Virus genome (UHGV): UHGV-0029174
Length of the DNA stretch: 37,642 nt
Strand: one strand, 5' to 3'
Source of the DNA: a virus
Both the position numbers and the translations under genes were made by a program. The notes below the pieces were generated by a model. The model ran no database searches. It was given only the letters and a program-made list of their open reading frames with translations, and was not told where the DNA came from. How positions within the stretch are numbered: position 1 is the first letter of the stretch; each line of letters begins with the position of its first letter. This document shows, in pieces, positions 1 through 37,642 of this stretch.

Positions 1-3000
1 GTTTTCTTATCGAGCGCCGATACTGAGGCGTTTACACCGCTGATTGCCTCGCTGCGGGCGCTTGATTCGTCAGCAATAGCCTTGTCGAGACGGGAAACGC
101 TGGCGTCGGTCTTCTTATCAAGATCCGTGATCGATGCTTTTACCACGCTAATTGCTTCTGCTGTGGCCTTTTTCTCTTCGGCGATAACATTGTCAATACG
201 GTCAATCTGCGCGTTTGTTTCCCTGCGACCTTTCTTGTATTGGGCAGTAAGGGTAACGCGCGTGTTGGTTTGAGCGATTGAGTTGTTAATAAGTGCAATC
301 GAGGCGTTTTGCAGGCTTGCTTTTGCCTGATTTATTTCGTCGCTGTTTTTATCAACATTATTCCCAACAGTGCCAAGTTTAGCGCTGATGCCAGATATAG
401 CCTGGGCGCGGGCGCTTGTTTCGTCGGCGATGGCTTGATCAAGGCGGTTCACGCTGGCGTCAGTTTTCTTGTCAAGATTGCTTATTGAGGCGTTCACGTT
501 GTTAATTGCTTCAGCGCGGGCGCTTGTTTCGTCAGCTACTGCGCGTTGCACGTTAGAAATCTGACCTTTAAGGTTGGAATCCATCGTGTTCATTTCTGCG
601 GTGATGGTTTCCAGTGATTCCGCTGTAGCCTTTTTCTCTTCAGCAATAACGTTGTCAATACGGTCAATTTCCGCTTTCGTCTCTGTTCTGCCTTTCTTGT
701 ACTGGGCAGTGAGAGTTACGCGAGTGTTAGCCTGTGCAAGTGAGTTATTGATAAGCGCCAATGACGCGTTTTGCAGGCTTGCTTTTGCTTGCGCCAGTTC
801 GCTGCCAACTTTTTCGCTAGATACCTCCAGCGAATCTATTCTTGCCTCATGCTGTCCAATATCATCGGCGTTTTCCCCAACCTTTTTATAAAGATCTTCC
901 GTTTCTTTTTTCAGTGTGTCCGTGTCAGCTTTTATGGCCCCCGTTTCTGTGATTAGGCCGTCCGTGTCAGTCCTCAAATCTTCAGTGATGTTTGTCAGGT
1001 TATCAGTTGCAGTTTTGAGGCTGTCAGTAGCGTTTTTAAGGTCATTTGTAGCGCTTTCGATAAGGTCTGCGCGGTCGCCTAGATCTTTAATGTCGCCAAT
1101 CATCCCTTTAAACTGTTCTGAATTAATCACGTCTTTTGTGACGTAGTCGCTGATTTCATCGAAGTTTTCAGTCGGTTTGCCTGATGCTTCAACGAAGTCT
1201 GACACACCAAAGGCATTACGCGTGCGCACATAAACGTAATATGTATGGCCCGTGTTCATGCCGCCAAAAGTCCACTGATACCCGCGCCCGGTAAACTGAG
1301 CTGATGTTGTTACTTTTGATGGGTCTGTGATCTGATTTTCGCCTGAGTAATAAAACTCGTATGCTGTATCAGTGGTCAGGGTTGTTTTGCTGATCGGGTA
1401 CACTGTTGCCTGAAAAACACCGGGAACCCAATTAACTCCTATCGGGGCAGCTGGTGCACCAATAACCAGGTCCACAATACTTTCCGCACCCTTCATGCCA
1501 GTGTCATTACGACCGCGAATACCAAGCGTGTAGCTGCCAGCATCAAGGCCATAAAACTCATAGCGGTAATTCGTTGTTTCATAAGTTGCCACCACGCGGC
1601 CTTCGGCGTTATATACGCGGATCTCAAAGGTCAGGCGATGCGTTGTCGTCTGTGTTTCCCATGTAGCTCGACATTGAACAGTTTCAGAACCAACATTTAA
1701 CACCTTCAGGTTTTCAATGTTCGGCACGCGGAAGTGATTAAGCGTGTCGTTGTTTACCTCAAAGATTGCGCCTTCATCAACTACAGCCTGTTTGTGAGGA
1801 TCATGCTGTGCCGCCTCGATGGTGTACACGCTGTTATTTTCTGTTTCTGCTACGCTGGTGATTCGACACAGAACAGGTTTTGCAGATTCAGTAGACACAG
1901 CAAATACGGTTCCGTTGCGAATCCATGCGGGCGCGGTTGCGAGGGTAATGTTGTTTCCGTCAACTCCGGTTATCTGGTGTTTTTTAAACTTGCCGTCGCT
2001 ATCCAGTAAGCTGATAGTGTCACCAGCCGCCACCAGGTCAGAATCAACCTTGTCTACAGTTATCACTTTCCCATTATTCGCCACGATGCGACCGCCTAAA
2101 CGAGCGCCAGCGCGGTTATTGTCGAGTATCTCGATAATATCACCTGGTGTGAAGTGAATTGCGTCACGGGCCATTTTAAACGTGAATTTTGACGGTTCTC
2201 GTTTTGCTGTTTCTATCAGCCATTTGCCAGCGCGGTACGCCTGCCCGCGTGACGTGCAACCGAAAGCCTCCAACGTGGTTTCGTTATAACCATCGCGGGC
2301 GATCAGTTCGTCATCTGCCACGTATTCTTTTGATTGTTCCCAACCGTTTTCCGGGTCAGTCCATGACACGATCACGGCGTTGTAAGATTCTGCGCGGGCG
2401 ATACTTGAGCGAGTGAACGCGCCATCAACGACGTTAGCATTCGTGATGGTGGCAATTGGATCCTGCGGTGCATCAATCATCACAGTAAGGCGCTGACCGT
2501 CCCATAACGCGATACCACGGAACATACCTGCAATGTTATCCAGCAAGTCGCGGGCGCTCATTTGCTCCGTGATGTAAGCGTTAAGCGTCATGCGTGGTTC
2601 AAAGCCGCCGTAACCGTCGTTTACCAACTGGTCGCAGTATTGAGAAAGCGTATATAATGCGCCGTCATCAACGTCAATGTAACCAGCGTGGCGGGCAAGC
2701 CCGAAGCGTTCATTTTTAACCAGGTACCGGAAAAGCCATGCTGGGTTGTTGGTGTATGCCTTTTTGAAGCCACCAAGCCATAAACCTGAGTATGTGCGTG
2801 TTTCCGGGTCGTAGTTATCAGGCACGTCAACAATCAGGCCGCGCATGTGATAAGTACGTGTCGGCGTGTCAGTATACTGATCGTGGTCAATTACCGCACC
2901 AGCGACAGCGGTATGAGGATAAGACAAGTTATCGTCGATTATCTCGCTGTAACTGCTCCACCTGGTGTCATTGTGAAGAAGATCGCCAGTGCTGTCCGGC

Positions 3001-3572
3001 GTTACGCGGCGAACGCGAATATCAAACGGTTTTTCATCCGGTGCTTTGATGATGTGCGCTTCGAGGTACTCGCCGCTTTGCTTACCCGGGCCAATGTGAA
3101 TGTCCTTAACCAGTGACCATGTTGTTGATGATGAAGGCTTAACGTCAACCATCAACGTAACGGATGTATTGTACTGATTGCCCTTATCATCTGACTGAAC
3201 CAGAGAATCAACGCCAAGATTCAGTCTTACGCGGTTAACGTTTGGATCTGAAACGGTCCTGATTATTGGTGTGTCGTGAGTTACTTTTGCGTTGACAATA
3301 ACGGTTGACTCAATAGCGTTGAAGCCGTTGATTGGTGACTGGTCAGCCGTACCATTACGCCACGCTACGCTAACGCCAGGGACTGATGTGTTTCCGCTTG
3401 CGTCAGTGATAGGCGTGTCATTAAGCATTACGCTGTTTAATGGCGCTTTCTGGTTTACTGGACCCACTATAGGCCCCTCACTTAAAATATCAAGGACACG
3501 ATAAAATTGTTTGTGATACAGGTTATCGTTTAATAATGTTGGTGTTTTGGCTTTGCCGCCGCCGCTACTCAT
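1..3572 (-). CDS. J: host specificity / central tail fibre protein J (lambda J-like), N-terminal ~1190 aa; 3' end beyond window start
   Basis: ATG at 3572 with SD AGGAGA; no complete minus-strand ORF listed in this frame, consistent with an open frame to position 1; N-terminus MSSGGGKAKTPTLLNDNLYHKQFYRVLDILSEGPIVGPV resembles lambda J (SEGPI-GPV); follows M-L-K-I in lambda order. Confidence 0.85.
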   Translation of the reverse strand, partial: MSSGGGKAKTPTLLNDNLYHKQFYRVLDILSEGPIVGPVNQKAPLNSVMLNDTPITDASGNTSVPGVSVAWRNGTADQSPINGFNAIESTVIVNAKVTHDTPIIRTVSDPNVNRVRLNLGVDSLVQSDDKGNQYNTSVTLMVDVKPSSSTTWSLVKDIHIGPGKQSGEYLEAHIIKAPDEKPFDIRVRRVTPDSTGDLLHNDTRWSSYSEIIDDNLSYPHTAVAGAVIDHDQYTDTPTRTYHMRGLIVDVPDNYDPETRTYSGLWLGGFKKAYTNNPAWLFRYLVKNERFGLARHAGYIDVDDGALYTLSQYCDQLVNDGYGGFEPRMTLNAYITEQMSARDLLDNIAGMFRGIALWDGQRLTVMIDAPQDPIATITNANVVDGAFTRSSIARAESYNAVIVSWTDPENGWEQSKEYVADDELIARDGYNETTLEAFGCTSRGQAYRAGKWLIETAKREPSKFTFKMARDAIHFTPGDIIEILDNNRAGARLGGRIVANNGKVITVDKVDSDLVAAGDTISLLDSDGKFKKHQITGVDGNNITLATAPAWIRNGTVFAVSTESAKPVLCRITSVAETENNSVYTIEAAQHDPHKQAVVDEGAIFEVNNDTLNHFRVPNIENLKVLNVGSETVQCRATWETQTTTHRLTFEIRVYNAEGRVVATYETTNYRYEFYGLDAGSYTLGIRGRNDTGMKGAESIVDLVIGAPAAPIGVNWVPGVFQATVYPISKTTLTTDTAYEFYYSGENQITDPSKVTTSAQFTGRGYQWTFGGMNTGHTYYVYVRTRNAFGVSDFVEASGKPTENFDEISDYVTKDVINSEQFKGMIGDIKDLGDRADLIESATNDLKNATDSLKTATDNLTNITEDLRTDTDGLITETGAIKADTDTLKKETEDLYKKVGENADDIGQHEARIDSLEVSSEKVGSELAQAKASLQNASLALINNSLAQANTRVTLTAQYKKGRTETKAEIDRIDNVIAEEKKATAESLETITAEMNTMDSNLKGQISNVQRAVADETSARAEAINNVNASISNLDKKTDASVNRLDQAIADETSARAQAISGISAKLGTVGNNVDKNSDEINQAKASLQNASIALINNSIAQTNTRVTLTAQYKKGRRETNAQIDRIDNVIAEEKKATAEAISVVKASITDLDKKTDASVSRLDKAIADESSARSEAISGVNASVSALDKK
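163..329 (-). repeat. copy 1 of ~167-bp intragenic direct repeat inside J (~85% identity to 625..791)
   Basis: Antisense ORFs 82..273 and 574..891 share near-identical peptide segments; offset 462 nt = 154 codons, so in-frame. Confidence 0.6.
625..791 (-). repeat. copy 2 of intragenic direct repeat inside J
   Basis: Pairs with 163..329. Confidence 0.6.
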
Positions 3573-3585
3573 GGTTTTTCTCCTG

Positions 3586-4116
3586 TTAACTTACAACGTC
3601 AAGGGCGTCTCTGTTGTTACTTGTATCTATGCCTAACGATCCGACGTTTGAACCTATTTTCATTTCACCCAACAGGATCGGCACTGGTCTACCCTGGCCA
3701 ACCTTGTTTTCAACGCTGGTGTATGTGTTGTTAGATATGGTGTTATCTTGTGCGCTTTCTGCTGATGTTTTTATCTTCATGTTGCGAGACATGAAGATCG
3801 AGAACGCAACGCTAACAACCGAAACACCGATCAAAATCCAGCCTACAACGCCAATCCCTGCAATACCGCCTTCCACCACTGGCGCAACAATGACGGTAGT
3901 CCCGTCCGGGTATTTACTGTTAACCGCTGCGGGCGCGGTCTTTTCGTCATAATCTTTTCCGGCAATTCGCAAGCGCAATGGGGTGCTTAAAAACGCCTTT
4001 TTGAACTCATGATTCTGCGCAACCAATAAGCTAAGCCCTTGCGCTGGCGTATCAACGTTTAAACACACCTTGCCGTAATATCTTCGAAGATTGCCCGTAA
4101 ATCTAAATTTGAGCAT
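3586..4116 (-). CDS. I: tail assembly protein I-like
   Basis: ATG 4116 with SD GGAGAT; C-terminal LLGEMKIGSNVGS resembles lambda I (YGEMRVGSRVVS); between K and J. Confidence 0.7.
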   Translation of the reverse strand: MLKFRFTGNLRRYYGKVCLNVDTPAQGLSLLVAQNHEFKKAFLSTPLRLRIAGKDYDEKTAPAAVNSKYPDGTTVIVAPVVEGGIAGIGVVGWILIGVSVVSVAFSIFMSRNMKIKTSAESAQDNTISNNTYTSVENKVGQGRPVPILLGEMKIGSNVGSLGIDTSNNRDALDVVS

Positions 4117-4790
4117 TTGTCAGATCTCCATATTGAATTGGTCTGTCGAACATACGCGGGCCGCATTTGCTCGCGGCGGCTTAACAGTCCGGCATTGTCA
4201 TGATGCAAAACAGTGTTATCGCCCAGGTAAATCATCGCGTGGCATGGGTCAGCGCCTTTAAACGGCTGGCGAATAATCACGTCACCGGGCTGAACGCTTT
4301 GCGCGTCAACCATGAAAAACCCGTTCAATGGCAGGTTCTTTATGTACAGGTTTTCCCCACGCAGCCACCACCCATCGTGGCGCTCAAAGTCAGGCAGATC
4401 CACGCCGCAAAGGTGATAGGCGTCACGAAAAAGCGAGTAACAATCCGTTTTCCCGTGCTCAAATTTACGGCCCAACAGGTGCGCCACTGGGCGGAACTTT
4501 CTCACCCTGCCACCGGAGCATAAAAACCACGGTAGGCCGGAAATAACCTGCTGTTGTCGATCCCGTGCTGACAATACCAATGAATTGTCAGTATGGGAGT
4601 GGAAAACGGCTGTTATAACGCCAAGTTCGTCAGCTTTGATATAATCGTCAGGCGAGATTTTAAAGCTGTTGTGCGGCGTTTCTGACACGTTAGCGCACGG
4701 GTAAAAATAATCGTTATCTATCACCAGCCCGCACACTTCCTCGCGCGGGTGGGCTGCCGCATAGCGAATCATTTTATCTTCAAGTGCCAT
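4059..4790 (-). CDS. K: tail assembly protein K-like (MPN/JAB motif plus NlpC/P60-like Cys-His domain)
   Basis: HSHTDNS...S..D JAB-like motif and C...H NlpC/P60-like motif; start trimmed to MALEDK (ATG 4790) directly after L stop at 4793. Confidence 0.8.
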   Translation of the reverse strand: MALEDKMIRYAAAHPREEVCGLVIDNDYFYPCANVSETPHNSFKISPDDYIKADELGVITAVFHSHTDNSLVLSARDRQQQVISGLPWFLCSGGRVRKFRPVAHLLGRKFEHGKTDCYSLFRDAYHLCGVDLPDFERHDGWWLRGENLYIKNLPLNGFFMVDAQSVQPGDVIIRQPFKGADPCHAMIYLGDNTVLHHDNAGLLSRREQMRPAYVRQTNSIWRSDKCSNLDLRAIFEDITARCV

Positions 4791-4792
4791 AA

Positions 4793-5497
4793 TTAACCGA
4801 CCTTGCTTGATCCGGGGAAACATGAAATTGGTAACGGATTGGGGCGCGGGAAACGCAAACGGCAACCGCTCAGGCGGTGGCTGCATTTATCCAGTTTTGG
4901 ATCGCTGGTCGATTCGTCTTTATCTGTAGCCACAGGGCCGCCACTGTATCCGCAACCGTCGCCCCGGTATTGCCACTGGCAAACGTCAGCGAGGATTGTG
5001 CGCCCAGGGATAACTGCCTTGTCGGCATCAATTGGCGTTGAAAGTTCATATTGCACCTGGTCGGCCGTTTCTTCGCTCATCGCCTCAACGACGTAAAAAG
5101 ATACAGCCTCGATAGACGGATCTGCATCCGGGTTGCCATTGGGGAAGTTGACAGCGTCCAGATATTTTACTTCCACCTGGCGGCGCGTAACCTTCATTCC
5201 TCGCAGGTCGTTAAAATCGTTGTTCATCCCGGTGATTAGCCCGCCAATGTTGGCTACTACCATTTGCGGGCGCGAGTAAACGCCTTCGTTTTTCATTTCG
5301 AAGCCAGTAGCCTCGATTGGGTAGCTGTTGTAAGTCACTCCCTTCCAGATAACCGGGCCGTAATAACCATTCGCGCCGGAATGGAAGCGGATAACCTCGC
5401 CACCCAGGGGTGTGAGGTCTAATTCAAACAGGTCAATTACCGCGCCGACTCCGGCATCGACGGAATCAATAATCATTTCTGTAGGTATGCTGCGCAT
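4793..5497 (-). CDS. L: minor tail protein L
   Basis: SD AAGGTGA; RRQVEVKYLDAVNFPNGNPDADP and QWQYRGDGCGYSG closely resemble lambda L (RRKVYARFLDAVNFVNGNSYADP; TWTYRGDECGYSG). Confidence 0.85.
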   Translation of the reverse strand: MRSIPTEMIIDSVDAGVGAVIDLFELDLTPLGGEVIRFHSGANGYYGPVIWKGVTYNSYPIEATGFEMKNEGVYSRPQMVVANIGGLITGMNNDFNDLRGMKVTRRQVEVKYLDAVNFPNGNPDADPSIEAVSFYVVEAMSEETADQVQYELSTPIDADKAVIPGRTILADVCQWQYRGDGCGYSGGPVATDKDESTSDPKLDKCSHRLSGCRLRFPRPNPLPISCFPGSSKVG

Positions 5498-5515
5498 TTT
5501 TTCACCTTGTCATTT

Positions 5516-5531
5516 TGTGATCGCTGTCACG
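5516..5531. promoter_or_regulatory. CRP-like palindrome TGTGA-N6-TCACg centred ~63 bp upstream of the predicted start of promoter 5551..5579
   Basis: TGTGATCGCTGTCACG; near-identical TGTGATCGCAATCACG at 34021..34036. Confidence 0.4.
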
Positions 5532-5550
5532 CTAAATCATACCAAAACGG

Positions 5551-5579
5551 TTGATCGCGATTTTTACAATATGTATATT
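5551..5579 (+). promoter_or_regulatory. sigma70-like promoter (TTGATC-N17-TATATT) for plus-strand cassette
   Basis: -35 at 5551..5556, 17-nt spacer, -10 at 5574..5579, upstream of SD AAGGAA and ATG 5596. Confidence 0.5.
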
Positions 5580-5595
5580 GTACTCAAAAGGAAGC

Positions 5596-5829
5596 ATGGT
5601 TAACAAAATGGCGCGGAGGTATGAGGTGGATGATAAGGTGTGGAGGTTGACGGTGTTCCTTAGTGATGGCAGGGAAATGACTGTTGCCCTGTATAAAGAT
5701 GAAGGCGAGGCACTTACTGACGCGCTATTACTCGCTGAAGACGAAAGGGTTTTGGGGTACAGGATTAAACCTGTCAAATGGGAGGTTATAACAAAAAATG
5801 AAAAAATACAGGTTAGACGTGTGGACTGA
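5596..5829 (+). CDS. hypothetical protein (78 aa), first gene of antisense cassette between L and M
   Basis: ATG 5596 with SD AAGGAA; in frame with track ORF 5551..5829. Confidence 0.5.
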   Translation: MVNKMARRYEVDDKVWRLTVFLSDGREMTVALYKDEGEALTDALLLAEDERVLGYRIKPVKWEVITKNEKIQVRRVD

Positions 5830-6148
5830 TAAATGCGAATGGGAAAGCATGGGGCTATTTGACACATTTGAATCAGCGCGTGATGAAGGTTGCGAATTGC
5901 TCCGCTGTTGGTCTAACGCTCGTGATTATTATGTTATTCCTGTACAAGTACCGGATAAGGCGGAAGAGATGAACCCGAAAGACATTAACTTTAACGTCAA
6001 TGTTGAATTCGCTGATTCTATGGATCAGTCTTGCCCTGGTGAAATACACGCAAAAGGTTTCCCGGCAGACAATCCAGAAGCAAAACGCGAATACGAAAAA
6101 GCTGCGAAAGACTTCTGCATAGATAACCTGGGCGCATTCGATAAATAA
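5798..6148 (+). CDS. hypothetical acidic protein (116 aa)
   Basis: Track ORF; overlaps upstream gene end; GGGAGG upstream. Confidence 0.5.
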   Translation: MKKYRLDVWTDKCEWESMGLFDTFESARDEGCELLRCWSNARDYYVIPVQVPDKAEEMNPKDINFNVNVEFADSMDQSCPGEIHAKGFPADNPEAKREYEKAAKDFCIDNLGAFDK

Positions 6149-6157
6149 GGCGGCAAC

Positions 6158-6406
6158 ATGGGGCGGCGCAATCACGGTGATTATGTGTACACGTTGAAAC
6201 AGGCCGCCCGCCTCATCGGTTATCATGAGCACGAATTTATTGATTTGCTGATTGAGCGCGGGATACTGTACCAGGTCTGTTTAACACTGTACCCAAAAGC
6301 GAAATACCTACAGGAAAAGTTATTCATCATCATGACGGATGAAAACCAGGTTAATCATTCATTCGTCACTGATAAGGGCGTTAATTATCTGCGTGATAAC
6401 TTATAG
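6158..6406 (+). CDS. hypothetical protein with HTH-like segment (TLKQAARLIG...IERGIL), possible DNA-binding regulator
   Basis: Track ORF; SD AAGGCGG; HTH call is by eye. Confidence 0.45.
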   Translation: MGRRNHGDYVYTLKQAARLIGYHEHEFIDLLIERGILYQVCLTLYPKAKYLQEKLFIIMTDENQVNHSFVTDKGVNYLRDNL

Positions 6407-6416
6407 GTGACAGATT

Positions 6417-6533
6417 ATGAAAATAGAAGTTTTGGCGCTAATAATAATGGGATTGATAGTGTTTGGCGTTCATGCTGTAGATCTGGACTGGAAAACGATA
6501 GCGGAAAATATAGCGTTAATGGAAATGGGATAA
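6417..6533 (+). CDS. small membrane peptide (38 aa, MKIEVLALIIMGLIVFGVHA...)
   Basis: ATG 6417 with SD AGGTGA; hydrophobic N-terminus; ends just before terminator hairpin; below track size cut-off. Confidence 0.35.
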   Translation: MKIEVLALIIMGLIVFGVHAVDLDWKTIAENIALMEMG

Positions 6534-6537
6534 TAAT

Positions 6538-6566
6538 AACCCCGCCGTGGCGGGGTGTTTTTTTTA
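6538..6566 (+). terminator. rho-independent terminator (CCCCGCC-gtg-GCGGGG then T8), weaker on the minus strand
   Basis: GC stem-loop followed by TGTTTTTTTT, between convergent genes. Confidence 0.6.
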
Positions 6567-6776
6567 ATCGTAGGATAGAAATGCTACTTCTTTGCCATCC
6601 CAAGTCGTACAGCCGATATATCCATCACCCATGTCATGAAGATACCACGTCTCACCGTTATCAGCCCGTACAGTGAGATCATTAATTTCATAGTCGGCAA
6701 ACAATGTGAAAGCGCCAGTGCGCTCCACTACACAAAAATAAGGCATACCCCCTCCCTTAATTAATAACTTGCTCAA
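6564..6776 (-). CDS. hypothetical protein (70 aa)
   Basis: Track ORF directly downstream of M. Confidence 0.45.
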   Translation of the reverse strand: MSKLLIKGGGMPYFCVVERTGAFTLFADYEINDLTVRADNGETWYLHDMGDGYIGCTTWDGKEVAFLSYD

Positions 6777-7110
6777 ACGTTGCGTTTAGTGTGTACACAG
6801 GCCCGTCTTTGGTCATGCTCCAGCTACGGCAAACGAAAAGCCTTTGCACCCCATCCATCGAAGGCGTCCAGTAGAAAGCATCGACAGCGCCTCGCGCCCT
6901 CAAGAATGCTTCTGCCTGGATCGCTACATTCCCACTATCACCGCACCCCGCACTACTGCCTTTAAAAACCAGGGTGTAACTATCAAGTAATGTGTTAATC
7001 CCTTTCGCCTGTCTTTGTTCATAGTTGTCACCAAGTTTAATGACAGATACGTTTGGTTCCCTGGTCACGCTGTAGCTTCTTTGCGGCGTCCATCTGAAAA
7101 CTTCCGGCAT
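6757..7110 (-). CDS. M: minor tail protein M
   Basis: SD GGGGG; FRWTPQRSYSV, YWTPSMDG and C-terminal ATFEQVIN resemble lambda M (FRWKVKPGMDV, LWTPPYEW, AEFEQVVN). Confidence 0.8.
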   Translation of the reverse strand: MPEVFRWTPQRSYSVTREPNVSVIKLGDNYEQRQAKGINTLLDSYTLVFKGSSAGCGDSGNVAIQAEAFLRARGAVDAFYWTPSMDGVQRLFVCRSWSMTKDGPVYTLNATFEQVIN

Positions 7111-7140
7111 GATTCCCCCTATAAGTTACATATTGCATAC

Positions 7141-7178
7141 ATCTTTACGCGCTGCTACGCGAAAAATGAGAAATTCAT
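7141..7178 (-). promoter_or_regulatory. conserved ~38-bp element upstream of M (copy 1; second copy 19364..19400 upstream of portal)
   Basis: Plus strand TTTACGCGCTGCTACGCGAAAAATGAGAAATTC vs TTTACGCGTTGCTACGCGAAAAATAGAAAAATTC. Confidence 0.4.
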
Positions 7179-7198
7179 CACAAGAATTATAACCAGTT

Positions 7199-7238
7199 TA
7201 CAAAATGGCTTCACATAAGGCGTGACAAGATGTATATA
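7199..7238 (+). promoter_or_regulatory. promoter for second plus-strand cassette (ACAAAATGGCTTCACA; -35 TTCACA; -10 TATATA)
   Basis: 15-mer ACAAAATGGCTTCAC identical to 10546..10560; TTCACA-N17-TATATA. Confidence 0.45.
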
Positions 7239-7280
7239 GTAAGCAAGAAGAAAAAGCAGTACCGACAAAGGGGGGGCAAT

Positions 7281-7436
7281 ATGGAACGCTATGTGGTTGT
7301 GATGCTGAACAAAGCATTCGAACAGGTGGAAGTTGCGATTGTGAAGGGCTTTGATGATGCATTCAAATACGGTCAATTCATGATGAATGCAAAAGAAGAT
7401 GAATACCGTGATTTCTTCCTGAAAGTGGTCAACTAA
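7281..7436 (+). CDS. hypothetical protein (51 aa; track ORF 7230..7436 trimmed to ATG with SD GGGGGG)
   Basis: Strong SD before ATG 7281; the predicted promoter places the transcript start inside the longer track ORF. Confidence 0.45.
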   Translation: MERYVVVMLNKAFEQVEVAIVKGFDDAFKYGQFMMNAKEDEYRDFFLKVVN

Positions 7437-7454
7437 TGGATTGTGGGGTGTGTT

Positions 7455-7709
7455 ATGAAATTGGTAGCGATTGGTAAAAATCTGAAAGCACAGAAAAACG
7501 CACAGGACCGGATCATCAAAAAGGGCAAGGCTTTATTAAATGCTTTCCTGAGAAAAGAGGCCACCCCCAAAAAATTACGCGATGGCTACGGTTATAAATT
7601 TGATATTAACCCCGATTGGCGGTTATTCAGCGAAGATTTAAAGGCGTGGTTAATTATCGACCATCTGGAATATAACAGGCACTGTGGGGTGAAAGGCGCT
7701 CACAAGTGA
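7455..7709 (+). CDS. hypothetical basic protein (84 aa)
   Basis: ATG 7455 with SD GGGGTG; in frame with track ORF 7443..7709. Confidence 0.45.
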   Translation: MKLVAIGKNLKAQKNAQDRIIKKGKALLNAFLRKEATPKKLRDGYGYKFDINPDWRLFSEDLKAWLIIDHLEYNRHCGVKGAHK

Positions 7710-7740
7710 CACGGATTTGAATGTTGCGGAGGAAAACAAA

Positions 7741-7911
7741 ATGAAAAACCCGGCAAATAAAAGCAACGTAAAACGCATAGCGTGGGTGCTAAAATATATG
7801 GATAGCAAAGGGGATACATATACATGCCCATTTTTCAGGTATACTGACGCGGTATTTGCCAGAAGTGTACACGGAGGGAAAATTGAAAGAGGATATACAA
7901 GATTTGAGTAA
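7741..7911 (+). CDS. hypothetical protein (56 aa)
   Basis: ATG 7741 with SD GAGGAA; track ORF 7717 uses TTG. Confidence 0.45.
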   Translation: MKNPANKSNVKRIAWVLKYMDSKGDTYTCPFFRYTDAVFARSVHGGKIERGYTRFE

Positions 7912-7949
7912 ATTTATTCACGAAATCAATAACATGATGAAGGTTTATA

Positions 7950-8129
7950 ATGATTATTCACGAGACTGAAGAATGTAGAAGGATTGATCTTAGTGTTGAA
8001 GATGATGGAAGATTATGGATCGTTAGCGACTGCGAGATGATTGTAATAGACAAAAAGCAAGCTGACGAACTGATAAGCGCATTACAGCTTTATGCAAACG
8101 GCGAATTTAAGAATGATGAAATTGAATAA
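7950..8129 (+). CDS. hypothetical acidic protein (59 aa, MIIHETEECRRIDLSVEDDG...)
   Basis: ATG 7950 with SD AAGG; ends 4 nt before terminator; below track size cut-off. Confidence 0.4.
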   Translation: MIIHETEECRRIDLSVEDDGRLWIVSDCEMIVIDKKQADELISALQLYANGEFKNDEIE

Positions 8130-8132
8130 AGA

Positions 8133-8162
8133 TAGCCCCGGCATTGTGCCGGGGTTTTGTTT
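8133..8162. terminator. terminator hairpin between convergent plus cassette and tape measure gene
   Basis: 8-bp stem CCCCGGCA/TGCCGGGG, 3-nt loop, then TTTTGTTTATTT on plus strand. Confidence 0.65.
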
Positions 8163-10503
8163 ATTTCCTGCGAGGTTGTAACATCCCTCCGGGCCGTTGC
8201 GATTCCCTTGCCATCATTTTCATCGCGACGCGTTCCATCGTCTGTTCAAGTCTGCGACTGTCTTCGTCGCTAAATCCGTTTGTGGTCTGTACGGTGATGT
8301 TAACAGGCATATTGATGCCGCCACCACTGAAGAGATCGCGACCAGGAATTACCCTACCATTCTCGCCAGGAATCATATACTGACGCCCGTTGCTCGTCTG
8401 GAATAGCTCTGGTATCCCGTGTTCCCCTACGCGATACAGGCTACCACCATTAACAGAACCACCATTATAACGCCCGCCACCAAAGATTGACGTTGCCAGC
8501 GACATGATCGCAGAAAGCGCCGCAGCACCAGCCGCCGCCCAGCTACCACCAGTTGACGCCGCAGTCGCCGCCGCCGCCGGGGCCGCCGCCGCTGCAATCT
8601 GGCCTTGTGCCGCTACCGCACCAGCCGTGGTACTTGCTTGCGTGGCCTTGCTCTGTGTTTCCATCATCAACTGATCTGCTATCCAGTTGGCGGCAATTTC
8701 TGACAGTTTGTTGCCAACGGTGTTAAGTATGCTGCTTCCCAGGTTGGCAAAGACCTCGCTTAACGATTGAGTACCGTTTAGCAGGCCGGTAAGGGCATTA
8801 CCCATGCCACCCTTTAGGCCGCTAACACAAGCACCAATCAGGCTGTTTGTGTCGCTTTGCGCCTGCCATTGTTCCCATTTCAGATCCCGGATCTGTTGTT
8901 CGTGTTCCAATTGCGCTTGTCTCTGTTGCGCCTCTGTAGCGCCCAGGTCCAATAGCATTTGCTTTCTTACTGCCCATTCATTCTGTGCCTGTTTGATTGG
9001 GTCAATTTCGCCCTTAAGCTGGTCCATTGGACTAACTATTTGCGACCATTTATCACGCAATTCATCTACAGGGATTTGCGCTAATTCTTCCTTCAGTTCT
9101 TTGCCGATCCCTTTTTGCGCTGCGCGGTATTCAAGGAGTGTGATTTTACCCTGGGCGAATGCAGCATCAATGGCCTTGCCGTTCTCTAACGCTTTGCGCA
9201 TAGCGGCGGCGTCTTTGTTGTACTGGTCAGAAACGCTTATGCCTTTGTCACCAAGCCGATCAGCTTCAGATTTCTTCTCTTTTTTCTGTTTTTTCGGTTT
9301 GTCTACTGGCTTGTCGAATCCGGTAATCGCTCCGTCATTGGCGGCATTCTGTTCATTTTTCCTTGCTTCCTCTGTAGCCTGGATTGCTGCGGTCAGATCA
9401 TCCTGTAATTGCATGACCTTGCCAACGGTCTTACCGTATTTCTTCTCGTAGTTGCTGTTATATTCGTCGGTTTGCTCTCCTGCGACCTCCTTCATCCATT
9501 TGTAGGCGTCCATTAGTGCCTTGATTGGCGTCACCATTGCGATGATCTTCTCGGCCACCTCGCCAGCCTTGATTCTGACATCTTCAAACATGTCGATGAA
9601 TTCGCCACCAGCCGTCTTCAGGGTGTTAAAGCAGGTTTTAGCGAAATCAGCGCCTTCACCTAAAGCCTTAACACCTTTCGTTACAAGATCGATACCAGCA
9701 ACAACCGTATCGGATACACCGAAAAGATCATCCAATTGTTCAACAAGTCCCATAACCTCGACTTTAAGCTCATTCAGAGCCATGCCGGATGTGCGCGGCA
9801 ACTGCGCAAACTTCTCGTTTGTTTCCTGCGTAGCCGCCTGGATCGCGTTAACCATCCTTTCTGCCGTGATCTTACCGTCCAGCATTTCGGCGCGGAATTG
9901 GCCCATTGATAACCCCATCTGGCGGGCCATTGTCTGTACGATGGTCGGGGTGTTTTCTAACAGGCTATTGAATTCTTCAGCACGCAACACGCCACCGTCG
10001 ATAGACTGACGGAATTGACGCATTGAGTTTGACATCTGCTCCGCTGACGCGCCGCCCAACGCCCCCATTTTCTGAATCGTACCTACCAGGTTAAGCAATT
10101 GCCCTTCAGTGGCGGACGTGTTCTTCAGTGAGATAGCCAGACCTTGCCATAGTTCGCCAGTATCCTTCAGGCTTTGCCCAGTTTCCCTGGATATTGCTTT
10201 CAGCCCGTCGAAAACCCGTCCGGCGGACTCCGCATCGCCCGTAAGCATTTTGATTTTTACGCGAAGCATTTTTGCTTGCTCCGCCATATCCATGAATTGG
10301 CGCACAGCCTCCGCAGCAATTAGCAAATGGATAACCCTGGTCAGTGCCTTGATGGATGTTTTCAGGGTGTTTACCTGGCGGTCAGCCTGTTTTGCGCCGC
10401 GCTCTATACGGTCAAAAGCCTGGTCGGCCTGGCGTTGTGCAACGAGAAGTTGACCAGTTTTCGCGTCAACTTCGTAATAAATTGTACCTACACTGGTTGC
10501 CAT
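8161..10503 (-). CDS. tail tape measure protein (780 aa)
   Basis: Largest ORF in tail module, upstream of M-L-K-I-J; helical Q/A/E-rich composition with Gly/Ala-rich C-terminal segment. Confidence 0.85.
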   Translation of the reverse strand: MATSVGTIYYEVDAKTGQLLVAQRQADQAFDRIERGAKQADRQVNTLKTSIKALTRVIHLLIAAEAVRQFMDMAEQAKMLRVKIKMLTGDAESAGRVFDGLKAISRETGQSLKDTGELWQGLAISLKNTSATEGQLLNLVGTIQKMGALGGASAEQMSNSMRQFRQSIDGGVLRAEEFNSLLENTPTIVQTMARQMGLSMGQFRAEMLDGKITAERMVNAIQAATQETNEKFAQLPRTSGMALNELKVEVMGLVEQLDDLFGVSDTVVAGIDLVTKGVKALGEGADFAKTCFNTLKTAGGEFIDMFEDVRIKAGEVAEKIIAMVTPIKALMDAYKWMKEVAGEQTDEYNSNYEKKYGKTVGKVMQLQDDLTAAIQATEEARKNEQNAANDGAITGFDKPVDKPKKQKKEKKSEADRLGDKGISVSDQYNKDAAAMRKALENGKAIDAAFAQGKITLLEYRAAQKGIGKELKEELAQIPVDELRDKWSQIVSPMDQLKGEIDPIKQAQNEWAVRKQMLLDLGATEAQQRQAQLEHEQQIRDLKWEQWQAQSDTNSLIGACVSGLKGGMGNALTGLLNGTQSLSEVFANLGSSILNTVGNKLSEIAANWIADQLMMETQSKATQASTTAGAVAAQGQIAAAAAPAAAATAASTGGSWAAAGAAALSAIMSLATSIFGGGRYNGGSVNGGSLYRVGEHGIPELFQTSNGRQYMIPGENGRVIPGRDLFSGGGINMPVNITVQTTNGFSDEDSRRLEQTMERVAMKMMARESQRPGGMLQPRRK

Positions 10504-10545
10504 GATTTAACCTCATGAAAATTGTGATCTAGATCTCTATTCTAT

Positions 10546-10584
10546 ACAAAATGGCTTCACTTCAACGAATACATTTTGTATAAA
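10546..10584 (+). promoter_or_regulatory. promoter (TTCACT-N17-TATAAA) embedded in inverted repeat TACAAAATG-N18-CATTTTGTA
   Basis: 15-mer identical to 7199..7213; 9-bp inverted repeat arms span -35 to -10. Confidence 0.5.
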
Positions 10585-10661
10585 GAAGACAAAGGAAAGG
10601 GATAGAGTAAAGGGGTTTGAAAGGACCGGATAAACCGGAGGAAGCAAAAGAGGATAAGAAA

Positions 10662-10751
10662 ATGAAAAACGTAAACTACCGTCCCAACGAACATGAGCGC
10701 TATGCAGACTTTATCGAAGAAATGTTAAAATCACTTAAAAACAAAAACTAA
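10662..10751 (+). CDS. small ORF (29 aa, MKNVNYRPNEHERYADFIEEMLKSLKNKN)
   Basis: ATG 10662 with SD AAGAGGA at the end of a GA-rich leader; below track size cut-off. Confidence 0.3.
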   Translation: MKNVNYRPNEHERYADFIEEMLKSLKNKN

Positions 10752-10764
10752 ACGGGGGTGGGTT

Positions 10765-11262
10765 ATGAAGCGGTTAGTAAAAGTTGCGGTAGCTGCGGTC
10801 ATGGCGGTATTCGCGGTCAATGCAAATGCAAATAATGAAGTTAGCAAGATGTGTGATGTGCTGTATCCAGCCTACGAACAAGCATATACAATGGCAAATG
10901 CAAACTTCTTTTCAATTGGCAGACACGGCATTAACTGGGAATATTTCATCTTAAATGAAGATAGCAGGACCAAAAAAGGTGACGCTGAAATGATAAAAGC
11001 GCACGGTGAAAGTTTCGCTTTCGTGATGGCTGCTGCTGAAAATAAACAAAATGACAATGAATTTAAAAACTTTGTCGCTGGACTTGCCATCATGGCTGCT
11101 GAACGGGCGGTAAAAGATCACGACAACAACGCTTATGACGCTGCCGACGGGATGGCATTAGATAGGGTAAGAATTGACTTCAAAAACATGTGCGTCAAAG
11201 AAGGCGCTAACATGTATAAAAAAGTAATAGATAAACACCACGAATATTATATAGGTTATTAA
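10765..11262 (+). CDS. secreted/periplasmic protein with signal peptide (165 aa), antisense within tail module
   Basis: SD GGGGGTGGG; N-terminal MKRLVKVAVAAVMAVFAVNANA signal-peptide-like; own promoter and terminator. Confidence 0.6.
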   Translation: MKRLVKVAVAAVMAVFAVNANANNEVSKMCDVLYPAYEQAYTMANANFFSIGRHGINWEYFILNEDSRTKKGDAEMIKAHGESFAFVMAAAENKQNDNEFKNFVAGLAIMAAERAVKDHDNNAYDAADGMALDRVRIDFKNMCVKEGANMYKKVIDKHHEYYIGY

Positions 11263-11292
11263 AAAAGGCCCGGCTAATCCCGGGCTTTTTCT
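11263..11292. terminator. bidirectional rho-independent terminator (GCCCGG-ctaat-CCGGGC flanked by A6 and T5)
   Basis: A-run/stem-loop/T-run readable on both strands between convergent genes. Confidence 0.7.
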
Positions 11293-11963
11293 TGCTCGCT
11301 ATTTTCCATTCTTTTTAGTATCTCCATAGCCTCCCTCATTCCATCGTCATAAGCCTTTTTATCCAGTAATACATCTGGTCGTTTTTGTTTGTTTCTTGCT
11401 TCTGGCGGCGTTTTAGCACGCACAGCGGCCCTATATCCGGTCATTGTCATGCCCCATGCTTCAGATTCAGACAATCCCAGGTGAGCAACGGCAGAATAAA
11501 CATACTCAAGGATGTCGAATGTCTGCTTATAGTCGCCTTCCTGCTCCTCGCCAGCGTCTTCATCTGGTCCGTCACCAATTAAGCCGTGATACATGCAGTG
11601 TTGCGCCAGCGTGATAACATCATCAACTGGCATTATTCCCGGTTTTAATCTCAATTTACCCGAAGGAGTGAACCAGCATTCGCCTAATAACGGGCCTGTT
11701 TCGTCGTCTGAGCAACATTTCAGTATGTGGATGGATGTTTGCACTATCTCACCATAACACCGCGCCATAATGCGATTGCGGAGGTCTGGATCTGTAGGTA
11801 ATCGTGAAGGGTATTTGCTGCCGTGGATAAGTGCGAAATATTCGACAAGCTCACTATCATTGCCGATTTTAGCCATCGCAGCAAAGCAAGGATTAAACTC
11901 ATAGCGCTTACCGTTCACCACAGCCGCAAATTGTCCTGTACGAACATGGATCATAGTATTCAC
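11274..11963 (-). CDS. tail protein, possibly tail assembly chaperone (229 aa; acidic internal segment)
   Basis: Position between major tail candidate and tape measure; no homology recognised. Confidence 0.35.
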   Translation of the reverse strand: MNTMIHVRTGQFAAVVNGKRYEFNPCFAAMAKIGNDSELVEYFALIHGSKYPSRLPTDPDLRNRIMARCYGEIVQTSIHILKCCSDDETGPLLGECWFTPSGKLRLKPGIMPVDDVITLAQHCMYHGLIGDGPDEDAGEEQEGDYKQTFDILEYVYSAVAHLGLSESEAWGMTMTGYRAAVRAKTPPEARNKQKRPDVLLDKKAYDDGMREAMEILKRMENSEQEKARD

Positions 11964-11998
11964 CCTAAAAGGAAGGGGCTAAATAGCCCCTTTATTGT

Positions 11999-12475
11999 TT
12001 ATGCGGCAACCGGATCGGTTACATTTACCTGGCCAGCGCTTTCGCACTCAATAGACCAGGTGGAAACATCATCGTTAGGGTCTTCTTCTTTGAATGAGGT
12101 ACAAAGAAACGGACCTTCAGTTACGTCAACCGGGGAAACAAGTTTTAGCCACACGTAAGGCTGCGATCCGGTTGCTTCACTAGGGCTAACAACGTGCCGT
12201 TTCAGTTCTTTTTGATTATGGATTGCTTCGGTACGTGATACGCCGTCGCCGGAGAAAGAAACAGATTTGTAAGTTACCATTGATTCTTTCGTGTAGTCTG
12301 CTGATTTGTCAGCGGTGGCGTCTGCGGTTTCCCATTCTACGGAAAGCGTTTTACCACGCATCATGCCTAACACTTTATATGCTTCGTTATTGGGTTTCGC
12401 ATTAGGGCAAGCGATAGCAAAGAATACAGCCACGTCGCGGCCCAGGAATGCGCCCTTTTCGCAAGTCTGAGACAT
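11999..12475 (-). CDS. putative major tail (tube) protein (158 aa)
   Basis: Position upstream of chaperone and tape measure in siphovirus order. Confidence 0.45.
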   Translation of the reverse strand: MSQTCEKGAFLGRDVAVFFAIACPNAKPNNEAYKVLGMMRGKTLSVEWETADATADKSADYTKESMVTYKSVSFSGDGVSRTEAIHNQKELKRHVVSPSEATGSQPYVWLKLVSPVDVTEGPFLCTSFKEEDPNDDVSTWSIECESAGQVNVTDPVAA

Positions 12476-12488
12476 GTTAATTCACCTC

Positions 12489-12875
12489 TTATCTAGATAT
12501 GATGGTTTGAAAAGCTACGGTAAAAATAAAGCGCCCTTCTCTTGTCTGCATTGCAGGAATAGCACCAATTGGTTTCATGTGTGTAATTTTATCAGTTTTA
12601 TATTCGGTTATCATACTTTGCCGTATAGCGTCGGCGAGATCTTCCACTTCACTGATATTTGCGTCATTACGCGCTGAAATAACCAGGATGCGAAAATAGT
12701 CACGGGTTACTGCTTCTTCACCAGCCGCACCGCCGTTTTGCTGTATGACAATATATCTGCTGTTATTCGAATTGGATCGCTCATTCCAGAAACGGGCCTG
12801 CAAAATATAACCTTCGTCGTACCCGTGGGATTTAATCCAATCCCTTATTTCGTCGTATACTTCGCTGCGTTTCAT
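12489..12875 (-). CDS. putative tail completion / neck protein (128 aa)
   Basis: Position in head-tail joining cluster. Confidence 0.4.
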   Translation of the reverse strand: MKRSEVYDEIRDWIKSHGYDEGYILQARFWNERSNSNNSRYIVIQQNGGAAGEEAVTRDYFRILVISARNDANISEVEDLADAIRQSMITEYKTDKITHMKPIGAIPAMQTREGRFIFTVAFQTIISR

Positions 12876-13312
12876 GTTTTGTAACCTCCCACAATCTCTT
12901 TATAAATATCGTCAGCGTTGTTTGGATCTTCGAATGCCTTGCGCAAAAACTCCGGCTCCGCGTTTGGGTCCCAATATTTACCTTTTCCAGTACCGCCGCC
13001 GAATTCAATCCCTTCGCTAGTCTTGCCGAAATGTTCGCGCGGCTGGCCTTTTAATTTACCCGGCATATTGTGCACCCATTCAGCATACCGGGCCGTATAT
13101 CCCAGCCGTAACTGCATACCATCCGCCGTGCTACCTATATACTGAAATTGGCTGTTAATTAAAAAACCCGTATCAACGGGGGTCATGTTCGCCGCGAAGC
13201 CACTAGCCAGCATCCCTACTCGCCATAACACCTCATGAGTTTTCTTATCTGTGATTTCCTTTAGCTCCTGCTTTAATCGCTCCCTGACACGCTTAACACC
13301 CTTGATAGGCAT
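12872..13312 (-). CDS. putative tail component, HK97 gp10-like (146 aa)
   Basis: Position and N-terminal MPIKGVKRV...L pattern; by memory only. Confidence 0.4.
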   Translation of the reverse strand: MPIKGVKRVRERLKQELKEITDKKTHEVLWRVGMLASGFAANMTPVDTGFLINSQFQYIGSTADGMQLRLGYTARYAEWVHNMPGKLKGQPREHFGKTSEGIEFGGGTGKGKYWDPNAEPEFLRKAFEDPNNADDIYKEIVGGYKT

Positions 13313-13314
13313 GA

Positions 13315-13704
13315 TTAACCCCCTGTCACGATCTTATAATCCGGCGTGTCGTTAAACATGCCCATGTCCCATTCAACGATTCCGGTTATAAAGTTGGCCC
13401 CAGCCGCCAGCGGGTCGGCAATAGCAGTAGTGTCACCAGTAGCAAGCATCCATCCTTTTTCCGGGCGCTGTACTGGCTGCATCTTGTGAAGCAGTTCGGT
13501 ATATACGGTTATCGTGTTGCTAACCTCATTCCCGTTTGCGTCTGTTGCGGTTCCGTCAGTACGCTCCCATGCACAATCTACCAGGTATGGCGTACCGTAT
13601 ACGTCGGAGTTTGTCCAGTCGTCACGCGTTACGGGGTAAATGGTGGCTAACGCCTTGTAAGTAAATCTTGATAGCTTACTCATAGCCATAGCTCCATTTA
13701 ACAA
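13315..13704 (-). CDS. putative head-tail joining protein (129 aa)
   Basis: Position. Confidence 0.4.
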   Translation of the reverse strand: MLNGAMAMSKLSRFTYKALATIYPVTRDDWTNSDVYGTPYLVDCAWERTDGTATDANGNEVSNTITVYTELLHKMQPVQRPEKGWMLATGDTTAIADPLAAGANFITGIVEWDMGMFNDTPDYKIVTGG

Positions 13705-13861
13705 TTTTCGGATGAGTTTTCGCCACGCGCGGGCAGAGAATTACCCATTCACCAGCATCATTGAGATAGGCCGCCACCTGTCGCCCCGTGTCTGTTTTCA
13801 CCCATACACGGGTAAACAGTTTCGGTAATAACGGATCCGGTAATGTCAGGTCGTTCCACAT
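13676..13861 (-). CDS. hypothetical protein (61 aa)
   Basis: Track ORF in tightly packed head-tail cluster. Confidence 0.35.
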   Translation of the reverse strand: MWNDLTLPDPLLPKLFTRVWVKTDTGRQVAAYLNDAGEWVILCPRVAKTHPKIVKWSYGYE

Positions 13862-13863
13862 TG

Positions 13864-14250
13864 TTACATCCTCCCACTCTTACCTATCCACAGCCCGGCG
13901 TGCGCGGTGTTTTCTGGATCCGGTGGAATCAGTTCGGCTGTACAATGGTTCTTATCAAGGGAGTAAAGCAACGAATAGGCCGCTTTCCATTTTTTATTAA
14001 AATCGACATAGCGATATGACTGGCTTGCGCCGTTCGTACCAGTATGCGAGGAAACGTATTTGTTAGCCTGGGTGAGTCCTAACAGGCCGATCAGATAAAG
14101 TTGGATCAATGTTGCAGTGGAGGCCGGATAGTTGGCATCAAGGCATTCATTAACGCTGTTTGCCTGCTCCACCAGCAAGGATAAGATAATGTCTGGCAGG
14201 TCAATACCCTGGCTTTCAAGATATTCCCGCGCCTGTTCTGTAGTGACCAT
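13864..14250 (-). CDS. putative head-tail connector protein (128 aa; start trimmed to ATG 14250)
   Basis: SD GGAG before ATG 14250; the longer track ORF N-terminus is encoded by the terminator T-run. Confidence 0.4.
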   Translation of the reverse strand: MVTTEQAREYLESQGIDLPDIILSLLVEQANSVNECLDANYPASTATLIQLYLIGLLGLTQANKYVSSHTGTNGASQSYRYVDFNKKWKAAYSLLYSLDKNHCTAELIPPDPENTAHAGLWIGKSGRM

Positions 14251-14268
14251 TTTGTTTACTCCACATAC

Positions 14269-14297
14269 AAAAAAAATCCCCGGCATCGCGCCGGGGA
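14269..14297 (-). terminator. rho-independent terminator after the major capsid gene (CCCCGGC-gcgat-GCCGGGG then T8)
   Basis: Minus strand GC stem-loop followed by TTTTTTTT between capsid stop 14316 and next start 14250. Confidence 0.65.
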
Positions 14298-14315
14298 GTT
14301 ACAAGAAATGCGAAA

Positions 14316-15368
14316 TTATTTGTGACCGTAAACGACACCGGAACGGCCCAGCATGTCGCAGGTGATTTGTAAACCTTCGGCAGACATGATTTTGAAATTG
14401 TAGTTATCGGTAGGCATGGTGCGCGGCAGAGGCACTACGCCAGTAGTCATACCAACCAGCGGGGTAATGACGTTGCGGCGGCGTTGATAGGCAATGAACT
14501 CGTTGCCTTTCAGTGCATAGGTCTGACGGATTTCTTTAACCGGAATGAACGGTTTAACGATATTCAGAACACTGCCTACGACAGTCCCGTTTGCAATGTG
14601 CGGCGCTGCCAGGTTAGCCATAATTTCAGGTGACACCCACATGAGATCATACTGGTCAACGCGGTTGTTGCGGGCCATAACACCGAATGCACCAGTGGTG
14701 AAGAATTTGATGAGAGCATCGAATCCGTCAGTGGTGAGATCTTCGGAGGTCATGACTAGTTGCTGGGTATTGCGGTGATTTTTAATACCCTGGCCAGGTT
14801 TACCGTTGACGTTGATTTTTGCGTTACCGTTAAGGTAATAATCAACGCGGGCCTTGTTGAATTTTTGCAGTTTCAGGCGCTGGCTATCCAGTGCAAGGTC
14901 AATACCAACAGTTTTCAGACCTTCGGAATGACGCCAGCTGACACCGTAACCCGCTGCGAACATCGGGATCGGGTCGCCATCGCTGCCATATTCAGTGTGA
15001 TCGAAGCCATGCGGGGCTTGACCATCGATACTAACGACAACTTCATCGTTAATATCACCGGATACGCTGTACATTTTCTCGGTTTTACCGATTGGCAATA
15101 CGGTTTGCACAGCCATCAAATCGTTTACGATTTCAATACCAGTCTCTTCGGTGCTCATTTCGATAATCTGGTTATCGACAGCTTTCCAGAACTCCTGATC
15201 GAAGCCGCCAACGGCATTACATGCCAGGATGTCAGCGGTCATGTTTGCCATATTTGCGGCAATAAGAGCGCCGTCCTGATCATTAAACATGTTGCGCTGC
15301 GCCCAAAGGTGATCCCACTGGGCACGAATGCGGCTGTTGGTAGCAAGGTTGTGTTTATTAAACAACAT
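14316..15368 (-). CDS. major capsid protein (350 aa)
   Basis: Size and position after scaffold and head proteins; terminator follows, as is common after capsid genes. Confidence 0.7.
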   Translation of the reverse strand: MLFNKHNLATNSRIRAQWDHLWAQRNMFNDQDGALIAANMANMTADILACNAVGGFDQEFWKAVDNQIIEMSTEETGIEIVNDLMAVQTVLPIGKTEKMYSVSGDINDEVVVSIDGQAPHGFDHTEYGSDGDPIPMFAAGYGVSWRHSEGLKTVGIDLALDSQRLKLQKFNKARVDYYLNGNAKINVNGKPGQGIKNHRNTQQLVMTSEDLTTDGFDALIKFFTTGAFGVMARNNRVDQYDLMWVSPEIMANLAAPHIANGTVVGSVLNIVKPFIPVKEIRQTYALKGNEFIAYQRRRNVITPLVGMTTGVVPLPRTMPTDNYNFKIMSAEGLQITCDMLGRSGVVYGHK

Positions 15369-15387
15369 AGTTTTTCACCTCTTATTA

Positions 15388-15798
15388 TTATGCAACGCGG
15401 ACACGTACAAAATCAGCCGCTTCAAGGGTTACAGTTTCCTGGCAGAAAGCGAAAACCGGATCGGCAGATTCACCAGTTGCTGCGACCTTAAAGCCATCAG
15501 CACCAATGGTGATACCAGCGTCTTTGGTGTAAGTGCCAGTCGGAAGCAGGATTGCGAATTCGCGCCCTTCTTCTGCGTAGTCAGCGACCACGGAATGACC
15601 AACCGGGATCGCATCTTCAATGCCTAATCCTTCATGGTATGCCGGATTAACAACATAAATACGGCCTACGGTATCAGCGGCAGCAACGAATTTACCGGCC
15701 GTCATTTTAACCGGGGTGCCTGGTTTAAGCTCTGCGGCAGATACTGCGGTTTCGGTAATAGATTTACCGTCAATATTCACACGACGAAAACGGGCCAT
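15388..15798 (-). CDS. head protein (136 aa), possibly decoration or capsid-associated
   Basis: Position between scaffold and capsid genes. Confidence 0.35.
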   Translation of the reverse strand: MARFRRVNIDGKSITETAVSAAELKPGTPVKMTAGKFVAAADTVGRIYVVNPAYHEGLGIEDAIPVGHSVVADYAEEGREFAILLPTGTYTKDAGITIGADGFKVAATGESADPVFAFCQETVTLEAADFVRVRVA

Positions 15799-15808
15799 AA
15801 TTCACCTC

Positions 15809-17080
15809 TTATGCGAAATAGTTGTTAATGTCAGGGGTAGCAGGTTTATTTCCGCCAGCGGCTGAGTTTGCTGCCATTGGTGCTGCTTTACCCAGGGATT
15901 TAAACATTGCTTCTAACGCTTCACCGCTTAATGCGTTAGCAACAATTTCGCCGTGTACTTTCGCAACTGCGGCGCGTTTTTCTGCTACTTCTTTATTTGC
16001 GTTTGCTGCGATCTCTTCTTTAATCGCTTTCTGATTGGTCTGTAATTCTTCAACGCTTGCCTGTACTGGTTTAAGTGCCTCAGCTACTGCACTGGCGATA
16101 TTAGCGGATAAACCTTCGTTAATTTCTTTTACCAGTTCGGCGCGTTCTTCTTTGGTCAAAGGCATGGGATCGTCCTCCGATTTATTGGCCTTAATTTTTT
16201 CATTCAGGGAGAAAAGATTAGATAGGTGTTCAGCGAACTGAGCGAACCATGATTTACCTTCCTCATTGGTTGTAAGTTCGCCATTATTGAGAATTATTTT
16301 ATCAGCCTGTTTTTCATACGTGCAAACTTGAGCATTTTCAGCGTTAGTAGCAATCGTCACTTCTTTATCAGTGAAGTCCACGACATAGACATAATCTGCA
16401 TCGGGGAACAGTTTACGCGCCGCCTCTTCAAGTTGTCTTTCAAGCGTGCGATAGCTGTTTTCTTTCATTGCCACCGCCATTAACGGCTTCGCCTGGTCAG
16501 TGTTAACCATCAGGCCAACGCCCTGTTCAGGCGATGCGGCTGGCGGTTCGTGAAGCAGGATAGCGTCATGGTCGATTGACATGATTTTTACCACGCTGTC
16601 AGCACCCTGGGCTTTCATTTCTTCAGTAGCTGGCATACGCTGACGATATACGGCAACAGATGACCAGATCGGATCTTTGCTTTCGCCTTTTTCCAGCGCT
16701 TCCAGTCGGCTTAATAATTCGCGTCCTTGTTCTGAATGGCTGGCGGTTTCCACATCCACCCATTTTTCCACATAAACACGGTTGCCGCGTAATTCAACAT
16801 TTCTGTTCCACGCTCCACAAAAGCCAATATTCAGACCTTCCGGGCTAAATGCGGAAACAAATTCGCCGTCAACCGTAGGATGGCCCAGCGGTGCGAGCGT
16901 GCCTTCCAGAGATTGATAATTAGCAATGATTTCGGCTTCCGGGTAATATTCACGATTCATAACAATATTGAAGGGCAACGTATACGACGGGACTACAATG
17001 TGTTCACGCCCGTTATATGTTTCCCGGCGGATGGTATTAGCGGTTAATTTGGTATTAACCTGAATCAGTTCTTTACTCAC
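15809..17080 (-). CDS. capsid scaffolding protein, possibly with N-terminal protease-like domain (~423 aa)
   Basis: C-terminal A/E/K-rich helical half typical of scaffolds; GTG 17080 with SD GGGAG preferred over TTG 17095. Confidence 0.5.
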   Translation of the reverse strand: MSKELIQVNTKLTANTIRRETYNGREHIVVPSYTLPFNIVMNREYYPEAEIIANYQSLEGTLAPLGHPTVDGEFVSAFSPEGLNIGFCGAWNRNVELRGNRVYVEKWVDVETASHSEQGRELLSRLEALEKGESKDPIWSSVAVYRQRMPATEEMKAQGADSVVKIMSIDHDAILLHEPPAASPEQGVGLMVNTDQAKPLMAVAMKENSYRTLERQLEEAARKLFPDADYVYVVDFTDKEVTIATNAENAQVCTYEKQADKIILNNGELTTNEEGKSWFAQFAEHLSNLFSLNEKIKANKSEDDPMPLTKEERAELVKEINEGLSANIASAVAEALKPVQASVEELQTNQKAIKEEIAANANKEVAEKRAAVAKVHGEIVANALSGEALEAMFKSLGKAAPMAANSAAGGNKPATPDINNYFA

Positions 17081-17085
17081 GATTT

Positions 17086-25648: not shown

Positions 25649-25839
25649 TTCTTGCGCTCCTTAATGGCTCGCCTGATTTGCACCGCCGTAGCATCGAAGA
25701 AAGCGAGAAACATCACTACAGGCCATAAAGGAATCTCGAGGCCACCAGGTTCAGCGCCGCTATACTTAATAAAACACGACATCAGGATCGCACCAGCGAT
25801 ATAAAGCAAAACAATCACAGCTATAAGACATTCAATCAT
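25645..25839 (-). CDS. small membrane protein (two predicted TM helices; ~64 aa)
   Basis: Hydrophobic segments; ATG 25839 with SD GAGGA chosen over the track TTG start. Confidence 0.45.
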   Translation of the reverse strand: MIECLIAVIVLLYIAGAILMSCFIKYSGAEPGGLEIPLWPVVMFLAFFDATAVQIRRAIKERKK

Positions 25840-26092
25840 AATCATCGTCCTCGTCGTCATGTTCAGCCAGGAACTCATCAACGACGCGGCAAGTTACTGG
25901 CGGGATGTATTCGAAATCATCAGAATCGAGATCAAGCGTCCTGCTGTCGCCGTCGTCGTCCAGCGTATTCATCCCTAATTCACCGAAAGGGCCATACCCA
26001 ATGCGGCCCATATATTCGCAACCAATCGTAAAACCAGGATATTCGCCTTTACACCTGATCTTGTATAGCTTATTTGATGCGCTCAATTTCAA
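25832..26092 (-). CDS. hypothetical protein with acidic C-terminus (DDEDDDYD)
   Basis: Track ORF (TTG start); strong SD AAGGGGGAA upstream. Confidence 0.45.
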   Translation of the reverse strand: MKLSASNKLYKIRCKGEYPGFTIGCEYMGRIGYGPFGELGMNTLDDDGDSRTLDLDSDDFEYIPPVTCRVVDEFLAEHDDEDDDYD

Positions 26093-26393
26093 TTCCCCCT
26101 TCTACCCCTTCAGTCATTTTGTATTCCGCAAACAGTTCAGCGCCAAGTAATTCGACATCAGTATCACCAATACCAGGGAACGCCAGATAAGCAAAAATAA
26201 GGCTTTTAATTCTATTCAGGTCTTCAAGATGGTCTGCATTAAAAGGCGGTTCAGATACGTGAAAGCATTTAACGTGCGCATCGTCTTCAGTAGCTACACG
26301 GAAACATACGCCACGTTCACCTGCGAATTGTCCAATTTCTTTATCTTCTGGAAAATTGCCACGGAAAACCTTAACGCTGATAAATTTATACAT
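26070..26393 (-). CDS. hypothetical protein (107 aa)
   Basis: ATG 26393 with SD AAGGAG; track ORF extends further. Confidence 0.5.
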   Translation of the reverse strand: MYKFISVKVFRGNFPEDKEIGQFAGERGVCFRVATEDDAHVKCFHVSEPPFNADHLEDLNRIKSLIFAYLAFPGIGDTDVELLGAELFAEYKMTEGVEGGIEIERIK

Positions 26394-26415
26394 TGTTATT
26401 CTCCTTCGTAAGAAA

Positions 26416-26727
26416 TTAAAATTCTGCACCAGGTAAGCTACGCGCTTTATTTACCGCATCGTGTTTTAACGATAAACCAGCGTGATAATTCATAATCCCC
26501 ATATTACCAACCGGTATTTCATTATTTTCTGCCTTTATTCTTAACAACTGGTTTTTAGTGAAGATCCTGTCTCCATCAGTGATATATAACCAGTCGCCGC
26601 GCTTACCAACAACAACATGAGATCTGCCTAAGCTGTCTTTAAATTCATAATTGCAGAAAACATCACCTTTAGGCACTTCAACAAAACAGCACGCAATGAA
26701 CTTATCGCTTTTCATGATTTTGCCCAT
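26416..26727 (-). CDS. hypothetical protein (103 aa)
   Basis: Track ORF; first gene after internal promoter/palindrome. Confidence 0.5.
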   Translation of the reverse strand: MGKIMKSDKFIACCFVEVPKGDVFCNYEFKDSLGRSHVVVGKRGDWLYITDGDRIFTKNQLLRIKAENNEIPVGNMGIMNYHAGLSLKHDAVNKARSLPGAEF

Positions 26728-26744
26728 CCGTCTTTCAGTGGCTT

Positions 26745-26785
26745 ATATATAACAAAATGGCACTGCCTAAACAATGCCATTTCGT
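26745..26785 (-). promoter_or_regulatory. internal promoter-like element with palindrome ACAAAATGGCA-N12-TGCCATTTcGT and extended -10 (TGT-TATATA)
   Basis: 11-bp inverted arms with 1 mismatch; minus strand CCATTTTGTTATATA upstream of ATG 26727. Confidence 0.4.
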
Positions 26786-26827
26786 ATACATTGTGATACA
26801 AGTCACATTTTGCGCAATTAACTTTTA

Positions 26828-27079
26828 TCAGAAAACCCCTTTATAATCGACCGTGTACTTTGCAACCAATTTCCAGTCACAATAGTTTTCCATGTCGCGC
26901 GGTTGCCATCCTTTCATCCACACAGAACTACGTGCAGCGTGACGGCGACAATAGTCGTTAAGGTCTACAACACACCACGGCTGAAGGACAAGCATGTATC
27001 CTGCCTCGTTAACCAGGATCGCCATCTGCTTTCCTGTTGCCTTATCTTTCGCCCGGAAATAACTTACCCTGATTTTCAT
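26828..27079 (-). CDS. hypothetical protein (83 aa)
   Basis: Track ORF; SD GAGGTAA. Confidence 0.5.
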   Translation of the reverse strand: MKIRVSYFRAKDKATGKQMAILVNEAGYMLVLQPWCVVDLNDYCRRHAARSSVWMKGWQPRDMENYCDWKLVAKYTVDYKGVF

Positions 27080-27290
27080 TTTGAATTACCTCAATCAACA
27101 TTTCTTCTTCCAGGTTAGCCGGACGTTTACGAAATATTCCGGCAAAAACCAAATCGTCGAGTAGGTCTTTACGCTTAAATAGCCACTCCTTCATTATTAC
27201 CCCGTCGTCGCTGCGATATACGACGCCGTTTTTCAGAAAATAAAAAGTGCGGGTGTTTGTCTGGAGGTATAGATCTTCGTAAACGTCCAT
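27042..27290 (-). CDS. hypothetical protein (82 aa)
   Basis: Track ORF; SD GAGGG. Confidence 0.5.
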   Translation of the reverse strand: MDVYEDLYLQTNTRTFYFLKNGVVYRSDDGVIMKEWLFKRKDLLDDLVFAGIFRKRPANLEEEMLIEVIQNENQGKLFPGER

Positions 27291-27294
27291 GATG

Positions 27295-27522
27295 TTAACC
27301 CTCGACTACTTCCAGCCCGCGCCCCTTATCGCCAACGAAGTCGCCCAGGCTGAACGTATACGACCATGCCGGATTTATGTAATGGTCATCAGCGCCAGCG
27401 GCGATTAAATCAGCACCGTTAATCATGCAAGTGACATCATCGCCATGAACGACATTAACCACCTTACCAACAACCTGTTTCAGTGACGGATAACCGTGAT
27501 CGTGCAAGAATTTTACCTTCAT
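27295..27522 (-). CDS. hypothetical protein (75 aa)
   Basis: Track ORF; start overlaps upstream stop. Confidence 0.5.
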   Translation of the reverse strand: MKVKFLHDHGYPSLKQVVGKVVNVVHGDDVTCMINGADLIAAGADDHYINPAWSYTFSLGDFVGDKGRGLEVVEG

Positions 27523-27752
27523 TCCTCTGTCTCCCAGCGCTCAATACTGATTAAAAAGTCACGGATAGCGTGGCGCTCGTCGCGCGTTGGTTTGCGCTTA
27601 CGGTAAATTTTAAAATCGAACCATTCCTTTTCCTGGTCGAAATCCAGATCGTAAGCAAGCGCCTCAATGTAACCGCATTCGTGATACTGGTACGCCACGC
27701 CAGCACGAACAAAAAAGCGGGTTTTATCCCGCTTGTGTTCATAGATACGCAT
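27519..27752 (-). CDS. hypothetical protein (77 aa), first gene of the island between Q-like gene and lysis
   Basis: Track ORF; SD GGGG; preceded by 108-bp intergenic region. Confidence 0.5.
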   Translation of the reverse strand: MRIYEHKRDKTRFFVRAGVAYQYHECGYIEALAYDLDFDQEKEWFDFKIYRKRKPTRDERHAIRDFLISIERWETEE

Positions 27753-27860
27753 ATTTACCCCGTTATGCAGTTGTGTAGCTGTCAGTCAGTATTTCATCTT
27801 TCATTCTGGCAAGCTGTGCGAAATTCGTTAACCAGTTTTGCAAATAGATGTTCCTTTAAT

Positions 27861-28064
27861 TTAGGCTTCATTGTCTTTGCTCCGTCCGTAAATATGAACA
27901 GGCTCAATTGGCACGGCTGGTAATTCACCTTCGTTTAATGCGCTTGCCATGCCCAATATTAAACGCGCTTCAGCACCGGTAACTTTCTTGCACCATGCAC
28001 CGCCCGTTTTATCTTCGAACAAGATAACAGCAAACTGATCGTTTATTTCCAGCTTATCCATCAT
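27861..28064 (-). CDS. hypothetical protein (67 aa), start overlaps Q-like stop
   Basis: ATGA overlap with upstream stop. Confidence 0.45.
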   Translation of the reverse strand: MMDKLEINDQFAVILFEDKTGGAWCKKVTGAEARLILGMASALNEGELPAVPIEPVHIYGRSKDNEA

Positions 28065-28783
28065 TCACCCCGTGTCACTCGTTTGATTTCGTTGTCAGCC
28101 CGCGCCTCTTCTTTGAACAATTCAGCAATGGCGTCTTCATAGAAAGCCCGGTATTTCTTCCACCATGTTGATCGGCTTACCGGGAAAACAAGCTGATTAA
28201 CCGCCTGCCGGACAAGATCTACCGGGAAACGCGAGTACCCACGCCCGCCGCAGTGCTGGCACGTTTTGAACACTGGCATTTCCGCCGCTTCGCTGGCTGC
28301 TTTATCCGGTACTTCGCCACGGCCCTTGCATTGTTTACAATGATTGCGAACTGTCCCATGCCCCTTGCATTTTTTGCAAAGGTGTTTTTCTCCGTATTCG
28401 TCAAACGTAAATTTATATCCGCCGCACTCCATACAAGTTTTTTCCGTCGCGGCGCTTTGGCAATAATCCCGAAACGCGAAAACGGCAACAAGAATAATGA
28501 GATCATTGCGTTTGGCCTCGTCCAGTTCCATAACGTATTCATAATCTTTTGCCATAGCCCTTAAACGCTCTGTAAGCAAAACTACGGCCTTATGTTTTTC
28601 GGCTTGTGATAGTTCCATCTTCCCTAAAAAAGCGCTGTAACCAAGCTCTACGCGCGATTGCGCCATGCCTGCGGCAGTTAGTGCATCCGTAGTATTAAGC
28701 GCATCCGGGGACGTGCCCCGGCTTTCATCTGATAAACGCGGTGATTTTGGGAAGTGGAATTTGAGAATAGATTCCAGATTCAT
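28061..28783 (-). CDS. putative late-gene antiterminator (Q-like) with four CxxCxGxG zinc-finger repeats
   Basis: Position after ninG/rusA and before lysis genes; CMECGG, CKKCKGHG, CKQCKGRG, CQHCGGRG repeats; homology not verified. Confidence 0.45.
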   Translation of the reverse strand: MNLESILKFHFPKSPRLSDESRGTSPDALNTTDALTAAGMAQSRVELGYSAFLGKMELSQAEKHKAVVLLTERLRAMAKDYEYVMELDEAKRNDLIILVAVFAFRDYCQSAATEKTCMECGGYKFTFDEYGEKHLCKKCKGHGTVRNHCKQCKGRGEVPDKAASEAAEMPVFKTCQHCGGRGYSRFPVDLVRQAVNQLVFPVSRSTWWKKYRAFYEDAIAELFKEEARADNEIKRVTRGE

Positions 28784-28965
28784 TACTTGCCCCCGTAACG
28801 CGCAACCAGTCTTTTGCGATCAGATATTGCCTGCACCAACTTTCTTTCAAGCTCTTTAAGCGCAAGCAATTCTCGCATGTGGAAAGCCTGTATTTGTCGC
28901 ACAGTCTCTAAATCATGCTCATCGCGCTGAATATCTATTTGCAGATCTTTAATTTCGTTTTTCAT
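28783..28965 (-). CDS. hypothetical small coiled-coil protein (60 aa)
   Basis: Track ORF between rusA and the Q-like gene. Confidence 0.4.
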   Translation of the reverse strand: MKNEIKDLQIDIQRDEHDLETVRQIQAFHMRELLALKELERKLVQAISDRKRLVARYGGK

Positions 28966-28968
28966 TTG

Positions 28969-29370
28969 TCACCCCCACATATTAGTTTCGTATTCACCAA
29001 TATCCGGTAGCAGGTCGCCGCGTTCGCGAACCTTAATAAACAATCGCCCGCCTTTTACCTTCCGGCAGCGAACAAACTTCATTACGTCAACCTGGCTGTC
29101 ATCGGCCCAAAAACCGGAATAAGTTATAGCGTCAAACAATGCTTTCCCCACATTATCAATATCACGGCGGCGGGCGTCTGGCGGGGCAATATACACGGTT
29201 ATTGATAATCTGCATTGAAGACTTATATCAAGATTGAGTAGCTCTATAATATCCTTCACCTGCTCCCTGTATTCTTTACCTTCCTTGCTTATGTAGTTGA
29301 CTCCCCTGGCATGGCGGTAATATTTATTCGCCGTTGGCGGATACGGAAGTGTCATAGTGTATTCGTTCAT
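28969..29370 (-). CDS. rusA: Holliday junction resolvase RusA
   Basis: MNEYTMTLPYPPTANKYYRHARG and APPDARRRDIDNVGKALFDA resemble E. coli RusA (TLPWPPSNNRYYRH; DRRRRDLDN); ATG 29370 with SD GGTGA. Confidence 0.85.
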   Translation of the reverse strand: MNEYTMTLPYPPTANKYYRHARGVNYISKEGKEYREQVKDIIELLNLDISLQCRLSITVYIAPPDARRRDIDNVGKALFDAITYSGFWADDSQVDVMKFVRCRKVKGGRLFIKVRERGDLLPDIGEYETNMWG

Positions 29371-29851
29371 TTCTGTCACCATGTCCAGAGTGAAAATTAT
29401 ATTTTATCTCTGCTTCCTCTCTTGCTTTAACAGCATCGCTAAAGCTATCAAAATACCCTAAATTATAAAGCACCCCTTTAACTCTTATATATGAATGCCA
29501 TTTACTTAACGGCTTATACCAACGAACACCGACCCTACCACTCTTATTTCTTGAGCTTAAACTAGCATTTTTCATGTTTTCTTCATGAGTTACTAACCTT
29601 AAATTTTCTATTCTGTTGTTATATGGTATATGGTCCAAATGATCTATCTCGTAACCTTTAGGAATCGGGCCGTTAAACATTTCCCAAATAATACAATGGC
29701 AAAGATGATGTTTATACTTGTACATCACCCTTACATAACCTATCCCAAATCTATTTCCGGCGATGTCACCTTTATTGACGTTCCCGCTAGGTTTTATTTT
29801 CCAGTATAAGATTCCGTCGTTGTATTCAAATATATCATGCCAATTAATCAT
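29324..29851 (-). CDS. HNH homing endonuclease (HNH_3-like/AP2-like) between ninG and rusA
   Basis: IWEMFNGPIPKGYEIDHLDH...NNRIENLRLVTHEEN; overlaps rusA 5' end by 47 nt. Confidence 0.8.
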   Translation of the reverse strand: MINWHDIFEYNDGILYWKIKPSGNVNKGDIAGNRFGIGYVRVMYKYKHHLCHCIIWEMFNGPIPKGYEIDHLDHIPYNNRIENLRLVTHEENMKNASLSSRNKSGRVGVRWYKPLSKWHSYIRVKGVLYNLGYFDSFSDAVKAREEAEIKYNFHSGHGDRNERIHYDTSVSANGE

Positions 29852-30453
29852 GCTACCTTTCTCCTTAAGGCGTCTAATTTCGCCTGATAAACTTTAATGA
29901 TCTCCTTACATTCTTCGATCGTCCATTTGTGAGTCTCGTTATTATTTTCTAATGCCTCCACCCTTTCTAATCCTATTTTTTTTATTAAATTTATTCTGTA
30001 TAACTCAACATTGCCGTCTAATACCTGATTGCAATGTCGGCATTGTAGGTTTACGTTATCCTCGTTAAAGCGAAGGTGTCCGGCTGCCGCTACTGTGCGC
30101 CAGTGTCCAGCATCAGCGCCGCATTGTTCGTAATAATAAGTCCCGCAAGATATACACGGCTGTCCTGCGTCACGTTCGCGGATATAGGCATTAAATACCG
30201 CTTGTGCCTGCTTTAACCAGTAGCTGCGCGGATTTAACTGTTTCCGTTTTCGGTTGCGTTCTTCCCGCTGGCTATCACGGCGCTTCTTCCGTTCCATAGC
30301 CTTCATAGCCTTCTCACGGTCGCGACATAGCTGATCAAACTTCAGTTCTTCCAGACATTCATCGCTGCACCACGTTTGATTGTGATATTTAGGTTCAAAA
30401 AAAACGCCGCAGCATTTGCAACGGCGTCTTATGGGTTTTTTAGGGTTCTGCAT
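29848..30453 (-). CDS. ninG: NinG-like protein
   Basis: PRSYWLKQAQAVFNAYIRERD, QPCISCGT, GHWRT, LRFNE, WTIEECK closely resemble lambda NinG; ATG 30453 with SD GGGGTGG. Confidence 0.85.
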   Translation of the reverse strand: MQNPKKPIRRRCKCCGVFFEPKYHNQTWCSDECLEELKFDQLCRDREKAMKAMERKKRRDSQREERNRKRKQLNPRSYWLKQAQAVFNAYIRERDAGQPCISCGTYYYEQCGADAGHWRTVAAAGHLRFNEDNVNLQCRHCNQVLDGNVELYRINLIKKIGLERVEALENNNETHKWTIEECKEIIKVYQAKLDALRRKVA

Positions 30454-30467
30454 AAAAACCACCCCGA

Positions 30468-30644
30468 TTATTTTTGATTCTCTGTTTCGTTCAGCCTTTC
30501 GGCGTGTCCGGCCCTTAGCCAATGTTCTAAGCATTCGTTGCACTCGTTACAGCCTCCTTCCTTCGTGCTGCATACATTGCACATTGCACGCATGACGCTT
30601 TCTCGTTCATAGTCGTCATGCCATTGGTAATTATCAAAAGTCAT
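30468..30644 (-). CDS. NinF-like small Cys-rich protein (58 aa)
   Basis: ATG 30644 with SD AGGAGA; YERESVMRAMCNVC...C.EC pattern like lambda NinF; below track size cut-off. Confidence 0.5.
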   Translation of the reverse strand: MTFDNYQWHDDYERESVMRAMCNVCSTKEGGCNECNECLEHWLRAGHAERLNETENQK

Positions 30645-30724
30645 AATGCTCTCTCCTTTTCAGGTGATTTCTACGCATTTCAGCGCTGCCGGATTTTTAA
30701 AGAGCATTTCTTTTGCTTGAAGTA

Positions 30725-30799
30725 TACAAAATGGATACGTGCAAACAAGACGAAAAGCGCCATTATGTGACATCAATCACACAATGACGCCATTTTGTA
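30725..30799. promoter_or_regulatory. inverted repeat TACAAAATGG ... CCATTTTGTA (10-bp arms, 55-bp spacer) with -10-like TATACT on minus strand
   Basis: Same ACAAAATGG / CCATTTTGT motif as at 7199, 10546 and 26752; upstream of ninF-like gene. Confidence 0.35.
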
Positions 30800-30899
30800 A
30801 ATTTCAGTCCGGTAAAGCGCGGTTGAGCGTAGTACGATTGATGGCCCGGTCGTTAGCCAGGAATACAGCACGGGCGAAGCCGCGCGGCGGTGGCTTGTT

Positions 30900-31427
30900 C
30901 TATTTGCCGTGGTTTTCGTGATATCCATACTCTTTTTCAGCGTCGCGCCGCGCTTTTATTGCGTCATTAATATCAGAAAAACAACCTATATAAATCCTAT
31001 TGCCTCTTTTGCCTCCTCCTATTCTAACAACCCATTTCCCATGTTTGTTTTTATGTACGCCAGTACATCCACTGGTATTGTTTACCATCAAAGACATGTT
31101 GCGCATATTATCTTTATGGTCCTTTAATCCAAGATTTACTGCTCTGTTATCTGTTTTAATGTGATTTATATGATCAACCTCCTTTCCTTCAGGTATTGGG
31201 CCATAGTACATCTCATAACATATTCTGTGAACTTTTAAATTATAACGCTTTCCACCAACGGTAAGCGCTGTATTAAGATACCCACCGCTACCGCCAATAT
31301 GTCCAACTTCATGACCAGCATTACACGCATTCCATTGTTTACGCCTTGATTCTTCTATGTCATTTCTATATTTCCAGTACAACTTACCTGTATCTGGATT
31401 GTATATAAAATAATCATCCCAATTCAT
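30900..31427 (-). CDS. HNH homing endonuclease (HNH_3-like/AP2-like)
   Basis: EVDHINH...DNRAVNLGLKDHKDN and C-terminal AP2-like segment; third paralog. Confidence 0.8.
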   Translation of the reverse strand: MNWDDYFIYNPDTGKLYWKYRNDIEESRRKQWNACNAGHEVGHIGGSGGYLNTALTVGGKRYNLKVHRICYEMYYGPIPEGKEVDHINHIKTDNRAVNLGLKDHKDNMRNMSLMVNNTSGCTGVHKNKHGKWVVRIGGGKRGNRIYIGCFSDINDAIKARRDAEKEYGYHENHGK

Positions 31428-31927
31428 TTCCTACCCTCAAACGTGAAATAGCGGCGCATGATGATAGTGATCACCGTTACCGCTGCCATTTTTGAGATAA
31501 ACTGCATTGCTGATATTTCCGGCATAAACGCCATAAACGATAGCGTCGGGAAAATTAACGCATCCCCGATGGCTGAAGCTATATTTGCAGGCCAGCGCTT
31601 CGAATCGAAATCACCAGGCAAAACCCGGTAAACACCGCCAGATATAAGCGCACCTGAAACAACCGCGACGAATGACGCTATTGCCACCATTCCTGCATCG
31701 TAATTTATTAGCACCGTGATTGCGCCAGCGACGGCGCATGTTGTAGCCGACCATTTCAGGCCGCCGTCATATAACAGAAAGTCGCGGATCATCATATTGA
31801 CACACACTGCGGCTACCGTAGTGACCGGAATCACCCACGGGCCGCAATGGTTAACAATAAGGTTGATGATCACGAAAACGGCGACGTAAACGCAGGCCAA
31901 TAACCTGTCAATTGTCACCCTCTTCAT
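31424..31927 (-). CDS. multi-pass integral membrane protein (167 aa)
   Basis: At least four hydrophobic segments; start overlaps upstream stop; directly downstream of Dam-like gene. Confidence 0.5.
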   Translation of the reverse strand: MKRVTIDRLLACVYVAVFVIINLIVNHCGPWVIPVTTVAAVCVNMMIRDFLLYDGGLKWSATTCAVAGAITVLINYDAGMVAIASFVAVVSGALISGGVYRVLPGDFDSKRWPANIASAIGDALIFPTLSFMAFMPEISAMQFISKMAAVTVITIIMRRYFTFEGRK

Positions 31928-32228
31928 TTAGTTCTCCCTCCCGATCCGCTAATATCTGTTCGGCCTTAAGCGCGTTATAAGCAATAAGGTCTATGAGAGT
32001 GTCGAGCGGATCAGTTCCATTAGCGAGAATAGCCCCTAAACGCGCTTCCTTGAGGCAAATCATTAGATCCCATACATCAAGTGGGGTTAAACTTGTCCCC
32101 TTCTTAGCGTTGTAAATAGTGGCTATTTTTGGCGCTGATTTTTCTTCTTTTCGATCGTATCCGTTTTGCTCCCCTCTTGCCTCAATAGTTTCAGCCGCAA
32201 GTCTTAGCAATTCAGCCGCTTTACTCAT
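31908..32228 (-). CDS. hypothetical protein (~106 aa)
   Basis: Track ORF 31908..32246 trimmed to an internal ATG after the methylase stop. Confidence 0.45.
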   Translation of the reverse strand: MSKAAELLRLAAETIEARGEQNGYDRKEEKSAPKIATIYNAKKGTSLTPLDVWDLMICLKEARLGAILANGTDPLDTLIDLIAYNALKAEQILADREGELNEEGDN

Positions 32229-32760
32229 TATCTGCACCTCTTGCATATAGCTCTTTACGCGTTATGTGTGTGAAAATACATTCATGTCTGCACCGTGGAT
32301 GCCAGATCAAAAACAGGCTTCCTTTGTTGTTCCCGCTCACTGGCTTACCAGTTGCAGCATTGATAAACGCCAGCCGCCCGCGCGTGATTAATCGGCATTC
32401 GTTTGCCGTCTCCACGCCATTCATAAACCAGCTAACAGAAATGTCAGCGGGCAATAACATTACGCAACCGATATGGTTTCGGCTGTGTTCAATCGCCGCC
32501 TTATCAACGAATGGCCCTGGGTTCGAATATGGTGGATTCATCCAAACATACTCACCAGGCATTGCCACCGCTCCCCACGGATAAGTAAGCGTGTCCATTT
32601 CTTCGGTTATATACCGAGGAACGAGCGCGTTTTCCTTGTTTGCTGCCACATCTGCGACAAATTCGAACTCGCGATCCATTCCTCTAAAAACTGGTTTAGG
32701 TGTCTGCCACAGGTCTTTAATTTCCTTCGGCGTGCTGCTGCCTCCAAAATCATTTTTCAT
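32221..32760 (-). CDS. phage Dam-like DNA N6-adenine methyltransferase
   Basis: DLWQTP near N-terminus and NPPYS catalytic motif; ATG 32760 with SD GGTGG. Confidence 0.8.
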   Translation of the reverse strand: MKNDFGGSSTPKEIKDLWQTPKPVFRGMDREFEFVADVAANKENALVPRYITEEMDTLTYPWGAVAMPGEYVWMNPPYSNPGPFVDKAAIEHSRNHIGCVMLLPADISVSWFMNGVETANECRLITRGRLAFINAATGKPVSGNNKGSLFLIWHPRCRHECIFTHITRKELYARGADNE

Positions 32761-32771
32761 TATGACCACCA

Positions 32772-33005
32772 CTAGAAATAGTCCTGTTCCGTTCCCCAAC
32801 GGTTGTTTAAATATCCCACCAACCACACAAAACGCTCAATACTGATTAGCGGGGCGACCTTGCGATAATGCTTTTCTAATATCAGCCGCGTAGCTTTATC
32901 GCTGTAGCCGTTTCTTTCTACCTCCGTTTTACAGGCAGAAAGCGCCGCGCGTGCGGCAGTTTTTACGGCGTTAAATTGCGGCTCTGACAGGTTAAATAAA
33001 GCCAT
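32772..33005 (-). CDS. hypothetical protein (77 aa)
   Basis: ATG 33005 directly after upstream stop; track ORF longer. Confidence 0.45.
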   Translation of the reverse strand: MALFNLSEPQFNAVKTAARAALSACKTEVERNGYSDKATRLILEKHYRKVAPLISIERFVWLVGYLNNRWGTEQDYF

Positions 33006-33006
33006 T

Positions 33007-33249
33007 TCATAAACCATCAGTAGAATCAGCGAAAAAGAACCCAACAAATACACTAACAGCAATAATGATCCTTAACATATAAAGCGCATCATCAGGTGAT
33101 GGCATTTCTGGTAGTTCCCATGTAACAAAAGACACACCGCATAAAATTCCAATAAGAATCGTAGCTATACATGAGAATACAAAAAAAGAACAAAATAGCC
33201 AGCCCATAACGAAGTCAATAAGTGCACGCATCATTCTAAACGTCCTCAA
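33007..33249 (-). CDS. small membrane protein (80 aa, two predicted TM helices)
   Basis: Hydrophobic segments. Confidence 0.45.
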   Translation of the reverse strand: MRTFRMMRALIDFVMGWLFCSFFVFSCIATILIGILCGVSFVTWELPEMPSPDDALYMLRIIIAVSVFVGFFFADSTDGL

Positions 33250-33439
33250 TCACACCGCCTTTCACGCGCTCTTTAATATCCCATACGTGAGGCTTGCATA
33301 TTTCCTGATAATAGTGATCCGGCCTGCTGCCGAAATACCATTTGCCATCCATATAAAAATAAACGCCAGAAAAATTTCCTGGCGCTGCCTTTGTTGCTGA
33401 TTCTGGAATTTTCCATTCTTTATAGTGTTTAAACTTCAT
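33236..33439 (-). CDS. hypothetical protein (67 aa)
   Basis: Track ORF in compact operon. Confidence 0.45.
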   Translation of the reverse strand: MKFKHYKEWKIPESATKAAPGNFSGVYFYMDGKWYFGSRPDHYYQEICKPHVWDIKERVKGGVIEDV

Positions 33440-33623
33440 GAGCTTTTAAATAACCTCTTCTGAATGCTTTGATGTAAAGTCCTAGCCTTCTTATATGCTG
33501 AACACCATCAATGAGGCGCACTAAATAAATCGCCCCGTTTGCGTCAGATACAAAACGACAACCAAAACCAATGCCGACTAACTTCAGGTTTTCAGGTATT
33601 CTATAATCAGTTTCCTGTTCCAT
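33429..33623 (-). CDS. hypothetical protein (64 aa)
   Basis: SD GAGGTGAGG. Confidence 0.45.
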   Translation of the reverse strand: MEQETDYRIPENLKLVGIGFGCRFVSDANGAIYLVRLIDGVQHIRRLGLYIKAFRRGYLKAHEV

Positions 33624-33626
33624 GCC

Positions 33627-33719
33627 TCACCTCATATGGTATTCAATAAACCACCTGATAAACAGGCATAAGGCAATAAAACCCCAGCAACAGCACATAT
33701 AAAACAATGTATCGTCCAT
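33627..33719 (-). CDS. small hydrophobic Cys-rich peptide (30 aa, MDDTLFYMCCCWGFIALCLFIRWFIEYHMR)
   Basis: ATG with SD TGAGG; stop 3 nt before next gene start; below track size cut-off. Confidence 0.3.
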   Translation of the reverse strand: MDDTLFYMCCCWGFIALCLFIRWFIEYHMR

Positions 33720-33721
33720 AA

Positions 33722-33940
33722 TTAAGCCTCAATAACACCGTAATCAAACGTGCCTAAATACCGTTCTATACTTACAACTTCAATACCATCAATGCACCGT
33801 TTCCACACAGACACCCGGCTTTCATTTTCCCGGAAGTGCATATTAGAAAGCACTTCATCGGCTGGATAGCTTTTCCCGGCGACGTAGGCATCGTGACCTA
33901 CTCCACCCTCAACGCAATAAAGCATTAATTCGCGGGCCAT
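33722..33940 (-). CDS. hypothetical protein (72 aa)
   Basis: Track ORF; first gene downstream of palindromic regulatory region. Confidence 0.45.
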   Translation of the reverse strand: MARELMLYCVEGGVGHDAYVAGKSYPADEVLSNMHFRENESRVSVWKRCIDGIEVVSIERYLGTFDYGVIEA

Positions 33941-33993
33941 CTTGTTTTCCTCCGCGCCGTAAACCTTTTGATTTCAGTTCACAAAACGGACAT

Positions 33994-37642: not shown

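Follow-up and report, generated by a model that had tools for sequence, protein, structure and literature searches.

The tail genes L and M are neighbors in phage lambda; what lies between them in the present genome, and what would drive its expression, was the question addressed here. The window, i.e., the whole analyzed stretch of 37,642 nucleotides (UHGV virus genome UHGV-0029174), is a member or close relative of the mEpimmI group (mEp021-like) of coliphages/prophages, and its tail genes are encoded on the minus strand. The initial annotation had placed about 1.2 kb between M and L, and the gap measured 1,259 bp (5498-6756). As also described there, the gap contains four plus-strand ORFs (orf1 to orf4, all with dN/dS well below 1) which are antisense to the tail operon and converge on M, hereafter referred to as cassette A (Table 1). 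Cassette A is the counterpart of mEp021 genes 71-74, with orf3 corresponding to gene 71, and is one of three antisense cassettes (A, B, and C) in the tail operon. Cassettes B and C had been overlooked, as had a minus-strand ORF within the M-L gap and a minus-strand promoter-like match that lies upstream of L and overlaps the cassette promoter. The G+C content of cassette A was 0.40-0.46, compared with 0.47-0.58 for the tail genes, and the GC skew flipped sign at the cassette.

Table 1. Features of the M-L gap, its flanking genes, and the related cassettes and module in the window.
Feature	Coordinates	Strand	Description
L	4793-5497	-	PF05100, E 4.9e-72
Palindrome A	5516-5531		TGTGATCGCTGTCACG (TGTGA-TCGCTG-TCACG); CRP-type pattern search, 9/10 core positions
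A-rich motif	5543-5550	+	CAAAACGG; abuts -35 on its 5' side; UP-element-like
Predicted sigma-70 promoter P_A	5551-5579	+	Consensus scan; TTGATC-N17-TATATT
Predicted 5' leader	5586-5625	+	Conserved GTTAACAAAATGGC at 5599-5612; Shine-Dalgarno GGAGG at 5615-5619
orf1	5626-5829	+	67 aa, GTG start; phrog_29559
orf2	5798-6148	+	116 aa; phrog_38567
orf3	6158-6406	+	82 aa; lone KilAC (ANT) domain
orf4	6417-6533	+	38 aa; hydrophobic N-terminal stretch VLALIIMGLIVFGV
Intrinsic terminator	6539-6565	+	7-bp G+C stem (about -14 kcal/mol), then G + T8
Minus-strand ORF	6564-6776	-	70 aa; phrog_3249, E 3.3e-16
M	6757-7110	-	PF05939, E 1.5e-28
Sister cassette B	7167-8156	+	Between M and the tape measure gene
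Sister cassette C	10523-11262	+	Between the tape measure gene and the next tail gene
Module D	26739-26807	-	Same promoter design, forward strand of phage; upstream of ORF 26416-26727

Genes of cassette A

Gene presence was counted over 64 related loci, and dN/dS was calculated pairwise for relatives against the window. The ratios were 0.10-0.43 for orf1, 0.07-0.25 for orf2, 0.00-0.32 for orf3, and 0.00-0.38 for orf4. A lack of coding conservation in relatives had been named initially as grounds for rejecting the cassette; with values of at most 0.43 throughout, these comparisons indicate that all four ORFs are under purifying selection. The fixed core of the cassette is formed by orf2 and orf3, which were found in 63 of the 64 loci, and several loci carried additional or alternative genes around it. 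orf1 was present in 59 loci and was variable or swapped out in some relatives, and orf4 was present in 43. The minus-strand ORF (63/64 loci, dN/dS 0.05-0.31) overlaps the end of M and lies in the M-L gap, outside the plus-strand cassette. Searches of the four proteins, as suggested in the initial annotation, assigned orf1 and orf2 to phage protein families (Table 1) and orf3 to the KilAC family, while orf4 had no family match in any library searched.

The most likely start of orf1 is the GTG at 5626, which is ATG in most relatives and is located 6 nt downstream of GGAGG. An alternative start, ATG 5596, was rejected, as it was not conserved among relatives. In orf2, a confident N-terminal beta-beta-alpha-beta domain is variable among relatives; encoded 3' of this fast-evolving domain is a C-terminal tail that is strongly conserved (DSMDQSCPGEIHAKGFPADDP...DFCIDNLGAFDK). 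A profile search of 1.84 billion proteins with orf2 gave 15 matches, nine of which overlapped word-search matches or were fragments of 80 aa or less, and three of which were long proteins aligned over short repeated stretches. The orf2 family is confined to the mEp021-type phage clade. More weakly, we infer that orf1 and orf2 both encode fast-evolving, clade-specific proteins. orf1 was also considered as a paralog of the orf2 N-terminal domain, but the alignment (hhalign E 0.0056, probability 6.6%) was too weak to support such a claim.

The best conserved gene of cassette A is orf3. Its product matched KilAC (PF03374) over residues 10-82 with 29.9 bits (E 7.4e-7), above the Pfam gathering score of 25.3, and the structure model matched winged helices of the MerR/excisionase (Xis) type. 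The gene reported earlier to have an HTH-like segment is borne out as this KilAC gene. No AntA/AntB, Bro-N, or Rha domain precedes KilAC within the 82 aa of orf3, and a sequence search against solved structures returned nothing significant. orf3 may be a DNA-binding regulator. The small membrane peptide of the initial annotation corresponds to orf4, which is hydrophobic and is predicted to be located in the membrane; it is a putative optional component. An NCBIfam scan of nine cassette proteins returned no match.

Promoter region, leader, and terminator of cassette A

The promoter region was compared across 49 distinct related upstream sequences. In P_A, the -35 hexamer (TTGATC, 5551-5556) and the -10 hexamer (TATATT, 5574-5579) place the predicted start at about 5586. 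TATATT was invariant (49/49) and TTGAT was retained in 48 of the 49 sequences, while the spacer between the hexamers was more variable (0.32 bits). The initial annotation had called this promoter clear: its sequence is present and its -10 is invariant, but sigma-70-like matches taken alone occurred at chance frequency (8 observed vs 8.1 expected in 4 kb), and an equally good promoter-like match on the minus strand (TTGTTA-N18-TACAAT, 5606..5577) overlaps the -10 of P_A. This minus-strand match could explain part of the conservation. The A-rich motif preceding the -35 reads CAAAATGG in many relatives.

Against the CRP-type pattern TGTGA-N6-TCACA, five sites with one mismatch or less were found in the window, compared with 1.03 expected; none of 100 shuffles reached five, and all five sites were intergenic as read from ORF maps. 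In palindrome A, the half-sites TGTGA and TCAC were nearly invariant and the 6-bp spacer varied freely, with a mean column entropy of 0.03 bits in the left half, 0.11 bits in the right half, and 0.71 bits in the spacer. The 16-mer occurred in 17 variants among the 49 distinct relatives, almost all differing in the spacer alone. Conservation across these 49 sequences places palindrome A well beyond chance, and conserved half-sites with a free spacer are, at the sequence level, the signature of a site for a dimeric protein. The palindrome had been described as CRP-like, centered about 63 bp upstream of the start and close to the class I position. Its sequence, its place, and its conserved half-sites agree with that description; the center is at -62.5 when the start is set 7 nt past the -10, a start that is predicted, and at -63.5 in relatives carrying a 1-nt insertion, which is at the edge of class I tolerance. 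The conserved half-sites, the free spacer, and the class-I-compatible position strengthen the reading as a CRP site, which is plausible.

RNA structure was considered for the palindrome and for the 5' untranslated region and rejected, since the predicted folds were no better than those of shuffled sequences (z = -0.98 and -0.05, respectively; no stable fold in the leader). In an Rfam search of 4700-11400 with permissive thresholds, all matches were sub-threshold and attributable to chance. A LexA box was considered at the palindrome overlapping the -10 (TACAATAT-GT-ATATTGTA) and rejected, as the sequence contains no CTG-N10-CAG. On the minus strand, only UUAUUAUUAU comes after the terminator hairpin (6539-6565). 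The corresponding position carries annotated terminators in mEp021 (both strands) and in other mEp records (tail-operon strand). By comparison of the related loci, the promoter-like site, the leader with its strong ribosome-binding site, the four ORFs, and the terminator are conserved across the phage group.

Sister modules, distribution, and loss

A module scan for the combination of the A-rich motif, -35, N17, and -10 with an upstream palindrome recovered modules A to D only. The motif ACAAAATGGC, allowing one mismatch, occurred in 15 copies vs 4.99 expected (six exact, five intergenic), and the A-rich motif abuts the -35 in B, C, and D as it does in A. The palindrome centers of modules A, B, C, and D were at -62.5, -70.5, -60.5, and -60.5 from the predicted starts, respectively. 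Class I CRP positions include -61.5 (lac) and -71.5, and also -82.5 and -92.5; the spacing of CRP sites was reportedly studied by Gaston et al. (1990). Relative to the predicted starts, each module palindrome is centered no more than about 1 bp from one of the class I positions -61.5 and -71.5.

Cassette B contains the palindrome TGAGAAATTCATCACA (7167-7182), ACAAAATGGC (7200-7209), -35 TTCACA, and -10 TATATA (7233-7238), followed by ORFs at 7281-7436, 7455-7709, 7717-7911, and 7950-8129 and a terminator at 8134-8156. The protein encoded by 7455-7709 is ParE-like (ParE_like PF24732, E 3.7e-11). Among 56 distinct sequences, the entropy of its palindrome was 0.26 and 0.14 bits in the half-sites and 0.82 bits in the spacer, and that of its promoter was 0.11 bits (-35), 0.16 bits (-10), and 0.63 bits (spacer). 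Its left half-site was TGAGA, TAAGA, or TGATA, with TGTGA in 0/56 sequences, and its -10 (TATATA/TATACA) lacks the final T. Cassette C contains TGTGATCTAGATCTCT (10523-10538; right half-site TCTCT), ACAAAATGGC (10546-10555), -35 TTCACT, and -10 TATAAA (10579-10584), with ORFs of 29 aa (10662-10751) and of 165 aa with a signal peptide (10765-11262). The palindrome conservation pattern of A was also seen in B and in C (7 sequences for C). In relatives, the promoter region of C was retained and its cargo differed, e.g., a TagO-annotated protein in several E. coli prophages. Module D consists of a perfect TGTGACTTGTATCACA, then GAAATGGC, -35 TTGTTT, N17, and -10 TATATA. As B, C, and D share their promoter design with A, it appears that a few accessory operons of the phage are all run from a single promoter type. 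Two further palindromes of this kind lie outside promoter modules, at 30766 (within a long hairpin) and at 34021 (downstream of a -10-like element). The recognizing factor need not be CRP, and some of the sites may not activate.

The mEp021 annotation includes a Q-type late regulator, and the holin gene is immediately preceded by a promoter-terminator pair. Module D was considered as a Q-dependent late promoter and rejected in favor of this better pair.

Cassette A was found in seven phage records, all from mEp021-group phages or a close relative, and its DNA matched 35 of 5,426 complete E. coli genomes; in the 15 of these 35 with inspected annotation, all matches were in prophage tail regions. 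orf3 was carried by 44 IMG/VR contigs. UMNK88 and M1/5 are examples of E. coli strains harboring such prophages. The initial annotation had also raised whether M and L are adjacent in relatives, and one such case was found: in the close relative E. coli MS 21-1, the whole segment from the ribosome-binding site of orf1 to the stop codon of M has been lost, and 124 bp separate L from M. MS 21-1 and the prophage of strain CB7286, which carries the cassette, have identical M and tape measure proteins. MS 21-1 keeps the promoter and palindrome of A, and the palindromes of A and B are unchanged. The promoter and palindrome are retained there without the cassette; therefore, the region also travels with L. 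The exclusion lipoprotein tested in this group was considered as a cassette gene and set aside, as it is gp81, encoded downstream of J.

These data bear on whether CRP is the protein that binds the palindromes. They may instead be operators of a phage-encoded dimeric DNA-binding protein, with the orf3 product as the obvious candidate, which would coordinate modules A to D and the sites at 30766 and 34021 as an autoregulator or master regulator. We regard this as rather unlikely. It would accord with the strong conservation and modeled MerR/Xis-type DNA-binding fold of orf3, with the two perfect (10/10) palindromes in the window, with the fixed, conserved differences of the sister sites from the CRP core (in B an A at position 3, in C TCTCT), and with the flanks GTCATT(T/G)-YGTGAT common to the sites at 5516 and 30766. 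To our knowledge, perfect 10/10 palindromes are rare among natural CRP sites. However, CRP sites have exactly these half-sites with this 6-bp spacing, the positions are compatible with class I activation, and the unchanged palindromes of MS 21-1 occur in a genome without orf3. Separately, an operator for a CI-like repressor was considered and rejected, as the mEp021 immunity region contains one degenerate copy and no operator-like cluster.

The retention of the region in MS 21-1 would also be expected if the intergenic elements served the tail strand, with internal promoters restarting transcription of L-K-I-J, M, and the tape measure gene after the islands and the palindrome modulating them. 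Candidate elements are TTGTTA-N18-TACAAT or TAAAAT upstream of L, TATAAT (7191..7186) upstream of M, where ATTATA (7186-7191) is invariant in 56/56 sequences, and a conserved -10-like TAGAAT/TAAAAT (10544..10539) upstream of the tape measure gene. In addition, the B and C palindromes overlap the predicted minus-strand start, and terminators on the tail-operon strand are annotated past the ORF following M. We nevertheless consider this reading improbable: by our own reading, M and the tape measure gene have poor -35 matches (1-3/6), and CAAAATGG is consistently adjacent to a -35 on the plus strand (B and C) or on the forward strand (D) rather than to a minus-strand element. Further, the variable stretch of B falls between the plus-strand hexamers, as for a plus-strand promoter, and a Q-type antiterminator would make internal late promoters needless. 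Tail-strand and plus-strand promoters are compatible with each other and could overlap.

The cassette could also belong to the lytic cycle, with expression in the early or middle phase of infection, and act through its proteins (host takeover or anti-defence) or through convergent transcription that delays or tunes the tail genes. The convergence on M and the spread of three antisense islands along the tail operon would suit such a role, as would the fast-evolving N-terminal domain of orf2 over a fixed tail, a pattern that we would associate with diversifying pressure, e.g., in arms races. Yet the strong plus-strand terminator would halt antisense RNA short of M, the cargo of the sister cassettes is typical of genes expressed from prophages (ParE-like toxin pair, secreted protein, and TagO-annotated proteins), and none of the nine proteins encoded by cassettes A and B matched a PADLOC model of known defence systems (E up to 0.1). 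We consider a lytic unit very unlikely.

Proposed regulation and comparison with known systems

With slightly more than even confidence, and from sequence comparison, we interpret cassette A as a self-contained moron operon of a temperate coliphage that is probably expressed from the prophage and probably activated by CRP-cAMP. The initial annotation had proposed an independently regulated accessory cassette. The unit is independently organized, with conserved promoter elements and terminator, low G+C, variable content, and one loss; its regulation is predicted. In the lysogen, the Q-dependent late operon would be silent, leaving the cassette promoter free to fire. The host CRP-cAMP dimer would bind TGTGA-N6-TCACG about 62 bp upstream and act as a class I activator, with the A-rich CAAAAYGG beside the weak -35 as a possible docking surface for alpha-CTD, and carbon limitation would raise cassette expression. 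Late in growth, the cassette promoter would be overrun and quenched by antiterminated RNA polymerase that arrives from M.

By analogy with the isolated KilAC domain of Listeria AriS, which inhibits SOS (PMC9043618), orf3 may alternatively damp SOS. Such damping would fit the poor UV inducibility of the mEpimmI group, most members of which are not UV-inducible (PMC11893012). The KilAC-SOS link comes from one Gram-positive system, with the domain at about 30% identity or less. If the lone KilAC domain does damp SOS, it would explain this non-inducibility, and what was found for AriS in Listeria would also apply in enterobacteria.

A more far-reaching proposal is that mEpimmI phages possess a small host-wired regulon of four paralogous promoters that have in common a CRP-type palindrome at class I distance, the A-rich CAAAATGG element, and weak hexamers. 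In it, A to C would be antisense cargo slots switched on by cAMP-CRP in the lysogen and off by Q-antiterminated late transcription, the dimer would in B and C also occupy a minus-strand start upstream of M and of the tape measure gene and so toggle between cargo and tail genes, and the lone KilAC domain would suppress SOS or RecA-mediated repressor cleavage. We consider it improbable as a whole; if true, it would explain the UV non-inducibility of most phages of the group and tie prophage stability to carbon status.

A KilAC-like protein is a listed core gene of the mEpimmI group, whose prevalence in the human gut was reported by its describers (Negrete-Mendez et al. 2025, PMC11893012). The main text of that paper contains no mention of 'moron', 'CRP', 'opposite', or gp70-gp74, and beyond the KilAC listing no discussion of the cassette genes. 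Nothing relevant was found when the literature was searched for regulation of morons by the cAMP receptor protein. The locus offers a clean comparative example of cargo in an essential late operon, with fixed promoter-terminator slots and exchangeable content, and raises the question of whether a global host regulator, CRP-cAMP, drives accessory genes of prophages. The clade-restricted orf2 protein, with its rapidly diversifying domain, is a candidate for a function in phage-host or phage-phage conflict.

Among known proteins, the closest comparison for orf3 is the KilAC family (PF03374), which includes P1 Ant1/2, the Rha, Bro, and AntA-KilAC regulators, and AriS. orf3 resembles AriS in having a KilAC domain, here scoring above the Pfam threshold; the AriS domain retains activity and SOS inhibition when expressed by itself (PMC9043618). 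Unlike two-domain KilAC proteins, orf3 is a lone domain, with 32-38% identity to the nearest of its two-domain relatives; unlike KilAC regulators, it is encoded in the tail operon, away from the immunity region, and its activity is predicted.

P_A resembles class I CRP promoters of the lac P1 type in its TGTGA-N6-TCACN site (9/10 core positions) centered about 62 bp upstream of the predicted start, its suboptimal -35, the A-rich stretch between site and -35, and the conserved half-sites with a free spacer. It differs from them in that its start is predicted and CRP binding and cAMP dependence are putative, that its sister modules show fixed departures from the core, and that the site is 1 bp further upstream in some relatives.

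Morons are reportedly found in lambdoid and HK97-like phages (Juhala et al. 2000; Hendrix et al.), and bor and lom of lambda are examples. Like cassette A, they are extra genes inserted between genes that are adjacent in relatives, with their own promoter (predicted in A), terminator, and distinct base composition; their content varies among close relatives, and loss leaves the neighbors intact. In contrast to morons, cassette A comprises several genes and runs antisense to the late operon; it belongs to a set of three tail-operon slots sharing a promoter design with a CRP-type palindrome, and its expression in the prophage is inferred. Overall, cassette A is a well-formed, fairly ordinary example of phage extra genes.

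Gene content of the region between L and M

The window runs opposite to the forward direction of the phage, and its tail genes are carried on the minus strand (Table). L and M were found to be 1259 bp apart, with four plus-strand ORFs (orf1 to orf4, cassette A) and one minus-strand ORF between them, in agreement with the initial annotation, which had described about 1.2 kb holding four plus-strand genes; the small membrane peptide that it mentioned is orf4. The start of orf1 was placed at GTG 5626, 6 nt past GGAGG, because most relatives have ATG at this position, and an in-frame ATG at 5596 was not conserved among relatives. The minus-strand ORF is conserved and overlaps the 3' end of M; it goes with the tail-operon strand and not with the plus-strand cassette. 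On the minus-strand side, the terminator hairpin is followed only by UUAUUAUUAU.

Table. Features of the tail region and modules A to D (promoter-like sites with an upstream CRP-type palindrome). Modules list -35/-10 and the palindrome centre relative to the predicted start, set 7 nt past the -10.
Feature	Position	Strand	Description
K and I	beyond L	minus	tail genes
L	4793-5497	minus	PF05100, E 4.9e-72
Module A	palindrome 5516; promoter 5551-5579	plus	TTGATC/TATATT; -62.5
orf1	5626-5829	plus	GTG start
orf2	5798-6148	plus	
orf3	6158-6406	plus	82 aa, lone KilAC domain
orf4	6417-6533	plus	short hydrophobic peptide
Terminator	6539-6565	plus	7-bp G+C hairpin, about -14 kcal/mol, T8 tail
70-aa ORF	6564-6776	minus	phrog_3249
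M	6757-7110	minus	PF05939, E 1.5e-28
Module B	palindrome 7167		TGAGAAATTCATCACA; TTCACA/TATATA; -70.5
Cassette B	between M and tape measure gene	plus	51-aa ORF, then ParE-like toxin domain protein
Tape measure gene	8161-10503	minus	
Module C	palindrome 10523		TGTGATCTAGATCTCT; TTCACT/TATAAA; -60.5
Cassette C	10523-11262	plus	between tape measure gene and next tail gene; 29-aa ORF, 165-aa signal-peptide protein
Module D	palindrome 26807	phage forward strand	perfect TGTGACTTGTATCACA; TTGTTT/TATATA; -60.5

Pairwise dN/dS against the window was 0.10-0.43 for orf1, 0.07-0.25 for orf2, 0.00-0.32 for orf3, and 0.00-0.38 for orf4; judged by these values (0.00-0.43 overall), all four ORFs behave as coding sequence and are kept as such in relatives. 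The cassette was lower in G+C (0.40-0.46) than the tail genes (0.47-0.58), and GC skew changed sign at the cassette. The dS of orf3 against relatives (6158-6403; 0.08-0.66) was generally below that of L (4796-5497; up to 1.1) and M (6760-7110; up to 2.6), which suggests recombination or extra constraint on the orf3 DNA.

Distribution and natural loss of cassette A

The region matched seven phage records at 90-93% identity (mEp554, mEp013, mEp044, mEp010, mEp021, mEp515, and MagusPhagus). Among 5426 complete E. coli genomes, 35 gave matches, with identities of 81-93%. The mEpimmI group, which includes the mEp phages, comprises Nus-dependent, non-lambdoid temperate coliphages (PMC11893012). Comparison of 64 related loci (7 phage records, 13 E. 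coli prophages, and 44 IMG/VR contigs, the last found via orf3) showed orf2 and orf3 in 63, orf1 in 59, and orf4 in 43.

Whether relatives have M and L adjacent, a point raised by the initial annotation, received a divided answer: the distance was 124 bp in the prophage of E. coli MS 21-1 (NZ_CP146670.1, 3096-3219), but 1135 to 1891 bp elsewhere, the length varying because several relatives have extra or alternative small genes, for which no Pfam family was found. The MS 21-1 prophage lacks everything between the orf1 ribosome-binding site and the M stop codon, that is, cassette A and the 70-aa ORF, while cassette B and the promoter and palindrome region adjoining L are retained. Since this prophage and that of strain CB7286, which has the cassette, encode identical M and tape measure proteins, the deletion is recent and the cassette dispensable for prophage carriage. 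MS 21-1 is thus a natural deletion derivative, usable as a ready-made control strain for cassette A.

Promoter elements and CRP-type palindromes

The initial annotation had described a clear promoter with a CRP-like site about 63 bp upstream of the predicted start. As a match alone the promoter is at chance frequency (eight sigma-70-like matches in 4 kb against 8.1 expected) and carries little weight, but its elements are conserved. Over 49 distinct upstream sequences the -10 TATATT was invariant and the -35 TTGAT was kept in 48; column entropies were 0.03 bits in the left half-site (TGTGA), 0.11 in the right (TCACG), 0.71 in the 6-bp spacer, and 0.24-0.39 in the flanks. The 16-mer occurred in 17 versions, differing nearly always in the spacer alone, and such conserved half-sites around a free spacer read as the trace of a dimeric DNA-binding protein. 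The palindrome agrees with TGTGA-N6-TCACA at 9 of 10 core positions, the mismatch lying at the outermost base, as it does in the lac CRP site. Its centre lies at -62.5, and relatives that have one extra nucleotide inserted place it at -63.5.

GATC (Dam) sequences lie within the left half of the palindrome (5519-5522) and within the -35 (5553-5556); the phage encodes several DNA methyltransferases, and conservation of the GATC sequences among relatives is not strict. An 18-bp near-palindrome, TACAATAT-GT-ATATTGTA (5565-5582), covers the -10 and a minus-strand -10-like hexamer. It may act as an operator, or two divergent promoters may overlap with it as their core. An Rfam search and RNA folding gave no support to RNA-level explanations.

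Across the whole window, the CRP-type pattern at up to one mismatch was found at five sites against 1.03 expected, a count reached in none of 100 shuffles; each of them is intergenic as we read the ORF maps. The motif ACAAAATGGC was also over-represented (15 copies at up to one mismatch against 4.99 expected), and five of its six exact copies are intergenic. A scan for CAAAAYGG, -35, N16-18, and -10, in that order, returned 12 candidates, only four of which (modules A to D) have an upstream palindrome. Modules B and C each precede a further antisense island within the tail operon. Module B has the conservation signature of A: over 56 distinct sequences, entropies were 0.26 and 0.14 bits in the half-sites against 0.82 in their spacer, and 0.11 in the -35 and 0.16 in the -10 against 0.63 in the promoter spacer. 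Its palindrome is displaced by about 10 bp from the other modules and so keeps the same helix face, on which class I activation needs its site.

A factor encoded by the phage may instead recognise the palindrome, or the conserved elements may reflect minus-strand promoters internal to the tail operon. Caveats on the CRP reading are fixed departures from the CRP core: the left half-site of module B is TGAGA, TAAGA, or TGATA, and TGTGA in none of the 56 sequences, its -10 lacks the final T, and the right half-site of module C is TCTCT. Two palindromes, at 30766 and 34021, lie outside any promoter module. In favour of internal tail promoters, a minus-strand match (TTGTTA-N18-TACAAT) overlaps the cassette A -10 and is directed at L, and an invariant minus-strand TATAAT lies upstream of M. 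Because of these half-sites, stray palindromes, and minus-strand matches, both explanations are possible, and neither need exclude plus-strand promoters. A CI-like repressor operator was rejected, as such sites do not cluster in the immunity region of mEp021.

Both stray palindromes lie between early-region genes. That at 30766-30781 is perfect and within a long hairpin, located where mEp021 has its predicted terminator TERM_4; its mEp021 homologue retains the half-sites with a different spacer. According to the mEpimmI paper, nutR2 lies 3' of the cytosine methyltransferase gene (PMC11893012). The palindrome at 34021-34036 is just 3' of a -10-like ATGTATATT and near a second TGTGATCGC copy (33994-34002).

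A 31-nt repeat on the minus strand (93.5% identical), containing the direct repeat CGCGTA-N4-CGCGTA, occurs upstream of M (7137-7167), where it is strongly conserved among relatives, and across the portal gene start (19358-19388). Directly 5' of the holin gene (24475-24547, minus), TTGCAA-N17-TAGCAT, followed about 30 nt later by a strong terminator, resembles lambda PR'-tR' and is likely a Q-dependent late promoter; in mEp021, the annotation gives gene 37 as a late regulator of the Q type. Module D was rejected as a late promoter in favour of this better pair.

We consider cassette A very probably an autonomous accessory operon. In a lysogen, with the late operon silent, its promoter would be free to fire, and its terminator would hold antisense RNA back from M. 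Late in growth, polymerase modified by Q would read past the terminator, which is weak in the minus-strand direction, and on through the cassette, occluding the cassette promoter. The conserved palindrome would most likely recruit CRP-cAMP in a class I arrangement, coupling expression to carbon limitation; we regard activation of cassette A by CRP as an evenly balanced call.

Cargo proteins and relation to morons

In cassette B, the 51-aa ORF and the protein with the ParE-like toxin domain (PF24732, E 3.7e-11; 7281-7709, plus), some E. coli homologues of which are annotated 'ParE family toxin-like', could form a toxin-antitoxin pair antisense in the tail operon. Cassette C behaves as a cargo hot-spot: in relatives the promoter region was retained and the cargo swapped, and several E. 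coli prophages have a protein annotated TagO in this slot.

For cassette A, the orf2 N-terminal domain (beta-beta-alpha-beta, confident model) was strongly divergent between relatives and the C-terminal tail nearly invariant; the model had no informative structural neighbours. The orf2 family was confined to this phage clade (58 clusters in a word-based search; 15 hits among 1.84 billion representatives), and a weak signal hints at paralogy between orf1 and the N-terminal domain of orf2. PADLOC and NCBIfam models gave no matches to the cassette proteins. The sole experimental handle found on the KilAC domain was Listeria AriS, whose KilAC domain suppresses SOS when produced on its own (PMC9043618). 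By this analogy orf3 might act on SOS or induction, although we consider this rather unlikely; most mEpimmI phages are not UV-inducible according to the paper on the group (PMC11893012), and a link between KilAC, SOS, and this poor inducibility is our inference, not a result.

A search through the main text of the descriptive mEpimmI paper (PMC11893012) turned up neither morons nor CRP, and nothing on an opposite orientation or on the gene numbers of the cassette. The cassette genes are already in the mEp records as hypothetical proteins. What is new is the evidence, from sequence comparison, for a conserved CRP-type site, together with the recognition of one promoter design in four places, three of them antisense cargo slots and the fourth a forward-strand block. 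Morons are a well-known kind of phage accessory unit, and cassette A fits their sequence-level criteria; with its variable cargo and natural loss in MS 21-1, this bears out the accessory cassette of the initial annotation. The shared promoter design would be a testable and more interesting extension of the moron kind.

Follow-up and report, generated by a model that had tools for sequence, protein, structure and literature searches.

An antisense cassette nested in the tail operon of an mEp021-like coliphage encodes a RelE/ParE-superfamily toxin-like protein and a candidate small acidic partner

Phage genes that lie antisense within an operon under a promoter of their own have been described as noncontiguous operons, namely tha/ith in the Staphylococcus aureus phage 80alpha and taiEcA in the Escherichia coli phage phi80. 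Such a layout allows two mutually exclusive states of transcription, and the Q-dependent late operon of phi80 is interrupted by its antisense gene (PMC11364771). Switching of such nested genes by opposing transcription has been demonstrated experimentally in these phages (PMC11087260, PMC11364771), in the case of 80alpha by direct RNA-seq and with rearranged mutants (PMC11087260). Autonomous transcription units are also found as morons, a concept that has been reviewed (PMC3594210) and is exemplified by HK97 gp15 in the tail region and by bor and lom of lambda. Small, basic toxins of the RelE/ParE superfamily (YoeB, RelE, YafQ, HigB, and ParE2 of the prophage-borne PaaR2-PaaA2-ParE2) belong to type II toxin-antitoxin systems, in which the antitoxin gene canonically precedes the toxin gene and an intact toxin would be expected never to be kept without its antitoxin. 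These toxins have two N-terminal helices, and their antitoxins are RHH, HTH, or Phd-type proteins or are disordered. PaaA2 is without a DNA-binding domain. T4 RegB is a stand-alone phage endoribonuclease, reportedly with a RelE/YoeB-like fold.

Here, we analyzed a cassette in UHGV-0029174, the genome of an mEp021-like (mEpimmI) temperate E. coli phage, of which the 37,642 nucleotides are hereafter called the window. An earlier note on this DNA had proposed an antisense unit of four small genes, with its own promoter and terminator, between tail gene M and the tape measure gene, and all of these parts could be located in the sequence. The left flank (6757..7110, − strand) is a lambda M-like minor tail protein gene of the late operon, matching Pfam PF05939 (Phage_min_tail) with 99.8 bits. 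The right flank (8161..10503, − strand, from the ORF list) is labeled 'tape measure protein' by PGAP in a prophage of 97% identity (L001). Both flanking genes and the neighboring tail genes are on the − strand, and the cassette lies between them on the + strand, which is the arrangement of own-promoter genes antisense in an operon seen in 80alpha and phi80. The cassette is oriented head-on against late transcription, which reaches M only after running leftwards across a hairpin and then, for about 1 kb, antisense to the cassette. GC content was 38-43% in the cassette versus 47-58% in the tail genes, as expected of acquired DNA. This lower GC, the position between conserved late genes, and the presence, at the sequence level, of a dedicated promoter and terminator are all shared with morons.

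The tail module of the window contains three reversed cassettes, at 5551-6556, 7197-8166, and 10543-11290. Antisense cargo inside a tail module had been called uncommon in the earlier note, which is overstated given these three cassettes and the noncontiguous operons already described (PMC11087260, PMC11364771). The present case differs from 80alpha and phi80 in having three separate antisense islands and in its proteins, which gave no PADLOC match, lack homology to HEPN or Tai, and are unrelated to those of the two phages. An Rfam scan of the whole window returned no RNA family.

The four ORFs, all on the + strand, have exactly the sizes first proposed. ORF1 (7281..7436) encodes an acidic protein of 51 aa (pI 4.85), ORF2 (7455..7709) a basic protein of 84 aa (pI 9.95), ORF3 (7741..7911) a basic protein of 56 aa (pI 9.84), and ORF4 (7950..8129) a very acidic protein of 59 aa (pI 4.25). 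Across related loci, their pN/pS ratios were 0.11, 0.13, 0.18, and 0.22, respectively, and that of tail gene M was 0.12. These low ratios imply that the four ORFs are real genes under purifying selection rather than chance ORFs. Purifying selection at the protein level was also evident for three extra modules of related loci, c3, c7, and c5. An overlapping ORF starting with TTG (7856-7969) had a pN/pS of 1.04 and was rejected as non-coding. We also rejected a longer ORF1 of 68 aa that many databases list, as its ATG (7230) falls inside the −10 region and indels non-divisible by three break the frame in relatives. The claim that every ORF has a good Shine-Dalgarno sequence held in part: predicted pairing to the 16S 3' end was strong for ORF1 (−11.2 kcal/mol) and ORF3 (−9.5 kcal/mol) and moderate for ORF2 (−6.0 kcal/mol), but weak for ORF4 (−3.5 kcal/mol). 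No PADLOC-DB 2.0 family was found at E ≤1 for any of six ORF versions, and no cassette ORF matched NCBIfam.

We then compared occupancy of the gap between M and the tape measure gene across 45 related loci. ORF2 was present in all of them, ORF1 in 43, ORF3 in about 21, and ORF4 in about 18, the last count including alleles with 46-51% identity. ORF4 presence varied independently of that of ORF3, modules c3, c7, and c5 were likewise present or absent, and the promoter stayed the same while module content changed. Hence, the term cargo, applied earlier to the whole unit, suits the swappable ORF3 and ORF4 but not ORF1 and ORF2, which behave as family-wide genes. The same division applies to the comparison with morons, whose presence/absence polymorphism is matched by ORF3 and ORF4 and not by the ORF1-ORF2 core. 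ORF3 had no match in Pfam, NCBIfam, or PADLOC and was found in mEpimmI-type phages alone, and ORF4 matched phrog_13627 (E 4.9e-9). Apart from one marginal match in an Acinetobacter phage, no relatives of ORF3 or ORF4 were found outside the mEpimmI-type group.

The cassette promoter (7197..7238, + strand) comprises an upstream element, TTTACAAAATGG (7197-7208), a −35 box TTCACA (7210-7215), a 17-nt spacer ending in TG (7231-7232), and a −10 box TATATA (7233-7238). It is sigma-70-like, with a predicted transcription start near 7245. Both boxes were invariant among 35 distinct upstream sequences from related phages, and the spacer was variable. A simple promoter scan overlooked this promoter because its −10 box ends in A. 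As had been proposed, the promoter contains a 15-mer, ACAAAATGGCTTCAC, which is found at 7200-7214, corresponds to the upstream element and −35 box, and has an exact second copy at 10546-10560. The second copy belongs to a related promoter at the third reversed cassette (10543..10584, + strand; TATACAAAATGG-CTTCAC-N17(TG)-TATAAA) that is conserved across related loci and sits within a palindrome with 11-bp arms. The promoter module also recurs at the early promoter that precedes the N-like gene in mEpimmI phages. Specifically, a 12-nt element, T(A/T)TACAAAATGG, lies directly upstream of the −35 box in both the cassette promoter and the family-wide promoter ahead of the gene for the N-like antiterminator (mEp021 11925; 36 related loci). 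A 10-mer, ACAAAATGGC, was in excess window-wide, with 15 hits versus 5 expected. The excess is partly trivial, as several of the 15 are the surroundings of start codons, in or at genes, and we retained only the intergenic copies as candidate regulatory sites.

At the other end of the cassette, a hairpin (8134-8156) followed by TTTTGTTTATTT forms a terminator (8134..8166) between the convergent ORF4 and tape measure genes, with its U tract at 8157-8166 on the + strand. Its description as strong is supported on the + strand, where the fold reaches −22.2 kcal/mol (z = −5.6), compared with −16.9 kcal/mol on the − strand, on which the U tract is poor (CUAUCUUUAU). The hairpin and the stop codon of the tape measure gene are 5 nt apart. 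This proximity, together with the three reversed units at successive gene junctions of the tail operon, each facing late transcription, is what would be expected of an RNA-level device. Its main role would be antisense transcription that adjusts late expression of the tape measure gene and of M-L-K-I-J downstream of it, or keeps the two apart, and the small ORFs would be incidental. We consider such a device very improbable, as purifying selection on the four ORFs and on the c3, c7, and c5 proteins implies that the proteins matter, and modules vary while the promoter is unchanged. Interference of the cassette with late transcription is plausible in itself.

No function had been recognizable to the earlier note, yet ORF2 is a member of Pfam family PF24732 (ParE_like), with residues 19-75 aligned to positions 2-67 of the 67-position profile at 43.3 bits (cut-off 24.4; E 3.7e-11). 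The same precomputed Pfam match occurs in all close relatives of ORF2, and PGAP labels the gene in near-identical prophages as a 'ParE family toxin-like protein'. Structural matches to its AlphaFold model (pLDDT 90) were almost only RelE, YoeB, YafQ, HigB, and ParE toxins, with the best superpositions on 3bpq, 7nbu, 4q2u, 2a6q, and 5czf. With the RelE/ParE fold defined as an antiparallel sheet of 3-4 strands, N-terminal helices packed against it, and a C-terminal helix, the model of ORF2 has this fold, with modest structural scores and with one N-terminal helix instead of the canonical two. ORF2 thus resembles the type II toxins in family membership, in model superposition, in being small and basic, and in having an acidic protein encoded just upstream. 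Residues K40, L41, G46, R56, and H70 are family-invariant (K40, R56, and H70 in 14 relatives). R56 was aligned with the catalytic R65 of YoeB by hhalign, albeit in a weak alignment (probability 1.3%). Searches of PDB sequences with ORF2 or its profile gave only chance matches and no solved relative, and we found no paper on PF24732 or on the 'ParE family toxin-like protein'.

The missing helix, modest structural scores, and lack of a solved relative by sequence could reflect a domesticated fold. Under this explanation, ORF2 would no longer be a toxin and would instead have a regulatory or binding role (e.g., on ribosomes, RNA, or a host protein) in a cassette of unrelated small accessory proteins. 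Tolerance of ORF2 without ORF1, described below, is in keeping with a harmless protein. However, the invariance of K40, R56, and H70 across distant relatives suggests a conserved active or binding site. Several independent frameshifted variants of ORF2 are broken at one C5A6 tract, as might be expected if a harmful gene were selected against from time to time. On balance, we view domestication as improbable.

The arrangement of ORF1 and ORF2 is that of an antitoxin-toxin pair: ORF1 comes first on the same strand, under one promoter, with 18 nt between its stop and the ORF2 start, and the two genes occur together in 43 of the 45 related loci. ORF1 is a family-restricted small protein, for which a large protein search returned close relatives only, and we treat it as a candidate partner or inhibitor of ORF2. 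Its predicted structure is a compact beta-beta-alpha-beta protein, unlike the antitoxin classes named above. No antitoxin features (RHH, HTH, Phd/YefM, or AbrB DNA-binding domain, or a disordered toxin-wrapping tail) were found in it, and a fold search gave only generic split beta-alpha-beta matches. The two loci without ORF1 (L011 and L021) belong to one lineage from which ORF1 is precisely missing, and both have the 30-aa gene c3 just downstream. Their ORF2 is full-length, keeps all invariant residues, and has a pN/pS of ~0.1 between the two loci. This lineage implies that ORF1 is not an indispensable antitoxin. ORF1 and ORF2 showed no co-divergence (r = 0.12), and a single ORF1 allele is found with ORF2 alleles sharing 62-90% identity with that of the window.

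Outside mEpimmI phages, the closest relatives of ORF2 are solo genes of virulent-type phages, located in long arrays of small genes that share one strand. One adjoins a T7-type RNA polymerase gene (L097) and another a T7 gp0.4-family gene (L096); other distant relatives are found in Sortsnevirus, Kosakonia phage Kc237, and Klebsiella Alcyoneusvirus. No conserved partner was found beside five distant homologues, whose neighbors are unrelated. Persistence of ORF2 without ORF1 in one lineage and as a solo gene in distant relatives departs from type II systems. Together with the absence of an antitoxin fold and the early-promoter element, these results argue against a classical toxin-antitoxin pair.

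The same observations raise a serious rival explanation, in which ORF2 is a stand-alone early lytic effector with a RelE/ParE fold that, for example, cuts host or phage mRNA on the ribosome. The cassette promoter would then be of early type, kept silent by repression in the lysogen, active immediately after infection or induction, and later turned off as late transcription converges on it. ORF1 would be an independent small early protein or a modulator that can be dispensed with. Solo relatives without a conserved partner, purifying selection on ORF2 in the lineage lacking ORF1, its core-gene-like presence in all 45 family members, and the element shared with the N-like gene promoter all point in this direction. 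If its reported fold is correct, T4 RegB would be a precedent for an antitoxin-free RelE-fold phage RNase, in line with the solo PF24732 genes. Nevertheless, the shared element may be a mere A/T-rich UP-like element of strong constitutive promoters, and a head-on position in the late operon with its own terminator is more typical of morons expressed in lysogens. An early effector also leaves the linkage of ORF1 and ORF2 in 43 of 45 loci without explanation. Early and cassette promoter copies from the same phage genomes showed no co-variation, although this comparison is uninformative because the early copy is nearly invariant and the cassette copy drifts. The mEpimmI genome paper neither discusses the reversed cassettes nor defines operators for Rep021 (PMC11893012), and we found no mEpimmI lysogen transcriptome in the literature. 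We regard an early lytic effector as possible but rather unlikely.

Our preferred reading, to which we give somewhat less than an even chance, is that of a self-contained unit lying antisense within the late operon, the core of which would be a toxin-like protein and a small acidic partner protein. This autonomous, moron-like accessory transcription unit would give the late tail operon a noncontiguous layout, with the sigma-70-type promoter (7197-7238) driving four small genes up to the intrinsic terminator (8134-8166) and ORF1-ORF2 as the family-wide core. ORF2 would poison translation through ribosome-associated mRNA cleavage or, less likely, poison DNA gyrase. ORF1, having the much stronger ribosome-binding site, would be made in excess and hold ORF2 in check like an immunity protein or antitoxin. 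The unit would be transcribed while the late operon is silent, and antiterminated late transcription from the tape measure gene would overrun and silence it. The phage may benefit through prophage retention or exclusion of other phages.

Persistence of ORF2 without its presumed partner and the solo relatives in virulent-type phages call into question an automatic toxin-antitoxin label for PF24732. More broadly, PF24732 may consist of antitoxin-independent phage effectors with a RelE/ParE fold that act early in infection in both virulent and temperate phages. In mEpimmI phages, this effector and the two other reversed tail cassettes would be run from copies of the early-promoter module (TATACAAAATGG, −35, N17, −10). 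We hold this wider proposal to be doubtful; if true, the tail operon would hold islands that are on early and off late, silenced by converging antiterminated late transcription. Since the cassette promoter shares an element with the main early promoter, the timing of expression is directly testable with existing reagents, such as the Rep021 plasmid (PMC11893012). In one human-gut coliphage collection, mEpimmI phages are reportedly as common as lambdoid phages (PMC11893012). A RelE/ParE-type protein kept in every member of the family could explain prophage retention, phage exclusion, or host shut-off, all of which bear on E. coli population dynamics and the outcomes of phage therapy.

The four plus-strand ORFs of 51, 84, 56, and 59 aa that had been read between the minor tail gene M and the tape measure gene are present in the ORF list as ORF1 (7281-7436), ORF2 (7455-7709), ORF3 (7741-7911), and ORF4 (7950-8129). 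We gathered related loci both via ORF2 (38 loci) and via the flanking M protein (45 loci). Pairwise pN/pS among related loci was 0.11, 0.13, 0.18, and 0.22 for ORF1 to ORF4, respectively, in the range of the structural gene M (0.12), and all four are therefore real protein genes. An overlapping TTG ORF (7856-7969) was rejected as a gene with a pN/pS of 1.04. The earlier note credited every ORF with a good Shine-Dalgarno sequence. Pairing with the 16S 3' end was indeed strong for ORF1 (-11.2 kcal/mol) and ORF3 (-9.5 kcal/mol), but only moderate for ORF2 (-6.0 kcal/mol) and weak for ORF4 (-3.5 kcal/mol).

The cassette is a real and well delimited feature. The 15-mer named in the earlier note occurs at 7200-7214, with an exact second copy at 10546-10560. 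Across 35 distinct aligned upstream sequences, GTTTACAAAATGGCTTCAC and TGTATA(T/C)AG were invariant or nearly so, and the intervening 15-16 nt varied freely. This footprint points to a promoter that contains the 15-mer and drives the cassette, as had been proposed, with -35 TTCACA (7210-7215), a 17-nt spacer ending in TG, and -10 TATATA (7233-7238). A scan for consensus promoters overlooked it solely on account of the final A of the -10 box. The strong terminator expected at the other end was also borne out by a hairpin at 8134-8156 with a U tract on the plus strand (-22.2 kcal/mol, z = -5.6); read on the minus strand, the same stem has a poor U tract behind it. The promoter region is flanked, with ~80 bp between copies, by a conserved 9-bp inverted repeat (ATACATCTT at 7139-7147 and AAGATGTAT at 7228-7236), the right copy of which overlaps the -10. 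There is also a conserved direct repeat, TACGCG-N4-TACGCG (~7148-7163). Either repeat could be a regulatory site.

Nearly all long genes of the window lie on the minus strand. So do both neighbours of the cassette, a minor tail gene resembling lambda M (6757-7110, Pfam Phage_min_tail) and a tape measure gene of 780 aa (8161-10503), the latter identified from the annotation of a near-identical prophage. At 38-43%, the GC content of the cassette is below that of the adjoining tail genes (47-58%), and its strand skews run the opposite way. Positions 6700-8500 share 88-92% identity with six Mexican E. coli phages (mEp010, mEp013, mEp021, mEp044, mEp515, and mEp554) and ~87% with phage MagusPhagus. 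These phages make up the mEpimmI group, recently described as Nus-dependent, non-lambdoid temperate siphophages (PMC11893012). The cassette also matches prophages at up to 97% identity in 35 of 5,426 complete E. coli genomes, all chromosomal. Directly downstream of M lies a small minus-strand ORF of ~60 aa (6564-6746) with a strong Shine-Dalgarno sequence (GGGAGGGGG), which is annotated as hypothetical in mEp010 (mEp010_106) and has no Pfam match.

Retrieving 45 loci via M left cassette content unbiased. The M-to-tape-measure gap proved to be a mosaic of small modules downstream of one constant promoter: ORF1, ORF2, then optionally c7 (49 aa), c3 (30 aa), ORF3, ORF4, and c5 (95 aa, membrane-like). 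The extra modules c7, c3, and c5 are under purifying selection as well. ORF2 was present in 45/45 loci, ORF1 in 43/45, ORF3 in ~21/45, and ORF4 in ~18/45; ORF3 and ORF4 occurred independently of each other, and about one third of loci had ORF1-ORF2 alone. The label of cargo therefore suits the downstream half, whereas the near-universal upstream pair behaves as a family-wide gene set would. Some relatives (L004 / L052, IMG/VR 2695420423_000006) have an extra ~490-bp insertion between M and the cassette promoter, and the annotations under the matched region of mEp515 (PP180003.1) include an 'HNH endonuclease motif containing protein'. The M junction thus also takes insertion, possibly of a homing-endonuclease-type gene.

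No function had been recognised in the cassette. The matches of ORF3 (basic) and ORF4 (very acidic) were indeed limited to PHROGs of unknown function, and both are restricted to the mEpimmI-type group. ORF2, however, scores 43.3 bits against Pfam PF24732, 'ParE-like toxin domain' (cut-off 24.4), and PGAP names its protein 'ParE family toxin-like protein'. These labels are already known, and the feature is present, undiscussed, in published genomes. Residues K40, L41, G46, R56, and H70 are invariant among distant ORF2 relatives. In a weak profile alignment, R56 falls on catalytic R65 of E. coli YoeB (sequence identical to PDB 2a6q_E). An arginine in strand 3 and a histidine past the last strand would place ORF2 closer to the RNase than the gyrase-poison branch. 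At least six independent truncated variants in public assemblies (P0036-P0041) all break at one C5A6 homopolymer tract (~7565-7575, ACCCCCAAAAAATTA) encoding the PKKL motif, and one further locus (L029) has a 1-nt frameshift at a different A run. The C5A6 breaks could reflect a mutational hot spot inactivating a toxin-like gene or assembly error.

Is ORF2 the toxin of a toxin-antitoxin pair? Its predicted fold is consistent with this, as are the antitoxin-first order with 18 nt between ORF1 and ORF2, opposite charge (ORF1 is acidic, pI 4.85, and ORF2 basic, pI 9.95), the stronger ribosome-binding site of ORF1, and a putative promoter and terminator of their own. ORF1 has PHROG 29810 as its only family match, and its relatives are all close (at least 76% identity, save a few truncated or frameshifted variants). 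The best of its models is a compact beta-beta-alpha-beta domain (pLDDT 89.9; four others 53-77) with generic structural neighbours and no likeness to RHH, HTH, Phd, or AbrB antitoxins or to a disordered toxin-wrapping peptide.

However, one lineage (L011 and L021) cleanly lacks ORF1, apparently through recombination between two G-rich ribosome-binding sites, yet its ORF2 remains full-length and retains all the invariant residues. Between the two ORF2 copies there are 7 synonymous and 3 non-synonymous differences (pN/pS ~0.1). In both loci c3 lies immediately downstream, making a substitute partner possible. Divergence of ORF1 and ORF2 was also uncorrelated (r = 0.12), and a single ORF1 allele accompanies ORF2 alleles 62-90% identical to that of the window. 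Searching 1.8 billion representatives exhaustively with an ORF2 profile yielded only ten relatives. Five of these could be placed in a genomic context, and each sits in an extended run of small genes on one strand whose other members are unrelated from case to case, which argues against a pair; one of the five immediately precedes a gene for a T7-type RNA polymerase, and another adjoins a T7 gp0.4-family gene. Further relatives were found by tblastn in a Sortsnevirus, Kosakonia phage Kc237, and a Klebsiella Alcyoneusvirus. These contexts suggest that PF24732 proteins can be solo genes in virulent-looking phages, where an addiction module has no obvious use. We put a toxin and inhibitor expressed outside the late phase at somewhat under an even chance, and give a lower but still substantial chance to ORF2 being an early effector independent of any antitoxin. 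A domesticated fold and a mainly RNA-level role jointly take up the remainder. The phage may carry a second TA-like gene: early-region gp23 of mEp021 (15105-15377) is annotated 'putative toxin-antitoxin system subunit', and by map position alone a 91-aa minus-strand ORF (~35178-35453) may be its equivalent.

Bearing on the timing of expression is a 12-nt block, T(A/T)TACAAAATGG, found directly upstream of the -35 at three sites: the cassette, the third reversed cassette of the tail module, and the promoter before the N-like antiterminator gene. The last, assigned by consensus in mEp021 (11925-11970), reads TATACAAAATGG-ATTGAC-N17-TATATT and is sigma-70-like. In 36 related phages (L101-L143, around 2110-2370) its block is nearly invariant and its boxes are invariant, with a variable spacer. 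Within the same phage genomes this early copy of the block barely changes as the cassette copies drift, which leaves no co-variation to be read. The block could be a UP-like element of strong promoters, in which case the cassette would be constitutive and lysogen-expressed, or an operator, in which case it would be co-regulated with early genes. We found no definition of the operators of Rep021, the mEp021 repressor, in the mEpimmI genome paper (PMC11893012). More intergenic TACAAAATGG copies occur in the early/regulatory part, as an inverted pair TATAACAAAATGGCA-N12-TGCCATTTCGTATA (26750-26788) and a cluster of three (30723-30801). The mEp021 equivalent (20076-20154) flanks an annotated terminator at the reported place of the published nutR2 site.

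Two other plus-strand cassettes interrupt the tail module. The first (5551-6556), between L-like and M-like tail genes, has a promoter-like site (5551-5579, TTGATC-17-TATATT, again with TG before the -10), ORFs of 73 aa (5608-5829), 116 aa (5798-6148), 82 aa (6158-6406, Pfam ANT/KilAC antirepressor domain), and 38 aa (6417-6533, hydrophobic), and a terminator (6539-6556). An exact ACAAAATGGC at 5603 overlaps the start codon of its first ORF. The third (10543-11290), upstream of the tape measure gene, has a promoter at 10543 conserved in relatives (-35 CTTCAC, N17 ending in TG, -10 TATAAA). The second 15-mer copy lies here within a palindrome with 11-bp arms, TATACAAAATG-N18-CATTTTGTATA, whose right arm provides the -10. 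A short ORF (~10663-10751), a 165-aa ORF (10765-11262) that lacks a Pfam match and whose N terminus resembles a signal peptide, and a terminator (~11263-11290) follow.

The feature is best described as an autonomous antisense accessory operon: its conserved core codes for a toxin-like protein with the RelE/ParE fold plus a small acidic partner, and exchangeable small genes lie downstream of it. Such cassettes are known as morons or noncontiguous operons, and ORF2 is of the RelE/ParE-like kind, but this one is uncharacterised. Its place inside late tail genes is a noncontiguous operon layout. Opposing transcription arranged in this way was shown, for S. aureus phage 80alpha, to render two expression states mutually exclusive (PMC11087260). 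In E. coli phage phi80, a defence gene interrupts the Q-dependent late operon and mutual exclusion was proposed (PMC11364771); mEp021 has a gene annotated as putative late gene regulator Q. Given these precedents, the suggestion that the cassette interferes with late transcription is reasonable. Under either reading of the 12-nt block, late transcription has to enter from the tape measure gene, cross the hairpin from its weak side, and, in reaching M, run antisense to the cassette for ~1 kb. The same precedents suggest that interference acts mainly in reverse, with late transcription silencing the insert.

Follow-up and report, generated by a model that had tools for sequence, protein, structure and literature searches.

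An identical 15-mer, ACAAAATGGCTTCAC, lies at two predicted promoters in the tail module of phage UHGV-0029174, and related words recur elsewhere in the 37,642-nt stretch analyzed here (the window), which raises the question of which protein reads them and to what effect. At approximately 86-90% nucleotide identity, the window adds a new and divergent member to the mEp021/mEpimmI group, which consists of temperate E. coli phages. A 2025 study introduced the mEpimmI phages as a new group at family level, frequent in the human gut; it showed that their repressor confers immunity and left the operators and promoters undefined (PMC11893012). Our analysis points, with a probability of about 0.72, to ACAAAATGG and CCATTTTGT as the cores of 13-bp dyad operators for a lambda-CI-like immunity repressor, dispersed over at least six predicted promoters. 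Relative to PMC11893012, this reading newly predicts the operator sequence, the layout of the switch and about a dozen controlled sites per genome.

Abundance and positions of the repeated word

ACAAAATGG was found in eight exact copies on both strands of the window, compared with 0.75 expected from dinucleotide-preserving shuffles, and a count of eight was reached in 0 of 100 shuffles. The complete mEp021 genome contained 11 copies (approximately 0.8 expected), and the word was among the most over-represented 9-mers in the window and in mEp021 alike. The recurring motif family proposed in a sequence-only reading of this DNA is thus real and above expectation. That reading had called the family intergenic. 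Non-coding DNA makes up approximately 9% of the window, yet it holds six of the eight exact copies; the two coding copies, at 14247 and 18148, had gone unmentioned. The copies and their variants are as follows.

Exact copies of ACAAAATGG:
5603, plus strand: in a 5' leader
7200, plus strand
10546, plus strand
26752, plus strand
30726, plus strand
14247..14255, minus strand: its ATG is the start codon of a gp57 homologue (mEp021 annotation), 3' of a terminator
18148..18156, minus strand: within the portal gene
30790, minus strand

Inverted partners:
10571-10579: ACAAAATGT
26777-26785: ACGAAATGG
30760-30768: ACATAATGG
30790-30798

Copies with one mismatch:
5510-5518, minus strand: ACAAAATGA
34005-34013: ACAAAATGT

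The copy at 14247..14255 is probably not an operator, and the one in the portal gene is either coding-constrained or due to chance. The 15-mer had been placed at 7199 and at 10546-10560; the second position was correct and the first was off by one, the copy occupying 7200-7214. Related inverted copies reported near 26752-26785 and 30725-30799 were recovered as the three inverted partners in those regions, and those reported at 5512 and 34005 are present, each with one mismatch.

Dyad form, promoter geometry and conservation

The 13-bp imperfect dyad WTACA-N3-TGKWW has ACAAAATGG as its core. The symmetric consensus, WTACA-N3-TGTAW, has the dyad symmetry of a lambda-type CI/Cro operator. Perfect dyads occur at 10569 (ATACATTTTGTAT), 5564 and 19166, and most other copies combine one perfect half with one NNCCA half. 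The right half of most copies reads TGG instead of TGT, which is not optimal for a symmetric dimer and counts against a repressor-operator reading.

Six predicted sigma-70 promoters carry these sites, three in antisense accessory ("moron") cassettes of the tail module and three in the early-right region. A simple consensus scan overlooked five of the six, whose -35 hexamers are weak. Their elements are given below, with the site nearest the start named O1 and the upstream site O2.

P5551, tail module:
5551-5556 and 5574-5579: -35 TTGATC and -10 TATATT of the predicted promoter, from the consensus scan
5564..5576, plus strand: O1, TTACAATATGTAT, centre -16, overlaps the -10; 16.0 bits (heterologous PWM, see below); kept in 44 of 44 relatives
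5601..5613, plus strand: operator-like TAACAAAATGGCG, approximately 21 nt 3' of the predicted start and just 5' of the ribosome-binding site of the first cassette gene; unchanged in 35 of 37 relatives
5516..5531, plus strand: CRP-like TGTGATCGCTGTCACG, centre -62.5; arms invariant, centre variable

P7200, tail module:
7210..7238, plus strand: predicted core promoter TTCACA-N17-TATATA (-35 7210-7215, -10 7233-7238)
7198..7210, plus strand: O2, TTACAAAATGGCT, centre -41; kept in 45 of 45 relatives
7223..7235, plus strand: O1, TGACAAGATGTAT, a weaker dyad, centre -16, overlaps the -10
7167..7182, plus strand: CRP-like TGAGAAATTCATCACA, centre -70.5
Downstream: a small ORF (7282-7436), a ParE-like toxin ORF (7443-7709), two more small ORFs and a terminator-like hairpin (8134-8156)

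P10546, tail module:
10556..10584, plus strand: predicted core promoter TTCACT-N17-TATAAA (-35 10556-10561, -10 10579-10584)
10544..10556, plus strand: O2, ATACAAAATGGCT, centre -41, abuts the -35 hexamer
10569..10581, plus strand: O1, perfect dyad, centre -16, overlaps the -10; best match in the window, 16.9 bits (heterologous PWM)
10523..10538, plus strand: CRP-like palindrome TGTGATCTAGATCTCT, centre -60.5; arms kept in relatives, centre varies
Downstream: a 29-aa ORF (10663-10752) and a 165-aa ORF (10765-11262), antisense to tail genes, and a terminator-like hairpin (11281-11298)

P26785, early-right:
26750..26762, minus strand: O1, TGCCATTTTGTTA, adjoins the -10 TATATA (26746-26751); kept in 36 relatives
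26775..26787, minus strand: O2, ATACGAAATGGCA, centre -42; -35 TTGTTT (26769-26774)
26792..26807: perfect CRP-consensus core TGTGATACAAGTCACA, centre -60.5

P30745, early-right:
30724..30736, minus strand: O1, ATCCATTTTGTAT, centre -16, overlaps the -10 TATACT (30721-30726); -35 TTGTTT (30743-30748); 13.1 bits (heterologous PWM); kept in 45 of 45 relatives
30758..30770, minus strand: operator-like TCACATAATGGCG, centre -50, within the hairpin; unchanged in 44 of 45 relatives
30788..30800, minus strand: operator-like TTACAAAATGGCG, centre -80
30756..30791, minus strand: 16-bp hairpin and trailing T-run, homologous to the predicted terminator TERM_4 (t4) of mEp021; contains a perfect CRP-like core (30766-30781)
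30694..30705, minus strand: boxA-like GCTCTTTAAAAA of nutR2, starting approximately 10 nt after the predicted start

P34040, early-right:
34003..34015, minus strand: O2, ATACATTTTGTGT, centre -40; 14.5 bits (heterologous PWM)
33979..33991, minus strand: O1, GTCCGTTTTGTGA, centre -16, overlaps the -10 TGAACT (33976-33981); -35 TTGTGA (33998-34003)
34021..34036: CRP-like TGTGATCGCAATCACG, centre -59.5

The centre of O1 was at -16 in all promoter modules, and O2 was centred at -40 to -42 in five of them and farther upstream, at -50/-51, in two. The two sites were 24-25 bp apart, or 34-35 bp at two promoters, an arrangement in tandem as in lambda-type operators. The sequence-only reading had both 15-mers followed by a -35-like TTCAC(A/T) and, 17 bp later, a -10. 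The hexamers and the exact 17-bp spacing were confirmed, with the -35 hexamer overlapping the 15-mer instead of following it, and the geometry and conservation of both sites bore out their assignment as promoters. The dyad form, a TGTGA-N6-TCACA companion motif and the third cassette promoter at 5551 were absent from that reading. The promoters with sites are spread over 5.5-34 kb of the window (29 kb) and mEp021 has approximately 12 sites; confinement to two clusters (OL, OR) was not seen among the six promoters of the window or the approximately 12 places in mEp021.

In alignments picked without reference to the motif, operator columns were 0.967 conserved compared with 0.896 for other non-coding columns (Mann-Whitney p = 7e-11), and 71% of operator columns were invariant compared with 44% of the others. 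Each window site was kept in 36-45 relatives. At P10546, both O2 and O1 were kept in 41 of 41 relatives and ATACAAAATG was unchanged in all 24 distinct orthologous sequences.

The immunity repressor and related switches

Because the window does not include the immunity region, the repressor of this phage was assumed from its relatives. This protein, Rep (gp15 in mEp021), has HTH_3 and Peptidase_S24 domains, is conserved at 93% identity or more in 44 relatives and aligns with lambda CI (PDB 3bdn) with E = 4e-19. The dyads lie beside the repressor gene and overlap early promoters in mEp021, in 27 distinct relatives and in four heterologous cI-cro switches. The promoter that lies between gp16/gp17 and the repressor terminator has GTATACAAAATGG joined to TTGACT, a combination that was invariant in 27 distinct immunity regions, and the spacer beside it switched between unrelated haplotypes across these same regions. 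TTTACAAAATGG overlaps the -10 of the leftward promoter in the mEp021-type immunity region, and a further operator copy stands just 5' of a TTGCAT hexamer ahead of the repressor gene. In mEp021, the promoter that probably drives early rightward transcription has an operator at -41 as well, together with a near-consensus TTGACT-N17-TATATT core. Operator-like dyads were also present in mEp021 at 6064, 7722 and 12608, in short intergenic gaps without promoters.

The cI-cro switch region is the classical place of CI/Cro operators. Four heterologous phages with a divergent cI-cro switch (Erwinia Midgardsormr38, Stx2 phage 1717, Vibrio H8 and an IMG/VR contig) each had three such dyads in a 110-bp switch region. 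Their repressors are 36-46% identical to Rep over the whole protein and 41-60% within the DNA-binding domain, and five residues do not vary: M1, K4 and W5 in the N-terminal arm, and H36 and W37 in the recognition helix. With a PWM made from these heterologous sites only, which were chosen by eye after the motif was known, five window sites scored at least 13 bits compared with 0.32 expected, four of them non-coding and at promoters, and mEp021 had eight compared with 0.62 expected. The reciprocal test, alone free of this bias, used a PWM from window sites only; its top three matches in the Erwinia locus fell inside the switch, which is 4.5% of that locus, and next to the Vibrio H8 repressor it picked out two sites spaced by 25 bp. 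The shared regulator suggested by the sequence-only reading was thus supported by an operator-type dyad core, by fixed positions of -16 and about -41 at sigma-70-type promoters and by matches to the operators of related CI-like switches.

We infer from these matches that Rep is the binding protein. Rep dimers would bind WTACA-N3-TGKWW operators, with O1 at -16 covering the -10 and O2, usually 24-25 bp upstream at about -41, abutting the -35. In a lysogen, two Rep dimers per pair, probably binding cooperatively, would occlude RNA polymerase and silence the early operons, the internal promoter feeding nutR2 and Q, and the three antisense moron cassettes in the tail module. Upon infection or loss of the repressor, all these promoters would fire together. 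Many separate gene cassettes are probably shut off together by a single repressor. P30745 lies directly upstream of nutR2 (position given in PMC11893012), with ninG, rusA and Q further downstream, and would for this reason need to be off in the lysogen. Our reading would also account in a simple way for the unusual third nut site of the family. In the predicted switch layout, PL is placed back to back with the repressor promoter, with PR located 3' of the repressor gene. The reading further suggests that the immunity circuit extends to accessory cassettes in the late region, among them a toxin-antitoxin module, and it would supply a 13-bp signature for a CI-like repressor clade in Escherichia, Erwinia, Vibrio and Stx phages.

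Other readings of the sites and known systems

The immunity repressor might bind and yet activate some promoters. Since a -41 site abutting the -35 is the geometry in which lambda CI activates PRM, promoters with a weak O1 (P7200, P26785) could be activated by a -41 dimer touching sigma region 4, and the accessory cassettes would then be on in lysogens. O2 at -41 does abut the weak -35 hexamers TTCACA, TTCACT and TTGTTT, the O1 of P7200 scores 9.0 bits and reads CAACAAGATGTAT in most relatives, and the operator copy ahead of the repressor gene lies just 5' of its TTGCAT hexamer. In addition, P7200 serves the ParE-like toxin module, and toxin modules are often expressed from prophages. However, the second site lies over the -10 and is the strongest dyad at P10546, P5551 and P30745 (13-17 bits), which predicts occlusion, and the early rightward promoter of mEp021 combines the same -41 site with a core that needs no activator. 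We consider activation unlikely. As a separate observation against simple repression, lysogens often express toxin-antitoxin and superinfection-exclusion genes.

It is improbable that another regulator, such as a Cro-like or other early phage protein or a host protein, binds the motif and marks a promoter class. The regulatory cast does appear incomplete, since mEp021 has no Cro homologue annotated beside the repressor gene and its gp14 resembles a replication-initiator winged helix, and a symmetric dimer does not account for the asymmetry and constant GG of most copies. However, the same dyads fill the cI-cro switches of four phages that have nothing but the repressor clade in common with this one, and a Cro sharing the operators would leave the identification of the sites unchanged. 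To our knowledge, no E. coli factor consensus can be recognized in ACAAAATGG.

A polymerase contact or a duplicated promoter cassette is a very remote explanation of the word: ACAAAATGG at -45..-37 does lie near the UP-element proximal subsite (A-rich, around -46..-38), CCATTTTG precedes TATA and P7200 and P10546 share the exact 15-mer, but UP elements have neither the conserved T, C and GG positions nor the dyad form, the same dyad also occurs at -16, +21, -50/-51 and -80, in the promoterless mEp021 gaps and in foreign switches, and simple duplication is hard to reconcile with promoter modules that can be aligned only at the motif and the hexamers. The extended -10 proposed in the sequence-only reading for CCATTTTG followed by TATA fell away, since its TG abuts the hexamer at -14/-13 and not at -15/-14; CCATTTTG is a promoter-proximal operator overlapping the -10.

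Immunity operators of this kind resemble several known systems. At lambda PR, OR1 is centered at about -17 and OR2 at about -41, 24 bp apart. Lambda OR1/OR2 and OL1/OL2, bound cooperatively by CI at PR and PL, are likewise short dyads for an HTH and S24 repressor with one site over the -10 and spacer, like O1 at -16; lambda OR2 abuts or overlaps the -35 at about -41, compared with -40 to -42 for O2 of the window, and the spacing is 24 bp compared with 24-25 bp. Lambda differs in its 17-bp core, against 13 bp here, and in confining its sites to two clusters beside the repressor gene, whereas those of the window occupy at least six promoters over 29 kb; in addition, the mEpimmI phages have no divergent cro by the repressor gene, their rightward early promoter lying downstream of it.

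In phage P1 (C1), Streptomyces phiC31 (conserved inverted repeats) and N15/phiKO2 (CB), one repressor controls many operons through scattered operators, and the operator copies described here are scattered along the genome in the same way. PMC4997575 and PMC4488713 deal with the telomere phages N15/phiKO2. P1 C1 differs in binding 17-bp asymmetric sites as a monomer unrelated to CI, whereas here a CI-like repressor would bind dyads in lambda-like tandem pairs. The L1 repressor of mycobacteriophage has multiple asymmetric operators (PMC1934351). Cluster A stoperators (L5 gp71, L1) share with our sites their large number, the 13-bp length and the location of some in intra-operon gaps (mEp021 6064, 7722 and 12608; window 5601). 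Stoperators are asymmetric, oriented with transcription and bound by a repressor without S24, whereas the present sites are dyads in both orientations and mostly at promoters. Mycobacteriophage-type stoperators were rejected as a description, as sites in either orientation are found at and inside single transcription units and the consensus is a dyad.

The companion motif TGTGA-N6-TCACA, the CRP consensus core, had five window matches with at most one mismatch compared with 1.03 expected, two perfect and three with one mismatch, all at operator promoters. Their centres, uncertain by approximately 1-2 bp because the transcription starts are predicted, lie at -59.5 to -62.5 or at -70.5 and match class I CRP positions near -61.5 and -71.5. 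It is possible, as a tentative extension, that the CI-type repressor runs a genome-wide early regulon in place of a switch with two operator clusters. Every non-late promoter would have a lambda-PR-like O1/O2 pair and a CRP site at about -61, including those of the three antisense tail-operon cassettes, one with the ParE-like toxin module, and the internal promoter that would reload the N-like antiterminator at the extra nutR2 site, so that immunity and host catabolite state would jointly gate all early and accessory genes. Under this extension, the third nut site of the family would owe its existence to a repressor-controlled promoter of its own. As judged by sequence, the sites would resemble class I CRP-dependent promoters of the lac P1 type in having a consensus core upstream of a weak -35, with arms kept and centres varying. 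Unlike the lac P1 type, the right arm doubles as an operator half-site in two cases (P30745 and mEp021 PL), and one CRP-like copy is buried in a terminator-like hairpin.

Distribution of the recurring word in the window and in mEp021

By megablast, the window belongs to the mEp021 (mEpimmI) group, at approximately 86-90% nucleotide identity. These E. coli phages are temperate, Nus-dependent and non-lambdoid, and form a gut phage family that is common and was described only recently. No closer match than this group was found among complete E. coli genomes. The window is antiparallel to the mEp021 record (MH706966), spans roughly 13-49 kb of it and carries the tail and head modules, the lysis genes, Q and the greater part of the early-right operon. 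Since the immunity region lies outside the window, Rep, the lambda-CI-like immunity repressor of mEp021 (gp15; HTH_3 plus Peptidase_S24), is assumed for the window's phage from relatives. Rep confers immunity, and the mEpimmI paper defines no operators or promoters (PMC11893012).

The word ACAAAATGG was found eight times in the window against 0.75 expected, which upholds the motif family proposed in the sequence-only reading. Six of the eight copies fall within the approximately 9% of the window that is non-coding; the other two lie at a start codon (14247) and inside the portal gene (18148). In a Markov-corrected k-mer survey, (T)ATACAAAATGG(C) ranked near the top for over-representation in the window and in mEp021 alike, with 11 copies in the latter compared to 0.8 expected; the mEp021 copy of ACAAAATGG at 11173 is merely repressor coding sequence. 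The 15-mer described earlier as identical at two places was indeed present twice on the plus strand, at 10546-10560 and at 7200-7214, one base from the first coordinate originally reported.

Three other over-represented words, ATGGCCCG, CCGCCGCCG and CAGAAAGCGCC, were rejected as regulatory candidates, being gene starts or coding repeats. There were 11 copies of ATGGCCCG (about 1 expected), at 15791 and 21901 on the minus strand and nine other places, and several of them are Met-Ala-Arg gene starts. An identical translation-start cassette, TAAGAGGTGAATTATGGCCCG, is common to two genes.

Predicted promoter layout and the genes served

Thirteen candidate promoters were aligned by their -10 hexamers and the surrounding 13-mers were scored. 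The layout around the predicted promoters was fixed across the alignment. The proposed operator is a 13-bp imperfect dyad, WTACA-N3-TGKWW, with ACAAAATGG as its core. O1, the promoter-proximal site, overlaps the -10 hexamer and has its centre at -16; O2, the distal site, has its centre at -40 to -42 and lies against the -35 hexamer. At P30745 and the mEp021 leftward promoter the second site is at -50/-51, one helical turn farther out.

Predicted operators and companion elements
10569: O1, ATACATTTTGTAT followed by AAA
5564: O1, TTACAATATGTAT followed by ATT
10544: O2, ATACAAAATGGC followed by TTCACT
7198; 26775-26787; 34003-34015: further O2 sites
5516-5531, 7167-7182, 10523-10538, 26792-26807, 30766-30781, 34021-34036: TGTGA-N6-TCACA

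Given this arrangement, the common 15-mer comprises O2 and the first five positions of the -35 hexamer. Weak -35 hexamers (TTCACA, TTCACT, TTGTTT, TTGTGA) explain why a simple consensus scan lists only P5551. Minus-strand copies reading CCATTTTG followed by TATA had been likened to an extended -10; their TG occupies -14/-13, one base off register, and that interpretation was discarded.

Predicted promoters and the genes they would serve
P5551, plus strand: predicted cassette of four small ORFs, one of them a KilAC/ANT fragment
P7200, plus strand: predicted cassette of a small ORF, a ParE-like toxin (PF24732, E = 4e-11) and two more ORFs
P10546, plus strand: predicted cassette of a 29-aa ORF and a 165-aa ORF
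P34040, minus strand: predicted, between the gp25 and gp26 homologues
P26785, minus strand: predicted, downstream of Q
P30745, minus strand: predicted, between a 16-bp hairpin (30756-30791) and the boxA-like GCTCTTTAAAAA of nutR2 (30694-30705)

The three plus-strand predicted promoters run against the tail genes, and their cassettes are small and ended by terminator-like hairpins. None of the cassette proteins could be named from NCBIfam. The small ORF and the ParE-like toxin (7282-7709) are probably a toxin-antitoxin pair antisense within the tail module. Between the tail genes and the P10546 cassette, a DUF6246 protein is encoded on the minus strand at 11274-11963 (E = 1.5e-54); RefSeq annotations of related prophages place an 'anti-CBASS protein Acb1 family protein' somewhere in this region.

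The three minus-strand predicted promoters lie within the early-right and Q region. t4, a predicted mEp021 terminator, is homologous to the terminator-like hairpin at P30745, and the boxA-like element starts about 10 nt past the predicted P30745 start. Because P30745 is located between the hairpin and this boxA, the unusual third nut site of the mEpimmI family may have its own repressor-controlled promoter.

The repressor, its relatives and site conservation

In mEp021 the motif was found on both sides of the repressor gene. The copy between the repressor terminator and gp16/gp17 reads GTATACAAAATGGA and precedes TTGACT-N17-TATATT, probably the early rightward promoter (PR). On the other flank, a leftward promoter (PL) upstream of nutL has its -10 hexamer (TAAACT) overlapped by TTTACA(A/G)AATGG, and an additional copy stands just upstream of a TTGCAT hexamer preceding the repressor gene. 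In 27 distinct immunity regions, retrieved via the repressor protein, these sites were invariant or nearly so and the PR spacer swapped between unrelated haplotypes. Because of this swapping, and since the sites differ from one another 3' of the GG, a 434-type ACAA-N6-TTGT operator and palindromes of 17 bp (GTAT...ATAC) and 40 bp (TATACA-N28-TGTATA) were rejected. Sigma-54, sigma-32, DnaA, IHF, Fis, TyrR and MarA-type sites gave no fit in an informal comparison of consensuses by eye.

Rep is 36-46% identical to repressors of Erwinia phage Midgardsormr38, Stx2 phage 1717, Vibrio phage H8 and an IMG/VR contig, and the DNA-binding domains share 41-60% identity with its own. M1, K4 and W5 of the N-terminal arm and H36 and W37 of the recognition helix are invariant in all five. 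The GenBank start of the mEp021 repressor (11218) is probably 51 nt too late, as an in-frame ATG at 11167 yields MKTKWYDLAK..., an N-terminus conserved in the four heterologous repressors. All four heterologous phages have the classical divergent cI-cro arrangement, unlike the mEpimmI family, in which no Cro homologue adjoins the repressor gene. The neighbouring gp14 of mEp021 (10615-10860), annotated as a MarR-like HTH protein, was rejected as a Cro-like or Crp-like binder: its Pfam matches were sub-threshold, and it matched PHROG 4617 (E = 2e-9), the N-terminal winged helix of O-type replication initiators.

A literature search found no published operator for this repressor clade. Each 110-bp switch region of the four heterologous phages contains three dyads, 13 bp long and of the same family; examples are ATACATTTCGTAT, ATACAAAATGTGT and ATACAGATTGTAT in Midgardsormr38 and TTACATAATGGCG in Vibrio H8. 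A position weight matrix trained solely on such heterologous sites, picked by eye, found five window sites scoring 13 bits or more compared to 0.32 expected, four of them at predicted promoters (5564, 10569, 30724 and 34003), and eight in mEp021 compared to 0.62 expected. Since the training sites had been chosen by eye, the reverse test was also run. With the window-site matrix, the top three matches in the 2.4-kb Erwinia locus were inside the switch (4.5% of the locus). In Vibrio H8 the first and third matches were in the switch, and another pair, 25 bp apart, lay beside the repressor.

Conservation was determined on loci retrieved via neighbouring proteins (the gp69 homologue and Q), independently of the motif; an analysis of loci fetched by the 15-mer itself was rejected as circular. 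Operator columns were 0.967 conserved versus 0.896 for other non-coding columns, and 71% versus 44% were invariant (Mann-Whitney p = 7e-11). Because O1 shares bases with the -10 hexamer and the columns depend on one another, this supports function generally, not operator function specifically. Each site was kept in 36-45 relatives. Variation was mostly confined to the N3 centre, the outermost base and the weaker half-site, and ATACA and NNCCA half-sites interchange among relatives, for example in O1 of P10546.

Proposed repression and a CRP-like companion motif

At lambda PR, OR1 and OR2 are centred at about -17 and -41, 24 bp apart, and polymerase is excluded by the cooperative binding of two CI dimers. 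The predicted sites occupy the same positions at a spacing of 24-25 bp, from which we infer that pairs of Rep dimers would repress each predicted promoter. Repression by Rep is the best explanation of the sites, with a probability of roughly 70%. The promoters would then form a dispersed early regulon that would be silent in the lysogen and released together upon infection or induction. On logical grounds P30745 would have to be under immunity control, since it would otherwise express Q in the lysogen.

Ranked next is a dual function, in which Rep might activate at the weak-O1 promoters (P7200, P26785): CI activates PRM from the same -41 position, and prophages often express toxin-antitoxin and exclusion genes. 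Under repression, the sites would act like OR1 and OR2, and they share most features of CI-type operators that were checked; unlike lambda-type operators, they are not confined to two clusters. The principle has precedents: dispersed repressor operators are known in P1, phiC31 and N15-type phages and as mycobacteriophage stoperators. Unlike stoperators, which are asymmetric and biased in orientation, the sites here have a dyad consensus and occur in both orientations.

TGTGA-N6-TCACA with at most one mismatch occurred five times (1.03 expected), always at the predicted operator-bearing promoters; two copies are perfect, and a sixth, with two mismatches, is at P10546. It stands about 60 bp upstream of every predicted start bearing an operator pair (about 70 bp at P7200), centred at -59.5 to -62.5 and, at P7200, at -70.5. 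Among relatives its arms are conserved and its centres variable. Since the motif equals the CRP consensus core and sits at class I positions, activation of the weak -35 promoters by cAMP-CRP at these candidate sites is the simplest reading; binding by a phage-encoded protein is possible. At P30745 and mEp021 PL the right arm doubles as an operator half-site, where repressor and activator could compete.

Within the portal gene, at 19166-19178, there is a perfect dyad of the operator type, ATACAATTTGTAT (16.4 bits), and relatives have a dyad at that place too (ATACAGTTTGTAT/C; GTACAAACTGTAT in mEp021). This may be a looping site, a roadblock site or a coding coincidence. Operator-like 13-mers also occur in very short intra-operon gaps (mEp021 6064, 7722 and 12608; window 5601-5613), adjoining ribosome-binding sites with no space for a promoter, and are reminiscent of roadblock (stoperator-like) or looping sites.

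Follow-up and report, generated by a model that had tools for sequence, protein, structure and literature searches.

Why does a phage whose genes run almost entirely on one strand carry, in the middle of its tail module, a gene that runs the other way? The gene lies at positions 10504-11292 of UHGV virus genome UHGV-0029174, a stretch of 37,642 nucleotides that we refer to as the window and in which nearly all genes are encoded on the minus strand. The genome that hosts the unit is an mEp021-like (mEpimmI) temperate coliphage, and its gene order follows that of Enterobacteria phage mEp021. This phage is the archetype of mEpimmI, a recently described group of non-lambdoid, Nus-dependent temperate coliphages (PMC11893012). 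The mEpimmI coliphage family is prevalent in the gut. The unit sits in antisense orientation, with the tape-measure gene on one side and the DUF6246 gene on the other (Table 1). An earlier note on this DNA, made from the letters alone, had described it as a separate plus-strand unit encoding a 165-aa protein, with its own promoter and a bidirectional terminator. We recovered the open reading frame, and a promoter-like site and a terminator are present at the positions that the note had given for them.

Table 1. Coordinates of the antisense unit, its neighbours and the related promoter modules in the window.
Feature	Position	Strand	Remarks
Second antisense island promoter	7167-7238	+	TACAAAATGGCTTCAC, TATATA as -10, dyad TGAGAAATTCATCACA about -70.5 from the predicted start
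Tape-measure gene	8161-10503	-	Pfam TMP_3
Dyad TGTGATCTAGATCTCT	10523-10538		8/10 positions match TGTGA-N6-TCACA; centre about -60.5 from the predicted start
Left arm, 11 bp, TATACAAAATG	10543-10553		Directly upstream of the -35
Exact 9-bp inverted repeat, TACAAAATG / CATTTTGTA	10545-10553 / 10572-10580		18-nt gap
-35-like hexamer TTCACT	10556-10561	+	Assigned by sequence; TT[CT][AG][CT] among relatives
Right arm, 11 bp, CATTTTGTATA	10572-10582		Overlaps the -10-like TATAAA
-10-like TATAAA	10579-10584	+	17-nt spacer from the -35; overlaps the right arm
Predicted leader	10591-10661	+	About 71 nt, 83% purine, 7 GGA; start predicted at about 10591
29-aa gene, MKNVNYRPNEHERYADFIEEMLKSLKNKN	10662-10751	+	Conserved; mEpimmI phages only
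Cargo ribosome-binding site, GGGGGTGGG	10754-10762	+	13 nt past the small-ORF stop codon
Cargo ORF	10765-11262	+	165 aa
Signal peptide, 22 codons	10765-10830	+	Part of the conserved platform
Mature cargo, 143 aa and stop codon	10831-11262	+	Predicted four-helix bundle
Bidirectional intrinsic terminator	11262-11292	both	Overlaps the DUF6246 end
DUF6246 / phrog_791 gene	11274-11963	-	Tail-assembly-chaperone position, just after the tail tube gene
Full promoter-module paralogue (dyad, inverted repeat, -10)	26752-26810	-	Upstream of minus-strand accessory genes

To place the unit among its relatives, we compared the interval from DUF6246 to the tape-measure gene in about 52 loci, drawn from E. coli prophages and phages and from IMG/VR contigs located by their DUF6246 gene. 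Every mEpimmI-like locus has 620-1380 bp of inserted DNA here, always on the strand opposite to the tail genes, and the TACAAAATGGCTTCAC motif or a near variant of it stands at the same offset in all of the roughly 52 loci. Two distant DUF6246 relatives, L064 and L065, are without the insert, with only about 63 nt separating DUF6246 from the start of the tape-measure gene. The inserted DNA also differs in composition, with a GC content of 0.406 in the cargo and 0.364 in the platform versus 0.516 in the tape-measure gene and 0.465 in DUF6246. Of the features by which morons are recognized (Hendrix/Juhala), the unit thus has extra DNA, its own terminator and a deviant base composition. As for the promoter, TTCACT-N17-TATAAA is kept under strong constraint throughout these loci; a consensus scanner did not call it, because its -10 ends in A and the scanner requires T. 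Read at the level of sequence, the unit fits the definition of a moron, as a low-GC insert separating two genes that are neighbours in related phages. The moron in a tail operon is a known type of element, and this unit is a well-built case of it, not a new type. The earlier note had said that a known conserved tail accessory protein at this place would speak against its reading; we found instead that the gene in the slot differs among close relatives and that the two distant ones lack the slot altogether. Some of the conservation described below reflects recent ancestry, because all of the relatives are fairly close.

The differences among relatives follow a sharp boundary. Between the window and mEp021, nucleotide homology extends from the tape-measure start to position 10832 and resumes only from the stop codon and terminator, and the breakpoint at 10832 is the signal-peptide cleavage site. 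We could sort the first cargo genes of these loci into at least six unrelated classes (A-F), every one of which encodes signal-peptide, lipoprotein or membrane proteins. Class A, to which the window belongs, comprises secreted proteins of 160-167 aa and occupies seven of the approximately 52 slot loci, plus L068. Class B is a secreted protein of 137-139 aa (mEp021 gp63), class D one of 116-119 aa (mEp515), class E a 35-aa plus 100-aa membrane protein and class F a lipoprotein of 245 aa. Class C, a 219-aa lipoprotein of the VasI/TagO family (PF11319, 60.5 bits), is the commonest alternative cargo; a lipoprotein of 124 aa or a protein of 106 aa is often encoded next to it, on its downstream side. 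A BamE/DUF7738-like lipoprotein was also seen in the slot.

With hhalign, class A aligned to class B over residues 1-34 only and to class D over residues 1-29 only, and no homology among these three classes was found past the signal peptide. The same limit is visible in the DNA: a B-type and a D-type cargo gene with a common signal peptide share 92% nucleotide identity up to the cleavage site and background identity thereafter. Since the signal peptide is common to unrelated cargos, it is part of the platform and one of the arms for recombination. The second arm, as the alignments read, is the terminator together with the DUF6246 end. The terminator has the GC-rich stem GCCCGG-CTAATC-CCGGGC at 11268-11285, flanked by A6 and T5, and reads as a terminator on both strands, as had been claimed; the same terminator is annotated in mEp021 and mEp515. 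Taken together, we regard this predicted architecture and modularity of the unit as very likely to be right.

We next consider the protein itself. The signal peptide was assigned by eye, using the classical rules. The N-terminus MKRLVKVAVAAVMAVFAVNANA, after which the mature protein would begin with N, has three basic residues in its n-region (K2, R3, K6), then a hydrophobic core of 12 residues, with A-N-A at -3/-1. Divided into its regions it reads MKRLVK / VAVAAVMAVFAV / NANA before that N, contains no lipobox and is conserved in the family. Residues 1-20 are disordered in the AF2 model, and the sister cargos have lipoboxes at the signal-peptide cleavage position. These observations bear out the signal-peptide-like N-terminus of the earlier note, and export of the cargo to the periplasm seems to us quite likely.

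The AlphaFold model of the cargo has four long helices (pLDDT 72, pTM 0.72). Two cysteines, C30 and C143 in precursor numbering, are invariant in the class A family and probably form its one disulfide, and the core motif GLAIMAAER...DRVRIDFK is likewise invariant. Class A evolves under purifying selection, with omega between 0.14 and 0.47 and synonymous sites that are saturated between subfamilies. A search of 5.8 billion proteins, together with a profile search of 1.84 billion representatives, returned only seven class A protein clusters, all of them from E. coli prophages and all in the DUF6246/tape-measure slot. Homology and structure searches had been proposed as a check on the protein, and they gave neither a sequence nor a fold match: Pfam (E up to 1), PHROGs, NCBIfam and PADLOC contained no match to the window cargo, nor did a sequence search of the PDB or a fold comparison. 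The cargo did not match VasI/TagO (PF11319) either. Consequently, the function of the cargo cannot be read from similarity. By these searches, class A is a new secreted protein family without relatives outside this slot.

How might such a gene be controlled? Both TTCACT-N17-TATAAA and the 9-bp inverted repeat with its N18 gap are present as first described. The repeat reaches exact arms of 11 bp and imperfect arms of 23 nt, with the -35 located between the arms, and TTTTGTATA, in the right arm and -10, is invariant across all loci. By our own arithmetic, about five 9-bp inverted repeats within 40 nt are expected by chance per window, so the repeat alone proves little. What sets it apart from chance is its hairpin z-score of about -4.5 on either strand, the constant offset of the motif in all of the roughly 52 loci and the low diversity of its arms. 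Among 24 distinct long-leader sequences, nucleotide diversity was 0.024 in the left arm and 0.058 in the right arm and -10, with 0.20 in the promoter spacer; in the small ORF of the same sequences it was 0.057 at codon positions 1 and 2 and 0.24 at third positions. By this measure, the palindrome arms are constrained as much as the first and second codon positions of a protein-coding gene. Strong constraint on the arms is expected for a regulatory site and agrees with the earlier remark that the palindrome looks like an operator. Covariation between the arms is weak and their conservation strong, as judged from 26 distinct arm versions: L006/L007 carry a compensatory T:A to C:G change, the only one seen, and beside it there are a half-change and two single breaks. 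We lean towards a protein-binding operator as the role of the palindrome. To our knowledge, none of the sites of OmpR, CpxR, TyrR, LexA, Fur or IHF fits it convincingly. A function as a terminator was discarded, as there is no T run after the palindrome on either strand.

The palindrome could instead work mainly as RNA. The late minus-strand mRNA would carry it as a hairpin some 30 nt before the ribosome-binding site of the tape-measure gene, where it could serve as a processing, stability or translation element and not as a DNA operator. On that strand the RNA forms a 13-bp stem (-17.7 kcal/mol, z -4.7); from the gene order, the late transcript must cross the palindrome to reach the tape-measure gene, and the left arm, being upstream of the -35, is outside the plus-strand transcript. 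However, the variant of L020, L022 and L023, in which TACAAAATG is combined with CGTTTTGTA, makes a G-U pair on the plus strand and an A-C mismatch on the minus strand. Moreover, the left-arm motif recurs next to a -35 without its partner arm (at 7199, and at 11928 in mEp021), and the paralogue of the module at 26.8 kb sits in a different mRNA context. We consider this RNA role quite improbable and continue with the palindrome as a putative operator.

A second element lies upstream of it. The 8/10 match of the focal dyad to TGTGA-N6-TCACA is not significant by itself. The TGTGAT half is invariant in 37 distinct promoter versions, and a perfect dyad occupies the equivalent place in the paralogous module (26792-26807). 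Over the whole window, five TGTGA-N6-TCACA dyads with at most one mismatch were counted versus 1.03 expected, a number that 0 of 100 shuffles reached, and all five are intergenic. By our own counts, the dyads of the three antisense islands are centred at about -60.5, -70.5 and -62.5 from the predicted starts. TGTGA-N6-TCACA is the CRP consensus, and promoters under class I activation by CRP have their dyad near -61.5 or -71.5; the protein that would bind here may be CRP or one made by the phage.

The promoter module is not confined to this unit. Its one full paralogue, at 26.8 kb, was detected by nhmmer with an E-value of 0.007 in the window and of 2.5e-5 in prophage KKa019, and it keeps the element order of the focal module with a different spacer. 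Partial copies lie at 7199 and at 30723-30799 (nhmmer E of 0.1 or above). At 7199, the exact 16-mer TACAAAATGGCTTCAC is followed by TGTATATA and heads a second antisense island, which includes a gene with a ParE-like toxin domain. In mEp021 and KKa019, TATACAAAATGG abuts the -35 of a strong promoter-like site in the interval between the repressor gene and the N-like gene, and this motif is also found in the nutR2-equivalent region. The earlier note had treated the promoter as belonging to this gene, a view that does not hold: promoter, leader and signal peptide form a platform common to the phage family, with a paralogue and related motifs at other promoters. In KKa019, the focal arms have changed symmetrically to ACAAAACG / CGTTTTGT, and the other copies of the motif stayed ACAAAATG, so one trans-acting factor common to all copies is a possibility at most.

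These copies bear on when the unit would be expressed. The gene could belong to the lytic cycle, with a phage regulator (CI-like, Cro-like or another) binding the palindrome so that the promoter fires early after infection or induction and the secreted protein alters the envelope while the phage multiplies. Parallels for such an alteration are the exclusion proteins that T4 (Imm, Sp) and T5 (Llp) make early. The right arm, over the -10, is in a typical position for a repressor, and the full paralogue drives minus-strand genes between the Q-like gene and the lysis genes; the motifs at the repressor/N-like promoter and near the nutR2-equivalent region point the same way. From the palindrome over the -10 and the genes driven by the paralogue, the unit could be repressed in lysogens, unlike a classical lysogenic-conversion moron. 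Against this timing, a search of the mEp021 immunity region for the palindrome found related motif copies and no clear operator array, and the changed arms of KKa019 argue against one factor acting at all sites. In addition, morons expressed from a prophage are classically laid out antisense and with a terminator of their own (PMC3594210). We find a timed lytic-cycle gene rather unlikely, and retain the moron with a candidate operator as our reading.

Repeated promoter motifs beside variable genes are known from another lineage. In T4-type phages, PeSL (promoter-early stem-loop) cassettes place a repeated motif beside variable accessory ORFs (PMC2839356, PMC4122927). Much as in them, the module described here combines a short conserved promoter with a stem-loop motif, and its full and partial copies at several places in the genome would offer homology for modular shuffling. 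The two differ in phage lineage and sequence, and the PeSL stem-loop precedes the promoter as a terminator, whereas here the palindrome overlaps the promoter. The window has one full paralogue and several partial copies, and its signal-peptide coding region provides an additional homology arm.

Between promoter and cargo lie the leader and a small gene. The purine-rich leader with GGA motifs, remarked on earlier, is indeed there. It contains one small hairpin, in which CCGG at 10626-10629 pairs with CCGG at 10635-10638, and is otherwise unstructured; as a whole it folds worse than shuffled sequences (minimum free energy z +1.69). An Rfam search returned only sub-threshold chance matches, none of which was in the leader. 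A structured RNA or riboswitch was rejected on these two results, and repeated CsrA sites at the seven GGA would be indistinguishable from plain purine richness. Purine richness and a strong ribosome-binding site adequately explain the leader, and the G-rich core of the cargo ribosome-binding site is kept across cargo classes. In the short-leader loci, the purine-rich leader is missing.

The 29-aa reading frame had been noted as an upstream ORF. It is present, but it is more than that: it is a conserved gene, with a mean dN/dS of 0.04. We found it in 32 of 52 loci, in 22 distinct nucleotide versions whose variable sites are distributed 9/5/15 over the three codon positions; all four synonymous codons for one alanine occur among them, and a single indel, of 3 nt, keeps the frame. 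The ORF is unannotated in mEp021, and tblastn against phages gave matches confined to mEpimmI phages. We rejected an obligatory leader peptide, since cargo classes A and C also occur in short-leader loci, which lack the ORF. From these patterns, the 29-aa ORF reads as a real and independent mini-gene whose presence is independent of cargo class.

These parts suggest one way to see the slot, as an expression socket that is ready for export. The promoter/operator, the 29-aa gene and the signal peptide would remain constant, recombination at the terminator and at the signal-peptide cleavage site would bring in unrelated mature domains, and the palindromic module would be a portable unit of homology and regulation. 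This resembles polymorphic toxin/immunity loci, in which C-terminal modules are swapped, as mature envelope domains are here. We put it forward as possible, short of probable.

What, then, does the cargo do? Its position has a precedent in phage HK97, where the gene 15 moron lies between the tail-chaperone and tape-measure genes and its product excludes superinfecting phages (PMC3594210). HK97 gp15 blocks the entry of their DNA in a manner dependent on the incoming tail (PMC3594210). The gene 15 moron is described by Juhala et al. 2000 and Cumby et al. 2012 and reviewed in PMC3594210. The two units are alike in genome position, in belonging to temperate E. coli siphophages, in having a terminator and a deviant GC content, in having a promoter, which in the window is a putative one, and in encoding a small protein located, or here predicted to be located, in the envelope. 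They differ in that HK97 gp15 is a YebO-like inner-membrane protein, whereas the window cargo is a predicted periplasmic four-helix protein with a cleaved signal. The cargo shows no homology to the YebO/gp15 exclusion family, and the prediction for its mature part is a soluble bundle of helices. Further, the window unit is antisense to the tail operon, has the additional 29-aa gene, is conserved in the family from promoter to signal peptide and has its cargo swapped.

Other exclusion proteins of temperate siphophages act at the envelope as well, among them Cor, T5 Llp and TP-J34 Ltp. The mEpimmI phages themselves carry envelope exclusion proteins, Lpp021/Lpp010, elsewhere in the genome (PMC11893012). 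The window cargo resembles Cor, Llp, Ltp and Lpp021/Lpp010 as a small exported protein encoded in or beside the tail genes of a temperate phage, and may likewise protect the carrier cell; these lipoproteins, in contrast, are encoded at other positions (mEp021 gp81), and the window cargo shows no similarity to them and lacks a lipobox. The DUF6246/tape-measure slot is not discussed in the mEpimmI paper (PMC11893012). Superinfection exclusion at the DNA-entry step is our best single guess for the function of the cargo, and a tentative one, because HK97 gp15 has the same position, all alternative cargos are envelope proteins and envelope exclusion proteins of mEpimmI phages are known.

The protein might be directed at something other than phages, protecting the lysogen against competitor toxins that act in the periplasm (type VI effectors, colicins) or serving host fitness otherwise. 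A small, helical, periplasmic, disulfide-bonded protein, as predicted here, would suit such a role, and the slot itself offers hints, in that VasI/TagO lipoproteins are associated with type VI secretion and a BamE/DUF7738-like lipoprotein also occurs in it. Yet the cargo has no sequence or fold likeness to any known immunity protein, and the seven clusters of class A are confined to the phage slot; orphan immunity genes are usually also found beside toxin genes. We judge this alternative unlikely, and less so the exclusion of related phages.

Our model consequently has two layers. The first would be the family platform, made up of a sigma-70-type promoter, the 11-bp inverted repeat, the TGTGAT dyad and usually the leader with the 29-aa gene, followed by the ribosome-binding site, the Sec signal peptide and, at the far end, the bidirectional terminator. 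The second would be the segment for the mature protein, which recombination appears to have replaced repeatedly between its signal-peptide side and its terminator side. Host RNA polymerase would transcribe the unit from its own promoter, which a dimeric protein bound to the palindrome DNA would control, perhaps together with an activator at the upstream dyad. Sec would then export the cargo, with cleavage after ANA, and in the periplasm the protein would protect the envelope of the carrier cell, most likely by keeping the DNA of related phages from entering. As a whole, the account of a moron with a conserved platform and exchangeable cargo, controlled by an operator and making an envelope-protective periplasmic protein, seems to us reasonably probable.

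What is new or unusual here is a family-conserved platform for expression and export with cargo swapped at the signal-peptide boundary, along with a conserved 29-aa gene missing from the mEp021 annotation, a secreted family restricted to one slot and a promoter module repeated in the genome. The ACAAAATG and TGTGAT-N4-ATCACA motifs are candidates for a shared regulatory code of mEpimmI, and the promoter with its signal-peptide socket is a defined part open to testing or reuse. Should the cargo prove to block DNA injection, HK97 gp15 would have a counterpart in the periplasm whose gene lies next to that of the tape measure. It is chiefly through morons that prophages alter their hosts, but most morons have been catalogued gene by gene. 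The approximately 50 loci studied here, with a fixed platform and at least six unrelated envelope cargos, amount to a natural experiment on the exchange of host-facing functions.

Besides the focal unit, two other antisense islands lie in the tail module. The second island, flanked by the minor tail and tape-measure genes, has in its promoter an exact 16-mer, TACAAAATGGCTTCAC, which is also present in the promoter of the focal antisense unit. This island carries four small ORFs on the plus strand, one of which encodes a ParE-like toxin-domain protein (Pfam E 3.7e-11), and ends at its 3' side in a bidirectional-looking terminator. The 51-aa ORF upstream of the ParE-like gene could be its antitoxin. 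The third island, with the tail L-like and minor tail genes on its two sides, has a promoter-like site (TTGATC-N17-TATATT) overlapped by TTTACAATATGTATA, with a dyad, TGTGATCGCTGTCACG, located ~62 bp upstream; in relatives, a KilAC antirepressor-domain protein is encoded at this position.

Outside the tail region, the promoter module of the focal unit has a complete paralogue, with minus-strand accessory genes downstream of it. The prophage KKa019 carries this same module. The coordinates of these features are collected in the table.

Features of the window and its relatives, with coordinates
Feature	Sequence	Coordinates	Strand
Third antisense island	window	5550-5580	+
Third antisense island, continued	window	5580-6750	
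Second antisense island	window	7167-8160	+
ParE-like gene	window	7455-7709	
Bidirectional-looking terminator	window	~8130-8160	
HNH-like paralogues	window	20892..21395, 29324..29851, 30900..31427	-
Promoter-module paralogue: perfect TGTGATACAAGTCACA dyad; inverted repeat AAATGGCA/TGCCATTT; TATATA	window	26752-26810	-
Accessory genes, start	window	26727	-
Same module as the paralogue	KKa019 (L069)	26336-26404	
TGTGA-N6-TCACA dyads (<=1 mismatch)	window	5516, 7167, 26792, 30766, 34021	
Inverted pair enclosing a dyad	window	30722-30801	
gp15, in-frame ATG to annotated start	mEp021 (L009)	11167-11218	

Among the relatives compared at the DUF6246/tape-measure slot, three loci (L040, L048 and L056) carry a 94-nt purine-rich leader insertion 5' of the conserved 29-aa gene, yielding a putative lysine/arginine-rich ORF of 30-32 aa. 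In mEp021, the start of the repressor gene gp15 may be annotated too far downstream; an in-frame upstream ATG adds MKTKWYDLAKQLMRAQG, which looks like the beginning of the helix-turn-helix domain.

The window also encodes three paralogous proteins of 167-175 aa that have HNH-like motifs in common, as well as the motif W.DYF.Y...G.L.WK at the N-terminus. Related genes are annotated as HNH endonucleases in mEp021, and the three look like free-standing homing endonucleases dispersed over the genome.

Finally, a perfect TGTGACATCAATCACA dyad lies inside the inverted pair TATACAAAATGG / CCATTTTGTAAA (57 nt apart), at the site equivalent to the mEp021 nutR2 / TERM_4 region, upstream of the NinF/NinG-like genes. 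CRP-consensus-like TGTGA-N6-TCACA dyads with at most one mismatch occur five times in the window, where ~1 would be expected. Each lies between genes, and several adjoin ACAAAATG motifs. These dyads may represent a phage-wide regulatory code or a dependence on CRP.

Follow-up and report, generated by a model that had tools for sequence, protein, structure and literature searches.

The Q gene of the phage genome UHGV-0029174 is a 240-aa ORF with an ATG start, encoded on the minus strand of the window, i.e., the whole 37,642-nucleotide stretch of DNA analysed here (Table 1). The first-pass annotation had assigned this ORF to the canonical Q position, which is borne out by the ORF call and by its upstream neighbours, ninG, an HNH ORF, rusA and a 60-aa ORF, in that order; in phage lambda, Q likewise follows ninG/rusA. 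The genes on one strand are arranged in the order ninG, rusA, Q, lysis, terminase, head and tail, and the Q-to-holin interval consists of approximately 3.5 kb of small ORFs. An Rfam scan of the whole window returned no family reaching its gathering score.

The window comes from a temperate coliphage that belongs to the mEp021-like mEpimmI group. It has the same genome organisation and terminator positions as mEp021 and mEp554, which, together with an E. coli prophage cluster, encode essentially the same Q protein. The mEp554 protein is 99% identical to the window Q, as is the nearest database cluster (P0001, 981 sequences), and mEp021 gp37, encoded at the homologous position in DNA that shows approximately 93% identity, is a collinear 240-aa protein. 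The homologues carry the name 'antitermination protein', the mEp021 record labels gp37 'putative late gene regulator Q', and both diverged relatives and hundreds of prophage copies in E. coli conserve the ORF. The Q gene is a routine lambda-type antiterminator gene, already annotated in relatives; the observation that drew attention to it is real and ordinary. In contrast to the window, mEp554 carries approximately 950 bp after Q that are missing here.

Table 1. Features of the Q gene and of the late region, in window coordinates.
Feature	Position	Strand	Remarks
Q gene	28061..28783	-	Q-lambda-family (PF03589) antitermination protein by homology, 240 aa
N-terminal segment, codons 1-44	28652..28783	-	Homologous to the torus (nozzle)-forming part of Q-lambda, RNA-exit channel
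Extra predicted zinc module, codons 114-148	28340..28444	-	C117, C120, C136, C139; absent in lambda Q
Lambda-type zinc-ribbon arm, codons 149-182	28238..28339	-	C149, C152, C175, C178; tip Glu165 aligned to lambda E134
C-terminal half of four-helix body, codons 183-240	28064..28237	-	Aligned to lambda HTH (H4, H5) and C-terminal helix
Inserted cassette	24533..25269	-	Hairpin 25269-25248 and 232-aa ORF (25231-24533); splits ancestral promoter spacer
Candidate PR'-like late promoter	24508..24548	-	-35 TTGCAA 24548-24543; -10 TAGCAT 24525-24520; AACAAT 24513-24508
tR'-equivalent intrinsic terminator	24466..24493	-	Directly after candidate promoter, 16 nt before holin start; -17.2 kcal/mol
Holin gene, first late gene	24250..24450	-	Pfam scan of lysis genes: PF16080, PF00959, PF03245
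Lysozyme ORF, then Rz-like gene	23757-24329, 23299-23769	-	Downstream of holin
Hairpin with T8 run	14277..14297	-	After 350-aa DUF6260 gene; -17.5 kcal/mol, z -4.1; mEp021 TERM_7
Hairpin, short T run	11972..11993	-	After major-tail-protein homologue (11999-12475); mEp021 TERM_8
Terminator hairpin	11268..11285	-	Between convergent 11274-11963 (-) and 10765-11262 (+); mEp021 TERM_9
Two-way hairpin	8136..8154	.	After tape-measure gene (8161-10503); -16.3 kcal/mol, z -5.0; mEp021 TERM_10

The window protein matched the Pfam family PF03589 (Antiterm) with 103.9 bits, for a cut-off (gathering score) of 26.7, and PHROG 127, 'anti-termination protein Q-like', over residues 1-238 (8.9e-79); the search against antiterminator profiles proposed in the first-pass annotation thus gave clear matches. 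Lambda Q (PF03589; PDB 4MO1 and 7UBJ-7UBN) was matched through PDB 7UBM (7ubm_Q) with E=4e-39, and the two proteins, approximately 35-40% identical, are collinear over their full length with a single insertion at residues 115-147. Structure prediction, also proposed earlier, pointed to the same family: in a Foldseek search with the AF2 model of the window Q (pLDDT 80.4), the eight best PDB matches were all Q-lambda, the top one being 7ubn_Q (E=2e-14, TM 0.76). The Q-lambda fold, i.e., a four-helix-bundle body with a helix-turn-helix and a zinc-ribbon arm, is therefore found in a predicted structure, not in a solved one. The Pfam scan (E<=1) gave no match to Q21 (PF06530) or Q82 (PF06323), and no Q21 structure was among the fold-search matches. 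The protein almost certainly belongs to the Q-lambda family, and the PF03589, 7UBM and fold matches do not bear out the uncertainty previously expressed about its identity. This homology also supports the earlier view of the protein as the candidate late antiterminator, a function that, by analogy with lambda Q, it very probably has.

Residues 1-114 of the window Q align to lambda Q without gaps, with lambda V6 corresponding to I6, and G39 is invariant both among 25 homologues and in the lambda/phi80/SfV alignment. The AF2 model places a helix at residues 3-10, a low-confidence loop at 12-30 and a second helix at 31-44; this predicted helix-loop-helix agrees with the engaged state of Q-lambda, in which the N-terminus forms a helix at 1-11, a loop at 12-31 and a helix at 32-42 (PMC9388147). 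The Q-lambda residues to which roles have been assigned in the same study (PMC9388147) are kept, namely, G39, L58, E134 (here E165), T206 (aligned with T237) and the SAA patch at 110-112. The likeness to lambda Q thus covers the N-terminal torus-forming segment, the helix-turn-helix four-helix body, the Cys spacing of the zinc-ribbon arm and the C-terminal helix. The window Q differs from lambda Q in the second Cys4 module (aa 114-148) at its arm base and in the recognition helices, from which binding to another DNA element is expected.

The first-pass annotation had described four CxxCxGxG repeats in this protein. Four Cys pairs are present, at residues 117 (CMECGGYK), 136 (CKKCKGHG), 149 (CKQCKGRG) and 175 (CQHCGGRG); the exact CxxCxGxG sequence is found in three of them, while the first one deviates (CxxCGGxK). 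All eight Cys are invariant among the 25 homologues, down to 31% identity, indicating that the pattern is not due to chance. The motif had also not been associated with well-studied Q proteins, yet lambda Q itself has two CxxCxGxG copies, CRDCHGTG and CGRCKGVG, and the Q proteins of phi80 and SfV have four pairs each. In lambda Q, the two motifs coordinate the Zn of the zinc-ribbon arm (PMC9388147). The four-pair form is the majority form, found in 30 of 51 full-length family representatives. The phi80 (gp17; CDCC, CKPC, CRC, CDRC) and SfV proteins, although members of the Q-lambda family, are just 35-37% identical to the window Q, and motifs 1 and 2 are joined by a loop of approximately 50 residues in phi80 versus approximately 15 in the window. 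The 'DnaJ-like' Cys repeats are the Q family's own zinc-binding arm, in its common doubled form.

In the arm proper, C149, C152, C175 and C178 align with C118, C121, C144 and C147 of lambda, its zinc-coordinating residues, with identical spacing (26 from Cys to Cys, as from lambda C118 to C144). Between the two knuckles of the arm, AF2 predicts a strand-helix-strand arrangement, which is also that of the lambda arm (PMC9388147). Based on the spacing, the loop-length variation and the predicted secondary structure, the four Cys pairs probably form two zinc sites in tandem, 1+2 and 3+4.

Repeated CxxCxGxG motifs in four copies, with two zinc ions expected, are also characteristic of DnaJ (PF00684) and anti-TRAP. 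A DnaJ-type zinc-finger protein, chaperone- or anti-TRAP-like, that merely occupied the Q position without a role in transcription would account for the four CxxCxGxG-type pairs and for matches to DnaJ_CXXCXGXG (PF00684, 26.4 bits), TIGR02349 DnaJ (24.5 bits) and anti-TRAP RtpA. Nevertheless, these matches are all under their curated cut-offs (32.7, 377 and 65 bits, respectively), and the Pfam scan gave no J-domain or DnaJ_C match, the window protein having no J domain, G/F region or DnaJ C-terminal domains. Additionally, lambda Q is collinear with it over the whole length, only Q-lambda was returned by the fold search, and the isolated Cys region is closer to the Q-lambda arm (E ~1e-3) than to the DnaJ zinc domains 1EXK (E=0.34) and 2CTT (E ~0.3). 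Motifs 1 and 2 are variably spaced while motifs 3 and 4 keep a constant distance, which argues against the nested topology of DnaJ, the topology here being probably tandem. Homology to a non-regulatory zinc-finger family, which the first-pass annotation had named as the finding that would speak against an antiterminator, is thus reduced to a motif-level, sub-threshold likeness. A DnaJ-type identity, effectively refuted by the sub-threshold profiles, the missing domains and the Q-lambda collinearity and fold, is almost inconceivable.

Compared with lambda Q, an insertion of 33-35 residues adds motifs 1 and 2. These two motifs most likely form an additional zinc ribbon of variable sequence where the arm begins. 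The module is hypervariable among otherwise near-identical alleles, being approximately 40% identical between alleles that are approximately 98% identical elsewhere; between the window and P0006, 15 of 37 positions are identical in the module, versus 111 of 113, 31 of 34 and 55 of 58 in the other segments. Across the family, motifs 1 and 2 are 14 to 63 residues apart. The extra ribbon would adjoin residues whose lambda counterparts contact the beta' zinc-binding domain. Instead of being a passive embellishment, the module may act as a functional cassette that can be exchanged; it could alter the docking of Q on the paused polymerase or on sigma region 4, or it could be a target in host-phage or phage-phage conflict. 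Lambda Q, the structurally characterised member, represents the minority single-zinc form, whereas most members carry the second, highly variable module. This extra module is without any structure, though most of the family has it.

At least five terminators had been listed inside the late region, and all five hairpins were found at the places given, on the coding (minus) strand (25269-25248, 24493-24475, 14297-14277, 11285-11268 and 8154-8136), with folding energies of -14 to -17.5 kcal/mol and z values of -2.1 to -5.0 relative to shuffles. Several of them lie in the late region as described; the hairpin at 25269-25248, located upstream of the probable late promoter and at the start of an inserted cassette, is for this reason probably outside the late transcription unit. 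Further hairpins were found at 27734-27715, 26783-26755, about 23130-23098 and 11993-11972, and terminator-like sites were commoner in the window than in shuffles (37 versus 20.4+/-4.7 and 31 versus 20.7+/-4.9). The DUF6260 gene that precedes the T8 hairpin is homologous to gp56 of mEp021, which encodes a virion protein, and the two-way hairpin has its better T run on the plus strand. The mEp021 record marks terminators at places homologous to those of the window, and a terminator of the mEpimmI phages, 't5', is said to be experimentally demonstrated (PMC11893012). The pre-holin terminator, kept in 39 of 39 related sequences and recorded in mEp021 as TERM_5 with a score of 100, is presumed to be the first target of Q. 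Terminators are expected within a Q-controlled late operon, and the earlier argument that they require antitermination is supported, since several intrinsic terminators need overriding by a processive antiterminator.

Our analysis of the region before the holin gene identified a candidate late promoter whose 17-nt A-rich spacer between -35 and -10 is a candidate Q-binding element and whose -10-like AACAAT, after a 6-nt gap, is a candidate sigma-dependent pause element. The block consisting of the -35, 17 nt, TAnnnT, 6 or 7 nt, AACAAT, 14 nt, the terminator, the RBS and holin is near-invariant in 38 related contigs, in which the upstream DNA is mosaic. The layout is also present in mEp021 and, with a different sequence (TATAAT-6-AATAAT-terminator-holin), in a relative with a 48%-identical Q. 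It resembles the PR' layouts of lambda (TAAATT-6-AACGAT), phi80 (TAGATT-7-AACGCT) and SfV (TAAGAT-6-AACGAT): the -10, the 6-nt gap and AAC(G/A)AT, followed by a terminator, are shared with lambda, and the terminator lies approximately 45 nt downstream, as in phi80 and SfV, whereas the leader before the terminator is 194 nt long in lambda. The phi80 record annotates pR', a Q-binding site and two terminators before holin.

The composite promoter/pause pattern has a single match in the window, where 0.19 are expected and 17% of shuffles contain one; for the -10 plus AACRMT core, 1.6-1.8 matches are expected per window. A promoter scan of the window did not pick up the TAGCAT/TTGCAA site, which agrees with 8 of 12 consensus positions. 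Taken by itself, the pattern does not reach significance, and the argument for the loading site thus rests on position and cross-phage conservation. On these grounds, we somewhat favour positions 24548-24466 (promoter, pause element and terminator), 3.5 kb downstream of Q and before holin, as the Q loading site. Q alleles and promoter-spacer alleles did not covary, since each of the two module alleles was found with each spacer allele, a result that is neutral with regard to the site; across the Q alleles compared, the helix-turn-helix region does not vary.

The distance between Q and this presumed promoter sets the window apart from lambda, in which the promoter adjoins Q, and from phi80 and SfV, in which PR' directly follows the Q gene. 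Across the related sequences the distance is 1.9-6.7 kb, which departs from the Q-promoter adjacency of lambdoid phages and speaks against the site before holin. No description of a late promoter at this place was found in the mEpimmI paper (PMC11893012). The group is common in the human gut. Its late promoter, pause element and terminator seem to lie kilobases from Q, just before holin, which would make it a natural example of a Q gene separated by 2-7 kb from its promoter.

Two positions nearer to Q were considered. The first-pass annotation had suggested a promoter and a qut-like site in 27753..27860, and no promoter-like match was found there. Approximately 65 nt of this stretch align to the 3' end of mEp021 gp38/mEp554_54, which are intact genes in those phages, indicating that it is the remnant of a truncated ORF; it is probably not a qut site, and this candidate was rejected. 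Alternatively, a Q of the Q-lambda type could load directly after its own gene, at GTGACA-16-TAAGCT-7-AACGAT (about 28084-28038); the 27734-27715 hairpin, approximately 300 nt downstream, would then be its tR', and the small ORFs after Q would be late genes. Such an arrangement agrees with the canonical Q-PR' adjacency; the AACGAT of its -10 plus AACGAT match (28056-28038) is identical to the lambda pause element, the hairpin is stable and followed by a T run (-16.7 kcal/mol, z -5.2; T9 in mEp554), and one of the small ORFs that separate Q from holin in mEp021, gp41, carries a virion-protein annotation. However, the site lies within coding sequence, namely, where Q ends and a 67-aa ORF begins, and its terminator also lies within an ORF. 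It is missing in mEp021, which has a homologous Q but a different next gene, nothing similar follows Q in the relative with the 48%-identical Q, and approximately 1.6 pattern matches per window are expected by chance. Loading directly after Q is thus very unlikely, and we retain the site before holin.

With the pre-holin loading site, Q would bind the late-promoter DNA element via its helix-turn-helix body and zinc-ribbon arm, as homology with lambda Q suggests, and would load onto RNA polymerase held at the sigma70-dependent promoter-proximal pause. Together with NusA, the N-terminal 44 residues of Q would fold to a ring narrowing the RNA-exit channel; terminator hairpins would no longer form, and the polymerase would pass the pre-holin terminator and those in the head and tail genes. 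As a whole, this account of a Q-type late-gene antiterminator of the Q-lambda family acting as lambda Q does is, by analogy, highly likely. A literature search found no experiment on the window Q protein or its close relatives; in the mEpimmI paper, the N-like Gp17 is the only one tested (PMC11893012).

Since the N-like protein of the mEpimmI phages acts at three nut sites (PMC11893012), the late genes could instead be transcribed mainly by Gp17-controlled read-through from the early rightward promoter, with Q being redundant, auxiliary or inactive. In favour of such a reading, the one-strand gene array that runs from the early region up to holin is densely packed and leaves no gap behind Q. 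Nevertheless, the Q ORF is intact, keeps every family-invariant residue and is conserved in the prophage copies and diverged relatives mentioned above, and a conserved promoter-pause-terminator block lies ahead of holin. Lambda, moreover, has both the N and Q systems, and Q is still essential for its late expression. A late region served mainly by Gp17 is accordingly highly improbable, and antitermination by Q remains the preferred explanation.

In the window, a nuclease-like gene occupies the candidate late promoter. The 232-aa ORF of the inserted cassette has a C-terminal DUF559 (Vsr-like nuclease) domain, and the 3' end of the cassette provides the new -35, the ancestral -35 (TTGTAG) being stranded at 25284-25279; both mEp021 and mEp554 differ from the window in having no such cassette in the promoter spacer. 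This would be a nuclease gene inserted into a late-promoter spacer and rebuilding the -35 with its own 3' end. Because the cassette lies within the promoter spacer, the Q-binding element may be altered. That the three proposals hold jointly, i.e., that the extra zinc module is an exchangeable functional cassette, that Q is uncoupled from its promoter and that the nuclease gene rebuilds the -35, is rather doubtful. A megablast search with the cassette against the phage collection and 5,426 complete E. coli genomes gave no match, and by protein search the 232-aa ORF was found elsewhere.

The Q ORF (28061..28783, minus strand) starts with ATG, comprises 240 codons, and overlaps at its start the stop of the preceding 60-aa ORF. 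The PHROG 127 profile, "anti-termination protein Q-like", matched residues 1-238 (8.9e-79), and the top match among solved structures was lambda Q in the Q-loading complexes 7UBM/7UBN (E=4e-39), aligned collinearly from residue 1 to the C-terminus with one insertion, at residues 115-147. An AlphaFold2 model made from a 25-sequence alignment (mean pLDDT 80.4) was compared with the PDB using Foldseek; the best eight matches were all Q-lambda (top 7ubn_Q, E=2e-14, TM 0.76), and apart from these no match fell below E=1. The Q21 and Q82 family profiles did not match. The first-pass annotation was right to propose this ORF as the candidate antiterminator but wrong to call its identity uncertain; the protein is already known and annotated, and our analysis documents its family membership, predicted fold, conserved functional segments and gene context.

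The window represents an mEpimmI-group phage; members of this group are Nus-dependent, non-lambdoid coliphages of human faecal origin (PMC11893012). The DNA of its Q region is 93% identical to that of mEp554, mEp021, mEp013 and mEp515, and its Q protein is 99% identical to that of mEp554. The mEp021 homologue, gp37 (240 aa), is recorded as "putative late gene regulator Q", and the nearest NCBI protein cluster (981 sequences) is named "antitermination protein". The group paper mentions a Q-lambda-like protein, characterises only the N-like Gp17, and makes no mention of a late promoter (PMC11893012).

The N-terminus of the window Q is predicted to form a helix (3-10), a low-confidence loop (12-30) and a second helix (31-44), which parallels the torus-forming state of lambda Q, where NusA induces a helix (1-11), loop (12-31) and helix (32-42) in the RNA-exit channel (PMC9388147). 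Among the residues of functional weight in lambda Q (PMC9388147), G39, L58 and S110-A112 are retained; E134, at the arm tip in contact with sigma region 4 (PMC9388147), and T206 correspond to E165 and T237; and V6 and L202 are conservatively replaced by I6 and I233.

Eight of the nine cysteines of the window Q lie in four CxxC pairs, three of them exact CxxCxGxG motifs and the first CxxCGGxK, so that the four repeats noted at first pass are present. These eight residues are invariant across 25 aligned homologues with identity down to 31%; the pattern is thus conserved rather than fortuitous. The premise that such a motif is foreign to well-studied Q proteins was mistaken. Lambda Q has two, CRDCHGTG at 118 and CGRCKGVG at 144, which supply the zinc ligands of its "arm"; this zinc ribbon contacts the Q-binding element as well as the beta' zinc-binding domain (PMC9388147). 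The Q proteins of phi80 and SfV have four pairs, as in the window. Compared with lambda Q, the two additional motifs lie on an insertion of 33-35 residues. A search of 1.84 billion cluster representatives yielded 176 relatives; among 51 full-length ones, 30 have four pairs, 10 have two (lambda-like), and the rest are intermediate or fragmentary. The four-motif form is the usual one in the Q-lambda family. The DnaJ resemblance is confined to the motif level: PF00684 scored 26.4 bits, below its cut-off of 32.7, TIGR02349 and anti-TRAP scored far under theirs, and the isolated cysteine region matched the lambda Q arm at E about 1e-3 versus about 0.3 for the DnaJ zinc domains 1EXK and 2CTT.

Across the family, motif 3 follows motif 2 at a fixed distance of 13 residues, and the step from motif 3 to motif 4 is likewise constant at 25-26 residues, the same as from C118 to C144 in lambda; the distance from motif 1 to motif 2, by contrast, ranges from 14 to 63 residues. 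In the model, motifs 1 and 2 flank a beta-hairpin, and motifs 3 and 4 flank a strand-helix-strand unit resembling the lambda arm. Together, the spacing pattern and the predicted secondary structure favour tandem pairing into two zinc ribbons (1+2, 3+4). A nested arrangement as in DnaJ (1+4, 2+3) would pair segment 1-2 with segment 3-4, and a variable segment paired with a fixed one fits poorly with that. The extra zinc module (28340-28444, codons 114-148), a hypervariable and unstudied part of Q that retains interest, shows at least two sharply distinct alleles when the window is compared with the homologous Q proteins P0005-P0008. The YKFTFDEYGEKHL-type and HGHLPNPYCEYTSTI-type are about 40% identical in proteins about 98% identical elsewhere, and they do not follow the promoter-spacer alleles. 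Against P0006, 15/37 positions are identical in residues 114-148, compared with 111/113, 31/34 and 55/58 in the three remaining segments.

Coordinates of the features in the window Q protein and late region
Feature	Position	Strand	Remarks
Cys motif 1, CMECGGYK	residue 117		CxxCGGxK, not exact CxxCxGxG
Cys motif 2, CKKCKGHG	residue 136		exact CxxCxGxG
Cys motif 3, CKQCKGRG	residue 149		exact CxxCxGxG
Cys motif 4, CQHCGGRG	residue 175		exact CxxCxGxG
Candidate -35, TTGCAA	24548-24543	-	then 17-nt A-rich spacer
Candidate -10, TAGCAT	24525-24520	-	then ATTTAC
Candidate pause element, AACAAT	24513-24508	-	14 nt to hairpin
First-pass hairpin	25269-25248	-	recovered
First-pass hairpin	24493-24475	-	recovered; T run, then RBS and holin start (ATG at 24450)
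First-pass hairpin	14297-14277	-	recovered
First-pass hairpin	11285-11268	-	recovered
First-pass hairpin	8154-8136	-	recovered
Additional terminator-like hairpin	27734-27715	-	
Additional terminator-like hairpin	26783-26755		
Additional terminator-like hairpin	about 23130-23098		
Additional terminator-like hairpin	11993-11972		
mEp021 predicted TERM_5	before holin		homologous place in window
mEp021 predicted TERM_6	after lysis genes		homologous place in window
mEp021 predicted TERM_7	after 350-aa virion protein		homologous place in window
mEp021 predicted TERM_8, TERM_9	around major tail protein		homologous places in window
mEp021 predicted TERM_10	after tape measure		homologous place in window

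Between Q and the late genes, conserved non-coding sequence occurs in one block only, just before the holin. In mEp021, mEp554 and 36 related viral contigs it reads, almost invariantly, TTGT(A/G)G-17-TAAAAT-7-AACAAT-14-hairpin, and the DNA just upstream falls into at least three unrelated contexts. A relative with a 48%-identical Q has the same gene order, with TATAAT-6-AATAAT, a terminator, an RBS and the holin start in the only sizeable gap before its holin. The layout parallels the promoters of lambda (TTGACT-17-TAAATT-6-AACGAT), phi80 (TTGCAT-17-TAGATT-7-AACGCT, annotated as pR' with a Q-binding site adjoining the Q gene) and SfV (TTGCAT-17-TAAGAT-6-AACGAT); in all promoters compared, an A-run leads into G(G)A/GAT immediately before the -10. 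The lambda AACGAT is a sigma70-dependent pause element and the Q loading point (PMC9388147). From the conservation of the block and this layout, we propose that 24548-24466 is a PR'/pause/tR' cassette, whose leader RNA would be about 45 nt long. The composite promoter-pause pattern occurs once in the window and in 17% of shuffles, chance predicts 1.6-1.8 copies of a -10 plus AACRMT core per window, and a promoter scan of the window did not flag the pre-holin site; the support for the putative loading site is thus position plus conservation, not motif. As a minor alternative, Q might load directly after its own gene, at 28056-28038, where a second match to the -10/pause pattern contains AACGAT, although this match falls within coding sequence and is absent from mEp021.

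The proposed pre-holin site lies 1.9 to 6.7 kb from the Q stop among relatives, unlike the adjacent arrangement of lambdoid phages, and a Q gene kilobases away from its presumed promoter remains of interest. The location suggested at first pass for a qut site, 27753-27860, does not correspond to conserved intergenic DNA; some 65 nt of it match the 3' terminus of a gene that mEp021 (gp38) and mEp554 carry intact. Comparison of window 27753-27935 with mEp554 (L002 6246-7520) and mEp021 (L001 6246-6500) showed a loss after Q of some 950 bp, which in mEp554 hold three to four small ORFs; of a gp38-like ORF, 108 nt of non-coding sequence remain. The Q-to-holin interval is a mosaic, among relatives, of small ORFs of unknown function. 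Within it, the 100-nt intergenic region 26728-26827 (minus strand) carries a near-consensus CRP-type palindrome (AAATGTGACTTGTATCACAATG, about 26811-26790), then a stable hairpin at 26783-26755 (-14.9 kcal/mol, z -4.1) with T-rich sequence after it; the window's best promoter-like match, TTAACT-18-TATAAT on the plus strand (26818-26847), overlaps this region.

All five terminators of the first-pass annotation were found on the coding strand (-14 to -17.5 kcal/mol; z -2.1 to -5.0 against dinucleotide shuffles), and terminator-like sites are commoner than in shuffles (37 vs 20.4+/-4.7; 31 vs 20.7+/-4.9). Terminators inside a late operon under Q control are to be expected, and the closest published genome already has them annotated. 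The strong terminator-like hairpin at 27715-27734 (T6 run, -16.7 kcal/mol, z -5.2), marked as terminator T9 in the mEp554 record, lies within the first 13 codons of a 77-aa ORF (27519-27752). A long hairpin at 30756-30791 (minus strand; 16 bp, T-rich tail), between the methyltransferase region and ninF/ninG, is the counterpart of mEp021 TERM_4, near which the group paper puts nutR2 of the N-like antitermination system (PMC11893012). Opposite-strand ORFs among the tail genes, 10765-11262 (+) and those around 5800-6700 (+), are flanked by two-way hairpins (11268-11285, 8134-8156, 6539-6556) and resemble the annotated opposite-strand moron modules of mEp021 (gp63, gp65-68, gp71-74).

That the hairpins and the promoter-like block exist and are conserved is observed directly. 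By analogy with lambda (PMC9388147), Q would bind an element in the promoter spacer through its helix-turn-helix and arm and engage the sigma70-paused early elongation complex at AACAAT; NusA would then trigger the folding of residues 1-44 into the exit-channel torus, and the modified polymerase would ignore the 24493 hairpin and those downstream, at about 23130, 14297, 11993, 11285 and 8154. Two of these downstream hairpins are two-way, between convergent genes.

An insertion of about 735 bp (24533-25269, minus strand) sets the promoter spacer of the window apart from all 38 related sequences, and this nuclease cassette lodged in a presumed late promoter also retains interest. The insertion leaves the ancestral -35, together with the initial 10 nt of its spacer (TTGTAG AGCGTAAACA), isolated at 25284-25269. 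Next come the 25269-25248 hairpin and a 232-aa ORF (25231-24533); the final codons and stop of this ORF provide the new -35, with the correct 17-nt spacing, and most of the spacer. This hairpin is probably not a Q target because it lies upstream of the candidate promoter and is part of the inserted cassette. The C-terminus of the ORF matches DUF559 (Vsr-like nuclease) over the Pfam cut-off, and its N-terminal domain is common to Rha/KilA-N-type proteins. The cassette was absent by megablast from 50,697 phage records and 5,426 complete E. coli genomes. At least 17 other contigs encode a 90%-identical protein at exactly this site, 82 nt ahead of the holin; in these, the left junction is in another promoter allele and the hexamers are replaced by TTGTGA-17-TACCAT. 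That the left junction differs between the two cases, and that a promoter-like geometry has been rebuilt in both, suggests a mobile gene, similar to homing endonucleases, that targets the promoter spacer, and the rebuilding indirectly supports selection on promoter geometry at this site. Elsewhere, a 175-aa HNH_3 endonuclease ORF (29324-29851, minus strand; PF13392, 3e-21) lies between ninG (29848-30543) and rusA (28969-29382); since these genes are adjacent in mEp021, it is probably a second free-standing homing-endonuclease insertion.

Follow-up and report, generated by a model that had tools for sequence, protein, structure and literature searches.

Nucleases that join an HNH to an AP2 domain form a recognised family of homing endonuclease genes (HEGs), at least in the account of Magnani et al. 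(2004) cited in PMC10448857, and phage nuclease genes have been found at boundaries of genetic exchange (PMC10448857). The HNH endonuclease I-HmuI of Bacillus phage SPO1 sits in a group I intron. The mEpimmI genomics paper (PMC11893012) discusses neither HNH genes nor terminases and makes no mention of HEGs in mEpimmI coliphages, and a literature search gave no paper joining mEp021 with HNH.

The stretch of DNA analysed here (37,642 nucleotides, virus genome UHGV-0029174, hereafter the window) is a temperate gut coliphage of the mEp021 (mEpimmI) group with three large HNH_3 ORFs, labelled HNH1, HNH2 and HNH3. It was compared with relatives: seven sequenced phages, six of them mEp isolates with E. 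coli K-12 as the recorded host, 35 E. coli prophages and contigs from gut metagenomes. We consider it very probable that HNH1-3 are free-standing HEGs of the HNH_3 + AP2 class and not packaging factors. They are called free-standing because Rfam families (group I and II introns included) were sought across the window, together with tRNAs, and none was found; intron- or intein-encoded endonucleases are excluded likewise, the flanking genes being intact and of full length.

Family, catalytic residues and predicted fold

All four ORFs that a first-pass annotation had listed as HNH genes were recovered on the minus strand, on which the other features named below also lie: HNH1 (20892..21395, 167 aa), HNH2 (29324..29851, 175 aa), HNH3 (30900..31427, 175 aa) and a shorter one at 36196..36396. 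The three large ORFs are indeed paralogous, with identities of 38-46% and tblastn matches among them at E = 1e-23 to 1e-42; in the MAFFT alignment, HNH2 and HNH3 are 46% and 41% identical to the first copy. Family membership is established by Pfam HNH_3 (PF13392; E = 3.5e-22, 3e-21 and 2.9e-16, or 78.2, 75.2 and 59.3 bits for HNH1, HNH2 and HNH3, respectively, against a gathering cut-off of 24.8) and by PHROG 99 ('HNH endonuclease', E = 1e-52 to 1e-64), whereas NCBIfam profiles matched neither HNH1-3 nor the fourth ORF. The core proposed for all three proteins (IWEM-NGPIP-GY-IDH-DH...N-R--NL) is exact in two copies and only approximated by the third, which has ICYEM-YGPIP-GK-VDH-NH. Residues D71, H72, N80, N84 and N93 are invariant across the three copies; in 54 homologues the D, the H and the last N of the catalytic set are invariant and the remainder nearly so. 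The D-H...N...N residues align with the catalytic motif of I-HmuI (PDB 1U3E), which is the best PDB sequence match (E = 0.005, residues 35-99) at an identity of only about 24%.

As to the label HNH_3/AP2-like, the HNH_3 profile and the fold bear it out, but the AP2 profile (PF00847) stays below its gathering score, HNH1 reaching 20 bits (E = 8e-4) against a cut-off of 33.3 and HNH2 and HNH3 giving no match; a PF00847 match is precomputed for some homologues. The AF2 model of HNH2 has a pLDDT of 88.5; its tail (residues 165-175) falls below 50. Its best Foldseek match in the PDB, and the best structural match altogether, is again I-HmuI (1u3e_M; probability 1.00, E only 0.019, 95 columns, rmsd 3.0), and the N-terminal domain is accordingly modelled as a beta-beta-alpha-metal fold. 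Strands 109-112, 117-124 and 127-134 and helix 137-150 make up the modelled C-terminus, a three-stranded antiparallel sheet on one helix, as predicted for an AP2 fold; PDB matches 2-8 are the AP2 domains of AtERF1, TEM1 and WRI1 (probability 0.92-1.00), with a TM of 0.67 on the AtERF1 target.

The fourth ORF had been regarded as a distinct HNH gene. Both the ORF and a CxxC...HH...CxxCH...H motif (CEVCG...HAHHCDY...CPICHRAWH) are present, but these 66 aa represent just the C-terminal end of a ~180-aa gene that a frameshift has split. The 187-aa protein mEp554_24, annotated 'endonuclease VII', matches the window in two different frames (tblastn): the Cys-rich N-terminal part (CKQCIKCG...; 36494..36734) ends at a stop that follows an apparent +1 A in the A-run near 36530, and the frame of the fourth ORF is open upstream to about 36531, the GTG at 36396 being its first start codon. 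PHROG 2340 'endonuclease' is the sole significant match of the fragment (E = 1.5e-19); neither Pfam nor NCBIfam gave a match above threshold, an exact look-up found no record, and PF01844 (HNH) on the extended frame (36196-36531, 111 aa) reached only E = 0.059 and 14 bits against a cut-off of 21.4. The full-length mEp554 homologue had no match among PDB sequences. Further HNH_3 copies or remnants were sought in the window by tblastn, and none was found beyond exactly three; other phages of the collection hold three to six HNH_3-matching places per record. What had been called a heavy load of nucleases thus comes down to three HNH_3 copies, which is above average per genome yet not exceptional, and a gene fragment.

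HNH1 between the terminase genes

Comparison with the relatives established the insertion polymorphism: HNH1-3 are absent from all seven phages and variable in prophages and metagenome contigs. Nucleotide homology breaks at each insertion point, and because of this coincidence the HNH junctions are mosaic, as had been surmised. With catalytic residues intact and positions not conserved among relatives, the reading as selfish nucleases is likewise upheld.

Profiles confirmed that one copy, HNH1, lies between terS (21408-21908; Sf6_terminase, PF20901) and terL (19421-20908; Terminase_6C). Its own RBS (GAGGTGA) follows the stop codon of terS, and at the 3' end HNH1 shares 17 nt with the start of terL. 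The gene is missing from 7/7 phage relatives, in which terS and terL are 2 nt apart, as well as from 35/35 E. coli prophages, and the terS and terL of these HNH1-less genomes are about 85-90% identical to those of the window. Homology of terS with HNH-less relatives ends at 21507; the last ~33 codons (21408..21506) share ~50% identity with HNH-less loci versus 76-91% with HNH1-bearing ones. The 5' part of terL (20309..20908) is diverged too, its first 72 nt being ~55% and the following ~530 nt 70-76% identical to HNH-less relatives, against 91-94% for terL beyond it, and the first 200 aa of TerL have only 75% identity to TerL of the mEp021 type. The donor of this block was sought and not found; the mEp021 group itself is best at 75% aa, Cronobacter and Klebsiella phages having only 65-67% aa.

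Orthologues of HNH1 (74-96% aa identity) invariably have the order terS-HNH-terL, and the alleles are always at the same site and paired with a particular terS-C/terL-N variant. These alleles are far more diverged from one another (pS 0.7-0.8) than the flanking terL (pS about 0.35), which is the reverse of what horizontal spread would leave behind; such a pattern agrees with long residence of the gene and not with recent mobility. The dN/dS of HNH1 (0.06-0.09) applies to orthologues with 81-96% aa identity only, since synonymous sites are saturated in those at 74%.

HNH1 could alternatively be an accessory nuclease for packaging, comparable to HK97 gp74 and similar HNH proteins encoded beside terminase genes, on which the terminase of the sub-lineage depends: the gene lies between terS and terL, is intact and in the same position in every member, even where alleles are down to 74% aa identity, evolves under strong purifying selection, as the above dN/dS indicates, and comes with a sub-lineage-specific terS C-terminus and terL N-terminus, plausibly regions of mutual contact. 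We nevertheless hold this to be very unlikely. None of the 7 phages and 35 prophages has an HNH gene at its terminase, the terminase is of the Sf6 type with a Terminase_6C TerL and not of the HK97 type, and the protein is HNH_3 + AP2, I-HmuI-like and similar to its two paralogues, not a PF01844 HNH of the gp74 type. Judging from its family, we take the window terminase to be a headful packager, for which no cos cleavage is needed. The reading 'packaging-associated' is therefore not borne out for the terS-terL copy, which should not be annotated as a packaging component.

HNH2, HNH3 and the nin region

The two remaining copies had been described as flanking ninG (29848..30543, intact; Pfam NinG E = 1.6e-64), and HNH2 does adjoin it, but HNH3 lies 356 nt upstream and does not abut. 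On its other side HNH2 overlaps the likewise intact rusA (28969..29370; Pfam RusA E = 5.5e-17); the reported overlap of 47 nt (29324..29370) is correct with the ATG used by relatives (29370) and becomes 59 nt with the longest rusA ORF (start 29382). All seven phage relatives, which lack HNH2, have ninG and rusA abutting with an ATGA overlap, and exactly this stop/start overlap is the insertion point of HNH2, whose translation starts from the former RBS and ATG of rusA. The last 47 nt of HNH2 run through a recoded 5' end of rusA, in which codons 6-16 read TMTLPYPPTANK as opposed to the F-S-LPYPPS-N-R pattern in all HNH2-less alleles, the recoding yielding the HNH2 stop codon. This recoded end is common to the window, a metagenome contig (L025) and N921, whichever rusA allele type follows downstream. 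The diverged rusA allele as a whole was considered as a co-conversion tract of HNH2 and rejected, both rusA types occurring with and without HNH2; RM9245 and N1286 have window-type rusA and no HNH at all at this junction. In rusA, HNH2-specific sequence is confined to the first ~16 codons. At least 24 contigs encode an identical HNH2 protein, and over 930 nt HNH2 plus rusA are without a single difference, while ninG and Q are at 95-96%. The ninG|rusA junction is occupied by three HNH_3 lineages, 48-52% identical and with three different junction sequences, and has thus been invaded three times independently.

The start codon of HNH3 and the stop codon of the membrane-protein gene upstream of it overlap in an ATGA, at the position where dcm starts in HNH-less relatives; 7/7 phage relatives carry dcm there. 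Between HNH3 and ninG, the window retains a ninF-like ORF and a dcm remnant (30804..30887), the 84-nt 3' end of a cytosine-5 DNA methyltransferase gene, encoding PRGFARAVFLANDRAINRTTLNRALPD*. Compared with the RM9245 prophage, where HNH and dcm are both present, ~627 nt of dcm are missing, and the dcm start (MDITKTTAN, from 30928) persists inside the 3' end of HNH3. Orthologues of HNH3 are 83-95% identical in prophages and 74-76% in Drexlerviridae, where they adjoin dcm; HNH3 belongs to an HNH-dcm cassette also found in these virulent phages. Linked to HNH3 is the type-2 dcm allele, so that each HNH gene has its altered flank, the others being the terS 3'/terL 5' block and rusA codons 6-16.

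Nin-region HNH genes are present in at least 6 of the 35 E. coli prophages, and gut-metagenome contigs contain the identical HNH2 or HNH3 protein singly (HNH2 without HNH3 in L025; HNH3 without HNH2 in L027, L028 and L030), jointly (L029) or not at all. The assorting genes have 98-100% DNA identity as compared with 70-97% for their neighbours; for HNH3 the figures are 98.3-100% against 92-98% for the membrane gene, 82-83% for ninG and 70-74% for rusA. Independent assortment and a conservation exceeding that of the backbone are thereby established, and judged by sequence they argue for horizontal spread of HNH2 and HNH3 rather than vertical retention.

From these patterns we infer cleavage activity, target sites and a homing process for HNH1-3. 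Each protein would join an I-HmuI-like beta-beta-alpha-metal nuclease to a C-terminal AP2-type DNA-binding domain and, when phages co-infect a cell or one infects a lysogen, would nick or cut the endonuclease-free allele of a related phage near its own insertion point, whereupon recombinational repair from the endonuclease-bearing genome would copy the HNH gene and a flanking stretch into the cut genome. Such homing would explain why the genes lie exactly at the junctions terS|terL, ninG|rusA and membrane gene|dcm, the translation signals of the gene downstream passing to them, why they are present or absent in otherwise collinear relatives, and why the flanks are locally diverged (terS 3'/terL 5', the first 16 rusA codons, the dcm allele). 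Mosaic recombination of the general kind, with no endonuclease driving it, could in principle also produce presence/absence polymorphism.

Purifying selection on the HNH genes is established and strong (dN/dS 0.05-0.11), as expected for an active HEG and equally for a gene needed by the phage. The values match those of neighbouring essential genes, the HNH genes are co-oriented and translationally coupled in operons, and there are documented cases from other phage systems of HEG DNA-binding domains being co-opted (PMC10448857), all of which could be read as domestication, be it as an AP2 regulator or as a nuclease weapon against competing phages or host DNA, with the polymorphism due to module shuffling. 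That reading is highly improbable, however, given the intact catalytic residues, the independent assortment of genes more conserved than their backbones and the invasion of one junction by three HNH_3 lineages; moreover, cutting competitor genomes ('marker exclusion') belongs to normal HEG biology and offers no alternative.

For HNH3 as a HEG we tentatively offer a more specific scenario, which is possible though less than an even bet. HNH3 may target phage dcm genes and move the HNH-dcm cassette between Drexlerviridae and mEpimmI phages; it may have overwritten the resident dcm allele up to a conserved C-terminal motif, LTPRGFARAVF, and then outlasted the dcm deletion on its own, and ninG|rusA may be a recurrent landing site for at least three HNH_3 lineages. 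If true, HNH3 would be a concrete case of a HEG driving the exchange and turnover of an epigenetic/anti-restriction gene across boundaries of lifestyle and family. That HNH3 and dcm instead form a restriction-modification-like pair, the nuclease being held back by cytosine methylation, is scarcely credible, for although in the RM9245 prophage and in Drexlerviridae the two genes adjoin and overlap, and travel jointly (75% nt identity over 1222 nt), HNH3 has the domain architecture of homing enzymes and stays intact and conserved despite the dcm deletion in the window, STEC308, L027, L028 and L030, and S2_02 has the HNH gene without an annotated dcm.

Comparison with known systems

The mEpimmI coliphages have been defined recently and are prevalent in the gut, and three of their hypothetical or "HNH" genes can now be annotated as mobile HEGs; the exact mosaic breakpoints located here should be useful to comparative genomics of the group. 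HEG+ and HEG- alleles with an identical endonuclease in diverged backbones constitute a natural test set, complemented by plaque-forming HNH-less E. coli K-12 isolates (mEp021, mEp554 and others), so that homing, co-conversion length and the target specificity of HNH-AP2 proteins become directly testable in a temperate phage. The understanding of HEGs as such is unchanged, since the class is well known.

Among described systems, HK97 gp74-type genes resemble HNH1 in adjoining terminase genes, but they belong to a different HNH family without AP2 and are conserved with cos-type, HK97-like terminases, whereas HNH1 is dispensable in relatives and accompanies an Sf6-like terminase. The HNH-dcm pair of Drexlerviridae (Warwickvirus Poky gp49/gp48; PeterMerian bas05_0051/0050) encodes an HNH protein 74-75% identical to HNH3, and the same overlapping arrangement is found in the RM9245 prophage, where Dcm is 84-86% identical and the nucleotide sequence 75% identical across 1222 nt; the phage family and neighbouring genes are unrelated to those of the window, where dcm is cut to its 84-nt 3' remnant. 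I-HmuI has the D-H...N...N motif in common with the window proteins, but differs from them in its C-terminal DNA-binding modules, the window proteins ending AP2-like, and in its intron location, the window genes being free-standing with no intron detected. Intergenic insertion, presence/absence and co-conversion of flanking markers (the latter deduced here from sequence) are shared with the free-standing Seg and Mob HEGs of T4, of which Seg is GIY-YIG and Mob an HNH without AP2, unlike the HNH_3-AP2 proteins of the window. Vibrio phage ICP1 has 'IPA-HNH' HEGs (Barth et al. 2023, PMC10448857), which likewise lie at exchange boundaries between related phages, in several copies per genome; these proteins have diverged beyond the reach of the Pfam HNH_3 profile, whereas those of the window are canonical HNH_3. 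The HNH-AP2 HEGs of phages, cyanobacteria and protists, as far as Magnani et al. (2004) is quoted on them, have the N-terminal HNH and C-terminal AP2 domain also seen here. Measured against these systems, the selfish nuclease genes at the mosaic boundaries of the window are a clear and ordinary case of a class whose behaviour is already familiar.

Protein family and predicted fold of the three nucleases

Three minus-strand open reading frames, HNH1 (20892-21395, 167 aa), HNH2 (29324-29851, 175 aa) and HNH3 (30900-31427, 175 aa), match the Pfam HNH_3 profile far over its gathering score (E = 3.5e-22, 3e-21 and 2.9e-16, respectively) as well as PHROG 99, 'HNH endonuclease' (E = 1e-52 to 1e-64). 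The first-pass annotation had named these and a fourth frame and had called the three paralogous; all four are present on the minus strand at the coordinates given, their neighbours are indeed terS (Sf6-type, 21408-21908), terL (19421-20908), ninG (29848-30543) and rusA (28969-29370), and pairwise identities of 38-46% with mutual tblastn E-values of 1e-23 to 1e-42 point to genuine, though ancient, paralogs. No additional HNH_3 copy or remnant was found by tblastn of the whole window.

Alignment of the three copies, proposed earlier as a check on their catalytic residues, shows D71, H72, N80, N84 and N93 (HNH1 numbering) kept in all of them, and D, H and the last N do not vary among 54 homologs. 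By sequence, the PDB yields a single match, I-HmuI (1U3E, E = 0.005), an HNH homing endonuclease whose DH...N...N motif is aligned. I-HmuI is also the best PDB match to the N-terminal two-thirds of an AlphaFold2 model of HNH2 (input alignment of 54 sequences, mean pLDDT 88.5), while the C-terminal three-strand-plus-helix module resembles the AP2 domains of AtERF1, TEM1 and WRINKLED1; the Foldseek matches have probabilities of 0.92-1.00 but E-values of only 0.02-0.2. The Pfam AP2 profile scores HNH1 below threshold (20 bits vs 33.3) and does not match HNH2 or HNH3. The putative AP2 membership is thus supported by the predicted fold and not by a sequence profile, and 'HNH_3/AP2-like' is a fair label. 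Homing endonucleases that join an HNH to an AP2 domain form a recognised type (Magnani et al. 2004, cited in PMC10448857). The three genes are free-standing, since neither introns nor other RNA families were detected in the window, and dN/dS lies at 0.05-0.11 for each. We consider it very likely that they are free-standing HNH-AP2 homing endonuclease genes (HEGs) spreading by homing: the enzymes would cut or nick empty alleles of related phages, and recombinational repair would copy the HNH gene into the cut allele, dragging flanking sequence along. Protein family, residues, predicted fold, polymorphism, assortment and selection are observed here, whereas the activity, its targets and the homing event are inferred.

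Distribution in relatives and the ninG/rusA junction

The window shares 87-92% DNA identity with mEp021, mEp010, mEp013, mEp044, mEp515, mEp554 and MagusPhagus, which belong to the temperate, Nus-dependent, non-lambdoid 'mEpimmI' group (PMC11893012). Of 5426 complete E. coli genomes, 35 contain related prophages, and two human-gut metagenome contigs are 100% identical to the window across 6528 nt (L029) and 6504 nt (L031). Among relatives the HNH genes vary rather than being fixed at identical positions, and mEp013, mEp515 and the prophage N921 carry HNH_3 genes at further sites. The 'heavy load' of nucleases noted earlier stands as far as three HNH_3 copies exist, but their number is nothing extraordinary: a homolog of one of HNH1-3 is found in 1968-3198 of 50,697 phage-collection records, at about 1.3-1.5 places per such record and at up to 6 in some.

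The identical HNH2 protein is present in at least 24 contigs. One of these, L025 (55 kb, from a Hadza gut sample), combines it with dcm, a cytosine-5 DNA methyltransferase gene, and has no HNH3; L027, L028 and L030 encode the identical HNH3 protein and no HNH2, and L029 has both. At the nucleotide level, HNH3 of L030, L027 and L028 is 100%, 98.9% and 98.3% identical to that of the window, compared with 97.8%, 92.5% and 94.0% for the membrane-protein gene, 94%, 81% and 97% for the spacer, 83%, 82% and 82% for ninG and 74%, 70% and 69% for rusA. Across HNH2 and rusA, L025 shows 0 differences in 930 nt, with 95% identity in ninG, 96% in Q and 95% in the membrane-protein gene. Recent horizontal spread is expected to leave just such a pattern, of genes that are conserved beyond their backbone and assort independently.

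Without an HNH gene, the junction reads ...AAGGAGAAAGGCAGC-ATGA-ACGAATAT..., with the stop codon of ninG overlapping the start codon of rusA. In the window, the HNH2 coding sequence follows the same ATGA, and rusA starts anew at a second ATGA 477 nt further downstream; HNH2 has thus taken over the ribosome-binding site and start codon of rusA. It has no stop of its own ahead of rusA and reads 47 nt into it, an overlap correctly recognised in the first-pass annotation; residues 165-175, encoded there, are the only low-confidence stretch of the model. The stop codon is created by a recoding of rusA codons 6-16, which every HNH2-bearing allele (window, L025, N921) shares irrespective of the rusA type that follows, and the mobile unit therefore takes in the first ~47 nt of rusA, where the putative cleavage site of the empty allele would also lie. 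Other HNH_3 genes occupy this boundary in the prophages STEC308 (158 aa, 52% identical to HNH2) and E21845 (162 aa, 48%), with junctions unlike each other and the RBS region doubled in STEC308, which implies at least three independent invasions. The two rusA allele types (about 74% aa identity) segregate independently of HNH state in the phage group and represent a separate mosaic polymorphism.

The terS/terL junction

In all seven phage relatives just 2 nt, and no gene, lie between terS and terL, and none of the 35 E. coli prophage relatives has an HNH gene there. Protein searches recovered HNH1 orthologs of 96, 92, 81 and 74% identity, each in the same order, terS (166 aa), HNH (167), terL (495), in mEpimmI-like contigs. 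Nucleotide homology to HNH-less relatives ends at 21507 and restarts at 20836; identity to these genomes is 84-89% in the first 400 nt of terS, ~50% in its last 100, ~55% in the first 72 nt of terL, 70-76% in nt 73-600 and 91-94% in the remainder. Against HNH1-bearing genomes, terL is 90-92% identical from nt 73 on and 81-96% in the first 72 nt. HNH1 thus lies at the middle of a diverged block, linkage fading with distance; a donor of this block was not found in the phage collection.

The HNH1 sub-lineage having its own terS-C/terL-N variant would suit a packaging role for HNH1, which we nevertheless judge very unlikely. The phage relatives lack the gene, and six of these are mEp isolates recorded on E. 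coli K-12; the Sf6 type of the terminase and the family to which HNH1 belongs also speak against it. HNH1 alleles differ among themselves with pS up to 0.8 (flanking terL about 0.35) under purifying selection (dN/dS 0.06-0.09), and HNH1 looks like a long-standing resident of a single sub-lineage. That the HNH genes have been domesticated is very unlikely; polymorphism and, for HNH2 and HNH3, independent assortment and conservation above the backbone bear out the earlier reading of selfish nucleases at mosaic junctions.

The dcm locus, other nuclease candidates and known systems

In HNH-less relatives, the membrane-protein gene is followed by a 'type 1' dcm, whose start overlaps it at an ATGA. 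In the prophage RM9245 an HNH3 ortholog (83% aa identity) is inserted at the dcm start, with a 'type 2' dcm behind it; this dcm shares just 48-53% identity with type 1 and 84-86% with Dcm of the Drexlerviridae phages Poky and PeterMerian, which carry the same HNH-dcm pair (HNH 74-75% identical to HNH3; 75% nt identity across 1222 nt). Every dcm allele reconverges at the C-terminal motif LTPRGFARAVF. The window has the RM9245 arrangement minus about 627 nt of dcm, whose start is retained within the HNH3 3' end and whose last 27 codons remain at 30804-30887; that HNH3 and dcm form a restriction-modification-like pair is most improbable. In the Warwickvirus phages Poky and PeterMerian the HNH3-like gene and dcm overlap; in the Shigella phage S2_02 (Tunavirus) the HNH3-like gene is annotated without an adjoining dcm, which suggests that virulent phages, too, are polymorphic for HNH with or without dcm. 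Between the dcm remnant and ninG lie a ninF-like Cys-rich ORF of 58 aa (30468-30644) and a non-coding spacer (30644-30800), whose equivalent in mEp021 has an annotated predicted terminator. Compared with mEp554 and RM9245, the DUF6378 gene (31908-32246; junction ~31927-31954) is short of its C-terminal ~55 codons (about 175 nt), and exactly this segment is replaced in N921 by an HNH_3 gene of 178 aa that shares 44-49% identity with HNH1/HNH2. The site is another HEG hot spot, and in the window it may bear the scar of a deletion.

The different HNH announced at 36196-36396 (minus strand, 66 aa) exists as a reading frame with a zinc-finger HNH pattern (CEVCG...HAHHCDY...CPICHRAWH; PHROG 2340 'endonuclease', E = 1.5e-19), but as part of a gene split between two frames. 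Pfam and NCBIfam give no match for it, PF01844 reaches only E = 0.059 with the frame lengthened upstream to 36531, and the product is not on record in the protein collection. Its mEp554 homolog (mEp554_24, 187 aa, annotated 'endonuclease VII') aligns to two frames (residues 2-45 to 36603-36734, 63-182 to 36205-36531), the split into 36494-36838 and 36196-36531 coming from an apparent extra A (+1) in the A-run around 36530; the gene is therefore either a frameshifted pseudogene or affected by an assembly error. It has no DNA similarity in mEp021 or mEp515, with no gene annotated there in mEp021, and is thus likewise a variable cassette. A precise 735-bp insertion directly upstream of the holin gene (24534-25268), missing in five related contigs (25269 joined straight to 24533), contains a minus-strand ORF (24533-25231, 232 aa) whose N-terminus weakly resembles KilA-N and whose nuclease domain is of the DUF559/Vsr-like PD-(D/E)xK kind (Pfam DUF559, 24 bits vs a cut-off of 20.6). 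Its homologs, in only 27 phage records, cover only the C-terminal ~70 aa; the ORF may represent a fifth mobile nuclease gene, from another family.

The closest known systems are I-HmuI, which resembles HNH1-3 in fold and motif, the T4 Seg/Mob genes, which resemble them in population behaviour, the HNH-AP2 family of HEGs and the Drexlerviridae HNH-dcm pair.
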